Assembly (NCBI GenBank): GCA_943788895.1
Contig: CALSRZ010000004.1
Coordinates: 56,454-120,453 of the forward strand
Direction of reading: 5' to 3'
Length of the DNA stretch: 64,000 nt
Source: an uncultured Pseudomonadales bacterium
Lineage (GTDB): Bacteria; Pseudomonadota; Gammaproteobacteria; Pseudomonadales; Porticoccaceae
Shown here: positions 1 to 64,000 of the stretch, in pieces
Position numbering within the stretch: the first letter of the stretch is position 1
How the letters are laid out: every line of letters starts with the position of its first letter
Position numbers and translations under genes: made by a program
Notes under the pieces: generated by a model
What the model was told of the DNA's origin: nothing
Databases searched by the model: none
The model's input: only the letters and a program-made list of their open reading frames with translations

Positions 1-838
<838 letters not shown>

Positions 839-950
839 TTAATTAATGGGGCTATTGTAAAGATCAATTGCTTCTCAGGCTATATTGTTGGCTATGTTTC
901 CCATGACTATTGATAAAATAATAAAGCTTAAAAACGGATTAACAGATATA

Positions 951-977
951 AAAAAAGGCTCCATCGGGAGCCTTTTT
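951..977. terminator. Rho-independent terminator, bidirectional shape
   Basis: AAAAAAGGCTCC-ATCG-GGAGCCTTTTT just downstream of the 1004 stop on the - strand. Confidence 0.85.
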
Positions 978-1003
978 GTTTTTGTCAGGGTTTAAGGTCA
1001 GTA

Positions 1004-1687
1004 TCAACCATTAATTCGCCTTCTTGTAGCTATACCAAATAGCCCTAAAGCCATTGAGCCAAACAGAAACAGAGCACTGGGAATGGGTGTTGCTATAGGG
1101 GGCTGAACCGAGGCGAAAAGCTCTCTTCCAGCCAGACGCTCATTAGAGGTGTAAACAAGCATAGTGCTCGACCAATCAAAAGTTTTCTGGTCGCTGGCCT
1201 GTTCTTTAAGTTGATTGGCCGTGCGGCGATCTGAACGATCATTAAGCTTGGGCACTGAACCCATAATATCCCAGATAACATAGTTTACCAGAGCGTTGTA
1301 TTTCGCTGCTGTCTCACTGAGGGTCTCAGAAAAATCCAGCAGGGTAAACAAATAGCCAGCCTGACTGTATTTGGTCTTGTCGTTGCGACGATTATTATAT
1401 TTACCTGCACCATTTTGAATATCGTTGTAGGTGTTTACCGTTGCATCCCAAGTATTTAGATAATGACTGGAGTTATCATTGGTAACAGCAAGAGTGGTAT
1501 TGCCATCAATGGTTAGTTCAAAGGCGCCAGTTCTAATATCAGGGCCATTTTTAACATCTAATGTTGTCGTTGTACCGCGACCTTCATAGGTGATTTCAAC
1601 GGTTTCAGCAACTGTTGACTGGTTGAAACATGCAGCTACAGCAATGCAGCCGAGAATTTTACCCACAGTTGATTTGGTGATGCCCAT
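1004..1687 (-). CDS. Secreted protein with a C-terminal PEP-CTERM/VPLPA-CTERM-like sorting signal
   Basis: Likely start MGITKSTVGKILGCIAVAACFNQSTVAET (signal peptide, GGAG upstream). C-terminus TPIPSALFLFGSMALGLFGIATRRRING = P-x-P motif, TM helix, Arg cluster. Confidence 0.75.
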   Translation of the reverse strand: MGITKSTVGKILGCIAVAACFNQSTVAETVEITYEGRGTTTTLDVKNGPDIRTGAFELTIDGNTTLAVTNDNSSHYLNTWDATVNTYNDIQNGAGKYNNRRNDKTKYSQAGYLFTLLDFSETLSETAAKYNALVNYVIWDIMGSVPKLNDRSDRRTANQLKEQASDQKTFDWSSTMLVYTSNERLAGRELFASVQPPIATPIPSALFLFGSMALGLFGIATRRRING

Positions 1688-1863
1688 CCTTTCTGTCTCC
1701 TTGTCAGCAGCTTGCCAACACAAATATATTTCTGATGTGGCGATTTTATGGGTTGTCAGAAGAGGCGCAACCAGTGCAAGTTGATAATGCGAACCAGTTA
1801 TCACTTTATATTGAACTGTAACCTGAGGTGAAAAGAGATAGGCGGGCTAAGGACTGCAAACAA

Positions 1864-2550
1864 TTAGCTAAGTTTATCCTTTGCGGCATTGATTTTGGCT
1901 GCCAGATAGTCGCTGCCACCGCGATCCGGGTGCAGGCGCTGTATCAGGCGTTTATGGGCTTTAACTATATCTTCCTTGGAGGCGTTGGGTTGCAGACCAA
2001 GTATTTCATAGGCTTCTTTCTCCGATAGCTCGGAGAGATTGTTGGCCTGATAACTCTGCTGCGATCCACCGCGATTATTGCGCATCAGATAGGTTTGCAG
2101 TAACAGGTAGGATTCGCGATCGGACTCTTTTAGCGACTCGGCCAATATTTGAAGTTGCTCTGGGCTTAATTCTGAAAGCCGCTTGCCGGTAAACTCACCC
2201 TGCAATATTTCACCGTCCATCTCTCGGGTTGAGAAATTCACCTGAACTAGCAGAGATTTGGTGCGAAATTGTGAAGGGCTGGTTTTAAAGCGGCTGAGAA
2301 TCTGCACAAAAGGCAGGGCTCGCAAGCCCAAAGTTAAGGCACCTTTAGCCAGTGGAACTAGGACCGCGAGGCCTGCGCCCAGCCAATGCATTCTGCCGCT
2401 GGCAACCAGCAGAACAGAAAATCCCAGCACTGACCAGAATGCTGTTTTCCATAGAAATGGGCGACGCTTTTCACTGGGTAAACTTTTAACTATTTTCCAC
2501 CAGTACCAAACGGAAAAGATAATTGCGATAAGTAAAAGTATTCTAGGCAT
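1864..2550 (-). CDS. Membrane protein with a C-terminal DnaJ (J) domain
   Basis: N-terminal TM segments; C-terminal AYEILGL...RLIQRLHPDRGGSDYLAAKINAAKDKL with HPD motif. Confidence 0.9.
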   Translation of the reverse strand: MPRILLLIAIIFSVWYWWKIVKSLPSEKRRPFLWKTAFWSVLGFSVLLVASGRMHWLGAGLAVLVPLAKGALTLGLRALPFVQILSRFKTSPSQFRTKSLLVQVNFSTREMDGEILQGEFTGKRLSELSPEQLQILAESLKESDRESYLLLQTYLMRNNRGGSQQSYQANNLSELSEKEAYEILGLQPNASKEDIVKAHKRLIQRLHPDRGGSDYLAAKINAAKDKLS

Positions 2551-2611
2551 AAGAGAGTTTGTCTCTGGTCAGTTTATTTGTGCGTTAGTTAGAGTGTTTA
2601 AGAGTATATAT

Positions 2612-2648
2612 AAAAAAGCCCCAGCTCAATAAAGGGCAGGGGCTTTTT
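2612..2648. terminator. Rho-independent terminator downstream of aroG
   Basis: AAAAAAGCCCC...GGGGCTTTTT. Confidence 0.75.
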
Positions 2649-2667
2649 CAGTTGCTATTAACAGCTG

Positions 2668-3735
2668 TTAGCGAGTCTTAAGAATATCTCGCAACTTGTC
2701 AGCCATTGAAATCAGTGAAGCTTCGGTGGTTTCCCAGTCGATACAGGCATCAGTTACTGAAACCCCATACTCCATCTCATCGGCATTGCTAGACAGCTTC
2801 TGGTTGCCAGCTTTTAGATGGCTCTCAATCATCACACCGATAATCGACTTATTGCCTTCGAGAATCTGGTTGCTGACATTGTCCAGAACCAGCGGCTGCA
2901 GGTTGTGGTCTTTATTTGAGTTGGCATGGCTGCAATCAACCATAATATTCTGCGCAACACCGGCGGCTTCCAATTCCTGTTCGCAGATTGAAACGCTCAC
3001 AGAGTCGTAGTTGGGCTTGCCATTACCGCCGCGTAATACCACATGGGCATAAGGATTTCCCTTGGTGGTAATAATGGAAACATTACCCTCAGAGTTAATA
3101 CCTAAAAAGCGATGAGGGCTGGCCACTGATTGTAAGGCATTAATTGCCACCGTCAGGCTGCCATCTGTACCGTTCTTAAAGCCGACCGACGAGGATAGCC
3201 CAGAAGCCATCTCGCGGTGCGTCTGGGACTCTGTAGTGCGAGCACCAATTGCAGACCAGGCGATCAGGTCCTGCATATACTGAGGTGAAATAGGATCAAG
3301 TGCCTCGGTTGCCGTTGGCAGGCCAATCTCAAGAATATCGTGAAGTAACTGGCGACCTATATGCAGACCGTCGGTAATTTTAAACGAGTCGTTCATAAAC
3401 GGATCGTTAATCAAGCCTTTCCAGCCAGTGGTGGTGCGTGGCTTTTCAAAATAGACACGCATAACGATCAGCAATGTATCGCTGACTTTCTCGGCAAGCG
3501 CTTTTAGTCGCACAGCATATTCCTGAGCGGCTTTCAGGTCGTGAATTGAGCAGGGGCCAACCACAACAATAACGCGATGGTCTTTGCGCTCAAGGATATT
3601 TTCAATATCTGTGCGGCCCTGTGAAATAACCTCACGGGCTGATTCTGAAAGCGGGATTTCGCGCTTCAGTTGTGCCGGAGTAATAAGAATCTCTGGGGAT
3701 TCAATATTAATATTTTCTACTGCGTGGGGATCCAT
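2668..3735 (-). CDS. aroG: 3-deoxy-7-phosphoheptulonate (DAHP) synthase, class I
   Basis: GPCSIHD, RVYFEKPRTT-GWKGLINDP, IGARTTESQTHREMASGLS, DCSHANS motifs. Confidence 0.95.
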   Translation of the reverse strand: MDPHAVENINIESPEILITPAQLKREIPLSESAREVISQGRTDIENILERKDHRVIVVVGPCSIHDLKAAQEYAVRLKALAEKVSDTLLIVMRVYFEKPRTTTGWKGLINDPFMNDSFKITDGLHIGRQLLHDILEIGLPTATEALDPISPQYMQDLIAWSAIGARTTESQTHREMASGLSSSVGFKNGTDGSLTVAINALQSVASPHRFLGINSEGNVSIITTKGNPYAHVVLRGGNGKPNYDSVSVSICEQELEAAGVAQNIMVDCSHANSNKDHNLQPLVLDNVSNQILEGNKSIIGVMIESHLKAGNQKLSSNADEMEYGVSVTDACIDWETTEASLISMADKLRDILKTR

Positions 3736-3803
3736 ATTGGAATTCCTAACAATTAACTTTAATCAAGAGGGCCATTGTACTTAAATATTATCAATATTGA
3801 AGA

Positions 3804-6800
3804 TTATTCAGCCTCAACCTCAATAAACATAGGGATTTGCGGAAAATACAGAGCACAGCGCACGGGATTGTCCTGCAGGCTTCTATACAGGTTGGCATAG
3901 TGCCTCAGCTGCCCCTGATAGGCGTTGGTCTGTCTGGCGATAAATTGCGCCTCGCTCTCGTCAGCTGCCGGCCTGGAAAACTTATAGTCAATAATCCAGC
4001 GCAGACCCTGATCGACAAAGGTTCTATCAATCACCGAAGTGCCGGCGCGATTTTGCTCTGGTTGGTAATAACCCAGGGCTTGCTCACACTGTGCCTGGTC
4101 ATGGCTGTGCAGTATCCACTGACCCTTTGGATCTGCGAGCATACGTTGAATAGCATCCTCAAGACTGTCGAGCTCAGCACTGCTGGCTAGTATTCCCTGT
4201 TCTTTAAGCTGCGCTGCCCAGGCGGTCGGCAGCTGAGCAATACGTTGCTCTGTCCATTTGGTCAGCCCCTCATTGGCGATCTGTTTAAGGGTGCGGTGAA
4301 GCACGGTGCCGAGTAATCTTGCGCGGGTAGATAAGTTTTCATCGACCTGATTTTCTGCAGCGATCGCTATCTCTTCACTGCCGGTCAACATAGAACCCTG
4401 AGATGCTGTCTGGGTTTCGAATTTCGCGGGCAGGCGACGTATATGCTGTAGTCGGGTGATTAGCTGATCGGATTTATCCTCTTCCGGCCCTAGTGTGACA
4501 GGGTATGTCTCATCATCTATCCCGGCTTCAATGGTTTTCCAGATTGGTGCCAGCAGAGTAGCTTTACCCGGTGCCAGCCAGCCCTGTTTTTTCGCCGCTT
4601 TTAGCGAGGCGGATAAATACAGTTTGCGAATTGCTCGAGTTGCCGCCACATACAGCACCCGAGTATTTTCCAGACGCGTCTTAAAGGCATCTTCATGTTT
4701 AAGGTAGCTGTAGACGCTATCATCTTCTTCATCGTGAGCACCCAGTGGAGCCATCATTAATGACATCTGGTTGTCTTCATCTATATATTGAGTCCAGCGC
4801 AGCAGGGGTTTTTTATCAGACCCCGATGAACGCGCCAGCCCCGGCAGTATCACATGATCAAACTCCAGTCCCTTGGACTTGTGAATGGTCATTAGTTGAA
4901 TCACGGTTTGGTTACTATTTTCAGTCTTGTTTTCTGAAGAGCTGTCCCCAGATGGCGCTGCATAAAGCTTCTCAATCGCTTGCTGGAAACCCGCCCAATC
5001 GCTCAGACTTCCTGCACACTGCCAGCTTTCCAGCAGATCTAGATAGCTGCGCACATCGCTGAGATCAGCGCTGCCACTTAGGGTTGCTGGTCCACCCAGT
5101 TCAATCCACAGCTGTTCAACAGTTTCACGCAGGCTGTTGCGGGAACGGTTTTTCCAGGCAGATAAAAGCAGGGGTACAACGCGTTGCAGCGCGCTCTGGC
5201 CATGTTCCGACAATTGATTATAAGCCTGCTTACAATCTTCAGAATTAGATAGCCTTTGCAGCTGCGCGAGAATCGCATCGCCATGTTTTGAACCTGAACT
5301 TTTATTAGAGTTATTATCAAAAGCGCTATTGCTAATGGTTAATAGATCAGCGGCATCAAAACCACAAAAGGGTGCCCGCAACAGGGCCAGCCAGGGGATT
5401 TTATCCGCCGGTGAAAGCAGGGCACGGGTAATCGTAAGCATATCAATCACCGGCATTCGGCTAGCCAGTGGGGTGATATCGATAGCCTGCCATTTAAGCT
5501 TGGCTTCACGCAGGGCTGAAACAATGCTTTTCAGATGACCGCGGCCGCGCACCAATATCGCAATAGATTCACCCGGCTGGTTATCGCATATCGCTCTACA
5601 GGTCTTGGCAATATAGTCAGCCTCGGCCTGTTGATAATCATCGCCACAAAAACCCTGGAAGCTAACTGCGGGATCATTGCCCGAGGCTTTAAAGGCTTCA
5701 GATGTTGAGTAGGGCACCGCACCGCGACTAATATCCGCAACTGCGGGAAATGCCTGATTAAAAGTATCGTTTACCCAGTCAATAACACCCTTTTGTGAGC
5801 GAAAATTGCAGCTTAATGCCAGCGGCGTGCACTGCACCGGGCCAATCGGATGGCGCTGTGCATTGATAAACAGTCCGACATTGGCATTGCGAAAACCGTA
5901 CAGCGATTGCATAGCATCGCCCACCAGAAACAGGGTTCGGCCATCGTCTGGCTGCCAACCGGCAATCAGGTGTTCGAGTAATTTTATCTGCGCACCCGAG
6001 GTATCCTGAAACTCATCCACCAGAATATGCCGCAGCTGGTAATCCAGACGCAGAGTGATATCGGAGATAGATTCATCTTCGGGAGAGGGCTCCATGGCTT
6101 CCAGTGCCGCCAGAGTAATCGCCGGATAGTCGCACTGATCATGCTGTTTAAATACAGTCACAAGTTCAGCGGCTAAGTGGCGAAGCAGACAGCTAAGCGC
6201 ATCGAGTATCAATTGCTGAGATTGGTTGATCTCTGACTCAGGCAGATACAGTGCATTGAGAATTAACTCATGGATATCGGGATGGTTGCGGCACCAATCC
6301 AATAGCACCAGCATACGCTGCTTGGTCTCTTTTTGGTCTGTGGGAAAGCCCTCATTTTTTGTCACCTGCTTGCGCGGTTCTTTCTTCCCGGTAACCAGCA
6401 TGCCGAGTAATATCTTCCACTGCTGAATACCCTCAAGGCTGATATCCGGCAGCTCGGTAATACCGGCCAGCTCAGACAGGGGAGAGGGTTTATCTGTGGG
6501 TATATGGTTAGCGGCAAAATCTGCCAAGCTAAGCAACTCACCAGCAATCGGCAGTAGAGTATCCTGCAGTTTTAAAAGTGTCTCACCAATAATCTGGTCG
6601 ATCACCTGCTGGAAATAATGTTGATTCCCCTTGGCATCAAAAATCAGTGGCAACCACTGCTCACGCTTGCCAAGTATATCTGCCAGCAGTCGTTCGCAGC
6701 GCGCTGTGTCGTTGCCGGTATGGGCCAGCAGTACAGCTAGCTGTTCGCCGACCTCGCCCTCTTCTTCAATTCTTTGCAATAGATTGCGTGCCGCCAGTTC

Positions 6801-7253
6801 ATAGTGAACCGCAGGTTGTTCACTGGGCTCGGGCAGGGCGCCGAGTTTAGTTTCCAGAGCAAACTGGCTGGCAATATAGCGACAGAAACCATCAATAGTC
6901 TGAATACGCAGACGACCGGGCATCTCGAGCAGATTCCATCCCAGCTGGTTATTGCGCTCTAGGGCCTGGGCAGCAATATCCCAGGTCTGGGCCTCGTACT
7001 CATTTTCTGGTCTCGGCTCATAGGCCGCAGCTTGCAGAGCACTGTGAATACGACTGCTCATCTCGCCCGCGGCTTTGCGGGTAAAGGTGATGCTGAGAAT
7101 CTCTTCGGGATTTTCTACGCTACATAGCAAGCGTAAAACCCGCTGGGTGATCAGTCCGGTTTTACCTGAGCCAGCTGGTGCAGAGACAATAAAGCTCTGG
7201 GTTGGGTCCAGTGCCATCTGCCGTTGCGGGCTATCTACTACTGACTGATTCAT
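3804..7253 (-). CDS. AddA/RecB-like UvrD-family helicase with a C-terminal PD-(D/E)XK nuclease
   Basis: Walker A APAGSGKT, ITFTRKAA, LVDEFQDT, VGDAMQSLYGFR, MTIHKSKGLEF, YVAATRA; nuclease IDR...IIDYK; 1149 aa. Confidence 0.9.
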   Translation of the reverse strand: MNQSVVDSPQRQMALDPTQSFIVSAPAGSGKTGLITQRVLRLLCSVENPEEILSITFTRKAAGEMSSRIHSALQAAAYEPRPENEYEAQTWDIAAQALERNNQLGWNLLEMPGRLRIQTIDGFCRYIASQFALETKLGALPEPSEQPAVHYELAARNLLQRIEEEGEVGEQLAVLLAHTGNDTARCERLLADILGKREQWLPLIFDAKGNQHYFQQVIDQIIGETLLKLQDTLLPIAGELLSLADFAANHIPTDKPSPLSELAGITELPDISLEGIQQWKILLGMLVTGKKEPRKQVTKNEGFPTDQKETKQRMLVLLDWCRNHPDIHELILNALYLPESEINQSQQLILDALSCLLRHLAAELVTVFKQHDQCDYPAITLAALEAMEPSPEDESISDITLRLDYQLRHILVDEFQDTSGAQIKLLEHLIAGWQPDDGRTLFLVGDAMQSLYGFRNANVGLFINAQRHPIGPVQCTPLALSCNFRSQKGVIDWVNDTFNQAFPAVADISRGAVPYSTSEAFKASGNDPAVSFQGFCGDDYQQAEADYIAKTCRAICDNQPGESIAILVRGRGHLKSIVSALREAKLKWQAIDITPLASRMPVIDMLTITRALLSPADKIPWLALLRAPFCGFDAADLLTISNSAFDNNSNKSSGSKHGDAILAQLQRLSNSEDCKQAYNQLSEHGQSALQRVVPLLLSAWKNRSRNSLRETVEQLWIELGGPATLSGSADLSDVRSYLDLLESWQCAGSLSDWAGFQQAIEKLYAAPSGDSSSENKTENSNQTVIQLMTIHKSKGLEFDHVILPGLARSSGSDKKPLLRWTQYIDEDNQMSLMMAPLGAHDEEDDSVYSYLKHEDAFKTRLENTRVLYVAATRAIRKLYLSASLKAAKKQGWLAPGKATLLAPIWKTIEAGIDDETYPVTLGPEEDKSDQLITRLQHIRRLPAKFETQTASQGSMLTGSEEIAIAAENQVDENLSTRARLLGTVLHRTLKQIANEGLTKWTEQRIAQLPTAWAAQLKEQGILASSAELDSLEDAIQRMLADPKGQWILHSHDQAQCEQALGYYQPEQNRAGTSVIDRTFVDQGLRWIIDYKFSRPAADESEAQFIARQTNAYQGQLRHYANLYRSLQDNPVRCALYFPQIPMFIEVEAE

Positions 7254-9937
7254 AGATTATCCTCTTCAGTCGCAGCATTGGAATTGTTTGGAAGAGCAGC
7301 GTTAATATCCGATTCTTCAGGCCAGCGATTTAACGGCAGTAAATGATCCTGATATCCAAAGCTGGTCTTATGATGAACTTCCACACTGGTATAACCCTGA
7401 CAAAACTCAGCGGCTAAATTAGACAGTGCAGACTGCCATTCATCAATTTGCTCTGACCAGTGTTCCGCAGGTTTTTCAAAGCTGATCAGCTGGCTGTCAC
7501 TGCTGCCAATAAATTTAATATCACCAGCCCGCAACTGAGCAAAGGCACAGCCATTGGCCTGAGGTTTGCTGGCCAAAAGATAGAGCGGCAACTGAGGTTC
7601 AACAGGCCTGCTTCCCTCCCATTTGCTGGGTTGAACGCGACCGGTTTTGTAATCAATAATCAGTAATTTATCACCTATTTGATCGACTCGATCCAGACGC
7701 AGTGAAATATTGAGATCACCAAATCGTATGCTCGCACTGCTCTCCAAATTAGCAATCTCAAAAGGCTCGCGCTGCTTTTCCTCGTCGATCCATTCGCGAA
7801 GTAATTTTTCCAAACGCTGTTGCTCCAGAGCCCGGAAGCGCTCACCGCGCAGAACACTATGGCGAGGAGCCCATTCAATTAATGTATCGGCAATGGTTGT
7901 CGATAACTGCGCAGAGAGTTGTTCTTCGGAAAGTGCATTGAGATGGCTGGAGCTTTTCCACTCAGTCCACAAACGGAAAAGTATTTCATGAATCAGTGAA
8001 CCGCGATCCATTGCCGTTAGGCCCTGAATAGGTTCCTCCAGCGGCTCGGCTTTAAGGCGATGAGTGGCAAAGGCATTAAAGGGACAGATCGCCTGATTTT
8101 CCAAAAGCTTGCTGCCGCCACGTATATTTTCACTCGCCGGGTTGTAGGCGGGGGCGCGATCTTCAACCAGTTCGCACTGCTCAGGTTTTTCTAACCAGGG
8201 CGGATAAGTCTCTGGCTCAACAAATAATTCTGCGCCGTTGGATACCGCTATATCGCGAATTAAGGGGCTGGGCTCAAGTTGCTCTTCACCACGCAGAAGC
8301 GGGTAGCTAAGAATCAATCGCTGGCTGTTATTTTTATAGCCTGACAGCAACTCTTGAGCGATCTGCAATTCACGCTCGGGAAGACTGTGGGGCATTTCAT
8401 ATTGACGCTGAAAGTCTGCTGGCAACAGCGGATTAATTGCCACTGAAGCGGGGAAGTTCTGGCTGTGCATGCCGACAATCCACAGTTGGTCAAAGTGCAG
8501 TCCCGAGCCTTCCAATAACCCCAGAATCTGCAATGGTGCATCGGCAGTTTTAGGGTGAAATACCGAGTCCTGTGCCAGCAGCTGTAGATGTTTTAAAGCG
8601 GTAGCCAGACCCACTTCAATCCCCAGGTTATCGAGAGTACAGAACTGCTCAATAGTACTATCCCACTGCTGGCGCTGCTGGTACTCAATACTGTTTAAAC
8701 TGCGGCTGCCAGGCCAATCCATATCGGCAAGAAATTGATTGAAGAACTGAGCCCAGCCAGTGAAGTTTTTCTGGGTGCCGGTTTTGACCTTGGAAAATCT
8801 TTTTAGATCAATTAAAGGCTGGAGAATATCGACGATTGATTGACGATGCTGTTCATCAATCTGCTGCGATTCTCCATCAGGCATAATTGTCGATAAAAAC
8901 TTTTCGAGAGTAAATTCAAAGCGTCGGGTTTTACGCAGAGCCAGCTCGCAGTCAACACGATATTGCAGTGGCAATTGATCAAAGGCTGAAAACGGTGAGT
9001 AGAGAAGTTGCAGCCAGTTATTCAGTGGTCGTTCGTATTGCAAGATTTCGATAAGCTCAAGGGCTGCACTTATAACCGCTGTATCCGCCAGAGCTGTACC
9101 CGCCGAGATATTCACCAGCATCTCAGTCTCTTCAGACTTAAGTGCCTCGCTAACCACTCGGGCCACCTGCGGCAGGCTGTTATTCAGATCCGGCACAATA
9201 ATACCCAGCCGTTGTTCGGGTTTAGCCTTTAGCTGCTGAGCGGCCCAGTTAGCCGCCATCCGCAGTTCCGCTTGAGGATCCTGACATTCCAGACGGTAGG
9301 CCTGATTATTATTTTTAGAAGCCGTGCTATCTGTATCTACTTTAACGATTGAGCTGCTGGCAGTTTCGATAACATGCGCCTGTAGTGGCGGCATGGATTG
9401 AAAGCCATAGAGCATGATCTCTGCTTCAGCGGGCAGGGCAGCCTGTTCAAAGCCACGCTGTATAAGCTGCCAACTGGATTGCTGGCTGATCAATTTATTT
9501 TTCTGCAGCAGCTCTTCAAAGCTATTGGTCCAGCGCTTAAAGTATTCCACCGCCGGTGTCTCGCCCGGTACCTGATCTGCACTGAGGTTCCAGTTCTGTA
9601 ATGTCTTTAATGTATCCGCGGCAATTTTTGCATAACTGCTGCTATGGGCAGAATCATCTTTGGCAATAGCCCGCTCCCAGTAGTAGCGGCTCTGCTGTGC
9701 CCCAACGACTGCAAGCCCCGAGACCAGAGAGTGGTTTTGATCCTGAAGTTCATCCCAGCAGTATTTTAGCCAGTGATCAATAGAATAGACGCGTGGTTGG
9801 CGCCACACAGATTTGCCTATCGCCAGTGCCCAGGCGTCATTAATCTTGGCGGCCAGACGATGATTGGGCGTCAATATTAAAGCGTCGCGCTCTATAGCGT
9901 CGCGAAAAAGGCTTATATCTATAAGTGGTGGCAGCAT
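7250..9937 (-). CDS. AddB-like probable DNA repair protein (TIGR03623-type) with a PD-(D/E)XK nuclease domain
   Basis: ~900 aa; N-terminal LILTPNHRLA; C-terminal RGSLIHEIL...LRLDRVD...IIDYKTG...QLPLY; overlaps the AddA-like start (ATGA). Confidence 0.85.
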   Translation of the reverse strand: MLPPLIDISLFRDAIERDALILTPNHRLAAKINDAWALAIGKSVWRQPRVYSIDHWLKYCWDELQDQNHSLVSGLAVVGAQQSRYYWERAIAKDDSAHSSSYAKIAADTLKTLQNWNLSADQVPGETPAVEYFKRWTNSFEELLQKNKLISQQSSWQLIQRGFEQAALPAEAEIMLYGFQSMPPLQAHVIETASSSIVKVDTDSTASKNNNQAYRLECQDPQAELRMAANWAAQQLKAKPEQRLGIIVPDLNNSLPQVARVVSEALKSEETEMLVNISAGTALADTAVISAALELIEILQYERPLNNWLQLLYSPFSAFDQLPLQYRVDCELALRKTRRFEFTLEKFLSTIMPDGESQQIDEQHRQSIVDILQPLIDLKRFSKVKTGTQKNFTGWAQFFNQFLADMDWPGSRSLNSIEYQQRQQWDSTIEQFCTLDNLGIEVGLATALKHLQLLAQDSVFHPKTADAPLQILGLLEGSGLHFDQLWIVGMHSQNFPASVAINPLLPADFQRQYEMPHSLPERELQIAQELLSGYKNNSQRLILSYPLLRGEEQLEPSPLIRDIAVSNGAELFVEPETYPPWLEKPEQCELVEDRAPAYNPASENIRGGSKLLENQAICPFNAFATHRLKAEPLEEPIQGLTAMDRGSLIHEILFRLWTEWKSSSHLNALSEEQLSAQLSTTIADTLIEWAPRHSVLRGERFRALEQQRLEKLLREWIDEEKQREPFEIANLESSASIRFGDLNISLRLDRVDQIGDKLLIIDYKTGRVQPSKWEGSRPVEPQLPLYLLASKPQANGCAFAQLRAGDIKFIGSSDSQLISFEKPAEHWSEQIDEWQSALSNLAAEFCQGYTSVEVHHKTSFGYQDHLLPLNRWPEESDINAALPNNSNAATEEDNL

Positions 9938-10028
9938 CCCTGAGTCGACAACTTTTATTATGATTTAAATAGGCCAGTATAATCGCAAAACTGCGGTGCA
10001 ATTGACAGTAGGCTGATACAATAAAGCT

Positions 10029-11336
10029 ATGCAAATATCTAATGAACTCGATTTTATTTTCTGGGCACTGGGCGGTCTTCTTATTGGCCTCAGTCTGGGT
10101 GTCGCTATCAGTCAATTATTGGTCCGTGGTCAGCGCGCTAAAAGCGATGCTGATCTCGCTGAACTCAGCAGTATTCGCCTTGAGCTTACGACAGCCAACG
10201 GTGTTCTCGAGCAGCGCCTTGTCGGCCAGCAGAGTCAGTACGAAGCCCAGTTAAAGCTACTTCAAGATGCCAAGAAAACCCTTAGTACGGAATTTGAAAA
10301 TCTCGCCAACCGTATCTTTGAAGATAAGCAGGCGAAATTCTCTGTGCAGAATAAAGAGGCTTTAGAGGTCACCCTAAGCCCACTGCGTCGGGATATTGGT
10401 GATTTTCGCAAGCAGGTTGAGTCTGCCTACGATAAAGAAAATGCCGATCGCAATAAGCTGGTCGGTCAGCTTAGCGAGCTGCAAAAGCAGACCATGCAGG
10501 TTTCCGCGGATGCGGTCTCGCTGGCCAATGCACTGCGCGGCGATAATAAAGCCCAGGGTAACTGGGGTGAGTTTATCCTCGAGAAATTACTTGAAGATTC
10601 CGGCCTCAGTAAAGGTCGAGAATACGATACTCAGGTGGCGTTAAAAGATGAAGACGGCAAGCGTCGCAACCCCGATGTGATTATTCATCTGCCCGAAGGC
10701 CGCGATATTGTGATTGATGCCAAGGTCAGTCTGGTGGATTACGAGCGCTATTTCCATGCCGAGGATGATGAGACCAAACAGCAGTGCCTGCGTCAGCACC
10801 TCAATTCACTGCGCGCCCATATTAAAGGGCTTAGCCATAAAGACTATGAAAAGCTTGAAGGGGTTAACAGCCTCGATTTTGTGCTGATCTTTGTCCCTGT
10901 TGAGGCGGCCTTTATGCTGGCTCTGGATCAGGACCCTGAGATGATGCGCGATGCCTATGATCGCGGCATTATTTTGGTTAGCCCAAGTACCTTGATGGTG
11001 ACCCTGAGAACGATTAAAAATCTGTGGCGCTATGCCGACCAAAGTCGCAATGCACAGATAATTGCCGATAAGGCCGGTGGTCTATATGACCAGTTTGTAC
11101 GTTATATAGAGTCTCTGGATGAAGTTGGCAAACATATCAGTAAAAGTCAGGAGGCCTGGGATACTGCCCATAAACGCCTGTCTACTGGTAAAGGAAATCT
11201 TGTTCGTCGCACAGAGGAGCTGAAAAAGCTTGGCGCCAAAGCGAAGAAAAGCCTGCCTGAGAGTGCTGGTTTGGATGCTTTTGATACGCCAGCACAGCTA
11301 GCAGATGATTCGGATCTCCCCGAATCAAAAGACTAA
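10029..11336 (+). CDS. rmuC: DNA recombination protein RmuC
   Basis: N-terminal TM plus coiled coil; QGNWGE, RPDV-like RNPDVIIHLP, IDAKVSL, DFVLIFVPVE, SPSTLMVTLRTI. Confidence 0.95.
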   Translation: MQISNELDFIFWALGGLLIGLSLGVAISQLLVRGQRAKSDADLAELSSIRLELTTANGVLEQRLVGQQSQYEAQLKLLQDAKKTLSTEFENLANRIFEDKQAKFSVQNKEALEVTLSPLRRDIGDFRKQVESAYDKENADRNKLVGQLSELQKQTMQVSADAVSLANALRGDNKAQGNWGEFILEKLLEDSGLSKGREYDTQVALKDEDGKRRNPDVIIHLPEGRDIVIDAKVSLVDYERYFHAEDDETKQQCLRQHLNSLRAHIKGLSHKDYEKLEGVNSLDFVLIFVPVEAAFMLALDQDPEMMRDAYDRGIILVSPSTLMVTLRTIKNLWRYADQSRNAQIIADKAGGLYDQFVRYIESLDEVGKHISKSQEAWDTAHKRLSTGKGNLVRRTEELKKLGAKAKKSLPESAGLDAFDTPAQLADDSDLPESKD

Positions 11337-11360
11337 ATAAACAGACGGGAAAGATTGAGA

Positions 11361-11831
11361 ATGGTTTTAAGTAGTTTAATGCTGGTAGCCGGTGGACTGT
11401 TGCTGATCGCCTTGAGTATCTACGCTGGCTATCTAGGCTATAAGCTTCGTCAGCAACGAGTTGAAACAGAGCAGGCTCAGCATAGAGCTAGCTGAAAGAG
11501 TTGAGTAAAAAAGAAATTCGAAGCACGACAGTCGGTACAGATCATTGCTCGGGCACTGGTGCAAAAAGATTTATCTGAAACTGAAGCGGCGATGCGTATC
11601 GCTTGGTTGAGCCAACAGATTAACCTGAGTGTCGATGAAGCTCAGCATGTCAGTGTCTTTCACGCAACTTGCCGTGGCCACGGCGCATATCCCTATTCTC
11701 GACGACTGGGCTGCTCTGAGTAAAAGCGAAAAGCGTCGTTTGGATGCTGAGCGTGAATCTATCGAGTCTAAATTACCGCGAGTTTATTTACGCTCAGCGC
11801 GGAAGATTTAACCGGTATTCAGCAGCACTAG
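11361..11831 (+). CDS. DUF2489-like membrane-anchored protein, frameshifted in this sequence
   Basis: Stitched frames: MVLSSLMLVAGGLLLIALSIYAGYLGYKL.../ARQSVQIIARALVQKDLSETEAAMRIAWL.../AHIPILDDWAALSKSEKRRLDAERESIE; at least 2 indels; end approximate. Confidence 0.65.
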
Positions 11832-11865
11832 TTAAATAAGTAGTGAAGTAATCAAAAACCTTCAG

Positions 11866-12966
11866 TTAACGGCGTTTAAGTAACACACCGCTCTCCAAAT
11901 GATCTGTCCAGGGAAACTGGTCAAAGATGGCTGTTCTGACTATCTCGTGGGTTTTCGTCAAGCTGTCTAAATTAGCTCCGCAGATGTCTCTGGGTTACAG
12001 GATATACGTAGAGGATCGTATCGAAACGCTCGCGCCAGTTCCAGGGTGCCGTCATCTAGACCCAGCTCTGGGTGGATCGACAAAGATGGTTGAGAAGTTA
12101 TAGCTCTCAAGGTCTATATCTTTCAGTCGGCGAAAAGGTCGTTCGCCATTTAAGGCCTGGGTAAATTCCTCGCTAGACATCCGCACTACGCTAACATTAT
12201 CCACTGGTTATTGTGAGTGAAATTAGTCTCTGCGGAACGCACGGAAATTTTTGATATTTCCGTCGCCAGAACAGATTTAAAGTGCTGTGCTAATACCTGC
12301 AGTAAAGTTGCCATTACCGCAGTAGAGTTCAAGTAAATCAGTCTGGCGATTATCTCGGTAATCACGGCAGCAACTGCTGGCCCAGCTAAGCATCTTTTGA
12401 TTGACCTCAGCATTGGGTTGGGTAAAACCGGACTCTACTTGCTGATACTGATATTCACGGCCATCAACGGTCAGCTTTTCCAGTACATAGTCGCGCTCTA
12501 AAACCACTTTCTGTTTGCGACTGCGACCAATCACCATAATATTTAAATCAGTCTGCAACTGCCGTGCAGCCTGCTGCCACTCTTCATCTACAGGGCGGTG
12601 ATAGATCAGTGTGACCAATACTTCGCCGCTAAGAGTGGTGAGAAATTCTGCGGTAAACAGTCTTTGGCTTAACACCGGCTCGGCATTAATAGCCTCGATT
12701 AGCGGGGTCATCAGCTTATTGATTAATGGGCCGCCAATTGGAAAGCTATCGATAATATAGGGACGTTTTTCCCCGGCGCGATTCATCGCATAGTGAGCGC
12801 GTCCATCTTCGTGCCAGATACGAAATTCAGCGCGCATTCGAAACTGGCTGGGTGCCGAATCAAATACCTCGATCTCAGGGAAACTTAGGCCTTCAAGAGT
12901 TTGCTTAAAGCGTGCCTGTTTGGCTTCGAGCTGGGCAGGGTAGAGCTGGGGATCAATTGCGTTCAA
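11866..12966 (-). CDS. trmA: tRNA (uracil-54-C5)-methyltransferase, frameshifted in this sequence
   Basis: [33 protein letters not shown]; downstream frames give [45 protein letters not shown]. Confidence 0.9.
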
Positions 12967-12982
12967 GGGTGATTAAAGCCTG

Positions 12983-13283
12983 TTAAATACAGTTTTTCGG
13001 TTTCGGTAAACCGGCGAATTTGGCGACCAGTTTGGCCGGGCTGCCGGGAAATAGTTGCAGCAGGTAAATGCTGCGGCCTTTTTCCATAGACAGCTCTGTG
13101 GCGACGGTTTTACACAGCGGACGCATCGAGGGCGAGAAGCCATATTGATCGAAGAACTGTCGGGCGACTTCGAGTACTTCCAGATGCGCTGCCGATGAGC
13201 TGCAGCTTATCTTCAGCTGCCAGCTGACTGGCGCTATCGGCGCTCCAGGCTGGCAGTTTGGCTAAGTAGTTTTTCTCGCTCAT
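12983..13283 (-). CDS. tusE: TusE/DsrC sulfur-relay protein, one frameshift; missing from the ORF track
   Basis: MSEKNYLAKLPAWSADSASQLAAEDKLQL / HLEVLEVARQFFDQYGFSPSMRPLCK...KGRSIYLLQLFPGSPAKLVAKFAGLPKPKNCI*; span 301 nt, not a multiple of 3. Confidence 0.9.
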
Positions 13284-13345
13284 AGCAATTTTTATACTGG
13301 AATAAAAAAGGCCCGGTTAAGGGCCCTTTAAAGTCACTGATAACC

Positions 13346-14023
13346 TTAGTCGTCGCTGCTCATGCCGAAGAAGCTCAGCAGAGTTAGGAAGAGGTTATAG
13401 ATCATCACGAATAATGTCACAGTTGCAGAGATATAGTTGCGCTCGCCACCGTGAATAATGGCGCTGGTCTGCCACATAATAATCGCTGTTGAGAGCAGGG
13501 CAAAAACTGCGCTGATGGTCAGTGCCAGTGCCGGGATCTGCAAGAACACATTAGCGATAGCTGCAGCAAAGGCTACTATCATGCCGGTCATCAGGAAGCC
13601 GGTCATAAAGTTAAGGTTTTTACGCGTGGTCAGCACATAGGCTGATGCGGCAAAGAAGACCAGTGCGGTTGAGCCAAGGGCCATAACAATGGGTTCAGAA
13701 CCCTGTACCGCGAGATACATATTGAGAATTGGTCCAAGGGTAAATCCTAACCAGCCAGTCAGGGCAAATACCCAGAGCAGGCCGCTTGAGTTATTTTTGT
13801 TTTTCTCGGTCATCCACAGGCAGATAAAGTAGGGCAGTAATGTCCAGAGTCCAAAGTAGGGGGCATTGAGGGCCATTGCTACACCGGCCATGGCGGCACT
13901 AAATGCGATTGTTGCGCCAAGCAGCATATAGGTGTTGCGAAGTACTTTAACGACCGCAGGATCAAGTGCGGTGCTTTGAATGCCGGAAGGCATCTGTTTT
14001 GCGTTGTATTTTTCAGTTTCCAT
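13346..14023 (-). CDS. yccA: Bax inhibitor-1/YccA family membrane protein
   Basis: VLRNTYMLLGATIAFSA, about 7 TM helices, GGERNYISATVTLFVMIYNLF; GAGGA RBS before METEK. Confidence 0.92.
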   Translation of the reverse strand: METEKYNAKQMPSGIQSTALDPAVVKVLRNTYMLLGATIAFSAAMAGVAMALNAPYFGLWTLLPYFICLWMTEKNKNNSSGLLWVFALTGWLGFTLGPILNMYLAVQGSEPIVMALGSTALVFFAASAYVLTTRKNLNFMTGFLMTGMIVAFAAAIANVFLQIPALALTISAVFALLSTAIIMWQTSAIIHGGERNYISATVTLFVMIYNLFLTLLSFFGMSSDD

Positions 14024-14112
14024 GCTGTTGTCCTCAATAAGAATTGCTAATGCGTCCAATAATACCCTGTCGGTAGAGTATTACCACTTTGTTGGGGTGG
14101 TTTTCATAGGTT

Positions 14113-14452
14113 TTTTTTGCTTTGAGTACTGGTTTAGATCGGGGCGGCCAGAACCGAGAAGGGCCTTCCGGGACTCACTCAAGCCATCCATGGGCGTTCG
14201 AGCGCCGTTCCCGACGGCGCACGGTCCCGGAAGACCCTCTCGGCACTCTGCCCTTACGATACTACCTCAATGCTTTTCTACATTTTTAATGGATTAGAAA
14301 ACTAAGGTTAGCTAAGGCAGGGCCGAGGAGGGCCTTCCGGGACCGTGCGCCGTGGAACGGCGCTCGAACGCCCACGGATGGTTGCGTGAGTCCTGGAAGG
14401 CCCTCCTCGGTTTTGGCCGCCCCAATCTAAAACAGAGCACCAAAACAAAAAA
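14113..14452. repeat. Head-to-head pair of ~140-bp REP/BIME-like palindromic units
   Basis: 14113-14256 is an imperfect reverse complement of 14313-14452. Each unit is itself a ~21-bp stem (e.g. CCGAGGAGGGCCTTCCGGGAC / GTCCTGGAAGGCCCTCCTCGG) enclosing a GCGCCG hairpin. Confidence 0.9.
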
Positions 14453-14464
14453 GGTAAGATCTAA

Positions 14465-15188
14465 CTACTTCTGGGAACTAATAACAAAACTCTCAAGATT
14501 GTAGCCACTGTCATCAAGACACAGCACCCAACCAAGATCATGCCAATCACCCAAAACAATCCGCTCCCCAGATGCCAAAGCATGGCGATTGGGACGGTGT
14601 GTGTGGCCGTGAATAAGAACTTCAACGCCGTGGTTGTCCATCACTGTAGCTACAGCCTGTGCATTGACATCCATAATAGCCGATGCCTTATTACTGTTAG
14701 CCGCCATGCTTTTTGCCCGCCAGTCAGTGGCCAGCTTTTGTCGGCGTTTAAGGGGTAGGTGAGAGAGACACCACTTGTAGATTGGATTGCGCGCCTTGCG
14801 GCGGAAGCGCTGATAGTCGATATCATCGGTGCACAGCGAGTCGCCGTGCATAGCCAAAGCCCTGTGACCGGCATATTCAATGATATGTTCATCGCCGAGC
14901 ATTACAGCGCCGCAGCGTTTAGATAAAACGCTTGCCGAGCAGGAAGTCGCGATTGCCTTGCTGGATAAACAGATTGACCCCGGAATCGCTGAGGTTGCGC
15001 AGGGCATCCTGAACTTCCGCAGCCATTGCACTGGGGTCATCATCGCCAATCCAGGCCTCGAAGAGATCGCCGAGAATATAGAGAGACTCGGCGTTCGCTG
15101 CGCGATCGGACAGAAAAGACAAAAACGCCCGGGTTACTGCCGGGCGTTCAGGTGCGAGATGTAGATCTGAAATAAACAGTACAGACAT
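14465..15188 (-). CDS. lpxH: UDP-2,3-diacylglucosamine diphosphatase, frameshifted near 14.9 kb
   Basis: [61 protein letters not shown]. Confidence 0.93.
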
Positions 15189-15207
15189 AGCTGGTCTCGT
15201 CGCTTAC

Positions 15208-15718
15208 TTATTTGTCTGAGTATGCATCACTGACAATCGTTTCGGTGATCTCAATAGTCTCAACCGGAACATCCTGGTGGTAGCCAGAGCTGCCTGTAGG
15301 CATTTTGGTGATTCGCATTAACCACATCCATACCATCAACAACCTTACCAAATACCGCATAGCCCCAGCCCTGGCTGTTTTTGCCGCTGTGGTTGAGGAA
15401 GCCGTTGTTGGAAACATTGATAAAGAACTGTGATGAAGCCGAGTGAGGATCGTTGGTGCGCGCCATAGCCAGAGTGCCAATATCGTTGGCCAGGCCGTTA
15501 TCTGCTTCGTTTTCGATAGAATCACGAGACGCTTTTTCCTGCATATTGGCATCCATACCGCCGCCCTGAACCATAAAGCCGGGGATTACACGGTGAAAAA
15601 TAGTGCCGTTATAAAATCCGTCGCGAGCGTATTGCAGGTAGTTGGCTGCAGACTTAGGTGCATTGGCGAAATCTAATTCGATGGAAATATCGCCCTGTGT
15701 AGTGCGCAAAGTAATCAT
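15208..15718 (-). CDS. ppiB: Peptidyl-prolyl cis-trans isomerase B (cyclophilin), C-terminal frameshift
   Basis: [47 protein letters not shown]; tail [11 protein letters not shown] is in the second frame. Confidence 0.95.
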
Positions 15719-15931
15719 AAAGAGTCCCTGAATCTATTTTGAGAGTTTGAAAAGTCGCTTATTTTAGTTTGTAAGGCGGCGGAATTAAACTGATGTTTGC
15801 TTTAATTCGGCATATTTGCCCAATGCTTTGGTCAGTAGGGGATTATTATGCTGCGAATAGCGCCTTTTTGTTTATTGGAATGGTTGCTACCGCTATAATC
15901 TCGCCACTTTATTTTCACCAGATTTGCACAC

Positions 15932-17587
15932 ATGACTGATATTGAAAAACCCAGCAATTTTATCCAGCAGATAATCAGCGCCGATCTCGACGCTAACCGA
16001 GTTGAAACTGTTGTTACCCGATTTCCGCCAGAGCCAAATGGTTACCTGCATATTGGCCATGCCAAATCTATCTGCCTGAATTTTGGACTGGCCGAACAGT
16101 TCAACGGTGCCTGCAATCTGCGTTTTGACGATACCAACCCGGAAAAAGAAGACGACGAATATGTTCAGGCGATTATTGAAGATGTTAAATGGCTTGGTTT
16201 TGACTGGGCCGACGAACCCAAATTTGCCTCTGACTATTTCGGTCAGCTCTACAGCTGGGCGCAATATCTGATTGGCGAGGGCAAAGCCTATATCTGTGAG
16301 TTAAACGCTGAAGATATGCGCGAGTATCGCGGCACATTGACTGAGGTAGGTAAAAACAGCCCCTACCGTGAGCGACCTGCTGAAGAGAGCCTAGCGCTGC
16401 TTGAACAGATGAAACAGGGCGCGGTTGATGAGGGAACCATGACATTGCGTGCCAAGATTGATATGGCCTCGCCAAATATCAATATGCGCGACCCGGTGAT
16501 GTACAGAATCAAAAAGATGGCCCATCACCGCACCGGTGATACCTGGAATATTTATCCCTCCTATGATTTTGCCCACGGTCAGGAAGATGCAATCGAAGGT
16601 GTTACTCATTCAGTCTGCACCTTGGAATTTGCCGCCAACCGTCCGCTCTATGAATGGTTTACCAGCAATCTGCCACTGCCATCTGTGCCTCGCCAGTATG
16701 AGTTTGGTCGCCTAAATATTAATTACACCGTGACCAGCAAGCGCAAGCTAAAGCAGCTGGTTGATGAGAAGCATGTGGATGGCTGGGATGATCCGCGGAT
16801 GCCGACGATCTCTGGTCTGCGTCGCAGGGGTGTGACTGCTGCGGCGGTTCGCGAGTTCTGCGATAGCCTAGCTGTTGCCAAAACTGATGGCGTTGTCGAC
16901 CTTGCCCAGTTTGAGCATTTTATTCGCACTGATCTTAACGATAATGCCAGTCGCGCCATGTGTGTTTTAAACCCTCTGAAAATTACCCTGAGTAATTATG
17001 AAGCGGGTAAAGAGGAAATTTTAACGGCAGCAGGGCATCCCAATCGCGATGATCTGCCCAGTCGTCAGCTGCCCTTTGGTCGTGAGATTTATATTGATCA
17101 GAGTGACTTTAGCGAAGACACCACATTGTCGCGCAAGAAATTTAAACGTCTGGTGATTGGTGAATATGTGCGCCTGCGTGGTGCCTATGTGATTCGTGCC
17201 GATGAAGTTATCCGTGATGATGCAGGTGAGATTGTTGAGATTATCGGTTCTTATGTGCCCGATACTGTGGGTGAAAATCCCCCCGAGGGTATTCGTCCAC
17301 GGGGCGTTATTCACTGGGTCTCTGCGAGCAACTGTATCGACTGTGATCTGTATCTCTACGAGAATCTATTTACCGAGGCAGCGCCGGACGCTGGTGAGGG
17401 TTCCTTCCTCGATCATTTAAACCCCCAGTCACTGCAGATTATTAAAAACTGTAAGGCTGAGTTGGGGCTTGGTGAGGCAGTTGCCGGTCAGCAGTACCAG
17501 TTTGAGCGCGAGGGTTATTACTGTTTGGATGGTAAACACAGCAGTGCTGATAAATTGGTTTTTAACCGGACTATTGCCTTGCGCTAA
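15932..17587 (+). CDS. glnS: Glutamine--tRNA ligase
   Basis: TRFPPEPNGYLHIGHAKS, LRFDDTNPEKE, VTSKRKLK, GVIHWVS, YQFEREGYY. Confidence 0.98.
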   Translation: MTDIEKPSNFIQQIISADLDANRVETVVTRFPPEPNGYLHIGHAKSICLNFGLAEQFNGACNLRFDDTNPEKEDDEYVQAIIEDVKWLGFDWADEPKFASDYFGQLYSWAQYLIGEGKAYICELNAEDMREYRGTLTEVGKNSPYRERPAEESLALLEQMKQGAVDEGTMTLRAKIDMASPNINMRDPVMYRIKKMAHHRTGDTWNIYPSYDFAHGQEDAIEGVTHSVCTLEFAANRPLYEWFTSNLPLPSVPRQYEFGRLNINYTVTSKRKLKQLVDEKHVDGWDDPRMPTISGLRRRGVTAAAVREFCDSLAVAKTDGVVDLAQFEHFIRTDLNDNASRAMCVLNPLKITLSNYEAGKEEILTAAGHPNRDDLPSRQLPFGREIYIDQSDFSEDTTLSRKKFKRLVIGEYVRLRGAYVIRADEVIRDDAGEIVEIIGSYVPDTVGENPPEGIRPRGVIHWVSASNCIDCDLYLYENLFTEAAPDAGEGSFLDHLNPQSLQIIKNCKAELGLGEAVAGQQYQFEREGYYCLDGKHSSADKLVFNRTIALR

Positions 17588-17655
17588 GGGCTTTTGCTTT
17601 GCGCTAAGGGCTTTTGCTTTGCGCTAATGGCTTTTGCCTTGCGCTAAGGGCTTTT
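17574..17655 (+). repeat. Four tandem copies of a 20-bp unit starting within the glnS stop region
   Basis: Unit GCGCTAAGGGCTTTTGC(T/C)TT at 17581, 17601, 17621, and partially at 17641. Confidence 0.95.
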
Positions 17656-17702
17656 AATAATCGCTAAAAGCTTTAACAGAATAAAAATATAAAGAGAGAA
17701 TA

Positions 17703-19099
17703 ATGGGTTTAACGCTATACAACACTTTGACACGCAGCAAGCAGCCATTCGAGCCTATTGATAGTCAGCGGGTGACTATGTATGTCTGCGGCCCAACCGT
17801 CTACAACCGTGTTCATATCGGTAATGCGCGTCCTGCGGTAGTCTTTGATACGCTGTATAGAGTGCTTAATACCCTTTACCCAAAGGTTGAGTACGCGCGC
17901 AATATCACTGATATTGACGATAAGATTATGAAGACAGCGGCTGAGCTTGGCGAAGATATCAGCGCCTTATCAACCCGCTATGCCGAGGCCTATTTTGATG
18001 ATATGGCCGCGCTTAATAATCTCTCTCCCTCATTGTTCCCTATGCCACCCAGCATATTCCCGAGATGATCGATATGGTCTCGCGGCTGATTGCAAAGGGC
18101 CATGCCTACAATATTGATAATGGCGTTGAGGGCGAGCAGGGCCATGTGCTGTTTGATGTGCAGTCTATGGCAGATTACGGCGCGCTCTCTGGTCGTTCAC
18201 TGGATGATATGTTGGCCGGTGCGCGGGTTGAAGTTGCCAGCTATAAAAAATATGCCGGTGACTTTGTGCTCTGGAAACCCTCCGCCGATAACGAGCCAGG
18301 TTGGGATAGTCCCTGGGGTCGCGGTCGTCCCGGCTGGCACCTCGAGTGCTCGGCAATGATTGAAAAGCATCTCGGCGAGACCATTGATATTCACGGCGGC
18401 GGTCAGGATTTGATCTTCCCTCATCACGAGAATGAGATCGCCCAGAGCTGCTGTGCCCACGATGGCAAACCCTTTGCCAATGTCTGGATGCACAATGGCT
18501 TTATCAATATTGAAGGCGAGAAAATGTCCAAGTCACTGGGCAATTTCCGTATGGTTAATGATCTGCTTGAACAGTATCCGGGCGAAGTGCTGCGCTATGT
18601 GATTCTCTCTGCCCACTATCGCTCAGAACAGAATTTTGGCAAGGATCTGCTCGATAGCGCCTGGCGTTCTCTGGATACTCTCTATGGCTTTCTGCGCTCT
18701 CAGGCTGATACTGAAGCGGCGGATGTGGATATTTCTGAGACTGATGCCTACAAGGCTCTGCTCGATGATTTAAATACACCTATGGCGATTAGTGAGCTGC
18801 ATAAATTGGCTCGCGAGTTGAATGGTGCTGATGCAGCAGATAAGCCTGCGGCCAAGGGTCGACTGCTGGCTATTGCCGGTCTGATGGGATTGTTGCAGCA
18901 GGATGCGGAGCAGTGGTTTACCCTGTCTCGCGGTGACGATGATATCTCTGCCGAGCAGGTTGAGGCATTGATTGCCAAGCGCAACCAGGCCAAGGCCGAT
19001 AAGGATTATGCTGGTGCTGATGCGGTTCGAGAAGAGCTTAAGTCACTGGGTGTGGTTCTGGAAGATAGTCGTGAAGGAACGAAGTGGCGTCGCGAATAA
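17703..19099 (+). CDS. cysS: Cysteine--tRNA ligase, frameshifted near 18.03-18.06 kb
   Basis: [25 protein letters not shown]; second frame [43 protein letters not shown]. Confidence 0.96.
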
Positions 19100-19229
19100 G
19101 TTTGCTTTGGTAAAAACCCATTACCTGTTAGTCCAGCTTTATTAATACAGATTTCAGTCTTCTCAACGCGGAGTAAATCCTAGAGTATACGAAGCTTACA
19201 AAAGCCTTTGCCTTTTGGAGTTTTTTGCC

Positions 19230-19553
19230 ATGGATTATCTTTATCGAGTTTTAATTTGGTTTATTCCATCAACTTTCTGGGGGATTGCTGGAGTTGCCTT
19301 TGGCCCCGGGATAGCGATGTTTTTTATCGGAGCAATTGTTGGATTCAGTGGTTGTCTATATAGCTTCTGTGAAAAATTCTTCGGCTTTCAACTTAAATTA
19401 TTCTGGTCTGCTTTAATCGTTTCCATAGTCAGCTTAGTCTTCGCTGCGTTGGTTTTTAAAGGGCTCTCTCTACAGGCTGCTGGATACTTTTTGGCGGTAT
19501 TCTTTATCCCCAGTTATCTCATTACTTTTCTTATTAAAAAGTTACGACTTTAA
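19230..19553 (+). CDS. Hypothetical small integral membrane protein (about 4 TM), AT-rich
   Basis: GGAG RBS then ATG; almost entirely hydrophobic; no recognisable motif. Confidence 0.6.
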   Translation: MDYLYRVLIWFIPSTFWGIAGVAFGPGIAMFFIGAIVGFSGCLYSFCEKFFGFQLKLFWSALIVSIVSLVFAALVFKGLSLQAAGYFLAVFFIPSYLITFLIKKLRL

Positions 19554-19654
19554 TATTTTATTTTGATAACTTGGCAGACATTAAAAAACCCCGCATAAGC
19601 GAGGCTTCTTAATAACTTTGTCATTTCGACGCTTCGCGTCTCAGGAAGACAACT

Positions 19655-22276
19655 CTACTGAGTTGTCACCTCAACAATCTGCTCTGCTGCAATCAACTTA
19701 CCTTGCTCAGCTGATTTCTGGAATGACTCAATCTGGTCAAAGTTCATATAGCGATAAACTTCTTCAGACATAGAATCAATCTTGCTGGCATATTCCATAT
19801 ACTCGGCAGGGGTTGGCAGTCGACCTAAAATACCACCGACCGAAGCAAGCTCGGCACTGGTCAGGTAAACATTGGCACCATCACCTAAACGGTTGGGGAA
19901 GTTACGGGTAGAAGTAGACAGCACAGTTGCGCCAGCTAGTACTCGTGCCTGGTTACCCATACACAGTGAACAGCCTGGCATTTCAGTGCGGGCACCGACT
20001 TTACCGTAAATGTTGTAGTAGCCTTCTTCCATCAGCGTATGGGCATCCATACGTGTCGGTGGGCAGATCCAGAATCTGGAATCTACTGAACCGGCTTCGT
20101 CGAGCAATTTACCTGCGGCGCGGAAGTGACCGATATTGGTCATACAGGAACCGATAAAGATTTCGTCAACCTTATCGCCAGCAACTTCAGAAAGCAGCTT
20201 GGCATCATCCGGATCATTCGGACAACAGACGATAGGCTCTTTAATATCGGCCAGATCAATTTCAATCACGGCAGCGTATTCGGCATCGGCATCGGCTGAC
20301 ATCAGTGTTGGATCAGCCACCCACTCTTCCATCTTGCGTACTCGACGCTCTAATGTGCGCACGTCGCCATAGCCTTCGGCAATCATCCAGCGCAGTAGAG
20401 TGATATTTGAATTCAGGTACTCGGCGACAGAATCTTCACCCAGTTTGATGGTACAGCCAGCTGCTGAACGCTCAGCAGAGGCATCTGACAATTCAAATGC
20501 CTGCTCAACGGTAAGGCCTTCAATACCTTCACCTTCAATTTCCAGGATACGACCACTGAAGAAGTTCTTTTTGCCTTTCTTCTCTACAGTCAGCAAACCT
20601 TCTTTAATACCGTAGTAGGGGATTGCATGAACCAGGTCACGCAGAGTAATACCGGGCTGCATTTTGCCTTTAAAGCGAACCAATACTGATTCAGGCATAT
20701 CCAATGGCATAACGCCGGTGGCTGCTGCGAAAGCAACCAGACCAGAACCGCCGGGGAATGAAATACCCATCGGGAATCTGGTGTGTGAATCGCCGCCAGT
20801 ACCTACAGTGTCTGGAAGCAGCATACGGTTTAGCCAGCTGTGAATAATGCCGTCGCCGGGGCGGAGAGATACGCCGCCGCGGTTCATAATAAAGTCGGGC
20901 AGGCTGTGCTGGGTGTCGATATCAACAGGCTTGGGGTAGGCCGCAGTGTGACAGAAAGACTGCATAACCAAATCGGTTGAGAAACCCAGGCAGGCGAGGT
21001 CTTTTAGCTCATCTCTGGTCATTGGGCCAGTGGTGTCCTGAGAGCCGACAGTGGTCATTTTCGGTTCGCAGTAAGTGCCGGGGCGAATACCTTCAACGCC
21101 ACAGGCTTTACCAACCATTTTCTGAGCCAAGGTGTAGCCTGCATCAGATTCAACGGGTGCAGTTGGCTGGCGGAATACCTCTGAAGGAGGCAGACCCATA
21201 TGCTCGCGAGCTCGTTGGGTGAGGCCGCGACCTACGATTAGGTTAATACGGCCATCGGCCTGAACTTCATCGAGGATAACTTCTGATTTGTGTTCAAATT
21301 CTGAAACGACTTCACCAGCTTCGTTAAGGATTTTGCCCTCGTAAGGGAAGATGGTAATGACATCGCCGTTATCAATATTGTCTACTGGGGCTTCAAAGAC
21401 TAGAGCGCCAGCATCTTCCATGGTGTTAAAGAAGATTGGAGCGACCTTGCTACCGAAGCAGATACCGCCAGAGCGCTTGTTAGGTACGCCGGGCATATCT
21501 TCACCGAAGAACCACAGCACTGAGTTGGTGGCTGACTTACGTGATGAGCCTGTACCTACGACATCGCCGATAAAGGCAACTGGCAGGCCGCGGGCTTTTA
21601 GCTCGTCGATCTGAGTCATTGGGCCGGTTACACCGTGCTCTTCTGGGTGCATACCATCGCGAGTCATCTTAAACATAGCGCGGGCATGCAGTGGGATATC
21701 GGGACGCGACCAGGCATCCTGAGCAGGGGAGAGGTCGTCTGTGTTGATTTCGCCAGTGGCTTTAAACACTGCAACCTTAATGCTCTGTGGCACAGCATCA
21801 TTGTTGGTAAACCATTCGGCATCGGCCCAGGATTGCATTACTGCTTTAGCGTTGGCATTGCCGCCATCAGCTTTTTCAGCGACATCGTGGAAGGCGTCAA
21901 ATACAAGTAGCGTGCTCTTTAATTCTTCAGCAGCCTGAGTAGCCAGTTCTGCATCATCGAGCAGGGCGACCAATGTTGCTACGTTATAGCCACCGTGCAT
22001 ATTGCCGAGTAATGTTACTGCAGCTGAGCGATCAATCAACGGAGAGGAGGCTTCGCCATTGACGATAGCGCTTAAAAAGCCGGCTTTAACATAGGCGGCT
22101 TCATCCACACCTGGAGGAACGCGATTGGCAATCAGGTCGAGGAGAAAGTCTTCTTCGCCAGCAGGAGGGTTCTTTAATAGTTCAACCAGGCCTGCGGTCC
22201 ACTCTGGATCAAGTGGTTTTGGTGGAATATTCTGTAATTGACGTTCAGCGACGTGAGCACGATAGGCTTCTAGCAC
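19655..22276 (-). CDS. acnB: Aconitate hydratase B
   Basis: MLEAYRAHVAER, PGVDEAAYVKAGFL, GTGSSRKSATNS, GSCMTNIGHFRA, PGCSLCMGNQARV. Confidence 0.98.
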   Translation of the reverse strand: MLEAYRAHVAERQLQNIPPKPLDPEWTAGLVELLKNPPAGEEDFLLDLIANRVPPGVDEAAYVKAGFLSAIVNGEASSPLIDRSAAVTLLGNMHGGYNVATLVALLDDAELATQAAEELKSTLLVFDAFHDVAEKADGGNANAKAVMQSWADAEWFTNNDAVPQSIKVAVFKATGEINTDDLSPAQDAWSRPDIPLHARAMFKMTRDGMHPEEHGVTGPMTQIDELKARGLPVAFIGDVVGTGSSRKSATNSVLWFFGEDMPGVPNKRSGGICFGSKVAPIFFNTMEDAGALVFEAPVDNIDNGDVITIFPYEGKILNEAGEVVSEFEHKSEVILDEVQADGRINLIVGRGLTQRAREHMGLPPSEVFRQPTAPVESDAGYTLAQKMVGKACGVEGIRPGTYCEPKMTTVGSQDTTGPMTRDELKDLACLGFSTDLVMQSFCHTAAYPKPVDIDTQHSLPDFIMNRGGVSLRPGDGIIHSWLNRMLLPDTVGTGGDSHTRFPMGISFPGGSGLVAFAAATGVMPLDMPESVLVRFKGKMQPGITLRDLVHAIPYYGIKEGLLTVEKKGKKNFFSGRILEIEGEGIEGLTVEQAFELSDASAERSAAGCTIKLGEDSVAEYLNSNITLLRWMIAEGYGDVRTLERRVRKMEEWVADPTLMSADADAEYAAVIEIDLADIKEPIVCCPNDPDDAKLLSEVAGDKVDEIFIGSCMTNIGHFRAAGKLLDEAGSVDSRFWICPPTRMDAHTLMEEGYYNIYGKVGARTEMPGCSLCMGNQARVLAGATVLSTSTRNFPNRLGDGANVYLTSAELASVGGILGRLPTPAEYMEYASKIDSMSEEVYRYMNFDQIESFQKSAEQGKLIAAEQIVEVTTQ

Positions 22277-22511
22277 AGCTGGCTTCTCCTGTGATTTTAA
22301 AAAGTAATTGTTTGCTTCAATTCCGGAAATCGGCCTTGAAAACGGAGCGCCATTGTACGCGAACTTGTAGTTTATTTACATGTCTCTGGTGTATAACCAC
22401 TATCAACTTAGGTGTTGTATTTATAATCCGGCAAAATTCTGTTCTGTAATCTGTTTATCCGGTAATCTTCCCCCCTTATTTTTAACCAGCTATTTTTTAG
22501 CGGTAGCCTCT

Positions 22512-23237
22512 ATGAACAGCCAGACAACAGTGAAGCTCGGCAAGCGTCTCAGTCAGTTAGAGAATATGCTTGAGCAGTCATATTCGATTATTTGGGATTG
22601 CTGTTGTGATCATGGACTGCTGGGTATGTCGCTGCTGCATAAAAAGCTGGCTGATAAGGTTGTTTTTGTCGATATTTTGGCCCATCAAATGGCTCTGCTA
22701 GAGCAGGATTTGCAGCGACGGTTTCCCGCAGATAAGCCTAACTGGCAGGTTATTTGTCAGGATGTCAAAGAGCTTAAAATACCGCAGGTTGAGTCCCAGC
22801 TGTTTGTTATTGCGGGGGTTGGCGGCGACAAGACGGTCGAGTTTATTGATAGTCTCTGTGAAGCTCTGCCCGGTATGCCTTTTGATCTGCTGATCTGTTC
22901 AGTTCAGGGAAATTATCCGGTGCGAGAGGCGCTGATTAGGCATGGGTTTTCCATGAAAGGTGAAGAGATTGTTTACGAAAACAAGCGTTTCTATGAAGCC
23001 ATCTATGTGACAAAAAAGCCTGGCCCAATAATTACTGCAACCGGGAGCAGCATGTGGGACTGGTTAAATCCGGATCATCAAAATTACTGGCAAAAAATTC
23101 TTGGTCACTACCGAAAAAAGGCGTTGGCGGACCCGCTAAGGTTTCGCTCGATTGTCGATGATTATGAAAGTTTATTGGCGTCAGCCAATATAACCGCTGA
23201 AGTTATGCCTATATTTAAGGAACCCAATCAGGGATAA
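22512..23237 (+). CDS. tRNA (adenine-22-N1)-methyltransferase TrmK-like SAM-dependent methyltransferase
   Basis: RLSQLE...IWDCCCDHGLLG...IAGVGG; start chosen at MNSQTT. Confidence 0.75.
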   Translation: MNSQTTVKLGKRLSQLENMLEQSYSIIWDCCCDHGLLGMSLLHKKLADKVVFVDILAHQMALLEQDLQRRFPADKPNWQVICQDVKELKIPQVESQLFVIAGVGGDKTVEFIDSLCEALPGMPFDLLICSVQGNYPVREALIRHGFSMKGEEIVYENKRFYEAIYVTKKPGPIITATGSSMWDWLNPDHQNYWQKILGHYRKKALADPLRFRSIVDDYESLLASANITAEVMPIFKEPNQG

Positions 23238-23265
23238 AATTTTCAGCGATATAGGCGGTCAGGAC

Positions 23266-23913
23266 ATGATAAAACTTTATGGATTAGATGCGAGTAACTA
23301 CTGCGCAATGGTTAAGGCGTTTCTTTTGGAAAAGGGTTTTGATTTTGAAGAGGTGCATATAGAGCCAACTTACAGCGAGCCCTTTCTTGAGTTGAGCCCA
23401 ATGGGTAAGGTTCCCTGTATTGAAGTAGATGAGGGCTATCTCAGCGAGACCACGGCGATTATGGGCTTTTTGGAGAGCTGTATTCCCGATCTGCCAATGA
23501 CCGATAAAGACAGTTTCCGCCGCGCGCAGATGGCGCAGCTTATTAAGATTGTCGAGTTGTATATTGCCATTGAGTATGTACGTTTGGTCGGCCATGTTTT
23601 TTTTGGTCGCGAGTTAAATCAGGCGGTTGCCGATGATGCCAGGCCGACCATGGTTAAGGGCTTGGCAGCAATGCAGCGGTTATGTCGTTTTTCTCCCTAT
23701 CTGCTCGGTGAAGAGGTTACTATGGCCGACTTTTTTACCTACTACGTATTAAAGGCTGCAGTACCGGTTGCCCAGAAGGTTTGGGGCTGGGATATTGTCG
23801 CTGAAGTCGATGGTTTGGCTGGCTGGTTGCAGTTGATGTCCGAACGGCCTCTGGTAAAGCAAGTAGATAATCAACACAATGCTGCGATTGCAGCGTTTTT
23901 GGAAGATTCTTAA
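23266..23913 (+). CDS. Glutathione S-transferase family protein
   Basis: SNYCAMVK, SPMGKVPCI, LSETTAIMGFLE, YLLGEEVTMAD. Confidence 0.9.
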   Translation: MIKLYGLDASNYCAMVKAFLLEKGFDFEEVHIEPTYSEPFLELSPMGKVPCIEVDEGYLSETTAIMGFLESCIPDLPMTDKDSFRRAQMAQLIKIVELYIAIEYVRLVGHVFFGRELNQAVADDARPTMVKGLAAMQRLCRFSPYLLGEEVTMADFFTYYVLKAAVPVAQKVWGWDIVAEVDGLAGWLQLMSERPLVKQVDNQHNAAIAAFLEDS

Positions 23914-24575
23914 TGACAGTAGTTTTAAAATCGACAATCTCTACCCAGGCATCTATGCCAGCATCTGTGGTTTCAGCTCTGGATGAAATCAATAAATTTC
24001 TTCCCTGTCCGACACCGGACCGCTGGGTTGAAAATGCTCTGGAAAATCAATCTCTAATGCTTATTGATCACGCTAACTGTGAGAAGAAGGCGGCGAGTAC
24101 AGCTCTGAGTTTGATTAATCGCTATACGGATAATTTTGATCTGCTAAATAAAATGTCGCGTCTGGCTCGTGAAGAGATGCGCCATTTTGAGCAAGTTATC
24201 GCGCTGATGAAGCGTCGCAATATTGCCTATGAGCATGTGTCCGCTTCACGCTATGCTGCCGGTTTGCGGGAGTTGGTGCGCACTAAAGACCCTCACAAGT
24301 TGGTGGATGTGCTAATTATCGGTGCGTTTATTGAGGCGCGCTCCTGTGAGCGTTTTGCCAAACTGGCACCTTATCTGGATGCCGAGCTGGAGGCTTTTTA
24401 CCAGTCGCTATTGAAATCCGAAGCACGCCATTATCAGGATTATCTCCGTCTCGCGAAAACTGTGGCTGGCGATATTTCTATTGAGGGGCGGATTGCTGAA
24501 ATTGCTCAGCGCGAACGTGAGTTGGTTGAACAGCCCGATAGCGAGTTTCGCTTTCACTCCGGCCCATTAGGTTAA
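23913..24575 (+). CDS. miaE: tRNA-(ms2io6A37) hydroxylase
   Basis: LIDHANCEKKAASTAL, LAREEMRHFEQV, IEARSCERFA, LLKSEARHY, FRFHSG. Confidence 0.95.
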   Translation: MTVVLKSTISTQASMPASVVSALDEINKFLPCPTPDRWVENALENQSLMLIDHANCEKKAASTALSLINRYTDNFDLLNKMSRLAREEMRHFEQVIALMKRRNIAYEHVSASRYAAGLRELVRTKDPHKLVDVLIIGAFIEARSCERFAKLAPYLDAELEAFYQSLLKSEARHYQDYLRLAKTVAGDISIEGRIAEIAQRERELVEQPDSEFRFHSGPLG

Positions 24576-24620
24576 TCGTAGTAGCTGTATTAAGCAGAGC
24601 AAAACTTTATCAAAGACAAT

Positions 24621-24648
24621 AAAAAAGGCAGCCTAGGCTGCCTTTTTT
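24621..24648. terminator. Bidirectional terminator between convergent miaE and gltA
   Basis: AAAAAAGGCAGCCTAGGCTGCCTTTTTT. Confidence 0.92.
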
Positions 24649-24667
24649 AATCTGCATGTTTTCAGAT

Positions 24668-25954
24668 TTATCTATCTTCAACCGCAGTGTAATCTCGCAC
24701 ATCTGCACCAGTGTATAACTGACGCGGACGACCGATACGGTAGGGGTGAGTGATCATCTCGTTCCAGTGTGAAATCCAGCCAACGGTACGACCTGTGGCG
24801 AAGATTACGGTAAACATCTCAACCGGAATGCCCAGAGCCTTAAGAATAATACCCGAGTAGAAATCGACATTGGGGTAGAGCTTCTTGCTGACAAAGTACT
24901 CATCTTCCAGGGCGATTTTCTCAAGCTTCTTGGCCAAGCGGAACAGTGGATCATTTTCCAGGCCAAGTACTTCAAGTACTTCGTCACAGCTCTGACGCAT
25001 AACTGTCGCTCTTGGATCGTGGTTTTTGTAGACACGGTGACCAAAGCCCATCAGGCGGAATGGATCGTTACGATCCTTAGCTTTGGCGATATAGGCTTCG
25101 ATATTATCTTCATGACCAATCTCATCGAGCATATCCAGTACTGCTTCGTTGGCGCCGCCGTGTGCGGGCCCCCAAAGTGCAGCAATACCAGCGGCGATAC
25201 AGGAGAATGGGTTGGCGCCAGTGGAACCGGCTAAGCGCACAGTAGATGTTGAGGCATTCTGCTCGTGATCGGCGTGCAACAGGAAGATACGGTCCATCGC
25301 CTTGGCGATAGCGGGCTCTACCTTGTAGGGTTCGCAGGGCGTACCAAACATCATATGCAGGAAGTTCTCTGAATAGGAGAGAGAGTTATCCGGGTAGATA
25401 AATGGCTGGCCGGTAAAGTGTTTGTGGCACATAGCTGCAATAGTAGGAATCTTTGCAATCAGGCGATGTGCAGAAATTTTGCGGTGTTCTTCGTTAGTGA
25501 TATCCAATGAGTCGTGATAGAACGATGACATTGCACCAACTACACCACACATCATTGCCATGGGGTGGGCGTCGTAACGGAAGCCGCTGATAAACAGCTC
25601 AACTGAGCGATTGACCATGGTGTGGTATTTAATATTGTTTTCAAACTCGGCTTTTTGCTCTGCGTTTGGCAGCGCGCCTTCAAGTAGCAGGTAACAGGTT
25701 TCCAGGTAATCAGATTTTTCAGCTAATTGTTCGATAGGGTAACCGCGGTGGAGCAGTACGCCCTTGTTACCGTCGATATAGGTAATGTCGGATTGGCAAG
25801 CAGCAGTTGCCGAAAAGCCAGGGTCATAGGTGAAAACATTGTGTGACCCGAGTGTGCCAATATCGATAACGTCTTGGCCTAATGTTCCTTCCAAAATAGG
25901 CAGCTCGATGGGAGCCTGTCCTTCAATTGAAAGGGTCGCTTTACGATTGCTCAT
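24668..25954 (-). CDS. gltA: Citrate synthase (type II)
   Basis: [53 protein letters not shown]. Confidence 0.98.
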
Positions 25955-26409
25955 GCAGGATCCTCTGGAATAACTTGATTTGTGTGCGGAGATTTCCGGC
26001 CTGCAACTATAGTTGTTCGCGGCAAATTGTCAACTAAATCCAGCTATCAAAGTGCTTTCGGGCCCTATAAATCAAAGGTTAAATGGCTTTAAGCCATATC
26101 CATTATTCACTGATCAAATAGTCATAAGTGGTCAGAGTAAGCTGCAATATAGGTAGGAATATCTCTGTTTTTGGCTCTTTGAAGAAGTTTCGCTGTGATA
26201 AGAGCTAAATGGCCCAAAATATGCGGGGATTTGTTTAATCTCAATTGAATTTGACCAGTCATGGAATTATACTGCTGCGCCATCAAGATGCTAGACGTTC
26301 TGCCGTTGGAATGTTTAGTCTAAGATAAGTTTAATTCTGTTTTTATTTTTGAAATCAATTTAAATTCATCTCCGTTTTTACGGATTACCACCTTAAGGTA
26401 TTACCCGCC

Positions 26410-26787
26410 GTGGACAATAAAAGACCTGTGAATCTGGATATTGGAACCATTAAGCTTCCAATTACATCCTATGTATCTATTTTGCACCGAGTATCCGGTG
26501 TGATTTTATTTTTTGCTGTCGCCATTTTTCTATGGATGCTTGACAGCAGTCTGGCTTCAGAAGAGAGCTTTAACCAGCTTGCAGAGAGCTTCAGCAATCC
26601 AGTCTGCCAGTTTATTATCTGGGCAAGCCTTGCGGCTCTGGCTTATCACGCCATCGCGGGTATTCGCCATCTGATTATGGATTTTGGCGTCGGTGAAGAC
26701 TCCTTCGAAAGTGGTCGCAATAGCGCACGGGCGGCAGTGGTTGTCGCCATTGTTGTTATCGCTCTTATTACATGGTGGATTATCTAA
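26410..26787 (+). CDS. sdhC: Succinate dehydrogenase cytochrome b556 subunit
   Basis: KRPVNLD, SILHRVSG, YHAIAGIRHLIMD. Confidence 0.96.
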   Translation: MDNKRPVNLDIGTIKLPITSYVSILHRVSGVILFFAVAIFLWMLDSSLASEESFNQLAESFSNPVCQFIIWASLAALAYHAIAGIRHLIMDFGVGEDSFESGRNSARAAVVVAIVVIALITWWII

Positions 26788-27155
26788 TGGTTACTACAGT
26801 CACTAGTCTCGGCCGCAGCGGCCTCTCCGATTGGATGATCCAGCGTATCAGCGCCTGGGTTATGACCGCTTACCTGGTGTTTATTATCGGCTACTTTTTT
26901 GCCAACCCAGATCTGGATTACGCACAGTGGGCAGAGCTAAACAGCTCGCTGCCAATGCGTATGTTCAGTCTGGTCACCATACTTTCGATTGCGGCTCATG
27001 CATGGATCGGTATCTGGTGTGTCCTCACTGACTATATAACCGTCAGGTTGATTGGGCCAAAGGCAACCGCCATCCGTATTATTTTTCAGCTGGGCATGAT
27101 TGCAGTGACCTCACTGTACGTGGTCTGGGCTATCGACATTCTCTGGGGAATCTAA
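26787..27155 (+). CDS. sdhD: Succinate dehydrogenase hydrophobic anchor subunit
   Basis: [36 protein letters not shown]; TAATG overlap with sdhC. Confidence 0.96.
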
Positions 27156-27159
27156 GTAC

Positions 27160-28932
27160 ATGGCTAACATTAGAACGATGAGTTTTGATGCCGTAATCGT
27201 CGGTGGTGGCGGTTCTGGTATGCGCGCTGCACTGCAGTTGGCGCAATCTGGTTACAAAACAGCAGTAATTACCAAAGTATTTCCAACTCGCTCACACACA
27301 GTATCAGCTCAGGGCGGTATTACCTGTGCAATTGCCAGTGACGATCCCAATGATCAGTGGCAGTGGCATATGTATGACACCATTAAAGGCTCTGACTATA
27401 TTGGTGATCAGGAAGCGATTGAATATATGTGTCAGACCGGCCCAGAGGCGATCTTTGAGCTGGAGCATATGGGTCTGCCATTCTCGCGCACTGAAAAGGG
27501 CCGTATCTACCAGCGTCCATTCGGTGGCCAGTCAAAAGATTTTGGCAAGGGCGGTCAGGCTGCTCGAACCTGTGCGGCGGCTGACCGAACTGGTCACGCG
27601 CTGTTGCACACCCTCTATCAGGGCAATTTGAAAAACGAAACCACATTCCTCAACGAATGGTTTGCGGTTGATATTGTTAAGAATGCAGATAACGCTGTAG
27701 TCGGTGTTATCGCCATCAATATCGAAACCGGTGAAACGGTTTATGTGAAATCCAAAGCCACTGTATTTGCCACCGGCGGAGCAGGGCGTATCTACGCCTC
27801 TACAACCAACGCACATATCTGTACCGGTGACGGTATCGGTATGAGCCTGCGTGCGGGCTTCCCGGTTCAGGATATCGAGATGTGGCAGTTCCACCCGACC
27901 GGTATTCACGGTGCCGGTACGCTGGTCACTGAAGGCTGTCGTGGTGAGGGTGGCTATCTGGTCAATAAAGATGGCGAGCGCTTTATGGAGCGTTATGCAC
28001 CCAATGCCAAAGATCTGGCTGGCCGCGATGTGGTTGCCCGCTCTATGGTTCTGGAAATTCTTGAAGGCCGCGGCTGTGGCCCGGATGGCGATCATGTTTA
28101 CCTCAAACTCGATCATCTTGGCGAAGAGACACTGAATGCCAAGCTGCCGGGTATTCTCGAACTGTCACGCACCTTTGCTCACGCCGATCCGGTTAAAGAG
28201 CCAATCCCAGTGGTTCCAACCTGTCACTATATGATGGGTGGTATTCCAACCAATGTTGATGGTCAGGCACTGACTATCGATAAAGACGGCAACGATCAGG
28301 TTATCGAAGGTTTTTATGCCTGCGGTGAAGCGGCCTGTGTTTCTGTTCACGGTGCTAACCGTCTCGGCGGCAACTCACTGCTTGATCTGGTGGTATTTGG
28401 TCGTGCATCGGGTATGTTTATCGAGAAGCAGCTGCGTGAAGGTATCAAGCTTAAGGATGCCAGCGAAGCGGATATCGAAGCGGCTATGGCTGGTTTAAAC
28501 CGCCTCAACGCGTCGAGTGACGGTGAGAAAGCCTCTGATCTGCGCGCGGAGCTGCAGACCATTATGCAGAACTACTTCGGTGTATTCCGCAGTGGCGAGT
28601 ATATGAAAGAGGGCATTAAGAAGCTCGCAGAACTGCGTCCACGAATCGAAAACGTTGCTCTGGATGATAAGAGTAATGCCTTTAACACCTCACGTATTGA
28701 AGCGCTTGAGCTGCAAAACCTGCTTGAAGTGGCTGAGGCGACAGCGATTACCGCTGAGGCGCGAACTGAGAGCCGCGGTGCTCACGCCCGTGATGACTTC
28801 AAAGAGCGCGACGATGAGAATTGGCTGTGTCACTCGGTATTCTTCCCAGCGGAGAAGCAGGTTGGCAAGCGCGGCGTAAACTTTACGCCGAAAACCCGTG
28901 AAGCTTTTGAACCTAAAATTCGTACCTATTAA
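27160..28932 (+). CDS. sdhA: Succinate dehydrogenase flavoprotein subunit
   Basis: [44 protein letters not shown]. Confidence 0.98.
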
Positions 28933-28949
28933 TTGGGGCTGATTAGATT

Positions 28950-29654
28950 ATGTTGAATGTAAGTATTTATCGCTACAACCCTGAAGTTGATTCCGAGCCC
29001 TATATGCAGGACTTTGAGGTCGACACCCAGGGCAAAGATATTATGGTTCTCGATGTGTTGGAAAAGCTTAAAGCTGATGACCCAACGCTGGTTTTTCGTC
29101 GTTCATGCCGCGAGGGCGTGTGCGGTTCAGATGGAATGAATATCTCTGGTAAGAACGGTCTTGCCTGTGTCACACCGCTGTCTGAAGCCGTGGTTAAAAA
29201 CAAGCTGGTGATTCGTCCGCTGCCCGGTCTGCCGGTTATCCGCGACCTGGTTATCGATATGAGCCAGTTCTACGCCCAGTACGAAAAGATCCAGCCCTAT
29301 ATGATCAATAACTCACCGGCACCGGCAATCGAAAGACTGCAGTCACCGGAAGAGCGCGCCAAATTAGATGGCCTCTATGAATGTATTCTCTGTGCCTGCT
29401 GTTCAACAGCCTGCCCATCATTCTGGTGGAACCCGGATAAGTTTATCGGCCCATCCGGTCTCTTGCAGGCCTATCGCTTTTTGGCCGATAGCCGCGATAC
29501 AGCCACCGAAGAGCGTCTGGCCAATCTCGATGATCCGTTCAGTGTATTCCGCTGTCACGGCATCATGAACTGTGTTCAGGTTTGCCCTAAAGGCTTAAAT
29601 CCTACAAAAGCGATCGGTCATATCAGAAATATGCTGATAAATAGTGCTACTTAA
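28950..29654 (+). CDS. sdhB: Succinate dehydrogenase iron-sulfur subunit
   Basis: SCREGVCGSDG, CILCACCSTACP, CHGIMNCVQVCPKGLNP. Confidence 0.98.
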   Translation: MLNVSIYRYNPEVDSEPYMQDFEVDTQGKDIMVLDVLEKLKADDPTLVFRRSCREGVCGSDGMNISGKNGLACVTPLSEAVVKNKLVIRPLPGLPVIRDLVIDMSQFYAQYEKIQPYMINNSPAPAIERLQSPEERAKLDGLYECILCACCSTACPSFWWNPDKFIGPSGLLQAYRFLADSRDTATEERLANLDDPFSVFRCHGIMNCVQVCPKGLNPTKAIGHIRNMLINSAT

Positions 29655-29732
29655 GGATAGAATGCGCGGGCAGGCATAGTGCCCGCTAATTTAACGGTTT
29701 AATTGATTAATAAGATATGAGGAATACCACCA

Positions 29733-32571
29733 ATGCCTGAGGGCCCCATGGAGCACTTTTTACGCTCCTCCCACTTCTCTGGTGGTAATGCTGCGTACAT
29801 TGAAGATCTCTATGATACGTATCTGCACGATCGCAATGGCGTTCCCGAAGAGTGGAGCAGCTTCTTTGATACGCTGCCGCGCACCAATGGCAGTGTCGCA
29901 CCGGATATTTCCCACGCCACCATAGTTCAGCACTTTGAATTGCTTGGCCGCCGTCAGGCGCGCCCAACCCCTGCACCTGGTTCCGGTGGTATTCACCTCG
30001 AACACGAGCGCAAACAGGTTAAGGTTGTTCAGTTAATCAGTTCCTACCGCTTCCGCGGACACCAGAAAGCCAATCTCGATCCATTGGGATTGATGATTCG
30101 TGAAGATGTCCCCGATCTGCATCTGCATTTCCATGGTTTGACACCAGCTGACCTGGATACCACATTCCAAACCAGTCCACTTTATATCGGCAAGCAGGAA
30201 GCAACCCTGCGCGAGATTGTTGAGTCTCTTGAAGAGACCTACTGCGGCAGCCTCGGCGCCGAGTATATGCATATCACCTCGTTTGCCGAGAAGCAGTGGC
30301 TGGCCCAGCGCTTTGAAAGCGTACGCTCCAAGCCCACCTATGGTGACGAGGCGCGACTCGATGTACTCAGCCGCCTAACCGCTGCCGAGGGTCTGGAAAA
30401 ACATCTGGATTCAAAATACCCGGGCACCAAGCGTTTTGGTCTCGAGGGTGGTGAGAGTTTAATTCCACTGCTCGACTGTCTGGTGCGCCGCGCCGGTGAA
30501 TATGGCGGCAAAGAAATTGTGATGGCCATGGCACACCGTGGTCGCCTTAACGTACTGGTTAATGTGCTGGGTAAAAACCCCGCCGAACTGTTTGAAGAGT
30601 TTGAAGGCAAGCGCCTGGTCAACACTTCAGGTGACGTTAAATATCACCAGGGTTTCTCGTCCAATGTGATGACCCCCGGTGGTGAAGTACATATGGCGCT
30701 GGGCTTTAACCCCTCGCACCTGGAAATCTCCTGTCCGGTAGTGATCGGCTCTGGCCGTGCTCGTCAAGATCGACGCAATGACCAGAGTGGCGAGAAGGTT
30801 GTTCCCATTCTGATGCACGGTGATGCGGCCTTTGCCGGTCAGGGTGTAGTCATGGAAACCTTCCAGCTGTCCCAGACCCGCGCTTACAAAACCGGCGGCA
30901 CCATCCATATTGTTATTAACAACCAGGTTGGTTTTACCACCAGCCGACAGGACGATGCGCGCTCAACCGAATACTGTACAGATATTGCCAAGATGGTTCA
31001 GGCGCCGATTCTGCATGTTAATGGCGACAACCCCGACGCAGTGATGTTTGCCGCTATGTTAGCGATGGACTATCGCTATGAGTTTGGCAAAGACGTGGTT
31101 ATCGATCTGGTTTGCTACCGCCGTCGCGGTCACAACGAGACCGATGAGCCATCCACCACTCAGCCATTGATGTACGACATTATTCGCAAGCACTCGACCA
31201 CCAGAGATCTCTATTCTCAAAAGCTGGTCAATGAAGGTGTCTTGAGCCAGAACCAGGCCAACGAGATGTCCAACGAATATCGCGCTCGACTGGATAAGGG
31301 TGAGTTTGTTGTTCACAACCTGGTTCGCGAGCCGGACACCAGCCTGTTTGTAAACTGGGAAGCTTACCTCGATCACGACTGGCGCACGCCCGCGAATACC
31401 GGTATGGATTTAGCACTGCTGCAAGATGTGGCTAATCGCGTCAACAAGATTCCCGATGGTATCAAGGTTCAGCGTCAGGTCGGCAAGCTCTACGATGACC
31501 GTCGCAAGATGGCCGGTGGTGCACTGCCTCTTAACTGGGGTATGGCGGAACTGCTGGCTTACGGCACGTTGCTTGAAGAGGGCTACCCGATTCGAATTAC
31601 TGGTCAGGATGTGCGTCGCGGTACTTTCTCTCACCGTCATGCGGTGGTGTTTAACCAGAAAGATGGCGAAGCCTATCTGCCGATGGCCAATCTCTCCAAA
31701 GATCAGCCGCGCTTTGATATCTATGACTCGGTACTCTCTGAAGAAGCGGTATTGGCCTTTGAATATGGCTATGCAACTACAGCACCTAAAGGTTTAATTA
31801 TCTGGGAAGCCCAGTTTGGTGATTTCGCCAATGGCGCCCAGGTAGTGATCGATCAGTTTATCGCCAGTGGTGAGCACAAGTGGGCGCGTCTATCTGGCCT
31901 GACTATGTTGCTACCTCACGGTTTTGAAGGGCAGGGGCCAGAGCACTCTTCGGCTCGACTGGAGCGCTTCCTGCAACTCTGTGCCGAGCACAATATGCAG
32001 GTGGTGATACCCACCACACCAGCACAGATTTTCCACCTGCTGCGTCGTCAGGCTATCCGCCCGATGCGCCGCCGCATTGATTATCATGAGCCCCAAGTGG
32101 ATTCTGCGTCACAAGCTGGCGACGTCCTCTCTGGAAGAACTCGCCAATGGTGAGTTCCAGAATGTTATCGCCGATAGCGAGATTGATCCCGCTAAAGCCA
32201 CTCGAGTTGTTCTCTGTTCAGGTAAGGTTTATTACCACCTTTATGAAGAGCGCGCGGCACGTGGTATCGATGATATTGCCCTGATCAGAATAGAGCAGCT
32301 CTATCCATTCCCGGATATTGAGCTGGAAGAGACGCTGAAGCCTTACGTGAATATAAAAGATGCTGTCTGGTGTCAGGAAGAGCCGATTAACCAGGGTGCC
32401 TGGTACAGCAGTCAGCACCATATGCGTCACGTGTTGCAGCGTATAGATCCAATGTTACATTTGCGTTATGTAGGTCGCGCGGCGTCTGCCGCACCGGCCT
32501 GTGGCTATATGACCACACACCTTGAAGAACAAAAACAATTTATTGACGAAGCACTGAGTCCAAACTCGTAA
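29733..32571 (+). CDS. sucA: 2-oxoglutarate dehydrogenase E1, frameshifted near 32.07 kb
   Basis: KRFGLEGGES, HGDAAFAGQG, WEAQFGDFANGAQ; second frame MSPKWILRH, WCQEEPINQGAW. Confidence 0.97.
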
Positions 32572-32586
32572 TACAGGAATATTGAA

Positions 32587-35258
<2,672 letters not shown>

Positions 35259-35276
35259 GCATTAGTGTTTTATCAG

Positions 35277-35307
35277 GCAGAGTTATCCGTTGGGTAACTC
35301 TGCTTTT
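35277..35307 (+). terminator. Terminator-like hairpin between lpdA and sucC
   Basis: GCAGAGTTATCC-GTT-GGGTAACTCTGC-TTTT. Confidence 0.75.
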
Positions 35308-35354
35308 GTAAAATTATTAATCAAAACCTTTAATTAAATAACAGGAAGTAAAGT

Positions 35355-36521
35355 ATGAACCTGCACGAATATCAGGGTAAGCAGCTTTTTGCCGAGTACG
35401 GATTGCCAGTATCGAAAGGTATTGCAGCAGAGACCGTCGCAGAAGCTGTGGCAGCTGCCGATGCAATAGGCGGAGACAAGTGGGTTGTTAAAGCCCAGGT
35501 CCACGCTGGTGGTCGCGGTAAAGCTGGCGGCGTAAAGCTGGTTAGCTCCAAGGCTGAAATCGAAGCATTCTCAGAGCAGTGGTTGGGCAAGAACCTGGTC
35601 ACTTACCAGACAGACGCCAAAGGCCAGCCAGTCAGCCGCATTCTGGTTGAAACCTGTACTGATATCGACCAGGAACTCTACCTCGGCGCCGTTGTTGACC
35701 GTGGTACTCGCCGTATTATCTTTATGGCCTCAACCGAAGGTGGTGTTGAGATCGAGAAGGTTGCAGAAGAGACTCCTGAAAAAATTCTTAAGGCAATTGT
35801 TGATCCGACAACTGGCGCACAGCCATACCAGGGTCGTGATCTGGCCTTTAAGCTCGGATTAAAAGGTGTACAGGTTAAGCAGTTTGTAAAGATCTTCCTC
35901 GGTCTGGCAAAGATGTTTAAAGAGAAAGACCTCGAGCTGCTGGAAATTAACCCACTGGTTATCACTGACGAAGGCAACCTGCACTGTCTGGACGCCAAAG
36001 TGATTATCGATGGCAACGCCATCTACCGTCAGCCGGCCATTAAAGAGATGCACGATCCCTCACAGGAAGATGCTCGCGAAGCCCACGCTGCTTCATTCGA
36101 ACTTAACTATGTTGCCCTCGATGGCAATATTGGTTGCATGGTAAACGGCGCAGGTCTGGCCATGGGTACCATGGATATTGTTCATCTGCACGGCGGTTCG
36201 CCAGCCAATTTCCTCGATGTAGGCGGCGGTGCAACCAAAGAGCGTGTAGTTGAAGCGTTTAAAATTATTCTCTCCGACGAAAACGTAAAAGCGGTACTGA
36301 TCAATATCTTCGGCGGCATTGTTCGCTGTGATCTGATCGCCGACGGCGTAATCGGCGCAGTGGAAGAAGTTGGCGTTAAGATTCCAGTGGTTGTTCGTCT
36401 GGAAGGTAACAATGCCGAATTGGGTACCCAGAAACTGGCCGAATCCGGTCTGTCTATCATTGCTGCAACCAGTCTGACTGATGCGGCACAGCAAGTTGTT
36501 AAAGCTGCGGAGGCTAACTAA
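35355..36521 (+). CDS. sucC: Succinyl-CoA synthetase beta subunit
   Basis: [48 protein letters not shown]. Confidence 0.98.
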
Positions 36522-37394
36522 ATGTCTATCTTAATTAATAGCGACACTAAGGTTATCTGTCAGGGCTTTACTGGCGGGCAGGGCACTTTTCACTCAGAGC
36601 AAGCAATTGCCTATGGTACAAAAATGGTCGGCGGTGTAACCCCGGGCAAAGGTGGTACCACTCATCTGGGTCTTCCGGTATTTAACACGGTTGCCGAAGC
36701 GGTAGAAGTGACTGGCGCTGAAGCCTCAGTTATCTACGTACCAGCACCATTCTGCAAAGACTCTATTCTTGAAGCCGCAAACTCTGGCCTTAAGCTGGTT
36801 GTCTGTATTACTGAAGGCGTTCCCACTCAGGATATGCTCGACTGTAAAGTTGTTTGCGACAATCTTGGCGTACGCCTTATTGGCCCTAACTGCCCAGGTG
36901 TTATCACACCAGGCGAGTGCAAGATCGGCATTATGCCCGGTCATATTCACCTGCCCGGCAAAGTCGGTATCGTCTCCCGTTCAGGTACTCTGACTTACGA
37001 AGCGGTTAAGCAGACCACCGACTACGGTTTTGGTCAGTCTACCTGTGTTGGTATTGGTGGCGACCCGATCCCCGGTTCCAGCTTTATCGATATTCTCGCG
37101 CTGTTTGAGAAAGATCCAGCTACCGAAGCGATCGTGATGATCGGTGAGATTGGCGGAACGGCAGAGGAAGAAGCAGCGGCTTATATCAAGGCTAATGTGA
37201 CCAAGCCTGTTGTCTCTTACATTGCCGGTGTAACTGCACCTCCAGGCAAGCGTATGGGCCATGCTGGCGCGATTGTATCCGGTGGTAAGGGAACTGCAGA
37301 CGAGAAGTTTGCAGCTCTGGAAGACGCTGGTGTTAAGACAGTTCGCAGTCTGGCTGATATCGGTAATGGCCTAAAGGAAATTACCGGCTGGTAA
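36522..37394 (+). CDS. sucD: Succinyl-CoA synthetase alpha subunit
   Basis: [28 protein letters not shown]. Confidence 0.98.
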
Positions 37395-37418
37395 GTTCTT
37401 TTGAGGTTTTAGTGATAT

Positions 37419-37447
37419 AAAAAAGCGGCTTTCGGGCCGCTTTTTTT
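37419..37447 (+). terminator. Terminator of the sdh-suc operon
   Basis: AAAAAAGCGGCT-TTCG-GGCCGCTTTTTTT. Confidence 0.92.
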
Positions 37448-37463
37448 GTGCCCGAAATCTTTG

Positions 37464-37491
37464 TGCTATAGTTAAGGTTCTTAGAGAACCT
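37464..37491 (+). promoter_or_regulatory. Putative extended -10 promoter plus operator palindrome of the TA operon
   Basis: TG-c-TATAGT (37464-37472) followed by AGGTTCT-TAG-AGAACCT (37475-37491), the usual position for RHH antitoxin autorepression. Confidence 0.6.
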
Positions 37492-37503
37492 CAGAGAATC
37501 ATC

Positions 37504-37755
37504 ATGGCATTAAAAGCAACCTCTGTAAGATTAGATGACGAAACCCTAGAGCGAGTAGGGCATATAGCAGAAGCGATGGATCGCCCTCGCGCCTGGCTGA
37601 TGGGTGAAGCGATCAAGCAATATGTCGCCCGTGAAGAGTGGGCGATTTATGAAATTGAGAAGGCGGTAGAAGCTGCTGATCAAGGTCAGCTGCAAAAGCA
37701 TTCCGATGTGAAGGCCAAGTGGGAGGCTAAAAAGAATGCAGCTCAATTGGACTGA
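37504..37755 (+). CDS. CopG/ribbon-helix-helix antitoxin
   Basis: TSVRLDDETLERVGHIAEAMDRPRAWLMGEAIKQYVAREEW; overlaps the toxin start. Confidence 0.85.
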   Translation: MALKATSVRLDDETLERVGHIAEAMDRPRAWLMGEAIKQYVAREEWAIYEIEKAVEAADQGQLQKHSDVKAKWEAKKNAAQLD

Positions 37756-38026
37756 GTTAGCGGTAAAAGATCTGGATTATGTAGAGAGCTATATAGCTGA
37801 AGAAGGCAATCCAGTTGCGGCTATAGATTTGGTCATACAGATTATTGATGTGACCGAAAAAATATTGCTTCAATACCCCGATGCGGGTCGCTCCGGACGA
37901 GTTACAGGTACTAGAGAGTTAGTGATTAAAGGTACTTCATTTATTGTAATTTACCGCAACCACAGCCAGTTAGGGCAGTTACAGGTATTGCGTGTGTTAC
38001 ATGATGCGCGTGAGTGGCCGGCATAA
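37736..38026 (+). CDS. RelE/ParE-family type II toxin
   Basis: MQLNWTELAVKDLDYVESYI...YPDAGRSGRVTGTRELVI...YR...VLRVLHDAREWP. Confidence 0.88.
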   Translation: MQLNWTELAVKDLDYVESYIAEEGNPVAAIDLVIQIIDVTEKILLQYPDAGRSGRVTGTRELVIKGTSFIVIYRNHSQLGQLQVLRVLHDAREWPA

Positions 38027-38091
38027 TAAGGCTGTGTTCTGCCAGGATAAAAGAAAACTTCAGTATTATTGGTTGTACTGCGATAGTTCAA

Positions 38092-38246
38092 ATAGCCCCT
38101 CTGTATACCCTTGAGATCAATCAGGGCCCGCTTATAAGTTTTTAATTTTCAGGTTGAGCGAGCGCCTGTTTGAGCGAAGCGAGTTGCGGGAGCGCTGGAA
38201 ATTATAAACTTATGGGACCGATCTCAAGGGTATACAGAGGGGCTAT
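38092..38246 (+). repeat. 155-bp palindromic element, copy A
   Basis: Perfect 27-bp terminal arms ATAGCCCCTCTGTATACCCTTGAGATC (38092-38118 / 38220-38246) around a 101-nt core homologous to 56185-56285. Confidence 0.92.
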
Positions 38247-38373
38247 CTCCCCACAAAAAACCCAACCCCCGCCCTAACAACAAATGAATAAAGAATAACT
38301 GCTATCATTCCTTTAAACTGAACTATGAATCACCCAAGTAATAATTATTTATTAAAAAGGTCCGAGCAAAAAA

Positions 38374-38904
38374 ATGGCATTCGATATGACAATGGCCCTG
38401 TTCCGGCCAGCGCTAAAATATGCAATGGAAAAGAACGGTCATGGAAAGGCCCTCGGACTCAAAATGACCGAGATTAATCGCGGCGAAATCAAACTCACCT
38501 TTCCCTACAAACAAGACGTGATCGGCAACCCACTGACCGGTGTTATTCACGGCGGTGTTATTGTCAGCCTTATCGATACCGCCTGTGGCTCCGCAGCCAT
38601 GACCGTACTGAAAACACCAGCGGTCGCACCAACCATGGACCTGCGTCTCGACTATATGCACCCCGCAGAGCCCAACAAGCCAATCTATGTCGAAGCCAAA
38701 GTCTACCGCCAGACCTCAAATGTTATCTTCTGTCGCGGCCTCGCATGGCAAGACGACAAAGAAAATCCCATTGCCCACGGTATTGCCAACTTTATGAAAG
38801 TCGACTCAAAAAGCATTAACTTCAGCGCCATAGCCATCACCCAGCTGCGCCGACTAATGCCCTGGGGAAGCAGTACAGCCAGCGATAAGGCAACCGAAAA
38901 ATGA
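38374..38904 (+). CDS. PaaI-family (hotdog) thioesterase
   Basis: GNPLTGVIHGGVIVSLIDTACG, PTMDLRLDYMHPA. Confidence 0.9.
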   Translation: MAFDMTMALFRPALKYAMEKNGHGKALGLKMTEINRGEIKLTFPYKQDVIGNPLTGVIHGGVIVSLIDTACGSAAMTVLKTPAVAPTMDLRLDYMHPAEPNKPIYVEAKVYRQTSNVIFCRGLAWQDDKENPIAHGIANFMKVDSKSINFSAIAITQLRRLMPWGSSTASDKATEK

Positions 38905-39359
38905 ATGCACAGCAAAAGCTACATCAGCTCGAAGACTGGCAGGCCAGTATCGCAGCAGCCCGCCTCGAGAAATGCCCTCAGTCGCTTTTAGAGATGATTC
39001 CCTATGCCGATTTTATCGGCGCCCAGGCAAAAATTGAAAATGACCGATTGCTCTACTGGCTGGACAAGCGCCCAACCAATATTGGCAACCCATCACTGCC
39101 AGCCATTCACGGCGGTGTTATCGGAGGCTTTCTCGAACTCTCGGCAGCCATAGAAATTCTTTACAGCCTCGAAATAGCCGCTGTTCCCAAAGTCGTGGAT
39201 TTCTCCCTCGACTACCTGCGCGCCGGCCGCTATAAAACCATCTACGCCAAATGCAATGTCCTGCGTCAGGGCAAGAAACTGGTCAATGTTACCGCAACTG
39301 CCTGGCAAGACGATGAAAATACCCCGATCGCCACCGCACGCTGCCATTTCCTGATTTAA
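38901..39359 (+). CDS. PaaI-family (hotdog) thioesterase
   Basis: GNPSLPAIHGGVIGGFLE, PKVVDFSLDYLRAG. Confidence 0.9.
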   Translation: MNAQQKLHQLEDWQASIAAARLEKCPQSLLEMIPYADFIGAQAKIENDRLLYWLDKRPTNIGNPSLPAIHGGVIGGFLELSAAIEILYSLEIAAVPKVVDFSLDYLRAGRYKTIYAKCNVLRQGKKLVNVTATAWQDDENTPIATARCHFLI

Positions 39360-39376
39360 ACAATCTCCCCGGGCGG

Positions 39377-39403
39377 TTGAAATTTATTTCAGCGCCCCCA
39401 TCT
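39377..39403 (+). promoter_or_regulatory. Sigma32 (RpoH) heat-shock promoter of htpG
   Basis: TTGAAA (39377-39382), 13-nt spacer, CCCCATCT (39396-39403); matches the RpoH consensus. Confidence 0.85.
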
Positions 39404-39466
39404 GATAGCTCATGTAAAAAATGTATTTAATAGTTCATGCAGCTAATATCAGGAGATCAATAGGAA

Positions 39467-41413
39467 ATGACAGCAAAAGCTAAATCATCAGCAGAAACAC
39501 TGGGTTTTCAAACCGAAGCCAAACAACTACTTCACCTCATGATTCACTCTCTTTACTCCAATAAAGAGATATTTTTACGTGAGTTGATTTCCAATGCCTC
39601 AGACGCCACCGACAAGTTGCGCGTTGAAGCGCTGGAAAATGCCGCCCTCTATGAAGATGACGGCGACCTGCGCATCCGTATCGCCATTGATGAAGAAGCG
39701 AAAACCGTGGTTATCTCCGATAACGGCATAGGCATGTCTCGCGACGAAGTTATTACCAACCTCGGCACCATCGCCAAATCCGGCACCGCCGACTTCCTGA
39801 AAAACCTTACCGGTGACCAGAAGCAGGACTCCCAGCTGATCGGTCAGTTTGGTGTTGGCTTCTACTCCTCGTTTATCGTTGCAGACAAAGTTGTGGTTGA
39901 AACCCGTCGCGCCGGTGCCGAAGCATCTGAAGCCGTGCGCTGGAGCTGTGAAGGCGAAGCCGACTATCAGCTGGAAACTATCGAGCGCGCCGAGCGCGGT
40001 ACCTCGATCACACTGCATCTAAAAGGCGAAGAGCAGGAATTTGCCAATGACTGGCGTCTGCGCAGCATTGTTAAAAAGTATTCAGACCATATCGCCATAC
40101 CCGTGGAAATGCTTAAGCAGGAACCACCGGCAATGCCAGGCGATGAAGAGAAGAAAGAAGAACCTGCAGAAATCGTCCCCGAGTGGGAAGCCGTCAACGA
40201 TGCCAAAGCGCTGTGGACTCGTTCCAGAAGCGAAGTTAGCGACGATGACTACAAAGAGTTCTACCGCCATGTCTCCCATGACTTTAATGAGCCACTGAGC
40301 TGGAGCCACAACCGCGTAGAGGGCAAGCACGAGTACACCAGCCTGCTGTATATCCCGGCTAATGCACCCATGGATCTCTACCAGCGCGAAGCATCACGTG
40401 GTATCAAGCTGTATATCAAGCGCACCTTTATTATGGATGACGCCGAACAGTTTATGCCCATGTACCTGCGCTTTGTAAAAGGTGTTCTCGACAGTGCCGA
40501 TCTACCCCTCAATGTCTCCCGAGAAATTCTTCAGAAGACACCGATGGTCGATAGCATTCGCGCTGCCCTGACCAAACGTATTCTCGATATGCTCAGCAAG
40601 ATGGCCACCAGCGAGCCGGAAAAATATGCCACATTCTGGACCCAGTTTGGCGCCGTCTTAAAAGAAGGCCCCAGCGAAGATAATGGCAACCGCGAAAAGA
40701 TCGCCAAGCTATTCCGCTTTTCCAGCTCGACCAGCGGCTCAGCCGATCAAAATGTTAGCCTCGAAGACTATATTGGCCGCATGAAAGAAGGGCAGGACAA
40801 GATCTACTTTGTGACTGGTGACAGCCACTCAGTAATTAAGAACAGCCCCTACCTGGAAGTCTTCGACAAGCACGGTATCGAAGTGCTGCTAATGTCCGAC
40901 CGTATCGACGAGTGGATGATGGGCTACCTCACCGAGTTTGATGGCAAGTCCTTCGAAGATGTCGCCCGTGGCGAGCTTGACCTAAGCAAAATCACCGGCG
41001 AAGAACCCAAGTCTGAAACCAATGCTGATGGCGATAAAAAGCCAGAAGACGCTGAGAATGCCGAATTGCTGGTACGTATCAAATCACTGCTCGAAGATAA
41101 GGTTGAAGAAGTGCGCAGCACCAGTCGTTTAACCAGTTCACCAGCCTGTCTGGTAGTTGGCGCCAATGATATGGGTGAGCAGATGCGCAAGATTATGGCC
41201 GCCGCCGGGCAACCGGTACCAGAAGCCAAGCCAATTCTTGAAATCAACGCCGAGCATCCTCTGGTCAATAAGCTTGATGGTGAAGCTGATGAAGAGCGCG
41301 CCAAAGTATTGGCCGGTGTGCTGTTTGATCAGGCAGCACTTTCAGCAGGGCGACCTCTGGAAAATCCAGCGCAGTTTGTTCAAGAGCTCAATCGTTTAAT
41401 GTTCAGTAATTAA
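39467..41413 (+). CDS. htpG: Molecular chaperone HtpG (Hsp90)
   Basis: [48 protein letters not shown]. Confidence 0.98.
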
Positions 41414-41446
41414 TGTGTTTGGATAAGTTAAACAGCTCCGTTGATT

Positions 41447-41474
41447 AAAAAAGCGCCCTCCGTGGGCGCTTTTT
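41447..41474 (+). terminator. htpG terminator
   Basis: AAAAAAGCGCCC-TCCGT-GGGCGCTTTT. Confidence 0.85.
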
Positions 41475-41553
41475 CTTATTCACGGCTGAAGTTTGCAGGG
41501 CATCCCCTTATAATGCCCACCTTTAGTGGAAAACTGGCTTGGAGCAGGGCTCT

Positions 41554-42585
41554 GTGACAAATAATAACAATCATAAAATAGCCGTATTGGGCGGTGGTAG
41601 CTTCGGCACCATTATCGCCAATATGCTCGCCGTCAATGGTCACGCAACCACATTGTGGATGCGCAGCAGTGAACAGTGCCAAGCGATTAACGCCAGCGGA
41701 GAAAATGCCGCCTATCTGCCAGGTTTTAAATTAGACCCGGCACTGAATGTCAGCACCGATATTGAGCAGGCCCTGGAAGGGGTTGATACGGTATTTTTTG
41801 CCGTACCCAGCAGCGCCTTTCGCAAGGTCGCCAAGTTAGTCAGTCCCTGGGTCAATGCAGAAACAGTACTTATCAGTGCCGCCAAAGGCATAGAAGCCGA
41901 AACTTTCCTGCTGCCAAGTCAGATACTTGAGCAGGAACTACCTGACTGCAAAGTCGGTGTTATCAGCGGCCCCAATCTAGCCAAAGAGATTGCCAACTTT
42001 GAAATTACCGCCACAGTAATTGCCAGTGAGCACGACAGCCTCTGTGATCGCGCTCAGGAACTGTTGGCATCCAATTATTTTCGAATCTACGCCAATCACG
42101 ATCGCTACGGTGTTGAACTGGCCGGCGCCCTGAAGAATATCTACGCGATTGTTTCCGGTATCGCCGAGGCAATGAAGGTCGGCCAAAACACCAAAAGTGT
42201 TGTGCTAACCCGCAGCCTGGCCGAGATGAGCCGCTTTGCCAGCCAGCTTGGTGCAGACCCGCTGACCTTTTTAGGGCTCAGTGGTGTCGGTGATCTCTAT
42301 GTCACCTGCAGCTCACCGCTAAGCCGCAATTTCCGTGTTGGATTAGCCTTGGGCGAGGGTAAAAGTCTCGAACAGGCAATTGCCGATGTAGGGCAGGTGG
42401 CCGAAGGCGTAAATACGACTAAACTAGTAAAAGAGAGAGCCGATAAATTAGGTATCTATATGCCATTGGCCTCGGCCCTGTATGCCATTATGTTTGAGCA
42501 GCGACCGATTGTTGAGTCCCTGCAGGCAATGATGGTGGCAGAACAAAACACAGATGTTGAATTTATGGTGAAACCCAATGAGTGA
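41554..42585 (+). CDS. gpsA: NAD(P)H-dependent glycerol-3-phosphate dehydrogenase
   Basis: VLGGGSFGT, SGPNLAKE, GALKNIYAI, GVGDLYVTCSSPLSRN, VAEGVNT; GTG start with GGAG upstream. Confidence 0.96.
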   Translation: MTNNNNHKIAVLGGGSFGTIIANMLAVNGHATTLWMRSSEQCQAINASGENAAYLPGFKLDPALNVSTDIEQALEGVDTVFFAVPSSAFRKVAKLVSPWVNAETVLISAAKGIEAETFLLPSQILEQELPDCKVGVISGPNLAKEIANFEITATVIASEHDSLCDRAQELLASNYFRIYANHDRYGVELAGALKNIYAIVSGIAEAMKVGQNTKSVVLTRSLAEMSRFASQLGADPLTFLGLSGVGDLYVTCSSPLSRNFRVGLALGEGKSLEQAIADVGQVAEGVNTTKLVKERADKLGIYMPLASALYAIMFEQRPIVESLQAMMVAEQNTDVEFMVKPNE

Positions 42586-43012
42586 TAAAAAAATACCTTT
42601 AACCAATTGTAATACCTGGATCCGCCTCGCCTATATGGTGCTGTTTGGCTTTCTGTTGATGGTCGCGCGACTGGTTATCGCCGTTGTAGTCGTCGTACAG
42701 TTTCTACTGGTCCTGCTGATTGGCTCAGATAATAAAAATCTGCGCAATCTCGGTCAGGGTCTCGGCAAGTGGGTCTATAAAACAGTCATGTTCCTGACCT
42801 TTAACGCTGAAGAAAAACCCTTTCCCTTTGATGAGTGGCCATCCACTGATACCACTGAAGGATATTCGGTGAACAGCGCTGAAGATTCATCGGAAGAGGA
42901 TATTGAAGATGGCGAATATGTTGAAGCCGAAGAGGTAGTTGACGATGATATTCCATCGTTCACCGCCGACGAATCTGAGTCTGACGAAGATAGAGATCAG
43001 CCGCTAAAATAA
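42578..43012 (+). CDS. DUF4389-like membrane protein with an acidic tail
   Basis: WIRLAYMVLF...VQFLLVL...NLRNLGQGL...FLTFNAEEKPFPFDEWP. Confidence 0.8.
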   Translation: MSDKKIPLTNCNTWIRLAYMVLFGFLLMVARLVIAVVVVVQFLLVLLIGSDNKNLRNLGQGLGKWVYKTVMFLTFNAEEKPFPFDEWPSTDTTEGYSVNSAEDSSEEDIEDGEYVEAEEVVDDDIPSFTADESESDEDRDQPLK

Positions 43013-43013
43013 T

Positions 43014-43051
43014 TTTAATGATTAATAGCTTTAATGATTAATAGCTTTAAT
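43014..43051 (+). repeat. Short tandem duplication (16-bp unit, about 2.4 copies)
   Basis: TTTAATGATTAATAGC x2 + TTTAAT. Confidence 0.85.
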
Positions 43052-43102
43052 CATTCCCAGAGCTGTCCCTGACAGGGGTTTCTCACTTCAGAGAGATAGA
43101 CT

Positions 43103-43972
43103 ATGTCACTTGGTTTTATCAGTGAAAGGACCTTCAATGTCAATGGACTGAACTTTGCCGCCAAAGAGTGGGGCACCCCGGGCGCGACCCCGGTAATTGC
43201 CCTGCATGGCTGGCTCGACAATGCCGCCAGCTTCGATGTTATGTTGCCCTACATGGACAACCTACATGTGATAGCGCTGGACTGCGCAGGCCATGGCAAC
43301 AGCAGCTTCCGCTCCGCCGACTCAAGCTACAATATCTGGCAGGATATCGCCGAAGTGATGGCTGTTGCCGATCAGTTGGGCTGGCAGCGTTTCGCGCTGC
43401 TCGGTCACAGCCGTGGCGCAATAATATCCAGCCTTGTTGCCGGCACCTTTCCCGAGCGTATCAGCCATGTCGCCCTGATTGACGGTCATCTGCCTAGTCT
43501 CGCCGACGCTCAGGGTTCAGCGGTACAGCTGGCCAAATCACTTTCTGAACACCGCCGTTACACTGCGTCTACACCGAGCTTTTTCCACAGCTTTGATCGC
43601 GCAGTGCAGGCCCGGGTCAATGGTTTTGTGCCCCTGCAGGAATCCGCTGCAACACTGCTCGCCGAGCGCGGTGTGCGTGAAGAGTCCCGTGGCTTTTACT
43701 GGCACAACGATCAACGCCTAAAGGCCGCCTCTGAATTTAAGCTGACTCGCGAACATCTCAAGGATTTTCACAGTGCAATAACCGCGCAGGTTTTATTGAT
43801 TCAAGCTGAGGGCAGTCCTTTTTATACCAGCAGCCCAGAGAATGATGAATCCTTTTCCTGGGTATCAAGTCTGCATCTATTAACCATGCCCGGATCTCAC
43901 CATTTGCATATGGAAGATCAGGCCCAGCAGGTTGCTGAACAGGTTCAGGGTTTTTTGCAGCCCCTAGGGTAA
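43103..43972 (+). CDS. Alpha/beta hydrolase
   Basis: ALHGWLDNAASF, nucleophile elbow GHSRG, C-terminal GSHHLHME. Confidence 0.92.
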   Translation: MSLGFISERTFNVNGLNFAAKEWGTPGATPVIALHGWLDNAASFDVMLPYMDNLHVIALDCAGHGNSSFRSADSSYNIWQDIAEVMAVADQLGWQRFALLGHSRGAIISSLVAGTFPERISHVALIDGHLPSLADAQGSAVQLAKSLSEHRRYTASTPSFFHSFDRAVQARVNGFVPLQESAATLLAERGVREESRGFYWHNDQRLKAASEFKLTREHLKDFHSAITAQVLLIQAEGSPFYTSSPENDESFSWVSSLHLLTMPGSHHLHMEDQAQQVAEQVQGFLQPLG

Positions 43973-43978
43973 TTTAAT

Positions 43979-44317
43979 ATGTCAGAACTAGTTAAACAGA
44001 AATGCGAAGCCTGCCGGGTAGGAGCACCGCAGGTGACCGATCAAGAGAAGATTGAAATGCTCGGTGAGATTCCCGGCTGGACAGTTGAAATACGCGAAGG
44101 AATTCGCCAGCTGGAGAAAACCTTTAGCTTTGATAATTACCAACAGTCGATGGATTTTACCAATCGCGTCGCTGAACTGGCCGAAGCCGAAGATCACCAT
44201 CCCGCGCTGCTCACCGAATGGGGAAAGGTAAGGGTTACCTGGTGGACCCATGCTATAGGTGGTTTGCACCTGAATGACTTTATCTGTGCCGCAAAGACCG
44301 ACTTGCTCAATCAGTAG
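43979..44317 (+). CDS. phhB: Pterin-4-alpha-carbinolamine dehydratase
   Basis: CEACRVGAP, AEAEDHHPALLTEWGKV, WWTHAIGGLHLNDFICAAKTD. Confidence 0.93.
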   Translation: MSELVKQKCEACRVGAPQVTDQEKIEMLGEIPGWTVEIREGIRQLEKTFSFDNYQQSMDFTNRVAELAEAEDHHPALLTEWGKVRVTWWTHAIGGLHLNDFICAAKTDLLNQ

Positions 44318-44322
44318 GACAC

Positions 44323-44351
44323 AAAAAAGCCCACTTAAAAGTGGGCTTTTT
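44323..44351. terminator. Bidirectional terminator between phhB and folE
   Basis: AAAAAAGCCCACTTAAAAGTGGGCTTTTT. Confidence 0.92.
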
Positions 44352-44376
44352 CAATACTGCTTTATGCTTAAGAAGC

Positions 44377-44922
44377 TTAATGATTACTAAGCAACGTCAA
44401 AAACTCAGTGCGAGTTGCCTGATCGCTGCGGAAAGTTCCCAACATAGCCGAAGTCTTCATGGAAGAGTTCTGCTTCTCAACACCGCGCATCATCATGCAC
44501 ATATGCTTGGCTTCAACAATAACCCCAACACCGCGAGCCTCAGTCACTTCCTGAATAGTTGAAGCAATCTGTTGTGCCAGCGCCTCCTGAATCTGCAGAC
44601 GACGGGCAAACATATCCACCACACGAGCAACCTTGGACAGACCTAACACCTTACCGTTGGGAATATAGGCCACATGGCATTTGCCAATAAACGGCAGCAG
44701 GTGATGTTCACAGAGTGAAAACAGCTCAATATCCTTAACAATAACCATCTCTTCAGAGTCAGAAGGGAACAGGGCATCGTTAATAACATCTTTAAGGTCC
44801 ATCTCATAACCACTGGTCAGATAGGAAAATGCTTTAGCAGCTCTATCCGGAGTGTCTAACAGGCCAGGTCGGCGAATATCTTCGCCAGTGCTTTCTATTA
44901 TTTTTTCGTAGTGGTCTCTCAT
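44377..44922 (-). CDS. folE: GTP cyclohydrolase I
   Basis: [44 protein letters not shown]. Confidence 0.97.
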
Positions 44923-45040
44923 TAATTGGTTTCCAGCTTAAAGTTATTGTGTGGTGTAAAAACGCCCTCATTCTGTAACAAAGTGCACATCATTGCCAGT
45001 TTCAGGGTTAAAATAGTTGGCTAGCGGAGAATTAATAGCA

Positions 45041-45958
45041 ATGCCAGAAAATAACACAGAAATTAACAGCAATAATGCACCCACAGTAGCGCAGATGCTC
45101 GAGCGTGGGCAGTCACTGTTTGAAAAAAGCGGCCTCTATTTTGGTCATGGAACCGATAATAGCTGGGATGAAGCCGTCTACCTGCTCTCCTTTGTGCTCG
45201 ACCTAAGCCCAGATGCCGATCGTGCAGTCTTGGAAAAGGTCCTCACAGAGCAGCAGCAACAGGAAATCGAAGACCTTTATGCCCGCCGAATCAGCGAGCG
45301 CATACCCGCACCTTACCTAACCGGCCGTGCCTGGTTCTGTGGGCTGCCGTTTAATGTCGACCAGCGAGTGATTATTCCCCGCTCGCCCATCGCCGAACTG
45401 ATTATGACCGGCTTTCAGCCCTGGTGTGCCACCGAACCCAGCAGAGTATTAGACCTCTGCACCGGCAGTGGCTGTATAGGTATAGCCTGCGCCTACGGCT
45501 TTGAACAGGCTCAGGTAGTGCTCAGCGATATATCCCCCGAAGCTCTCGAAGTCAGCGCCAGCAATATAGAGCTGCACAAGCTCGGCTACCGAGTTAGCGC
45601 CGTAGAATCGGATCTATTTAATAACCTGCAGGGGCAACAGTTTGACCTAATTGTCAGCAATCCACCCTATGTGGATGCCGAAGACTATGCCAGCATGCCC
45701 GATGAATACTTCCATGAACCGGAACTAGCACTGGCCTCCGGCCATGACGGTCTCGACTTTACCCGCAGGCTTTTAAGAGAAGCGGTAGATCATCTAACGG
45801 AAGAGGGTGTACTGGTGGTAGAAGTGGGCAACTCATGGGTAGCGCTGGAGCAGGCATTCCCAACTGTGCCATTCCTATGGCTCGAATTTGAAGAGGGAGA
45901 TGGCGGCGTATTTTTACTAACTCGCGATCAACTTGTCGAACACCGCGAATCTTTCTAA
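45041..45958 (+). CDS. prmB: 50S ribosomal protein L3 N5-glutamine methyltransferase
   Basis: FGHGTDNSWDEA, AWFCGLPF, IIPRSPIAEL, LDLCTGSGCI, SNPPYVD, EVGNS. Confidence 0.95.
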   Translation: MPENNTEINSNNAPTVAQMLERGQSLFEKSGLYFGHGTDNSWDEAVYLLSFVLDLSPDADRAVLEKVLTEQQQQEIEDLYARRISERIPAPYLTGRAWFCGLPFNVDQRVIIPRSPIAELIMTGFQPWCATEPSRVLDLCTGSGCIGIACAYGFEQAQVVLSDISPEALEVSASNIELHKLGYRVSAVESDLFNNLQGQQFDLIVSNPPYVDAEDYASMPDEYFHEPELALASGHDGLDFTRRLLREAVDHLTEEGVLVVEVGNSWVALEQAFPTVPFLWLEFEEGDGGVFLLTRDQLVEHRESF

Positions 45959-46036
45959 TAACTTACGTATAATCGCCCACTTAACGGCTAATTACTTAGC
46001 TACGAATATAAGAAAACAACAAGGCACAGGCGCACC

Positions 46037-47122
46037 ATGTCCGGAAACACAATAGGAAAACTCTTCACCGTAACCAGTTTTGGCGAAAGCCACGGCCTAG
46101 CCATTGGCTGTATTGTCGACGGTTGTCCTCCCGGCCTGGAAATTAGCGCATCCGACCTGCAGCCCGATCTCGATCGCCGCAAGCCCGGCCAGTCACGCTA
46201 CACCACCCAGCGCAAAGAAGACGACGAAGTAAAGATACTCTCCGGCGTATTCGAAGGCCGAACCACCGGCGCAGCGATTGGTATGATGATCGAAAACAAA
46301 GATCAGAAATCCAAAGACTACAGCAAGATTAAAGACCTGTTTAGACCCGCCCATGCGGATTACACCTACCATCAAAAGTACGGTGAGCGCGACTACCGCG
46401 GTGGCGGCCGCAGCTCAGCCCGTGAAACCGCTATGCGCGTAGCCGCAGGTGGTATCGCTAAAAAGTATTTAAAAGAGCGTCTGGGCGTAGAGATATTTGG
46501 CTATGTCTCCCAGCTCGGCCCAATTGTTGCCGAACGCTTTGATCAAGACCAAATAGAACAGAACCCATTCTTCTTCCCCGATCCCGATAAGATTTCCGAG
46601 CTGGAAACCTATATGCAGGCACTGGGTAAAGAGGGCAACTCGATTGGTGCTCAGGTAACTGTAGTGGCGAAAAATATGCCCGTAGGACTGGGCGAGCCAA
46701 TTTTTGATCGTCTGGATGCAGAGATCGCCCATGGCCTAATGGGTATTAATGCGGTTAAAGGTGTTGAGATTGGTGCAGGATTTGATTCAGTGGCCCAGAA
46801 GGGCACCGAGCACCGTGATGAGCTAACGCCGGAAGGCTTTACCTCAAATAACTCAGGCGGCGTGCTGGGTGGTATTTCATCCGGTCAGGATATAGTTGCC
46901 AATCTGGCGCTTAAGCCAACGTCGAGTCTGCGTATTCCCGGGCAGTCGATTAATACTGCTGGGGAGTCTGCGGAGGTTATTACTACTGGGCGCCATGATC
47001 CCTGTGTGGGGATTCGTGCGGTGCCGATTGCTGAGGCTATGTTGGCGATTACATTGATGGATCATTATTTGCGTAATCGTGGGCAGAATGCTGATGTGGA
47101 TAGTGGGTTGAAGCCGATTTAA
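46037..47122 (+). CDS. aroC: Chorismate synthase
   Basis: [37 protein letters not shown]. Confidence 0.98.
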
Positions 47123-47152
47123 ACCACTTCTGTCACTTTTTCTAAGCTCTCT

Positions 47153-47182
47153 TAAGCCCTCAGCTTTTATGCTGGGGGCTTA
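47153..47182 (+). terminator. Hairpin or terminator downstream of aroC
   Basis: TAAGCCCTCAGC-TTTTAT-GCTGGGGGCTTA followed by TTGTTT. Confidence 0.7.
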
Positions 47183-47185
47183 TTG

Positions 47186-47219
47186 TTTATAACTTGCGAA
47201 ACTGCCAATTCTGCATTAA
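47186..47219 (+). repeat. 34-bp direct repeat, copy 1
   Basis: TTTATAACTTGCGAAACTGCCAATTCTGCATTAA; 31/34 identical to 47752-47785. Confidence 0.9.
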
Positions 47220-47262
47220 TACTCTTATTTAAAATCATCTTCTCGAGATTTAAGAGGCCGTT

Positions 47263-47685
47263 ATGCAGATATTTAAATCAGAACAAACCTCAGCAGAAAA
47301 AACAGCCAGTCTGTTGATACTACTAATGGTGCTGTTGCAGGCCTTCTAAGCGCTCTATGCCTATATCAGTCCCCAGGCATTTTCTGACCTGAGGGGAACC
47401 GAACTCTTTCTAGCAGCTGATACTGACTGGGTGCAAATCTACGCCTCAAGAACCGCCTTTGTCGCCCTAATAGTCGGCTATTTACTTTATACCCGTAACT
47501 TCAACGCGCTAGCCTATGCCTCTCTGGCTGGCACTGTTATGCCTATTACCGATGCTTTTTTGGCCTACAGAGCTGCCGCGGCAGATATTGTTGTGTTCAA
47601 GCATATAGCCACGGTTATCTATCTATTGGTTGCCTATTACATCCTTACTCGCGCCGCCGATGGTTCAGTCGTAGATTCAGAATAA
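47263..47685 (+). pseudogene. Membrane protein (DUF4267-like, tentative) with an in-frame TAA at codon 29
   Basis: GAGG RBS, ATG 47263, continuous 141-codon frame broken only by TAA at 47347-47349; hydrophobic helices on both sides of the stop. Confidence 0.7.
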
Positions 47686-47751
47686 TAGACCGAGTAAAAA
47701 GCTAGTAGCGGGTTTGTGCTTGCCAGCAGTTCTATTACTGAGGGGTTTCAC

Positions 47752-47785
47752 TTTATAACTTGCGAAAATGCCAACTCTGGATTAA
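47752..47785 (+). repeat. 34-bp direct repeat, copy 2
   Basis: TTTATAACTTGCGAAAATGCCAACTCTGGATTAA. Confidence 0.9.
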
Positions 47786-47889
47786 ATCTTAATACAGAAG
47801 ATATGCATAAATACCGGTATTTAGCTTATATACGCAGAGTTAAAAATTACTGAGCCCCAGTATTTATAGTCGCCAGGGAAGCTGCAGTG

Positions 47890-48480
47890 ATGACAAGCAC
47901 GAAAGATAAAACCAATAGAAAAAAGCCCACCCCAGTGCTTCAGGCCTTTGAAAAGCACCAGGCAGCACTGCGGCGTTTTATCTCGAGGTTTGTGCAGCGC
48001 AATCAGGATATAGATGATGTTGCACAGGAGGCGTTTATGCGCGCCTACCGTGCCGAAAAAACCAAGCCTATCGAACAGCCTAAATCCTTTCTCTTTCGCA
48101 TTGCTCACAATGTCGCCATCACAGAATTGACCAAAAAGACCCATCAAATAATCGACTATATGGCGGACATCGACGAGTCGGGAGTTGTATGGGTAGATGT
48201 CTCGGCAGAAGAGCAGGTAACTGCCGAACAGCAGATCGGTATTTACTGCGAAGCAGTGGCGCAGTTACCCACCCAGTGTCGGCGGGTATTTTTAATGCGT
48301 AAAGTGCATGGTATGTCCCATAGAGAGATAGCGGAACAGTTGGGAATTGCCATAAGTACCGTAGAGAAACATATGTCCAAAGGCGTTCGCGCTTGCGCAA
48401 ACTATATGGATCAGCATACCGCCGTTAATGCTAATGTCGCGGATAGCACAAATGAAACAGCAGGGCAGAGCAATGGATAA
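47890..48480 (+). CDS. ECF sigma factor, FecI-like
   Basis: DIDDVAQEAFMRAY, FLFRIAHN, LPTQCRRVFLMRKVHGMSHREIAEQLGIAISTVEKH. Confidence 0.93.
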   Translation: MTSTKDKTNRKKPTPVLQAFEKHQAALRRFISRFVQRNQDIDDVAQEAFMRAYRAEKTKPIEQPKSFLFRIAHNVAITELTKKTHQIIDYMADIDESGVVWVDVSAEEQVTAEQQIGIYCEAVAQLPTQCRRVFLMRKVHGMSHREIAEQLGIAISTVEKHMSKGVRACANYMDQHTAVNANVADSTNETAGQSNG

Positions 48481-49513
48481 AATCCACCCATTTACAGCAC
48501 AGACTGAAATCGAAGAGCAGGCCGCCGACTGGTTGGTGCGTCTCGACGGCGATCAGCCGCCAACAGAACAGGAAATGGCTGAGCTTAAACAATGGATAAA
48601 TCGCAGCCCCGTTCATCGCGAACAGTTGCGTCGTCTTACCCAGTTTTGGCATCGCGCCAATATTCTTACCGAGCTGTCATTTCCGCTTGCCGATAGTCAG
48701 CGTCCCCAAGGCTTATGGGATAGATTAAAGCAGCAGTATACCCAGAGCTGGTCAGCACCAGTCTTGGCCGGCGCCGCTATGTTGTTAAGCTTGGCTGTCG
48801 GGTTATTGCTGCTGTACCCCTCATCCTCAGGTGTCTCTGGCAACGGTATCTATGAAACTCGCATCGGTGAGCAAAACACCATTACGCTTGTTGATGGCTC
48901 AGTTATTCAGCTCAACACCAACAGCCAATTGCAGGTGGACTACATAGATAACCAGCGCAATGTGATGCTGATTGCCGGAGAAGCCCATTTTGAAGTGGCC
49001 AAAGATAAGCGCCGTCCATTTAGCGTGCAGGCCGGAGAGGGCAGTGTAAGGGCAGTGGGTACCGCTTTTTCCGTCAGGCTTAATCAGCAGGCACTAAAAG
49101 TGATAGTTACCGAGGGTAAGGTGGCGCTTGAAGAGAGTAGTCAGTCAATTGAAAAGACTCCGCGAGGCTTTTTACATCAGGGGCAGGCAGTAGAGTTTAG
49201 CCCTCTATCTGAGGCTAATATCGATGACCAGATTCAAGAACTAAATAAGCAGGATATTGAAAAACAGTTAGCCTGGCGCAACGGCCTATTATTATTTGAT
49301 GGTGAAACCTTGCGTCAGGTGATTGATGAAGTTAATCGCTATACCAAGCTTAATATAGAAATTATTGATTCTGAAGTCGCCGATATCAGCATAGGAGGGC
49401 AATTTAGAGTGGGTGAAATCGATGCCATGCTAACTGTGCTTGAGCATAGTTTTAACGTCGATGTGCGTCGCCCAGACGTTGACACAGTGCAGCTTGCCAT
49501 ACAGCAACTCTAA
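48473..49513 (+). CDS. FecR-family anti-sigma factor / signal transducer
   Basis: EEQAADWLVRL, one TM, TRIGEQNTITLVDGSVIQLNTNS, GEAHFEV, AVGTAFSVR, AWRNGLLLF. Confidence 0.93.
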   Translation: MDKIHPFTAQTEIEEQAADWLVRLDGDQPPTEQEMAELKQWINRSPVHREQLRRLTQFWHRANILTELSFPLADSQRPQGLWDRLKQQYTQSWSAPVLAGAAMLLSLAVGLLLLYPSSSGVSGNGIYETRIGEQNTITLVDGSVIQLNTNSQLQVDYIDNQRNVMLIAGEAHFEVAKDKRRPFSVQAGEGSVRAVGTAFSVRLNQQALKVIVTEGKVALEESSQSIEKTPRGFLHQGQAVEFSPLSEANIDDQIQELNKQDIEKQLAWRNGLLLFDGETLRQVIDEVNRYTKLNIEIIDSEVADISIGGQFRVGEIDAMLTVLEHSFNVDVRRPDVDTVQLAIQQL

Positions 49514-49817
49514 TCAATTGATCTAGCGCCAAGTTAGCGCGAAAACCTTCCGGGTTTTTACTAGCTGTCTTTGCTAGTTATACCAGTCTCTCCACAGGTA
49601 CGCGGATAATTATCTACACTTACCATTAAACAAAGAGAGATCAAGTTAAGTGCAGAAATTGCCGCTCTATTCTATTTGTAGCCTGCACGACGGAGCCGCC
49701 ATTATAAAAACTAAAAACCTCAATAAATTTACCCAGTTAATAGCGGGTTGCTTAAGCCTATCAGTTATATCTCGTACAAGGCCGCATAAGTGGTGTTGTC
49801 ATGGATATAAATTCAGC

Positions 49818-50411
49818 CATGTTAAAGCTGTGCGCGATTTAGCTGGACCCGATATTGCCCTTAAAATAGACAGTAATCAGGGCTGGGATTACCCAACCGC
49901 TGTTGCCAATATCCAGACTATGGCGCCGCTTAATCTTGAATATTCCGAACAGCCTTTAGCCGCTTGGGACTATGAAAATATAAGGCGCCTAAGAGATAAA
50001 GTCTCGCTGCCAATCTGTGCTGATGAGAGTGTGTTTGATGAAAAAGATGCGCTTAAACTCGTTAATCTTGGTGCAGTTGATTACCTTAATATAAAGCTTG
50101 GCAAATCTGCAGGTATTCACACCGCTTTAAAAATCAATGCCATCGCTGAAGCCGCTGGTTGCAAATGTATGGTTGGTTGTTTTGGTGAATCACGCTTAGC
50201 CTTAAGTGCCTCTGCTCACTTGGCAATGGCCCGTCCCAATATCCATTTTATTGATTTAGATTCAGCTTATTCCTTTAAACAAGATCCTGTGGAGGGTGGT
50301 ATGACCTATGACGATAAGGTGGGCGGATTGATTCACCTGTCCGATAAGCCAGGTCTTGGTGCATCCTTTAAACAAGAATTCTTATCTGATGGCTCAAAAA
50401 TAGTAATCTAG
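49818..50411 (+). pseudogene. C-terminal (barrel) fragment of an L-Ala-D/L-Glu epimerase / MLE-family enolase-superfamily gene
   Basis: KIDSNQGW, EQPL, ICADESV, NIKLGKSAG, MVGC, DLDS present; N-terminal capping domain and the K-x-K motif absent. Confidence 0.8.
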
Positions 50412-50460
50412 TTAGCTAAATATTTGCTCAATATTTCCTGAAAAAATAATCCCAATTGGG

Positions 50461-50805
50461 GTGGGGGTATCTACTACTAAATTGTCTTACCTATATAGGA
50501 GACGATTTTGTCTCGACTTAAAAAAATATTTAAGTAAGGTCGATGCCCAAAAAGGACTCAGGAAAAACGTGGAAGTAAAAGAGAAAGTAAAAAGGAAGTT
50601 GTCGTCACAGGTTGCTTCACTAGGCGAGGCAGATGATTGTGGCCAGTTCGAACACCATTCAGAAACTGATCAATCAAAGTTTCAACCTTTGTCTCACACA
50701 GTAATAAAAAGTGAAACTTTTCCTGATGATCTAGCTGAGTCTGCTGAGACAAAAAATACCATAGAGGGCAGTGAAGAATATTGTTTTAAGCGCGGATATA
50801 ATTAG
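50461..50805 (+). CDS. Hypothetical protein or gene remnant (AT-rich)
   Basis: ORF only; AGGAG precedes an out-of-frame TTG, suggesting a homopolymer slip; no motif recognised. Confidence 0.3.
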   Translation: MGVSTTKLSYLYRRRFCLDLKKYLSKVDAQKGLRKNVEVKEKVKRKLSSQVASLGEADDCGQFEHHSETDQSKFQPLSHTVIKSETFPDDLAESAETKNTIEGSEEYCFKRGYN

Positions 50806-50985
50806 CAGTCTGGGTGACAAGGCAAGACTACATTTATCATCTTTTTCCATACCTTAAGGTCATTCAGCTACTTGGCAAAATTCTCTATCAGTGGCATCTG
50901 AATTTCCTTCAAAATCTCAGGGTACTTTTCTGTTAGGTGTGTGCACTTTGCGCTTGTCTATAGTCGAGTGACCAAGGCAGTAAAG

Positions 50986-51714
50986 TTACCAGCAGTTAGG
51001 TTTGTATAGAACGGTTGAGCTGTTTGCTATTTGAATTGATTCCGGAAGCTGTGAGTTAATAAATGCAGGCTCTCTGGCTGTGCGAGTAAATGTTGAATAG
51101 CGCCTGAGTTTTGTTACAGGCCTCTGTTTCCAAGTTGTTATAAGGCCAGTACATTTACCCAGCTCATCTTTTACAACCCGCAGCGATTCCGCAAGATCAC
51201 TATCATTGCTAACTATTACGCAACAGTCATATAGATTCTTCCAGCCATCATTGACCACATGAACTGCTAGGTTTACATCGGATCCCTTTTCTTCAGTGCT
51301 TATAGTGTGCACTTTAGGACCTGGATCAATTTTCCATTGCGGGACTTCGTTAAAAATTTTCTGATTCCATTTGCAAATAGTTTTGCCACGTCCTGTTATT
51401 TCAGAGTTGTCTAGCTGGCCTCCAGGTGTCACAAGAGGGGAAACTTTGCTGTGCACTGAAAAATGGCCGCGAATTATTTCTATTTCTGGAATATGTGCTT
51501 GAAGAGCTTTTAGATAAATTTTTTGGCGATTAGCTGCGCCACTGCTATCTGCTCGTTCTGAGATATTTGCAGTGAAGTATTTGATTTTTACTATTGAATT
51601 TTTTTGGCTTAAGACTGTTTTACAGAAAGCCATAATGTCTAGCCATTTGGCAGAGGAGTATTTGAGGGCATTGTAGTAAAGGTTAAAGCCATCAATATAA
51701 ACTATCGTTTTCAT
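50986..51714 (-). CDS. NYN-domain (LabA/DUF88-like PIN fold) putative RNase
   Basis: IVYIDGFNLYY, IKYFTA, EEKGSDVNLAVHVVNDG, IVSNDSDL (acidic active-site residues intact); AAGGA RBS favours ATG 51714 over 51720. Confidence 0.9.
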   Translation of the reverse strand: MKTIVYIDGFNLYYNALKYSSAKWLDIMAFCKTVLSQKNSIVKIKYFTANISERADSSGAANRQKIYLKALQAHIPEIEIIRGHFSVHSKVSPLVTPGGQLDNSEITGRGKTICKWNQKIFNEVPQWKIDPGPKVHTISTEEKGSDVNLAVHVVNDGWKNLYDCCVIVSNDSDLAESLRVVKDELGKCTGLITTWKQRPVTKLRRYSTFTRTAREPAFINSQLPESIQIANSSTVLYKPNCW

Positions 51715-51734
51715 TTTCATTCATCCTTGAATGC

Positions 51735-51786
51735 AAAAGGCCACCGAAGTGGCCCTGCGGTAATATGACGAAACATATTACGTGGT
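51735..51786 (-). ncRNA. Candidate ~52-nt structured leader/small RNA ending in an intrinsic terminator, upstream of the NYN gene
   Basis: Predicted RNA ACCAC-GUAAUAUG-UUUCGU-CAUAUUAC-CGC-AGGGCCAC-UUCG-GUGGCCUU-UU: an 8-bp hairpin plus a cUUCGg hairpin with U-tail. Confidence 0.5.
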
Positions 51787-51792
51787 AGGTGC

Positions 51793-51833
51793 AATATAGA
51801 TAATTGAAAGCAAACTTACAAGTTTTACTTGTA
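51793..51833 (-). promoter_or_regulatory. Putative sigma70 promoter with a palindromic operator over the -35
   Basis: - strand TTGTAA (51821-51816), 17-nt spacer, TATATT (51798-51793); TACAAGT-N3-ACTTGTA at 51817-51833. Confidence 0.65.
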
Positions 51834-51888
51834 GACAATTTCACAGATATTATTGCTTAGCATGGCCTCCATTAGATATTTCCATTCT

Positions 51889-52776
51889 CTATCCCTTGTG
51901 TTTAGAGAAGTCTGCAGCAGCATCTATCAATTCGAGAAACCCAATAGCCGCATTCGATAGTGTCCGTTTCTTGTGATGTATATAACCCAAGTCCCGCTCA
52001 ATACTCACTTTCTCAAATGGCATTACATTTAGGTCTCTAATTAGCGTCTCCGGCAATACACTCCACCCCAGTCCAATCTCCACCATCGTACTAATCGTCT
52101 CCAAATAGTTAGTCGACATAGGCGCCTTTAAAGGTATCCCTTCCTTCTGAAACAGATTCTGAATAATCCGCCCGGTATAGGTATTTAATCCCGGCAAAAT
52201 AATCGGATACTCCGCAAGGTCTTTCAGCGCTGGTTTCTTTAGCTCGGCCAATGGATGATCTTGCGCACAGATAAACCGCAGCGGGTCATTCCAAATCTTC
52301 TTACTATCAATATTGTGATGACTATCCAGTGCCAATGTAATCACCGCCAGTTCCGAATCACCATGCAATACCTGCTCATAGGCTTTCTCAGAATCCATAA
52401 ACTCAATATCCAAGGTTACATTGGGATATTGCTGGGCAAACTGTTTCAGAATAGGGGGCAGCCGATGCAGACCCAGATGGTGACTAATGGCCAATCTAAG
52501 TGTGCCGCTGGCTTCACCGGAGAGATCATTAATCGCCTGCAGGGCATTTTCATATTCCTGCAGTATGCGTCTGGCTCTGGGTAAGAGTTCATTGCCGGCT
52601 TCGGTAAGGGATACCTGTCTGGCAATCCGATCAAACAGCCTTTTACCGATCTGCTGCTCAAGCAGGGCAATGCGCTTGCTGATCGCCGATTGAGTCAGAT
52701 AGAGGCTATCGGCCGCTTCTGAAAAGGAGCCCAGTTCGGCGACGGTGATAAAGGCTTTTAGATTCTGGTTATCCAC
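51889..52776 (-). CDS. LysR-family regulator divergent from leuC
   Basis: LKAFITVAELGSFSEAADSLYLTQSAISKRIALLEQQIGKRLFDR HTH. Confidence 0.95.
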   Translation of the reverse strand: MDNQNLKAFITVAELGSFSEAADSLYLTQSAISKRIALLEQQIGKRLFDRIARQVSLTEAGNELLPRARRILQEYENALQAINDLSGEASGTLRLAISHHLGLHRLPPILKQFAQQYPNVTLDIEFMDSEKAYEQVLHGDSELAVITLALDSHHNIDSKKIWNDPLRFICAQDHPLAELKKPALKDLAEYPIILPGLNTYTGRIIQNLFQKEGIPLKAPMSTNYLETISTMVEIGLGWSVLPETLIRDLNVMPFEKVSIERDLGYIHHKKRTLSNAAIGFLELIDAAADFSKHKG

Positions 52777-52815
52777 TTCTTGTAATCCTTAACAAATCAT
52801 TCCCCCTTCTTATAG

Positions 52816-52830
52816 ATTCCATAAGGGAAT
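52816..52830. promoter_or_regulatory. Probable LysR recognition site (T-N11-A dyad)
   Basis: ATTCC-ATAAG-GGAAT in the LysR/leuC divergent promoter region. Confidence 0.6.
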
Positions 52831-52916
52831 GATAAATATGCTAAATATGAATTTATTTCATCATAGTGCAGGTCTACAATAGGCGCAATAGCAAAACCTA
52901 CGTCTAGGAGACGGCA

Positions 52917-54350
52917 ATGGCAGGAAAAACACTTTACGACAAGCTCTGGGATAGCCACCTTGTTAAGCAGAATAGCGATGGTTCGTCGCTGATTTATATT
53001 GATCGGCATGTCTTGCATGAGGTGACTTCACCGCAGGCGTTTGAAGGTCTGCGTCTGGCGGATCGCAAGCCTTGGCGTCTGGATACCAATATCGCTACCC
53101 CTGATCACAATATCTCCACGGATAAAACCGAGCGCGATGCTGGTGTTGCCGGTATGGCGGATGAGGTGTCGCGTATTCAGGTGCAGACCCTGGATGATAA
53201 CTGCGATCTCTATGGGATTAAGGAATATAAGATCAATGAGATGGGGCAGGGTATTGTTCATGTGATGGGTCCTGAACTGGGCGCGACTATGCCGGGTATG
53301 ACCGTGGTCTGTGGTGATTCCCATACGGCGACTCATGGTGCGCTGGCCTGTCTGGCTCATGGTATTGGTACCTCTGAGGTTGAGCATGTGCTGGCGACTC
53401 AGTGTCTGGTGGCCAAGAAGATGAAGAATATGCGTGTGACTGTGGATGGCACAGTGGGCGCTGGTGTGACCCCTAAAGATGTGGTGTTGGCGATTATTGG
53501 CAAGATTGGTACTGCCGGTGGTAATGAGCACGCGATTGAGTTTGCCGGTTCGGTTTTTCGCGATATGTCGATTGAGGGTCGTATGACGGTCTGCAATATG
53601 GCGATTGAGGCGGGTGCCCGTGTCGGTATGGTGGCTGTTGACCAGAAGACTATTGATTACTGTGAAGGTCGTCAGTTTGTGCCTAAGGGTGATATGTGGG
53701 TTCAGGCGGTTGAATACTGGAATGGTTTAGTCAGTGACGAGGATGCGGTCTTTGATACTGAGGTTGTTCTGCATGCGGATGAGATTGCGCCGCAGGTGAC
53801 CTGGGGAACGTCTCCCTGAGATGGTGGCACCGGTTACGGCTTCTGTTCCAACCTTGGAAGAGCAGTCGAATGATGAGCAGCGCAAAGGTCTTGAGCGCGC
53901 TCTGGAATATATGGGTCTTGAAGGCGGTCAGGCGATTGAGTCTATTGCTGTGGATCGTGTGTTTATTGGTTCCTGTACTAATTCCCGTATTGAAGATATG
54001 CGTGCGGCGGCGGCTGTGGCCAAGGGTCGTCAGGTGGCCAGTTCAGTTAAGCAGGTATTAATTGTGCCCGGTTCGCAGATGGTTAAGGCGCAGGCGGAAG
54101 CGGAAGGGTTGGATAAGGTGTTTATTGCGCGGGAATGGATTGGCGTGAGCCGGGCTGTTCTATGTGTCTGGCGATGAATGCGGATAAGTTGGGGGCGGGG
54201 GAGCACTGTGCTTCTACCTCGAACCGTAACTTTGAAGGTCGTCAGGGCAATGGCGGTCGTACCCATTTGATGAGTCCGGCGATGGCTGCGGCTGCGGCGG
54301 TGGCTGGTCATATTGTTGATGTACGTACATTTGATGGAGGGGTAGTTTAA
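52917..54350 (+). CDS. leuC: 3-isopropylmalate dehydratase large subunit, two frameshifts (near 53.82 and 54.14 kb)
   Basis: [55 protein letters not shown]. Confidence 0.96.
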
Positions 54351-54997
54351 TGAAAGCATTTACTGCACACCGTGGTTTGGTCGGTCCTATGGATCGCGCT
54401 AACGTAGACACGGATATGATTATCCCTAAGCAGTTTCTTAAGTCGATTAAGCGCAGTGGCTTTGGGCCCAATCTGTTTGATGAGTTGCGTTATATGGATG
54501 AGGGGCAGCCGGGTGCGGACTGTTCTAATCGTCCGGTTAATCCGGATTTTCCCTTGAACTTCCCACGCTTTAAAGGCGCTTCAGTTTTATTGGCGCGCAA
54601 GAACTTTGGCTGTGGTTCCAGTCGTGAGCACGCGCCCTGGGCATTGGAAGACTATGGCTTTAATGCGGTGATTGCGCCCAGTTATGCGGATATCTTTTAT
54701 AACAACTGTTTTAAGAATGGTCTGTTGCCGGTGATATTGACGGAAGAGCAGGTGGATATTCTATTTAACGAGATGAATGCGGAAGAGGGCTATCAGCTTT
54801 CTATTGATCTGCCCGCGCAGACGGTGACAACCGATTCTGGCCATGTGTTTTCGTTTGAGTTGGATAAGTTCCGTAAAGAGTGTCTGCTCAATGGTTTGGA
54901 TGAGATTGGTTTGACGCTTAAAGAAGCAGACGCCATTAAAGATTATGAAGCTCAGCGTGCGGCACAGCATCCCTGGGTATTTGGAGCGATTAAGTAA
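54350..54997 (+). CDS. leuD: 3-isopropylmalate dehydratase small subunit
   Basis: [28 protein letters not shown]. Confidence 0.98.
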
Positions 54998-56076
54998 TGA
55001 CAGATAAGAAGAAGGTTTTAGTATTACCCGGCGACAATATTGGCCCGGAAATTGTCACTGAAGCGGTTAAGGTGCTTGAGACGGTAAGTGATAAGTATGG
55101 TCTGGGTATTGAGCTGGATTACGCCCATCTGGGTGGTGCGGCTCTGGATGCGGTGGGTGAGCCCTGTCCTCAGGAGACTTTGGATAAGGCGCGCAGTTCT
55201 GATGCTATTTTGCTCGGTGCTGTGGGTGGTCCTCAGTGGGATGATGTTGAACGTCATCTGCGTCCGGAGAAGGGCTTGTTAACTATCCGTTCTGAGTTGG
55301 ATCTATTTGGTAATCTGCGTCCGGCGATTATGTATCCGCAGTTGGCTCATGCTTCTTCCTTAAAGCCTGAGTTTGTCTCTGGTTTGGATATCTTGATTGT
55401 TCGCGAGTTGGTGGGTGGTATTTACTTTGGTGAGCCGCGCGGTATTCGCACGCTGGAGAATGGTGAGCGCGAGGGTTACAACACTTATAAGTACAGTGAG
55501 TCTGAGATTCGCCGTATTGGTCGTATGGCGTTTGAGGCGGCGATGGTTCGCGGTAAGCGTCTCTGTTCTGTCGATAAGTCCAATGTATTGGAGGCGACCG
55601 TACTCTGGAAGGAAATTATCACTGAGTTGGCGGCGGACTACCCTGAGGTGGAGCTGAGCCATATGTATGTGGATAACGCGGCGATGCAGTTGGTGATGGC
55701 GCCTAAGCAGTTTGATGTGATTGTGACGGGCAATATGTTTGGTGACATTCTGTCGGATACGGCGGCGATGTTGACTGGGTCTATTGGTATGTTGCCTTCG
55801 GCGTCTCTGGATAAGGATGGTGGCGGTATGTATGAGCCCTGTCATGGTTCTGCGCCGGATATTGCGGGGCAGGGGGTGGCTAATCCGTTGGCGACTATTT
55901 TGTCGGTGGCGATGATGTTGCGTTATTCGCTGGATGCGGTTGAGGCGGCGGATGCGATTGAGAAGGCGGTGAGTGATGTGCTGGATCAGGGGTTGCGGAC
56001 TGGGGATATTTATACGGATGGTATGACGCGGGTTGGTACTGTTGAGATGGGTGATGCGGTGGTCGCGGCGCTTTAG
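54997..56076 (+). CDS. leuB: 3-isopropylmalate dehydrogenase
   Basis: [39 protein letters not shown]. Confidence 0.98.
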
Positions 56077-56157
56077 CCGTCATCCTGGCATTATGATCGT
56101 CATCCAGCGAATGCTGGTATCTGTTTGGTAGTCGGGCGTAAGCTGTTTTTGGTGCGG

Positions 56158-56312
56158 GCGAAGCCATGGTGATCCTTTACGATCGGTCCCATGGGTTGAG
56201 CATTTTCAGCGTTCGCACAACTCGCTGCGCTCAAACAAGTGCTCACTCGACCTGAAAATGCTCAACCCATAAGCGGGCCCTGATTGATCGTAAAGGATCA
56301 CCATGGCTTCGC
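56158..56312 (-). repeat. 155-bp palindromic element, copy B (opposite orientation to A)
   Basis: Perfect 27-bp arms GCGAAGCCATGGTGATCCTTTACGATC (56158-56184 / 56286-56312); 101-nt core aligns without gaps to copy A. Confidence 0.92.
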
Positions 56313-56390
56313 TGAGATACCGAGTGACAGGTCGGAAGAACGGTCAAGGCTAAGACTAAGAATTAATTAAATTTAAGAGAGTTTAGAAAA

Positions 56391-57503
56391 ATGAAAAAAA
56401 CAGGATTTGTAGGTTGGCGTGGCATGGTTGGTTCTGTGCTGATGGACAGAATGCGTGAAGAGAACGATTTTGCCGATATTGAGCCAATATTCTTCACCAC
56501 CTCCCAGGCCGGTCAAGCGGCTCCAGATGTGGGGGTGGAGACACCGCTATTGCAGAGTGCTTTCGATATCGATGCGCTGGCGCAGATGGATATTATTGTT
56601 ACCTGTCAGGGTGGCGACTACACCAAGAAAGTTTACCCACAGCTGCGCAGTGCAGGCTGGGATGGCTATTGGATTGATGCGGCTTCGGCGCTGCGTATGG
56701 AAGACAGTTCTATTATTGTTCTCGATCCGGTCAATATGAATGTGGTTAAAGATGGTCTGGCCAATGGCGTTAAAGATTATATCGGTGGCAACTGCACCGT
56801 CAGTCTGATGCTGATGTCTCTCGGCGGTCTGTTTAATGCCAATCTGGTGGAGTGGGCTTCGTCCATGACTTATCAGGCGGCCTCTGGTGCCGGTGCGCAG
56901 AATATGCGTGAGCTGATTAACCAGATGGGTGTGATTAAGGGTTCGGTTGCGGATGCGCTGTCTAACCCGGGGTCGGCGATTTTGGATATTGATCGTCAGG
57001 TGACTGACACTTTGCGCAGCGATAGCTTCCCGGTTGATAACTGGGGTTATCCTCTAGCCGGTAGCTTGCTGCCCTATATTGATTCCCAACTGGAGAACGG
57101 TCAGAGCCGTGAAGAGTGGAAGAATCAGGCGGAAACTAACAAGATTCTCAACCGTGAAGGCAATCCTATTCCTCTCGATGGTCTCTGTGTGCGTATTGGT
57201 TCTATGCGCTGCCACAGTCAGGCGTTGACTATTAAGTTAACTCAGGATGTGCCGATGGATGAGATTGAGTCAATGCTGGCTGAATCTAACCAGTGGGCCA
57301 AGGTAATTGCCAATGACAAAGAGTCTTCGGTTAAGCACCTGACACCAGCGGCAGTCACCGGTGGTCTGGATGTGCCTGTGGGTCGTCTGCGCAAAATGAA
57401 TATGGGTGAGCAGTATCTCTCAGCCTTTACCGTGGGCGATCAGTTGCTCTGGGGCGCGGCGGAGCCGTTGCGACGTATGCTGCGGATTGTTATTGAAGAC
57501 TAA
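56391..57503 (+). CDS. asd: Aspartate-semialdehyde dehydrogenase
   Basis: [58 protein letters not shown]. Confidence 0.98.
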
Positions 57504-57679
57504 AGGCCTTTAATTAATGCCTGCAATATTGTGCTAAGACTTAAGGGTTAGTTGTGTTGGCTGATATTGCAGGTTTGACTGTAAACATTTATTGTAACCT
57601 CCTGATTCAAGAGTCTTTAAATAGGAAATTTGTCATGACAATTCGGAGTTGGTCGATGGGCTTTACAGGGAAATTCAAG

Positions 57680-60017
57680 ATGGGTTGCAGGGCGGCTTTA
57701 GCTGCCTTGCTGCTGTTGGCAGCCTCATCGACACTGGCTTTGGGTCTCGGTGAAATAACCCTTAACTCATCCCTCAATGAGCCGCTGGATGCGGAAATTG
57801 TCGTGCTCAGCTCTGAGGATCTGGAAGATGGTCAGTTGTTGGTATCGCTGGCTTCGCCTGAGGCTTTTGAGCGCGCCGGTATCAGCCGTGATTTTTTCTA
57901 CAGCCAGATGCAATTCTCGATTTATCGCAACAGCGATGATCTGCATATTATCAAGATTGCCACCGATCAGCCGGTTGTTGAACCCTATCTAAATTTCCTT
58001 GTTCAATTGCAGTGGCCAGCTGGCCGCGTGATGCGCGAGTACACATTGTTACTGGATCTGCCAATCTTTACGGATGAGCAGCAAGCGGTCGCTGTTCAGC
58101 CAGCCGCTACAGTAGCACCGCAGTCTGCGTTGCCAGCTGTAACCTCGGAACCTTACCGCGAGCCACTCTCCGGTGATGAACACCAGGTTATCACTGGCGA
58201 TACGCTGTGGAATGTTGCTAAACGATTGCGTCCAAGAAATACCACAATCCTGCAAACTATGGATTCTCTGTATCGCCACAATGCCGATGCCTTTGTTGAA
58301 GGGGATGCCAACCGGATTAAAGCTGGATCGGTTTTGCGTCTGCCGTCCTTTGATGAGATCAGTGTTGAGGCTGGCAATACCGTTGCTGCCCAGATTGGTC
58401 TTAAAAACCCTTCTATTGCCTCTGCGGAGCTAGAGCAGGTTGTCGAACAGGCCAATAGCCTTGCAGCGGATAAGGGTTCTGTTGTTGAAGAAGCGCCGCT
58501 GATTGATGATGGACGCCTTGAGCTGGCTTCAGCTTTTGGCGATGAGCCGGTGGACGCGGATAATCAAGGGGTTGATCAGGCTTTTGATAGAACTTTAGAT
58601 CGCGCTGAACAGAGCCTAACGGCCACAGAGGATGCTAATCAATCCGCTTATACGGATGACAATCAGGTCAGCCAGCTGGCCGAAGAGTTGGCGGTTGCCA
58701 ATGATGAAGTCAATAAAACCCTGCAGGAAAATATCGAGCTGCGCGAGCGGCTGGCGCTGTTGGAAGCCCAGGTTGCGACTATGGTGGCACTGCTTGATCA
58801 GGCCGAGAGAACAGCGGCAACCCCAACCACATCTGCTGCGGCAAAAACATCTCCGGATAATTTGAAAAACCAGGGTCTTACCCAGCAACTATCCGCAGTG
58901 CCTGCCTATTTCTGGTTGATACTTATCGCGATTATCTTAGTCCTGCTGGTACTTTTGGTGCGCAAGTCGTCGCAACAGCAAACCGCTGCGCGCAGCGATG
59001 AATTGTCTATGGCTGGTGGCTACGAGGAATATGATGAAAACACTGCGACCAGTGTTTCCAATCAAAGCGAACTGCATGCACTCGACGATTTGGAGCTCGA
59101 TCCAGAGGATAATTTATTCGATAAGTCGGATAAGGATATTTTCGATCAGGATGAAGAGCCAGACGGTGAAGAGGTCTTCGATATGATGGTCGAGGCCGTT
59201 GCTGAAGCGGATGTCTATCTGTCACTGGGCAAAACTGCCGAGGCCATTGAGGTTCTCGAAGAGGCGCGATCTCAGGATTCCGCCGATGCATCATCCCGTT
59301 TAAAGCTGATGGAAGTGCTGTTCCGCGAGAACCGCAAAGACGAACTGAGAGTCCTGTTTGATGAGATTGAAGCCACTGGTGATCAGACGGCTACTGAGAT
59401 GGCAGCCATTATTATAGGCCCGGATAATCAGTCGGATAAGGTGCTATCTATTGCCGAGGACAGCGTTGCCTCTGAATTGGAAGGGCTGGATTTCCAGAGC
59501 ACAGAGTTTGAAGACCTGGGTCTGGGCAATGTAGATTTGGCCGATCTTGAGCTGGATGATATAGATGCTGCAGATATTGCTTTTGAAGGGGATGAGTTAG
59601 AAGACCTGGATCTGGATAATTTAACCGCCGATGATTTTGATATTGAGCCTGCTGAGGAAGAGCCGTTAGCCTGAAGAGCCCTCAGCGGAAGAGGAGCCCT
59701 CGGCGGAAGAGGAGCCCTCAGCTAGTGAAGAGCCCTCAGCGGAAGAGGAGCCCTCAGCTAATGAAGGCCCTCAGCCAATGAAGAGCCATCAGCGTCCTCT
59801 AATAAGGAGCGAACTCTCAGCAGATGATCTGATGGATGAGTTTGCGGATTTCGATGATGCCAGTGAGCAGAACCCGGTTGATGTAAAACTCGATCTGGCC
59901 AAAACCTATCTTGAGATGGGTGACCCAGAGGGTGCCAAAGAGATTCTTGAAGAGTTGATCGAAGAGTCCGATCAAGAAGGGCAAGACAAAGCCAGAGCGC
60001 TTCTGGAGACTCTATAG
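57680..60017 (+). CDS. fimV: FimV/HubP polar landmark protein, frameshifted in the acidic repeat region
   Basis: ALGLGEITLNSSLNEPLDAEI, REYTLLLDLP, LysM GDTLWNVA, TM, acidic linker; C-terminal VKLDLAKTYLEMGDPEGAKEILEE in 59778-60017; start uncertain. Confidence 0.9.
59655..59794 (+). repeat. Intragenic 18-bp tandem repeats (about 7 copies) encoding EEPSA(E/S/N)
   Basis: GA(A/G)GAGCCCTC(A/G)GC(GGAA/TAGT/TAAT) units. Confidence 0.9.
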
Positions 60018-60082
60018 TCGCTCTGAACAGTAACCCAGCAGAATAAGTCTGTTGTTAATATAACCCCGTATAAATTTGACCT

Positions 60083-60950
60083 ATGTCGCAACTGGATTGG
60101 GTTTACAGCCCAAATTGTAAGATTCCCGAAGGCCAGAGCCTTCCCGCTGGAATCAAACGCTATGCTGCCGTCGTCTCCTACGACGGCAGTGCTTTTTGTG
60201 GCTTTCAAAAACAGAAGCACAGCCCCTCGGTTCAGCAGGAGCTGGAGCGTGCCCTCAGTTCAGTGGCCGACGAAGAGCTCATAGTTAGCTGTGCCGGGCG
60301 CACAGATACCGCAGTGCATGCCAGCCATCAGGTCATTCATTTTGATAGCAGTGCCGAGCGCAGCGGTCGCAACTGGCTTAAAGGTGCCAATAGCCGCCTT
60401 CCCGACAGTATTTCAATACTCTGGGCAGAGCAGGTGCCCGAGCGCTTTCATGCGCGCTTTAGCGCCACTTCGCGCACCTACAGGTATGTAATGCATGCCT
60501 CCAGCGCCAGGCCCGCAGTGCTTCTCCCAGGGCGTAACCTGGGTTCGCTACCCGCTGAATGTTGAATTGATGCAGGCAGGCCTGTCAGTATTTATTGGGT
60601 GAGCAGGATTTCTCCGCGTTTCGCGGAGCCGGCTGTCAGTCCAATTCGCCATGGCGCAATATCACCAGTGCCAGAGTGGTTAAACTGGGTCAGCTGATTG
60701 TATTTGAAGTCTCGGCCAATGCCTTTGTGCTGCATATGGTGCGCAATATGGTCGGTTCATTGATGGAGGTTGGCTTTGGCTCGTCAGAAGCCCGACTGGA
60801 TTGCCGAGCTGATTGCCGGAAAAGACCGCTGTAAAAGTGCTGCTACAGCAGCGCCCAATGGTCTCTATCTGGTCGATGTGGACTATCCGCAGAATTTTGG
60901 TATTGCTGAGTTAGAGCGCGGGCCATCTATTTCTGCCTGATAGTCTATAA
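60083..60950 (+). CDS. truA: tRNA pseudouridine(38-40) synthase, frameshifted
   Basis: [65 protein letters not shown]; end approximate. Confidence 0.93.
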
Positions 60951-61058
60951 TGATTTTAGATGGTTTAAGCAGTTTTATATTGTTTATAATCAATAAGATA
61001 TAAGTATTTATTAAAGTAATATATTAGATATATTGCTAAGACAGTTAAAGGTGTTGTC

Positions 61059-61686
61059 ATGTCAGTACAGGTCAAAATTTGCGGTATAACCAGAGTCGAA
61101 GATGCCCTGATGGCGCAGCGTGCCGGTGCCGATGCCCTGGGTCTGGTGATGTACTCAAAGAGCTCGCGTTATGTGGATATGCAGCAGGCGATTGCTCTGC
61201 GTGAAGGTGATCGCTACGTGACACCTCTGTGTGGTGTTGCTGGTCAATGCCGACAAAGAGTTCGTCAAGCAGGTGATCGCCGAGGTAAAGCCGGATCTGA
61301 TTCAGTTTCACGGCGACGAGAGCGCCGATTTTTGTCAGCAGTTTGATTTCCCGTTTATTCGCGCCCTGCGTATGCGTGACGATCTGGATATCTCCGCTGA
61401 GGCCAGAGCTTACTACAATGCCTATGGATTGCTCTTCGATGCCTGGAACCCCGATCAATACGGTGGCACAGGTGAGCAATTCGACTGGCAGCGACTGCCC
61501 ACCGAGCGCGATTTTCACCTGATACTTGCCGGTGGTTTGAACCCGCTGAATGTTGCTGAGGCGGTTGACGCAGCGCGCCCGGATATGGTCGATGTCAGTG
61601 GCGGCGTCGAGAGTTCGCCGGGTATCAAAGACGAGCACAAAGTGCGGGCATTTATTAATAGTGCCAAGGCTGTAGCCGAGCAGTAA
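61059..61686 (+). CDS. trpF: Phosphoribosylanthranilate isomerase, frameshifted
   Basis: [53 protein letters not shown]. Confidence 0.94.
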
Positions 61687-61822
61687 AAATAATTTTCGGC
61701 GTTGTAAAACTGGGTCACTGTCGTGTTAAACTGCGCGCCCTATACAGGCTGGCTATTGATTAGGCGAAGTTTGAAACCAGTCTAGAATTAAATATTTCAT
61801 TGAGATGGCGAAAGGGTAATAG

Positions 61823-62697
61823 ATGAATTGGTTGAAACGCATTCGACCCGCGGGACCCGCGGCGGATAACACAGAACGTTCAAACGCTGTACCTGAGGGG
61901 CTTTGGAAGAAGTGCCCGAAATGTGCCTCACCGCTCTATCGTCCCGAGCTTGAACGCAATCTCGATGTCTGCCCGAAATGCGAACACCATATGCGTATTG
62001 GCGCTCGCCGTCGTCTGGATATCTTCCTCGACCGCAGCTGGCCGCACTGAAGTGGCCGAAGAAGTCGTGGCTATCGACAGACTTAAATTCCGCGATGTTA
62101 AAAAATATAAAGACCGTTTGACCGATGCGCAAAAGAAAACCGGTGAGAAAGATGCTCTGGTTGCTATGAGCGGCAGCGTCAAAGGTATTCCGGTTGTCGC
62201 AGTGGCCTTTGAGTTTGCCTTCCACGGTGGCTCTATGGGTTACGCAGTGGGTGAGAAATTTACCCGTGCAGCGAAACTGGCGCTGGCTGAAAACAAGCCA
62301 CTGATCTGTTTCTCCGCCACCGGTGGTGCGCGTATGCAGGAAGCCTTGATCTCGCTGATGCAGATGGCCAAGACCAGTGCAATCCTTGAGCGTTTAAAAG
62401 CATCCGGTGTTCCCTATGTATCGGTAATGACCGATCCTGTTTACGGTGGTGTATCTGCCAGTCTGGCCATGTTGGGTGATCTTAAATGTTGCCGAACCCG
62501 GTGCCCGTGCAGGTTTTGCCGGTCCCGAATATTATTGAACAGACCATTCGCCAGAAACTGCCCAAGGGCTTTCAGCGCAGTGAGTTCCTGTTAGATAAGG
62601 GCCAGATCGATATGATTATTGCGCGCCATGAAATGCGTGATCGTCTTGCCAGTATCCTCTCCAAATTTGTCAACTGCCCGAACCCGCCGATGCCTGA
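61823..62697 (+). CDS. accD: Acetyl-CoA carboxylase carboxyltransferase beta subunit, frameshifted
   Basis: [12 protein letters not shown] zinc finger, [50 protein letters not shown]; end approximate. Confidence 0.94.
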
Positions 62698-64000
62698 TCG
62701 CTGCCTGGCAGAGTGGTTGACTCTGCTGGAAGCTCGGCACCCCAGTGAAATTGACTTAGGACTAGATCGCGTCGCCGCGGTTTGGTCCGAGCTTATTGCG
62801 CCGCCGTAAAGCTGCCAAAACCCCATTCAGTTACCCACCGCCATTACCGTTGCCGGTACCAATGGCAAGGGCTCCTGTATTGCCAGTATGCAAGCGATTA
62901 TGTTGCAGCATGGCTATCGGGTTGGCGCTACCTACCTCACCACATTTTATCGATTACAACGAGCGTATCTGTATTCAGGGTCGAGCCGGTTTGCGATGCT
63001 GCGATTGTCAGTGCTTTCGCTGAAATTGAAGCGGCCGCGAGCAGGTATTTCCTTAACCTATTTTGAATTTGGCACCCTCGCCGCACTGCTGGTTTTTGCC
63101 GATGCCGATCTGGATATTATGCTTCTCGAAGTAGGGCTCGGCGGTCGCCTCGATGCGATCAATATTATTGATGCAGATGTTGCCGTGGTCAGCAGTATTG
63201 CCCTCGATCATCAGGCCTGGCTGGGTGATACCAGAGAGCTTATTGCCGTCTGAGAAACTGGGTATTGCCCGCGCCGGCAGACCGCTGCTGATTGGCGAGG
63301 CAGATAGCCCTCAGGTTTTGAGTCAGATGATTGCTGCCACAGGTGCCGAGGCACTGGTTATCGACTAAGATTTTTCACTGATATGCAGGCTGATCAATTT
63401 CAGTGCTCAGCTGCTTGCTGTCGATGGCAAGCCGCGCCTGTTTGAAAATCTGCCGACCGTCGGGTTGCTGCCAATCAATAAAATCCTGGCTATTCAGGCG
63501 CTACTCTGCGCTGGCTTTGATTTAGAGGATAAGGCTGTTTTCGAAGCGGTAAATAACCTCAGCCTTGCCGGTCGTCAGCAGCAGCTCGACTTTAACGGTA
63601 TCAAGGTTATTCTCGATGTTGCCCACAATCCGGCGGCGGCGGTTGCACTGGCGCATAATCTTGCGCCAATTAGTGGGCGCTACATCGCTGTTGCCTCGGT
63701 TTTAGCGGATAAGGATTGGGCGGGCATTGTCGCGCCGCTGGCGGATATTTTCGACGACTGGCAGATCGCTGAAATAAGCGACACAGAAAGGGCGACTAAA
63801 GGCCAAACTTTGATAGAAGTGTTATACAATGCCGGTCTCTCAGGTACCTTGCACAGCAGTTGATGGAGGGCTGGAAAAGGCATTTTTAAATGCCCTTGAA
63901 CAGGCCGGCTCAGATGATACTCTGGTGGTGTTTGGTTCCTTTTATACTGTCTCGACGCTGCTAGCATGTTAAAGCAAGAATTAAAGCGAAAATTACAAAA
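62690..64000 (+). CDS. folC: Bifunctional folylpolyglutamate synthase/dihydrofolate synthase, multiple frameshifts, probably runs to the window edge
   Basis: [76 protein letters not shown]. Confidence 0.9.

Follow-up and report, generated by a model that had tools for sequence, protein, structure and literature searches.

The two 155-nt palindromes of the window (the whole 64,000-nt stretch of DNA analyzed here), designated copy A and copy B, are members of an undescribed family of hairpin repeats that is gene-less, noncoding, and nonautonomous. The family inverts the layout of MITEs, REPIN-RAYT systems, attC sites, and similar elements: the center of the hairpin is constant, and its ends are free in sequence or private to a single copy. 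The pattern of sequence change shows that selection acts on the rod in its folded, single-stranded form and on a single polarity, corresponding to the + strand of copy A.

Architecture and distribution of the hairpin family

Copy A and the reverse complement of copy B each measure 27 + 101 + 27 nt and align without gaps, as a sequence-only reading of this DNA had pointed out (Table 1). The paired segments that it described were also recovered. The outer arms form a perfect 27-bp terminal inverted repeat in A and in B and have 12/27 positions in common between the copies (counted by hand), the inner GATC included. The second stem (19 bp) differs between A and B with its complementarity kept, and a mini-stem that reads CGC/GCG in A and CAC/GTG in B likewise differs in sequence and keeps its pairing. 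The same reading had called the unpaired blocks near-invariant. This was correct for the long blocks, which are identical in both copies, but not for GGGACC, which is paired: its partner is GGGCCC, with one G·A mismatch, and this helix covaries elsewhere in the family (GGGTCC/GGACCC and GATTCC/GGAATC). The blocks GATCAATCAGGGCCCGCTTAT and TGTTTGAGCG(A/C)AGCGAGTTG each occurred exactly twice in the window, compared with 0.00 to 0.01 expected occurrences. No target-site duplication was visible, in agreement with the earlier reading, and no consistent direct repeat was present at the conservation boundaries.

Table 1. Window coordinates of copies A and B, of their parts, and of REP-like repeats (loci outside the window are named)
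Feature	Position	Strand	Remarks
Copy A, complete rod-like hairpin, type I subfamily	38092..38246	+	155 nt; covariance model score, 188.8 bits
Copy A 5' extension GTACTGCGATAGTTCAA	38075..38091	+	Kept among type I copies (position-wise information, sorted flanks)
Copy A helix 1, 5' arm	38092..38118	+	Terminal GATC invariant in SAR92, not outside SAR92
Copy A bulge AATCA (5'), helix 2 5' strand GGGCCC, bulge GCTT	38119..38133	+	Within the most conserved block, AUCAAUCAGGGCNCGCUUAU
Copy A helix 3, 5' strand	38134..38152	+	19 bp, covarying
Copy A apical module	38153..38194	+	Motif at 38167-38186; conserved across orders
Copy A helix 3 and helix 2 (GGGACC), 3' strands	38195..38219	+	
Copy A helix 1, 3' arm	38220..38246	+	GATC at its start
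Copy A 3' tail CTCCCCACAAAAAACCCAACCCCCGCCC...	38247..38286	+	C/A-rich, G-poor (tail composition of 76 copies); weak conservation to ~+40
Copy B, complete hairpin, type II subfamily	56158..56312	-	193.7 bits, the genome's top model score
Copy B 5' arm	56286..56312	-	
Copy B core	56181..56289	-	
Copy B apical motif	56218..56237	-	
Copy B 3' arm	56158..56184	-	
Copy B 5' extension CACTCGGTATCTCA	56313..56332	-	Homologous to the extension of other type II copies
Copy B 3' tail CCGCACCAAAAACAGCTTACGCCCGAC...	56118..56157	-	C/A-rich
REP-like repeat sites	56077-56125; L084:480-515 and 810-845; L107:1095-1135		

Copy A with its flanks had a predicted folding energy of -89.5 kcal/mol (z = -8.4), and the opposite strand folded nearly as well (-86.1 kcal/mol). 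On one side of copy A lie a ParE toxin gene and its RHH antitoxin gene, and on the other side lie two thioesterase genes. The RHH (CopG-type) antitoxin and ParE toxin pair is directly upstream, at window positions 37504-38026 (Pfam E = 1e-8 and 5e-12). Copy B occupies the leuB-asd spacer, antisense to the two genes.

From foot to tip, the rod consists of helix 1 (27 bp), a 5' bulge (ARTCA), helix 2, a second 5' bulge (GCTT), and helix 3 (~19 bp), followed by a purine-rich internal loop in which RWNRAGNGA faces GARCG, likely as tandem G·A pairs. Above this loop are the 4-bp helix 4, with variants GCGC/GCGG, GCAC/GTGC, and AGAC/GTCT, and an apical stem, UGUYUGAGCG-N(1-2)-AGCGAGUU, capped by a GNA or GNNA loop. 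In copy A, the internal loop is GTTGAGCGA opposite GAGCG, and the tip beyond helix 4 is UGUUUGAGCG-A-AGCGAGUU, a stem with a GNA cap. In other genera, stems that are very different in sequence and G+C content surround the same invariant motifs; the blocks that persist there are AUCAAUCAGGGCNCGCUUAU, the apical motif, and UGNGACCGAU, and GATC is not among them. Conservation or compositional bias extended beyond the hairpin for ~20 to 27 nt on the 5' side and ~20 to 40 nt on the 3' side. Since conservation runs past both hairpin ends, the unit is better taken as ~190 to 205 nt long. In the first 20 nt of the 3' tail, C made up 41% and G made up 14% of the bases (76 copies). Three units stand in tandem in MOLA455, with a period of 190 nt. 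An open reading frame within the hairpin was rejected as a candidate, all frames being short and nonconserved, and a 13-nt identity of GCCTGTTTGAGCG to fungal 5.8S rRNA that surfaced in a literature string search was dismissed as a coincidence, there being no rRNA model match.

Using a profile HMM of the 109-nt core, from GATC to GATC, we found 12 copies in the 1.95-Mb SAR92-clade genome (G000), dispersed and every one of them intergenic. When species-representative genomes were scanned for an exact pattern, 66 loci were recovered, every one from the SAR92 clade, HTCC2207, MOLA455, or Porticoccaceae. A covariance model was then built from 81 distinct copies. Within the taxonomic family, it matched 20/151 genomes and 5/20 genera, and within the order it matched 12/145 genera; 8 further genera belonged to other gammaproteobacterial orders and mostly carried the ~60-nt apical module, in several copies per genome. 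Genomes with the element had 1 to 18 copies, and many congeneric genomes had none. The distribution was thus patchy, and of roughly 45 SAR92 species sampled, about 18 had the element. Derivative forms comprised a tandem array, internal deletions, a nested insertion, and a truncated remnant. The comparison with Rfam that had been proposed as a check turned up no already described family: the whole window gave no match to Rfam 15 at the gathering score, and at E ≤ 10 the sole match within 37950-38400 was a chance snoRNA lying outside the element. Viral contigs and plasmid and phage collections held no match to the family, and a literature search found no publication describing it.

Several individual loci showed unusual arrangements. 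At L125 and L126 (in G132 and G110), the same ~55-nt extra segment, CGATGCACATAGATGTGCGAGTGTCGCGTGAGGCGGGACACCGGGAGCGACCCC, lies inside GGGACCGATC of the element and may be a small nested element. In G000, two inverted copies arranged 5' to 5' flank a single 130-amino-acid GFA-family gene (L107:214-1079; contig C6:43513-44378), and similar divergent pairs, 150 to 180 nt apart, occur in another genus (L137 and L138). Tandem expansions were seen at element edges, with CACCCAA present four times after one copy (L047 3' flank) and GCACTCTCAATCTCCCG present three times before another (L072 5' flank). At L104:7700-7830, the frame of the convergent gene crosses the complement of the 3' tail, which is rich in G and T, and ends within the hairpin arm; the insertion seems to have lengthened the C terminus of the encoded protein.

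Covariation and substitution rates

In the alignment of 81 copies, 95.0% of pair cells held standard pairs, compared with 26 to 42% when the partners were slid by 1 to 3 columns. Changes on both sides were seen in 41/55 pairs, none of 500 shuffles reached the observed values, and the RNAalifold prediction was concordant. Covariation in this larger alignment was thus very strong, and, together with the absence of a match in Rfam, it bears out the earlier view of a family that is conserved in structure and not in sequence.

The kinds of mismatch indicate which strand folds. In helix 1, read on the + strand of A, there were 86 G:T mismatches and 13 A:C mismatches, and when only derived mismatches within clusters of orthologous loci were counted, there were 42 G:T events and 11 A:C events. 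Since strand-neutral mutation predicts equal numbers, the G:T excess shows that selection acts in place on the folded form of one polarity, which agrees with the sequence-only proposal that a single strand folds. By our reasoning, the usual mutation biases of transcription and replication predict a sign opposite to that of the G:T excess. Both signs by which a structured RNA is recognized, namely, compensatory covariation beyond controls and a strand-specific G·U excess, were found.

Across 110 orthologous pairs, divergence was 0.17 in helix 1, 0.28 in helix 3, 0.06 in the conserved core, and 0.19 in the better-conserved flank. Judged against the better flank, the stems drift about as fast as neighboring DNA while staying paired. 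Stems that drift at the rate of flanking DNA and are nonetheless 95% paired constitute a very clean natural experiment in compensatory evolution. The bulges and the apical GNA/GNNA stem-loop evolved 3 to 4 times more slowly than the stems, and both the bulges and the apex are clearly under purifying selection. Slow evolution of the unpaired blocks is as expected if something reads them.

Histories of the copies in SAR92 and in genus g153

Most SAR92 copies are of type I or type II, and in each subfamily a recognizable terminal sequence is kept across many loci. Type I arms, including those of A, have the form aATAG.C.CTG-variable-CCTTGA, and type II arms, including those of B, have the form CAGCGAAGCCATG-variable-CCTTTGC. 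Since A is of type I and B is of type II, the low identity between their arms is partly a subfamily difference. The contrast that had been drawn with MITEs, i.e., that the termini are not conserved, is therefore weaker in SAR92, where terminal sequence is kept per subfamily; it holds in genus g153, where near-identical cores are found in unrelated arms.

At the B locus, orthologous copies were present in at least 8 other SAR92 species, and the central pentamer of the arm (GTGAT, GGAAC, GCAAC, GCGAG, or CAGAC) varied with matching changes in the opposite arm. In genomes without B, the leuB-asd junction was tight (17 to 59 nt) and had no hairpin. G004 retained no more than the 5' extension plus 6 nt of the arm, and in G023, the closest relative, other repeats took the place of B. 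This pattern of occupancy across species indicates that the SAR92 copies are old, mostly vertically inherited, and occasionally lost. The sole clean pair for an empty-site comparison was G004 and G024, with CCAAG on both sides; this arrangement is more readily explained by a deletion between microhomologies in which the 5' extension was spared. Comparisons of G000 with loci of other species in search of empty sites were mostly unalignable, and a scan of metagenomes for alleles of A and B in which the element is missing gave 0 matches. In the leuB-asd spacer of G024, G002, and G010 (L195 and L194/L196), a second palindromic insert of ~150 nt, with perfect terminal inverted repeats GGCAGGTGTTTATATTGCTGAC...GTCAGCAATATAAACACCTGCC, lies beside the B-type element; it is absent from G004.

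Two modes of insertion were considered and rejected. Insertion into preexisting terminators was rejected for SAR92, as the long palindromes of the genome are terminators with A runs and T runs and the element arms have no such runs. Insertion into a larger palindrome was rejected because the 70-nt flanks paired no better than mismatched controls (P = 0.27). Apart from the hairpin family, by far the longest perfect palindrome in G000 is a 27-bp perfect inverted repeat, CCTCCGGGTGCACCATACTAAAAACCC, with a 15-nt loop, which lies outside the window (contig C6:131963-132031).

Genus g153 (G499 and G527), which belongs to a different taxonomic family, had 17 copies, with cores of 117 to 125 nt and arms of 23 to 34 bp. 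The arms were almost perfectly complementary within a copy (~98% Watson-Crick in G499) and unrelated between copies, and the cores of some pairs were 96 to 98% identical despite their unrelated arms. Given the measured rates for stems and core, joint divergence of arms and cores from one ancestral copy cannot have produced such arms. Three readings are compatible with this result: movement of the core without its arms, homogenization of the cores by gene conversion, or rebuilding of the arms with one arm as the template for the other. The copies L180 and L187, which are orthologous in two species, had related arms with ~8 compensated changes in 28 bp. At one locus, a species that has no core carries the outer halves of the arms, paired as a 10-bp stem with a 14-nt loop, and the copy found in a third species has arms unrelated to these; the 10-bp stem fits both insertion into a small hairpin and loss of the core. 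Beyond this one informative locus, an empty-site comparison of G499 with three congeners was mostly unalignable. A more specific scheme, which we put forward tentatively and consider unlikely as it stands, is that the core is a mobile hairpin seed whose folded strand would be recognized by a putative widespread gammaproteobacterial protein; the core would be moved or copied without its arms and would gain, at each new site, a private, perfectly complementary 23- to 34-bp stem by self-templated (fold-back) DNA synthesis. We know of no description, for bacterial repeats, of a transposition or maintenance step in which a core gains a private stem at a new site.

Candidate roles and relation to known systems

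In SAR92, the gene on the 3' side of the element was convergent in 60/72 copies and 25/31 locus clusters (P = 0.0009), and a co-oriented downstream gene was present at the others (12/72 copies; 6/31 clusters). About half of the SAR92 copies, B included, were antisense to both neighbors. In genus g153 (G499), many copies seem to be sense to genes and upstream of them, and the orientation rule seems reversed there, as read unsystematically from the flanks. [quoted passage not shown] The orientation tied to genes and the tolerance of G·U, taken together, favor a constraint at the RNA level. A consensus scan found no sigma-70 promoter adjacent to A or B, terminator calling gave no intrinsic terminator for either strand of A or B, with no U tract present, and position-wise information revealed no conserved -35 element. 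By eye, type I extensions contain TGCGATAAT-like strings that resemble an extended -10 element; type II extensions have no -10-like hexamer.

We hypothesize, with about an even chance of being right, that the family is selected as the folded + strand, that this strand is probably RNA, that it is read through its constant core by a putative trans-acting protein, and that the family has spread as mobile or copied DNA. As the pattern of change shows, the helices are free in sequence and constrained only to pair; the features held constant on the + strand are the ARTCA and GCTT bulges, the purine-rich loop with its likely tandem G·A pairs, the apical UGUYUGAGCG-N-AGCGAGUU stem, and the GNA/GNNA cap. 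The folded form would most likely be RNA, made by local transcription or, at about half of the copies, by read-through from the upstream gene. The core, constant and lopsided, could serve as a docking surface for the putative trans-acting protein, which might be a nuclease, a recombinase, or an RNA-binding protein. In SAR92, the copies are old and vertically inherited and drift by compensated changes; in genus g153, where the core is found almost unchanged at many sites, it would move or be converted without its arms, or one arm would serve as the template for rebuilding the other. The perfection of the arms may be aided by template switching at the DNA level, a mutational route that is established for quasipalindromes in E. 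coli (PMC7202029). Several observations count against the RNA reading: A and B have no adjacent promoter or terminator consensus, the SAR92 copies that are antisense to both neighbors would need a promoter of their own, the orientation rule seems reversed in genus g153, the opposite strand folds nearly as well, and the arms in G499 are more perfect than selection on RNA alone would need. Nor did the searches turn up a partner protein, a parent IS, or a target duplication.

A purely DNA-level selfish palindrome with no RNA role, its arms perfected by fold-back or template-switch synthesis and its core read as a hairpin or cruciform by a transposase-like enzyme, strikes us as unlikely. Such an element would account for near-identical cores within unrelated, almost wholly Watson-Crick arms of 23 to 34 bp and for stems that diverge at the rate of the flanks yet remain paired, although gene conversion could instead explain the core similarity within genomes. 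The oligonucleotide d(GCGAAGC) is a very stable DNA mini-hairpin, and the apical GCGNAGC resembles it; the template switching established in E. coli (PMC7202029) is also in favor of this alternative. However, arm-to-arm copying predicts no 4- to 7-fold excess of G:T over A:C on one strand, and this excess was seen within orthologous loci as well. The lack of replication-strand bias also speaks against it, the three 5'-side bulges have never been corrected to give a perfect palindrome, and no Y1/HUH transposase co-occurs. In particular, the co-occurring HUH/RAYT gene for which the sequence-only reading had suggested a search did not materialize: PF01797 was absent from G000 (12 copies), G110 (18 copies), and G174 and was present in G003 and G020, which have no element.

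A role in cis seems quite unlikely to us. In this case, a host-domesticated element would act within transcripts, in the + polarity only, as a terminator or insulator or as a signal for mRNA processing or stability (e.g., as a site for RNase III/E or by loading Rho onto the C-rich tail). The position of SAR92 copies at gene ends, where a co-oriented downstream gene is rare, and the G-poor, C-rich 40-nt tail after the hairpin fit such a role, and ERIC and Correia repeats act in this way (PMC3184786). But the hairpin has no U-tract terminator, the copies antisense to both neighbors are carried in + polarity by no known mRNA, and the orientation trend appears opposite in G499, as read from the flanks. 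Moreover, many congeneric genomes do without the element, and the tight leuB-asd junction works without it. Multicopy, independently transcribed, trans-acting small RNAs, with the C-rich, CUCC-containing tail as a seed and the rod as a stabilizing or protein-binding domain, are in our judgment highly improbable. Selection on one polarity, an unstructured C-rich tail, and a conserved 5' extension that stops at the foot of the hairpin, with the resemblance to an extended -10 element in type I, would suit small RNAs, but the promoter consensus is absent by scan, as are a conserved -35 element and, in type II, any -10-like hexamer; there is no terminator, and copy number and presence are too variable for a core regulator.

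The hairpin family does not pass the tests that define MITE, REPIN-RAYT, attC, terminator, and Rfam families. Our best reading is that it probably works most like bcr1, ERIC, and REPINs. In the Bacillus cereus group, bcr1 (~155 bp) is predicted to adopt a long double-stranded fold that compensatory base changes preserve at the RNA level (PMC3184786). The likeness to bcr1, in which architecture alone was compared, lies in the same size class, a dispersed intergenic distribution, and a compensated fold. The two differ in that the ends of bcr1 carry 5-bp direct repeats and its genomic distribution is not conserved, whereas the hairpin family has no visible target duplication and many of its copies are orthologous across species; moreover, bcr1 comes from an unrelated taxon and has no known sequence similarity to the family. 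ERIC/IRU elements (Enterobacteriaceae and Vibrio, ~127 bp) are imperfect palindromes in transcribed intergenic regions that can alter mRNA stability (PMC3184786). By architecture alone, they differ in keeping their terminal inverted repeats and a flanking TA, whereas the hairpin family has a constant center and free ends. REPINs are hairpin-forming, nonautonomous repeats that persist vertically, show compensatory changes across the hairpin, and occasionally form tandem clusters (PMC3116915), all of which is also seen in the hairpin family. In REPINs, however, the ends (REPs) are conserved, the spacer is variable, and a RAYT accompanies the repeats; here, the center is conserved and no Y1 transposase co-occurs.

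Like the hairpin family, attC sites conserve a folded single-strand structure over sequence and have strand-specific extrahelical bases. But attC sites have conserved R and L boxes at their ends, a variable center, and a place in cassette arrays next to intI, whereas the hairpin copies are single, dispersed among housekeeping genes, and invariant at the center, with no GTTRRRY-type end boxes. The element ends are ATAG...CTAT or GCGAAG...CTTCGC and contain no attC R''/R' boxes. MITEs (Correia/NEMIS, RUP, and Nezha) share with the family their small size, the lack of genes, multiple intergenic copies, subfamilies, and truncated and deleted copies, but the hairpin family has no parent IS with matching ends, no visible target-site duplication, and, in some genera, copy-specific arms. 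Model searches of >900 genomes revealed neither half-elements flanking a gene nor a parent IS, and all copies were full length, internally deleted, or cut by contig ends; in G000, there was one 5'-truncated remnant only. The usual MITE or REPIN models do not explain a constant center with free or private ends or near-identical cores in unrelated perfect arms. SAR92 bacteria and their relatives are abundant in coastal waters and have streamlined genomes, so a 200-nt noncoding element kept at a dozen housekeeping loci in one species after another is unlikely to be neutral. Explaining this inverted layout could uncover a previously undescribed RNA-protein module or a new route by which DNA palindromes are made and moved, and the invariant ~60-nt apical module offers a ready bait for a partner protein.

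A separate family of REP-like repeats, GAGATCCCTCGTCGC...GGGATGAC, often brackets the element in inverted orientation (Table 1). REP-like repeats are abundant in SAR92 intergenic regions, where they occur as GAGATCCCTCGTCGCTGCGCTCTGTCGGGATGAC and as shorter CCAGC.TTCGCTGGGATGAC forms.

Follow-up and report, generated by a model that had tools for sequence, protein, structure and literature searches.

A conserved two-hairpin RNA motif upstream of NYN-domain genes of the HEC-09 family: a candidate RNA partner of the NYN protein

The locus described here lies on the minus strand of a 64,000-nucleotide stretch of DNA (the window), where a single NYN-domain gene is preceded by a short structured leader. 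The gene (50986..51720), identified from the open reading frame list, profile searches and a predicted structure, encodes a 244-residue candidate ribonuclease of the HEC-09 family. Upstream of the gene, direct reading of the minus strand gave an operator-like palindrome, TACAAGT-AAA-ACTTGTA (51817..51833), which overlaps the −35 box of a predicted sigma-70-type promoter (51793..51821, minus strand; 9 of 12 in the promoter scan). The −35 box TTGTAA (51821–51816) and the −10 box TATATT (51798–51793) are separated by a 17-nt spacer and were found both by direct reading and by the scan. This was the sole promoter-like site on the minus strand in the 2 kb scanned, and it places the predicted +1 of the leader at about 51786. 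Promoter calls throughout are consensus matches only.

Two hairpins were predicted by folding the leader. Hairpin 1 (51760..51781, minus strand) has an 8-bp stem, GUAAUAUG/CAUAUUAC, with the loop UUUCGU. A single unpaired C separates it from hairpin 2 (51733..51758, minus strand), GCAG-GGCCAC-UUCG-GUGGCC-UUUU-GC, which consists of the core GGCCAC-UUCG-GUGGCC and the outer extension GCAG...UUUUGC; it is terminator-like, with no proper U tract in the window's clade. The folding energy of the 76-nt leader was −25.4 kcal/mol (z = −3.7), and none of 200 shuffled sequences was as stable. The covariance model R1, which describes the NYN-associated RNA motif, matched positions 51725..51789 of the minus strand with 57.7 bits (E = 1e-17, a rough value, as are all R1 E-values, because the model calibration was shortened). 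No second copy was found in the window, nor a second strong one elsewhere in its genome.

A Shine-Dalgarno sequence, AAGGA (51724..51728, minus strand), was read directly, and the fold places it in the loop of a third, weak hairpin (CAUUCA/UGAAUG); this arrangement is common only to the window and a 70%-identical relative, L027. Although the open reading frame begins at 51720, the true start codon is more likely to be at 51714 (MKTIVYIDGFN), since a protein beginning there matches the N-terminal family pattern MRTxVYxDGFN and the spacing from AAGGA is then 9 nt. The palindrome, promoter, two hairpins, ribosome-binding site and intact NYN reading frame listed in the initial annotation, which was made from the sequence alone, were each present on the minus-strand reading.

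The window protein is an NYN-domain protein with a PIN-like fold and belongs to the HEC-09 family. It scored 37.1 bits against Pfam PF01936 (cut-off 24.2) and matched the PADLOC HEC-09 model with E = 8e-37. The AlphaFold model of the protein had a pLDDT of 92, and its top structural matches were the LabA-like structure 2qip and the MARF1 NYN domains 6fdl and 5yaa, each with a probability of 1.00. Across a 21-sequence alignment, residues E143, E144, D148, D173 and D175 were invariant and D10 was conserved in at least 90% of the sequences; all six are present in the window protein, in keeping with the earlier description of its acidic motifs as intact.

The module lies in a segment that varies between related genomes. 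This segment (47388..51842), between aroC and a LysR gene, is missing in alignment from the sister genome G023, whose LysR protein is 100% identical to that of the window. The right-hand break in G023 is 9 nt upstream of the palindrome. The left-hand break interrupts a small open reading frame that runs on in the window, and G023 therefore probably carries a deletion. The NYN gene was absent from all 24 of the same-genus genomes searched, and the DNA that follows the LysR gene differs across the genus: in G006, aroC is found 9 nt from the LysR gene; in G016 there is a different gene, which we take to be zinc-peptidase-like; and in G008 the downstream genes are different again. Placement of the module in a variable island, as first proposed, is thus borne out. 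As read from these alignments, the predicted promoter, the hairpins and the NYN gene are one unit within the variable segment.

The stop codon of the LysR gene is about 130 nt upstream of the element and on the same strand. Such proximity would suit a reading, already raised in the initial annotation, in which the element is merely the terminator of the upstream LysR transcript and the promoter-like sequence has arisen by chance. We consider the probability of this to be negligible. The whole element is missing from G023 despite its identical LysR protein, what follows LysR differs in other genomes of the genus, and the element goes with NYN into about a hundred unrelated contexts. These comparisons together rule out an identity as the LysR terminator.

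Conservation of the hairpin pair upstream of NYN homologues was one of the checks named with the original proposal, and the outcome was positive. The R1 motif was found just upstream of NYN in 95 of 98 homologous loci, with scores of 31–82 bits, and the NYN identities of motif-bearing homologues fall to 34–47%. The three closest homologues (64, 60 and 54% identity) have the same promoter–hairpin–hairpin order, and their substitutions in hairpin 1 are compensatory. The palindrome over the −35 box is kept in close relatives with altered arms (TACAAC-CAATT-GTTGTA in L027 and AAACG-TTG-CGTTT in L022). Homologues have a promoter in the equivalent position, often with a perfect TTGACA, as judged by consensus matches. 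The same architecture was seen at 22 metagenome loci and 80 genome loci, the latter from Gamma-, Alpha-, Beta- and Deltaproteobacteria, Bacteroidota, Chloroflexota, Planctomycetota, Acidobacteriota, Nitrospinota, Gemmatimonadota and others, and the NYN-linked leader was found in more than 10 phyla.

The seed alignment of 30 sequences had compensatory changes at 14 of the 16 pairs of the consensus fold. When the full 18-pair structure was scored on the same 30 sequences, 94.6% of cells could pair, compared with 72.9% after shuffling, and there were 118 double-change cells compared with 31.6; the observed values were reached in none of 500 shuffles. Shifting the pairing partners by 1–3 columns reduced pairing to 38–54%. 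Across relatives, compensatory changes were present at all eight pairs of hairpin 1, while the covarying pairs of hairpin 2 numbered 7 of 10 in the 30-sequence seed and 9 of 10 among 105 distinct sequences. The covariation numbers also hold on these 105 sequences as a whole (alignment A4), which were fitted to the R1 model, so that the counts lean towards structure.

G·U pairs outnumbered A·C mismatches by 105 to 18. This bias indicates that the selected structure is in RNA, or in single-stranded form, and is that of the NYN sense strand. A DNA-level element, such as an attachment or integron-type site, was also considered and is disfavoured by the same bias and by the conserved promoter. The loop of hairpin 1 has a UUCG core in approximately 80% of 97 family members.

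No match to the covariance models of Rfam 15, among them those of the abiF and DUF3800 motifs, was found at the leader of the window or of 14 relatives, with E-values of up to 1–10 considered. The sole nearby Rfam match was a weak one to isrB (19 bits against a threshold of 35). At one further locus, L044, a DUF3800-VI RNA hit was obtained, which lies downstream of NYN, has a different structure and is not the leader motif. No paper linking NYN genes with an RNA partner, or describing the motif, was found in the literature search. It is well supported by the comparative data that the leader represents a widespread, conserved, structured RNA motif that is missing from Rfam.

The initial annotation had noted that no protein antitoxin is adjacent, and this holds for the family: the protein-coding neighbours were not conserved, and there was no conserved protein partner in 91 loci. 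A small XRE-like gene was considered as a partner, and it occurs upstream in two close relatives only, making it a weak candidate and not a general one.

Comparison of the loci establishes that the motif is linked to NYN in three layouts. Most loci, including the window, have it as a leader upstream of NYN. The second layout is an array. On 4.6-kb ColE1-type plasmids of Escherichia coli and Salmonella, where NYN is the sole cargo, a promoter is followed by four tandem hairpin-1 units, a strong terminator and then NYN. The repeated unit is CCUGUGGC-GUG-CCGCAGG plus a spacer, with periods of 33 and 29. A related plasmid has five hairpin-1 units, and two complete motifs stand in tandem on the 3.4-kb plasmid pKMi006_5. 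Hairpins and a strong terminator set against the start codon are also seen at plasmid NYN genes that are more distantly related (Klebsiella, Xanthomonas and Thiothrix). The remark that tandem repeats are lacking is therefore correct for the window, with its one R1 copy, and incorrect for the family, given the plasmid arrays.

The third layout was found in two Actinomycetota. The Mycobacterium prophage prophiGD43A-1 and a Paenarthrobacter plasmid each have, just downstream of NYN and on the opposite strand, a convergent copy of the motif with a promoter of its own; the R1 scores are 54 and 50 bits, respectively. A leader acting purely in cis cannot explain copies placed in this way.

The features of a terminator differ between the window's clade and most other members of the family. 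Of 89 relatives, 73 (82%) have at least five uracils in the 8 nt that follow hairpin 2. From the stem to the start codon, the median distance in relatives is 18 nt, and in many of them no clear ribosome-binding site is present. Most family members would thereby have a strong promoter feeding a textbook terminator that abuts the NYN gene. The terminator scan of the window, in contrast, made no call at hairpin 2, where the stem is followed by four uracils and then GCAUUC; the UUCG hairpin described at the outset is present, with a U-tail of these four only. The clade to which the window belongs (the window, L027, L022, L024 and L018) has kept both hairpins, with only 2–3 uracils in the 8 nt after the extended stem. 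This weak U tract means that termination in the clade is probably weak and that the RNA probably remains attached to the NYN mRNA. With a single copy and a poor U tract, an excess of free small RNA is less likely in the window than in most relatives. That the clade retained the hairpins after losing the U tract points to selection on the structure for something beyond termination.

We also examined how closely the motif is tied to NYN. R1 was used to scan 401 Pseudomonadota genomes chosen without regard to NYN. The scores were bimodal, and the true motif was present in nine genomes: the copy stands before an intact NYN gene in five cases, before a decayed one in a sixth and before some other gene in three. 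The three other targets are a 60-residue open reading frame; a 112-residue open reading frame with a DUF433 gene behind it; and an XRE regulator, after which comes a presumably ParD-like open reading frame. These three copies appear to precede genes of the toxin–antitoxin type, and two of the genomes with non-NYN copies have no NYN gene at all. Additional copies in genomes with NYN are mostly located before NYN paralogues or remnants, although one stands before a Fic/Doc module and another before an integrase. Overall, about a quarter to a third of the copies that were not selected via NYN (those of the nine blind-scan genomes and the additional copies) precede other genes. No housekeeping gene was followed by the motif among the true copies in the 401 genomes. 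The inspected matches below about 35 bits were at gene ends and resembled ordinary terminators, with the one exception of L143, a 26.9-bit match before an intact NYN gene. The motif was not found at the distant NYN genes of genome G039.

Copies were also present in viral DNA. R1 confirmed 15 of the 21 loci that a pattern scan found in viral contigs, with scores of 51–77 bits. One of the 15 has an intact NYN gene, another has a remnant, and 13 have no NYN. The motif is located 30 nt past the major head protein gene on six viral contigs, with no obvious promoter of its own, and head scaffold, adaptor or major head genes are present on other contigs. A strict pattern of the window type gave one match in viral contigs, which was inside a coding region without hairpins and is attributed to chance. 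Comparison of the consensus with sequenced phages by blastn gave only short partial matches to hairpin 2 (E = 0.03–0.4), which were not significant. The phage PhiTE carries a pseudo-ToxI RNA that acts as a decoy against ToxIN (PMC3475682), and by analogy the viral copies described here may be RNA decoys made by phages; we treat them as supportive of an RNA partner and not as decisive. Their position after capsid genes could also reflect reuse as terminators.

Terminator reuse is the essence of one alternative, in which a portable and efficient terminator or insulator, fitted with an accessory hairpin, protects toxic genes against transcription from outside and ends phage capsid mRNAs. The viral copies 30 nt after major head protein genes, lacking an obvious promoter of their own, would suit such a role, as would the textbook terminator formed by hairpin 2 and the U tract in 82% of loci. 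An insulator has no need of a promoter, however, and a strong one is conserved directly upstream; hairpin 1 and the linker are conserved in sequence and structure beyond the needs of termination; both hairpins were kept without the U tract in the window's clade; and in none of the 401 genomes was the motif found behind an ordinary, highly expressed gene. A portable terminator thus fails to explain the conserved promoter, the arrays and the convergent genes, and we consider this alternative very unlikely.

A second alternative is an independent small RNA, which would act as a guide, cofactor or activator of NYN or would regulate other transcripts. Consistent with this, the element has a predicted promoter and terminator of its own, stays with NYN in several layouts and has a conserved UUCG-type core in the loop of hairpin 1. 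The stems, on the other hand, vary freely, leaving no conserved guide sequence, and inspection by eye found no antisense pairing or complementarity of the hairpin-1 loop with the beginning of the NYN mRNA. A terminator that depresses NYN output also fits restraint of the nuclease better than its activation. We regard an independent small RNA as quite unlikely.

The main rival explanation is a leader that acts purely in cis, as an attenuator and/or as an autoregulatory 5′ UTR that is cleaved or bound by the nuclease, with no antitoxin role in trans. Leaders of this kind are established for ribonucleases: the rne and rnc genes of E. coli are autoregulated via hairpin-containing 5′ leaders. As in those genes, a conserved leader containing hairpins stands directly before a ribonuclease gene, the element being located directly between the promoter and the start codon in about 95% of loci. 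A role in cis is also favoured by the canonical terminator of most relatives, which stands a median of 18 nt ahead of the start codon, and by ribosome-binding sites that are often weak; the weak U tract of the window would probably leave the RNA on the mRNA. In genomes without NYN, the element is also found ahead of other mobile genes that could be harmful.

The leader layout fits a purely cis-acting element, but the arrays and convergent genes do not. The Actinomycetota copies with their own promoter, convergent to and downstream of NYN, cannot be leaders. Tandem hairpin-1 arrays of variable copy number are not needed for attenuation, and the phage copies are orphans. No conserved antiterminator pairing was seen by eye across the variants; a similarity between hairpin arms in the proteobacterial consensus was considered for this role and is missing from other clades. 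The rne and rnc leaders further differ in being chromosomal, belonging to housekeeping genes and not being terminators, and we know of no leaders of this type that occur as separate or repeated genes. Control purely in cis is, in our judgement, unlikely, while retaining an appreciable chance of being correct.

The best-supported reading of the comparative data is that the motif is a dedicated RNA partner of the NYN family. More specifically, the RNA may restrain the NYN nuclease, both by termination in cis and by binding, in a manner resembling type III toxin–antitoxin systems; we put this forward tentatively, as a proposal whose chances fall slightly short of even. According to this scheme, the strong promoter would yield a structured RNA of approximately 55–60 nt, comprising a short 5′ tail, hairpin 1 with its UUCG-type loop and hairpin 2. 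Hairpin 2 would serve in most relatives as an intrinsic terminator 8–20 nt before the start codon, so that transcripts would mostly end as small RNA and only read-through would encode NYN. In the window's clade, where the U tract has decayed, the RNA would probably remain as the 5′ end of the NYN mRNA unless processed. The RNA would thus limit NYN synthesis in cis and would also bind the NYN protein. The module would then be a type III-like toxin–antitoxin or defence pair on mobile DNA, with a putatively toxic NYN protein, and might contribute to phage defence or plasmid maintenance. The original proposal had the RNA neutralise the RNase, possibly with abortive infection as the outcome, and we likewise offer this as a conjecture.

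The type III systems ToxIN, CptIN and TenpIN consist of a structured RNA, a terminator and an endoribonuclease gene (PMC3401426, PMC5086642), and the NYN loci share with them the order of promoter, structured RNA, terminator or (as in the window) terminator-like stem, and putative endoribonuclease gene. Some NYN relatives also have tandem units of 29–33 nt in variable copy number, and the modules occur on plasmids and prophages, with orphan RNA copies in phages that recall the pseudo-ToxI of PhiTE (PMC3475682). The differences are equally clear. The window protein has an NYN/PIN-like, metal-dependent fold in place of the ToxN/AbiQ/CptN/TenpN fold. Most NYN loci, including the window, have a single two-hairpin unit instead of a repeat array; tandem direct repeats are found in some relatives, namely in the plasmid arrays and pKMi006_5. 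In the NYN RNA, moreover, hairpin 2 is itself the terminator. [quoted passage not shown] The idea of an RNA partner, as initially proposed, is strengthened by the plasmid arrays, convergent RNA genes and orphan phage copies.

A closer precedent for a non-repeat RNA is the abiF RNA motif, represented by RCd22, a structured RNA without repeats upstream of AbiF in a Clostridioides difficile prophage (10.1101/2025.04.15.648962). [quoted passage not shown] The NYN loci share with it a non-repeat structured RNA upstream of a putatively RNA-targeting protein. The protein, however, is of the Abi_2, HEPN-like type and is unrelated to NYN, and the RNA structures are also unrelated, no Rfam family matching the NYN leader.

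Several observations speak against a toxin–antitoxin reading. In the report that describes HEC-09, the gene was cloned together with its native upstream region and did not protect against the coliphages that were tried (10.1101/2024.01.29.577857). Some copies of the motif that were not selected via NYN stand before Fic/Doc, an integrase, an XRE regulator or the 112-residue open reading frame with DUF433, and two such genomes are without NYN. The copy in the window is single, and its predicted terminator is weak. We regard as less likely than not the broadest version of the proposal, namely that the loci constitute a new class of RNA–protein toxin–antitoxin or defence systems spread over many phyla. 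Such a class would combine a PIN-like, metal-dependent toxin with a hairpin RNA antitoxin that is its own terminator and is encoded as a leader, an array or a convergent gene, and its phage decoys would be expressed from late capsid operons. If the RNA is the partner of NYN, this would add a fourth, structurally unrelated toxin family to the RNA-antitoxin systems, provide a second natural case of phage-encoded RNA decoys and offer a compact RNA-controlled RNase for tool building. Even on the most modest reading, a widespread structured RNA motif has been absent from Rfam.

The protein family itself has been described as HEC-09, a candidate defence gene that is embedded in Hma defence systems and is included in PADLOC (10.1101/2024.01.29.577857). 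The window gene agrees with that description in protein family, in being a single NYN gene, in its MARF1-like fold and in its conserved aspartates. The passages of that report on HEC-09 or NYN handle it as a single-protein candidate and mention no RNA partner (10.1101/2024.01.29.577857), and the difference from the loci described here lies in the conserved RNA that accompanies NYN. If this RNA is indeed the partner of NYN, a gene that has been tested and annotated as a single protein would really be one part of a two-component system. The family is a common, plasmid-borne candidate defence gene: at least 7,800 NYN homologues were scored, and members are present on 455 sequenced plasmids, many of them from Klebsiella and E. 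coli.

NYN ribonuclease genes and Fic modules are found together repeatedly. Two Nitrospinota-related genomes have a further copy of the two-hairpin motif ahead of a gene of 65–71 codons and a Fic/Doc gene (positions 2186–3277 of locus L068 and 5017–5619 of locus L070), and a 3.4-kb Escherichia coli plasmid that bears an NYN gene also has an annotated antitoxin of the VbhA family (Fic; L186, 1295–1495). At a further locus, L056, the motif is associated with a tyrosine (phage-type) integrase gene, one copy being located ∼250 nt upstream of it (661–2199). The order here is motif copy, integrase gene, second motif copy and NYN, with a tRNA gene ∼770 nt past NYN.

The NYN genes of two Klebsiella plasmids (L188 and L189) have ∼31% identity to the family query, and upstream they have in common an element of another kind, which includes GCGAUUAAGUU. 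There are two occurrences of this sequence in L188 and one in L189, the latter within a hairpin loop, and in both cases a strong terminator follows on the 3′ side of the element. Some family members in plasmid records (e.g. OW969600.1 and NZ_KX893538.1) are labelled ‘6-hydroxy-3-succinoylpyridine 3-monooxygenase HspA/NicB’, which is probably a propagated misannotation. At locus L044, a DUF3800-VI RNA (Rfam RF02915; 1170–1222; score 41.5 bits, threshold 35) sits immediately 3′ of the NYN gene; no DUF3800 gene was evident after this RNA.

In the window, the NYN module lies in a variable segment (47388–51842) whose other contents suggest a decaying islet. The region 47887–50411 contains one gene that reads as an ECF sigma factor and another that reads as a FecR-like anti-sigma factor, together with a truncated enolase-superfamily gene of which only the C-terminal domain is left (Pfam MR_MLE_C).

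A small ORF at the edge of this segment (47265–47685) has, as judged by eye, a membrane-spanning appearance. It is broken by a TAA at ∼47349, the counterpart codon in the sister genome G023 being TAC; the G023 version is itself cut by the probable 4.45-kb deletion. The leuC gene adjoining the LysR gene (52917–54350) appears not as one reading frame but as three that overlap (300, 118 and 71 aa), a pattern that could reflect frameshifts, a pseudogene or assembly indels.
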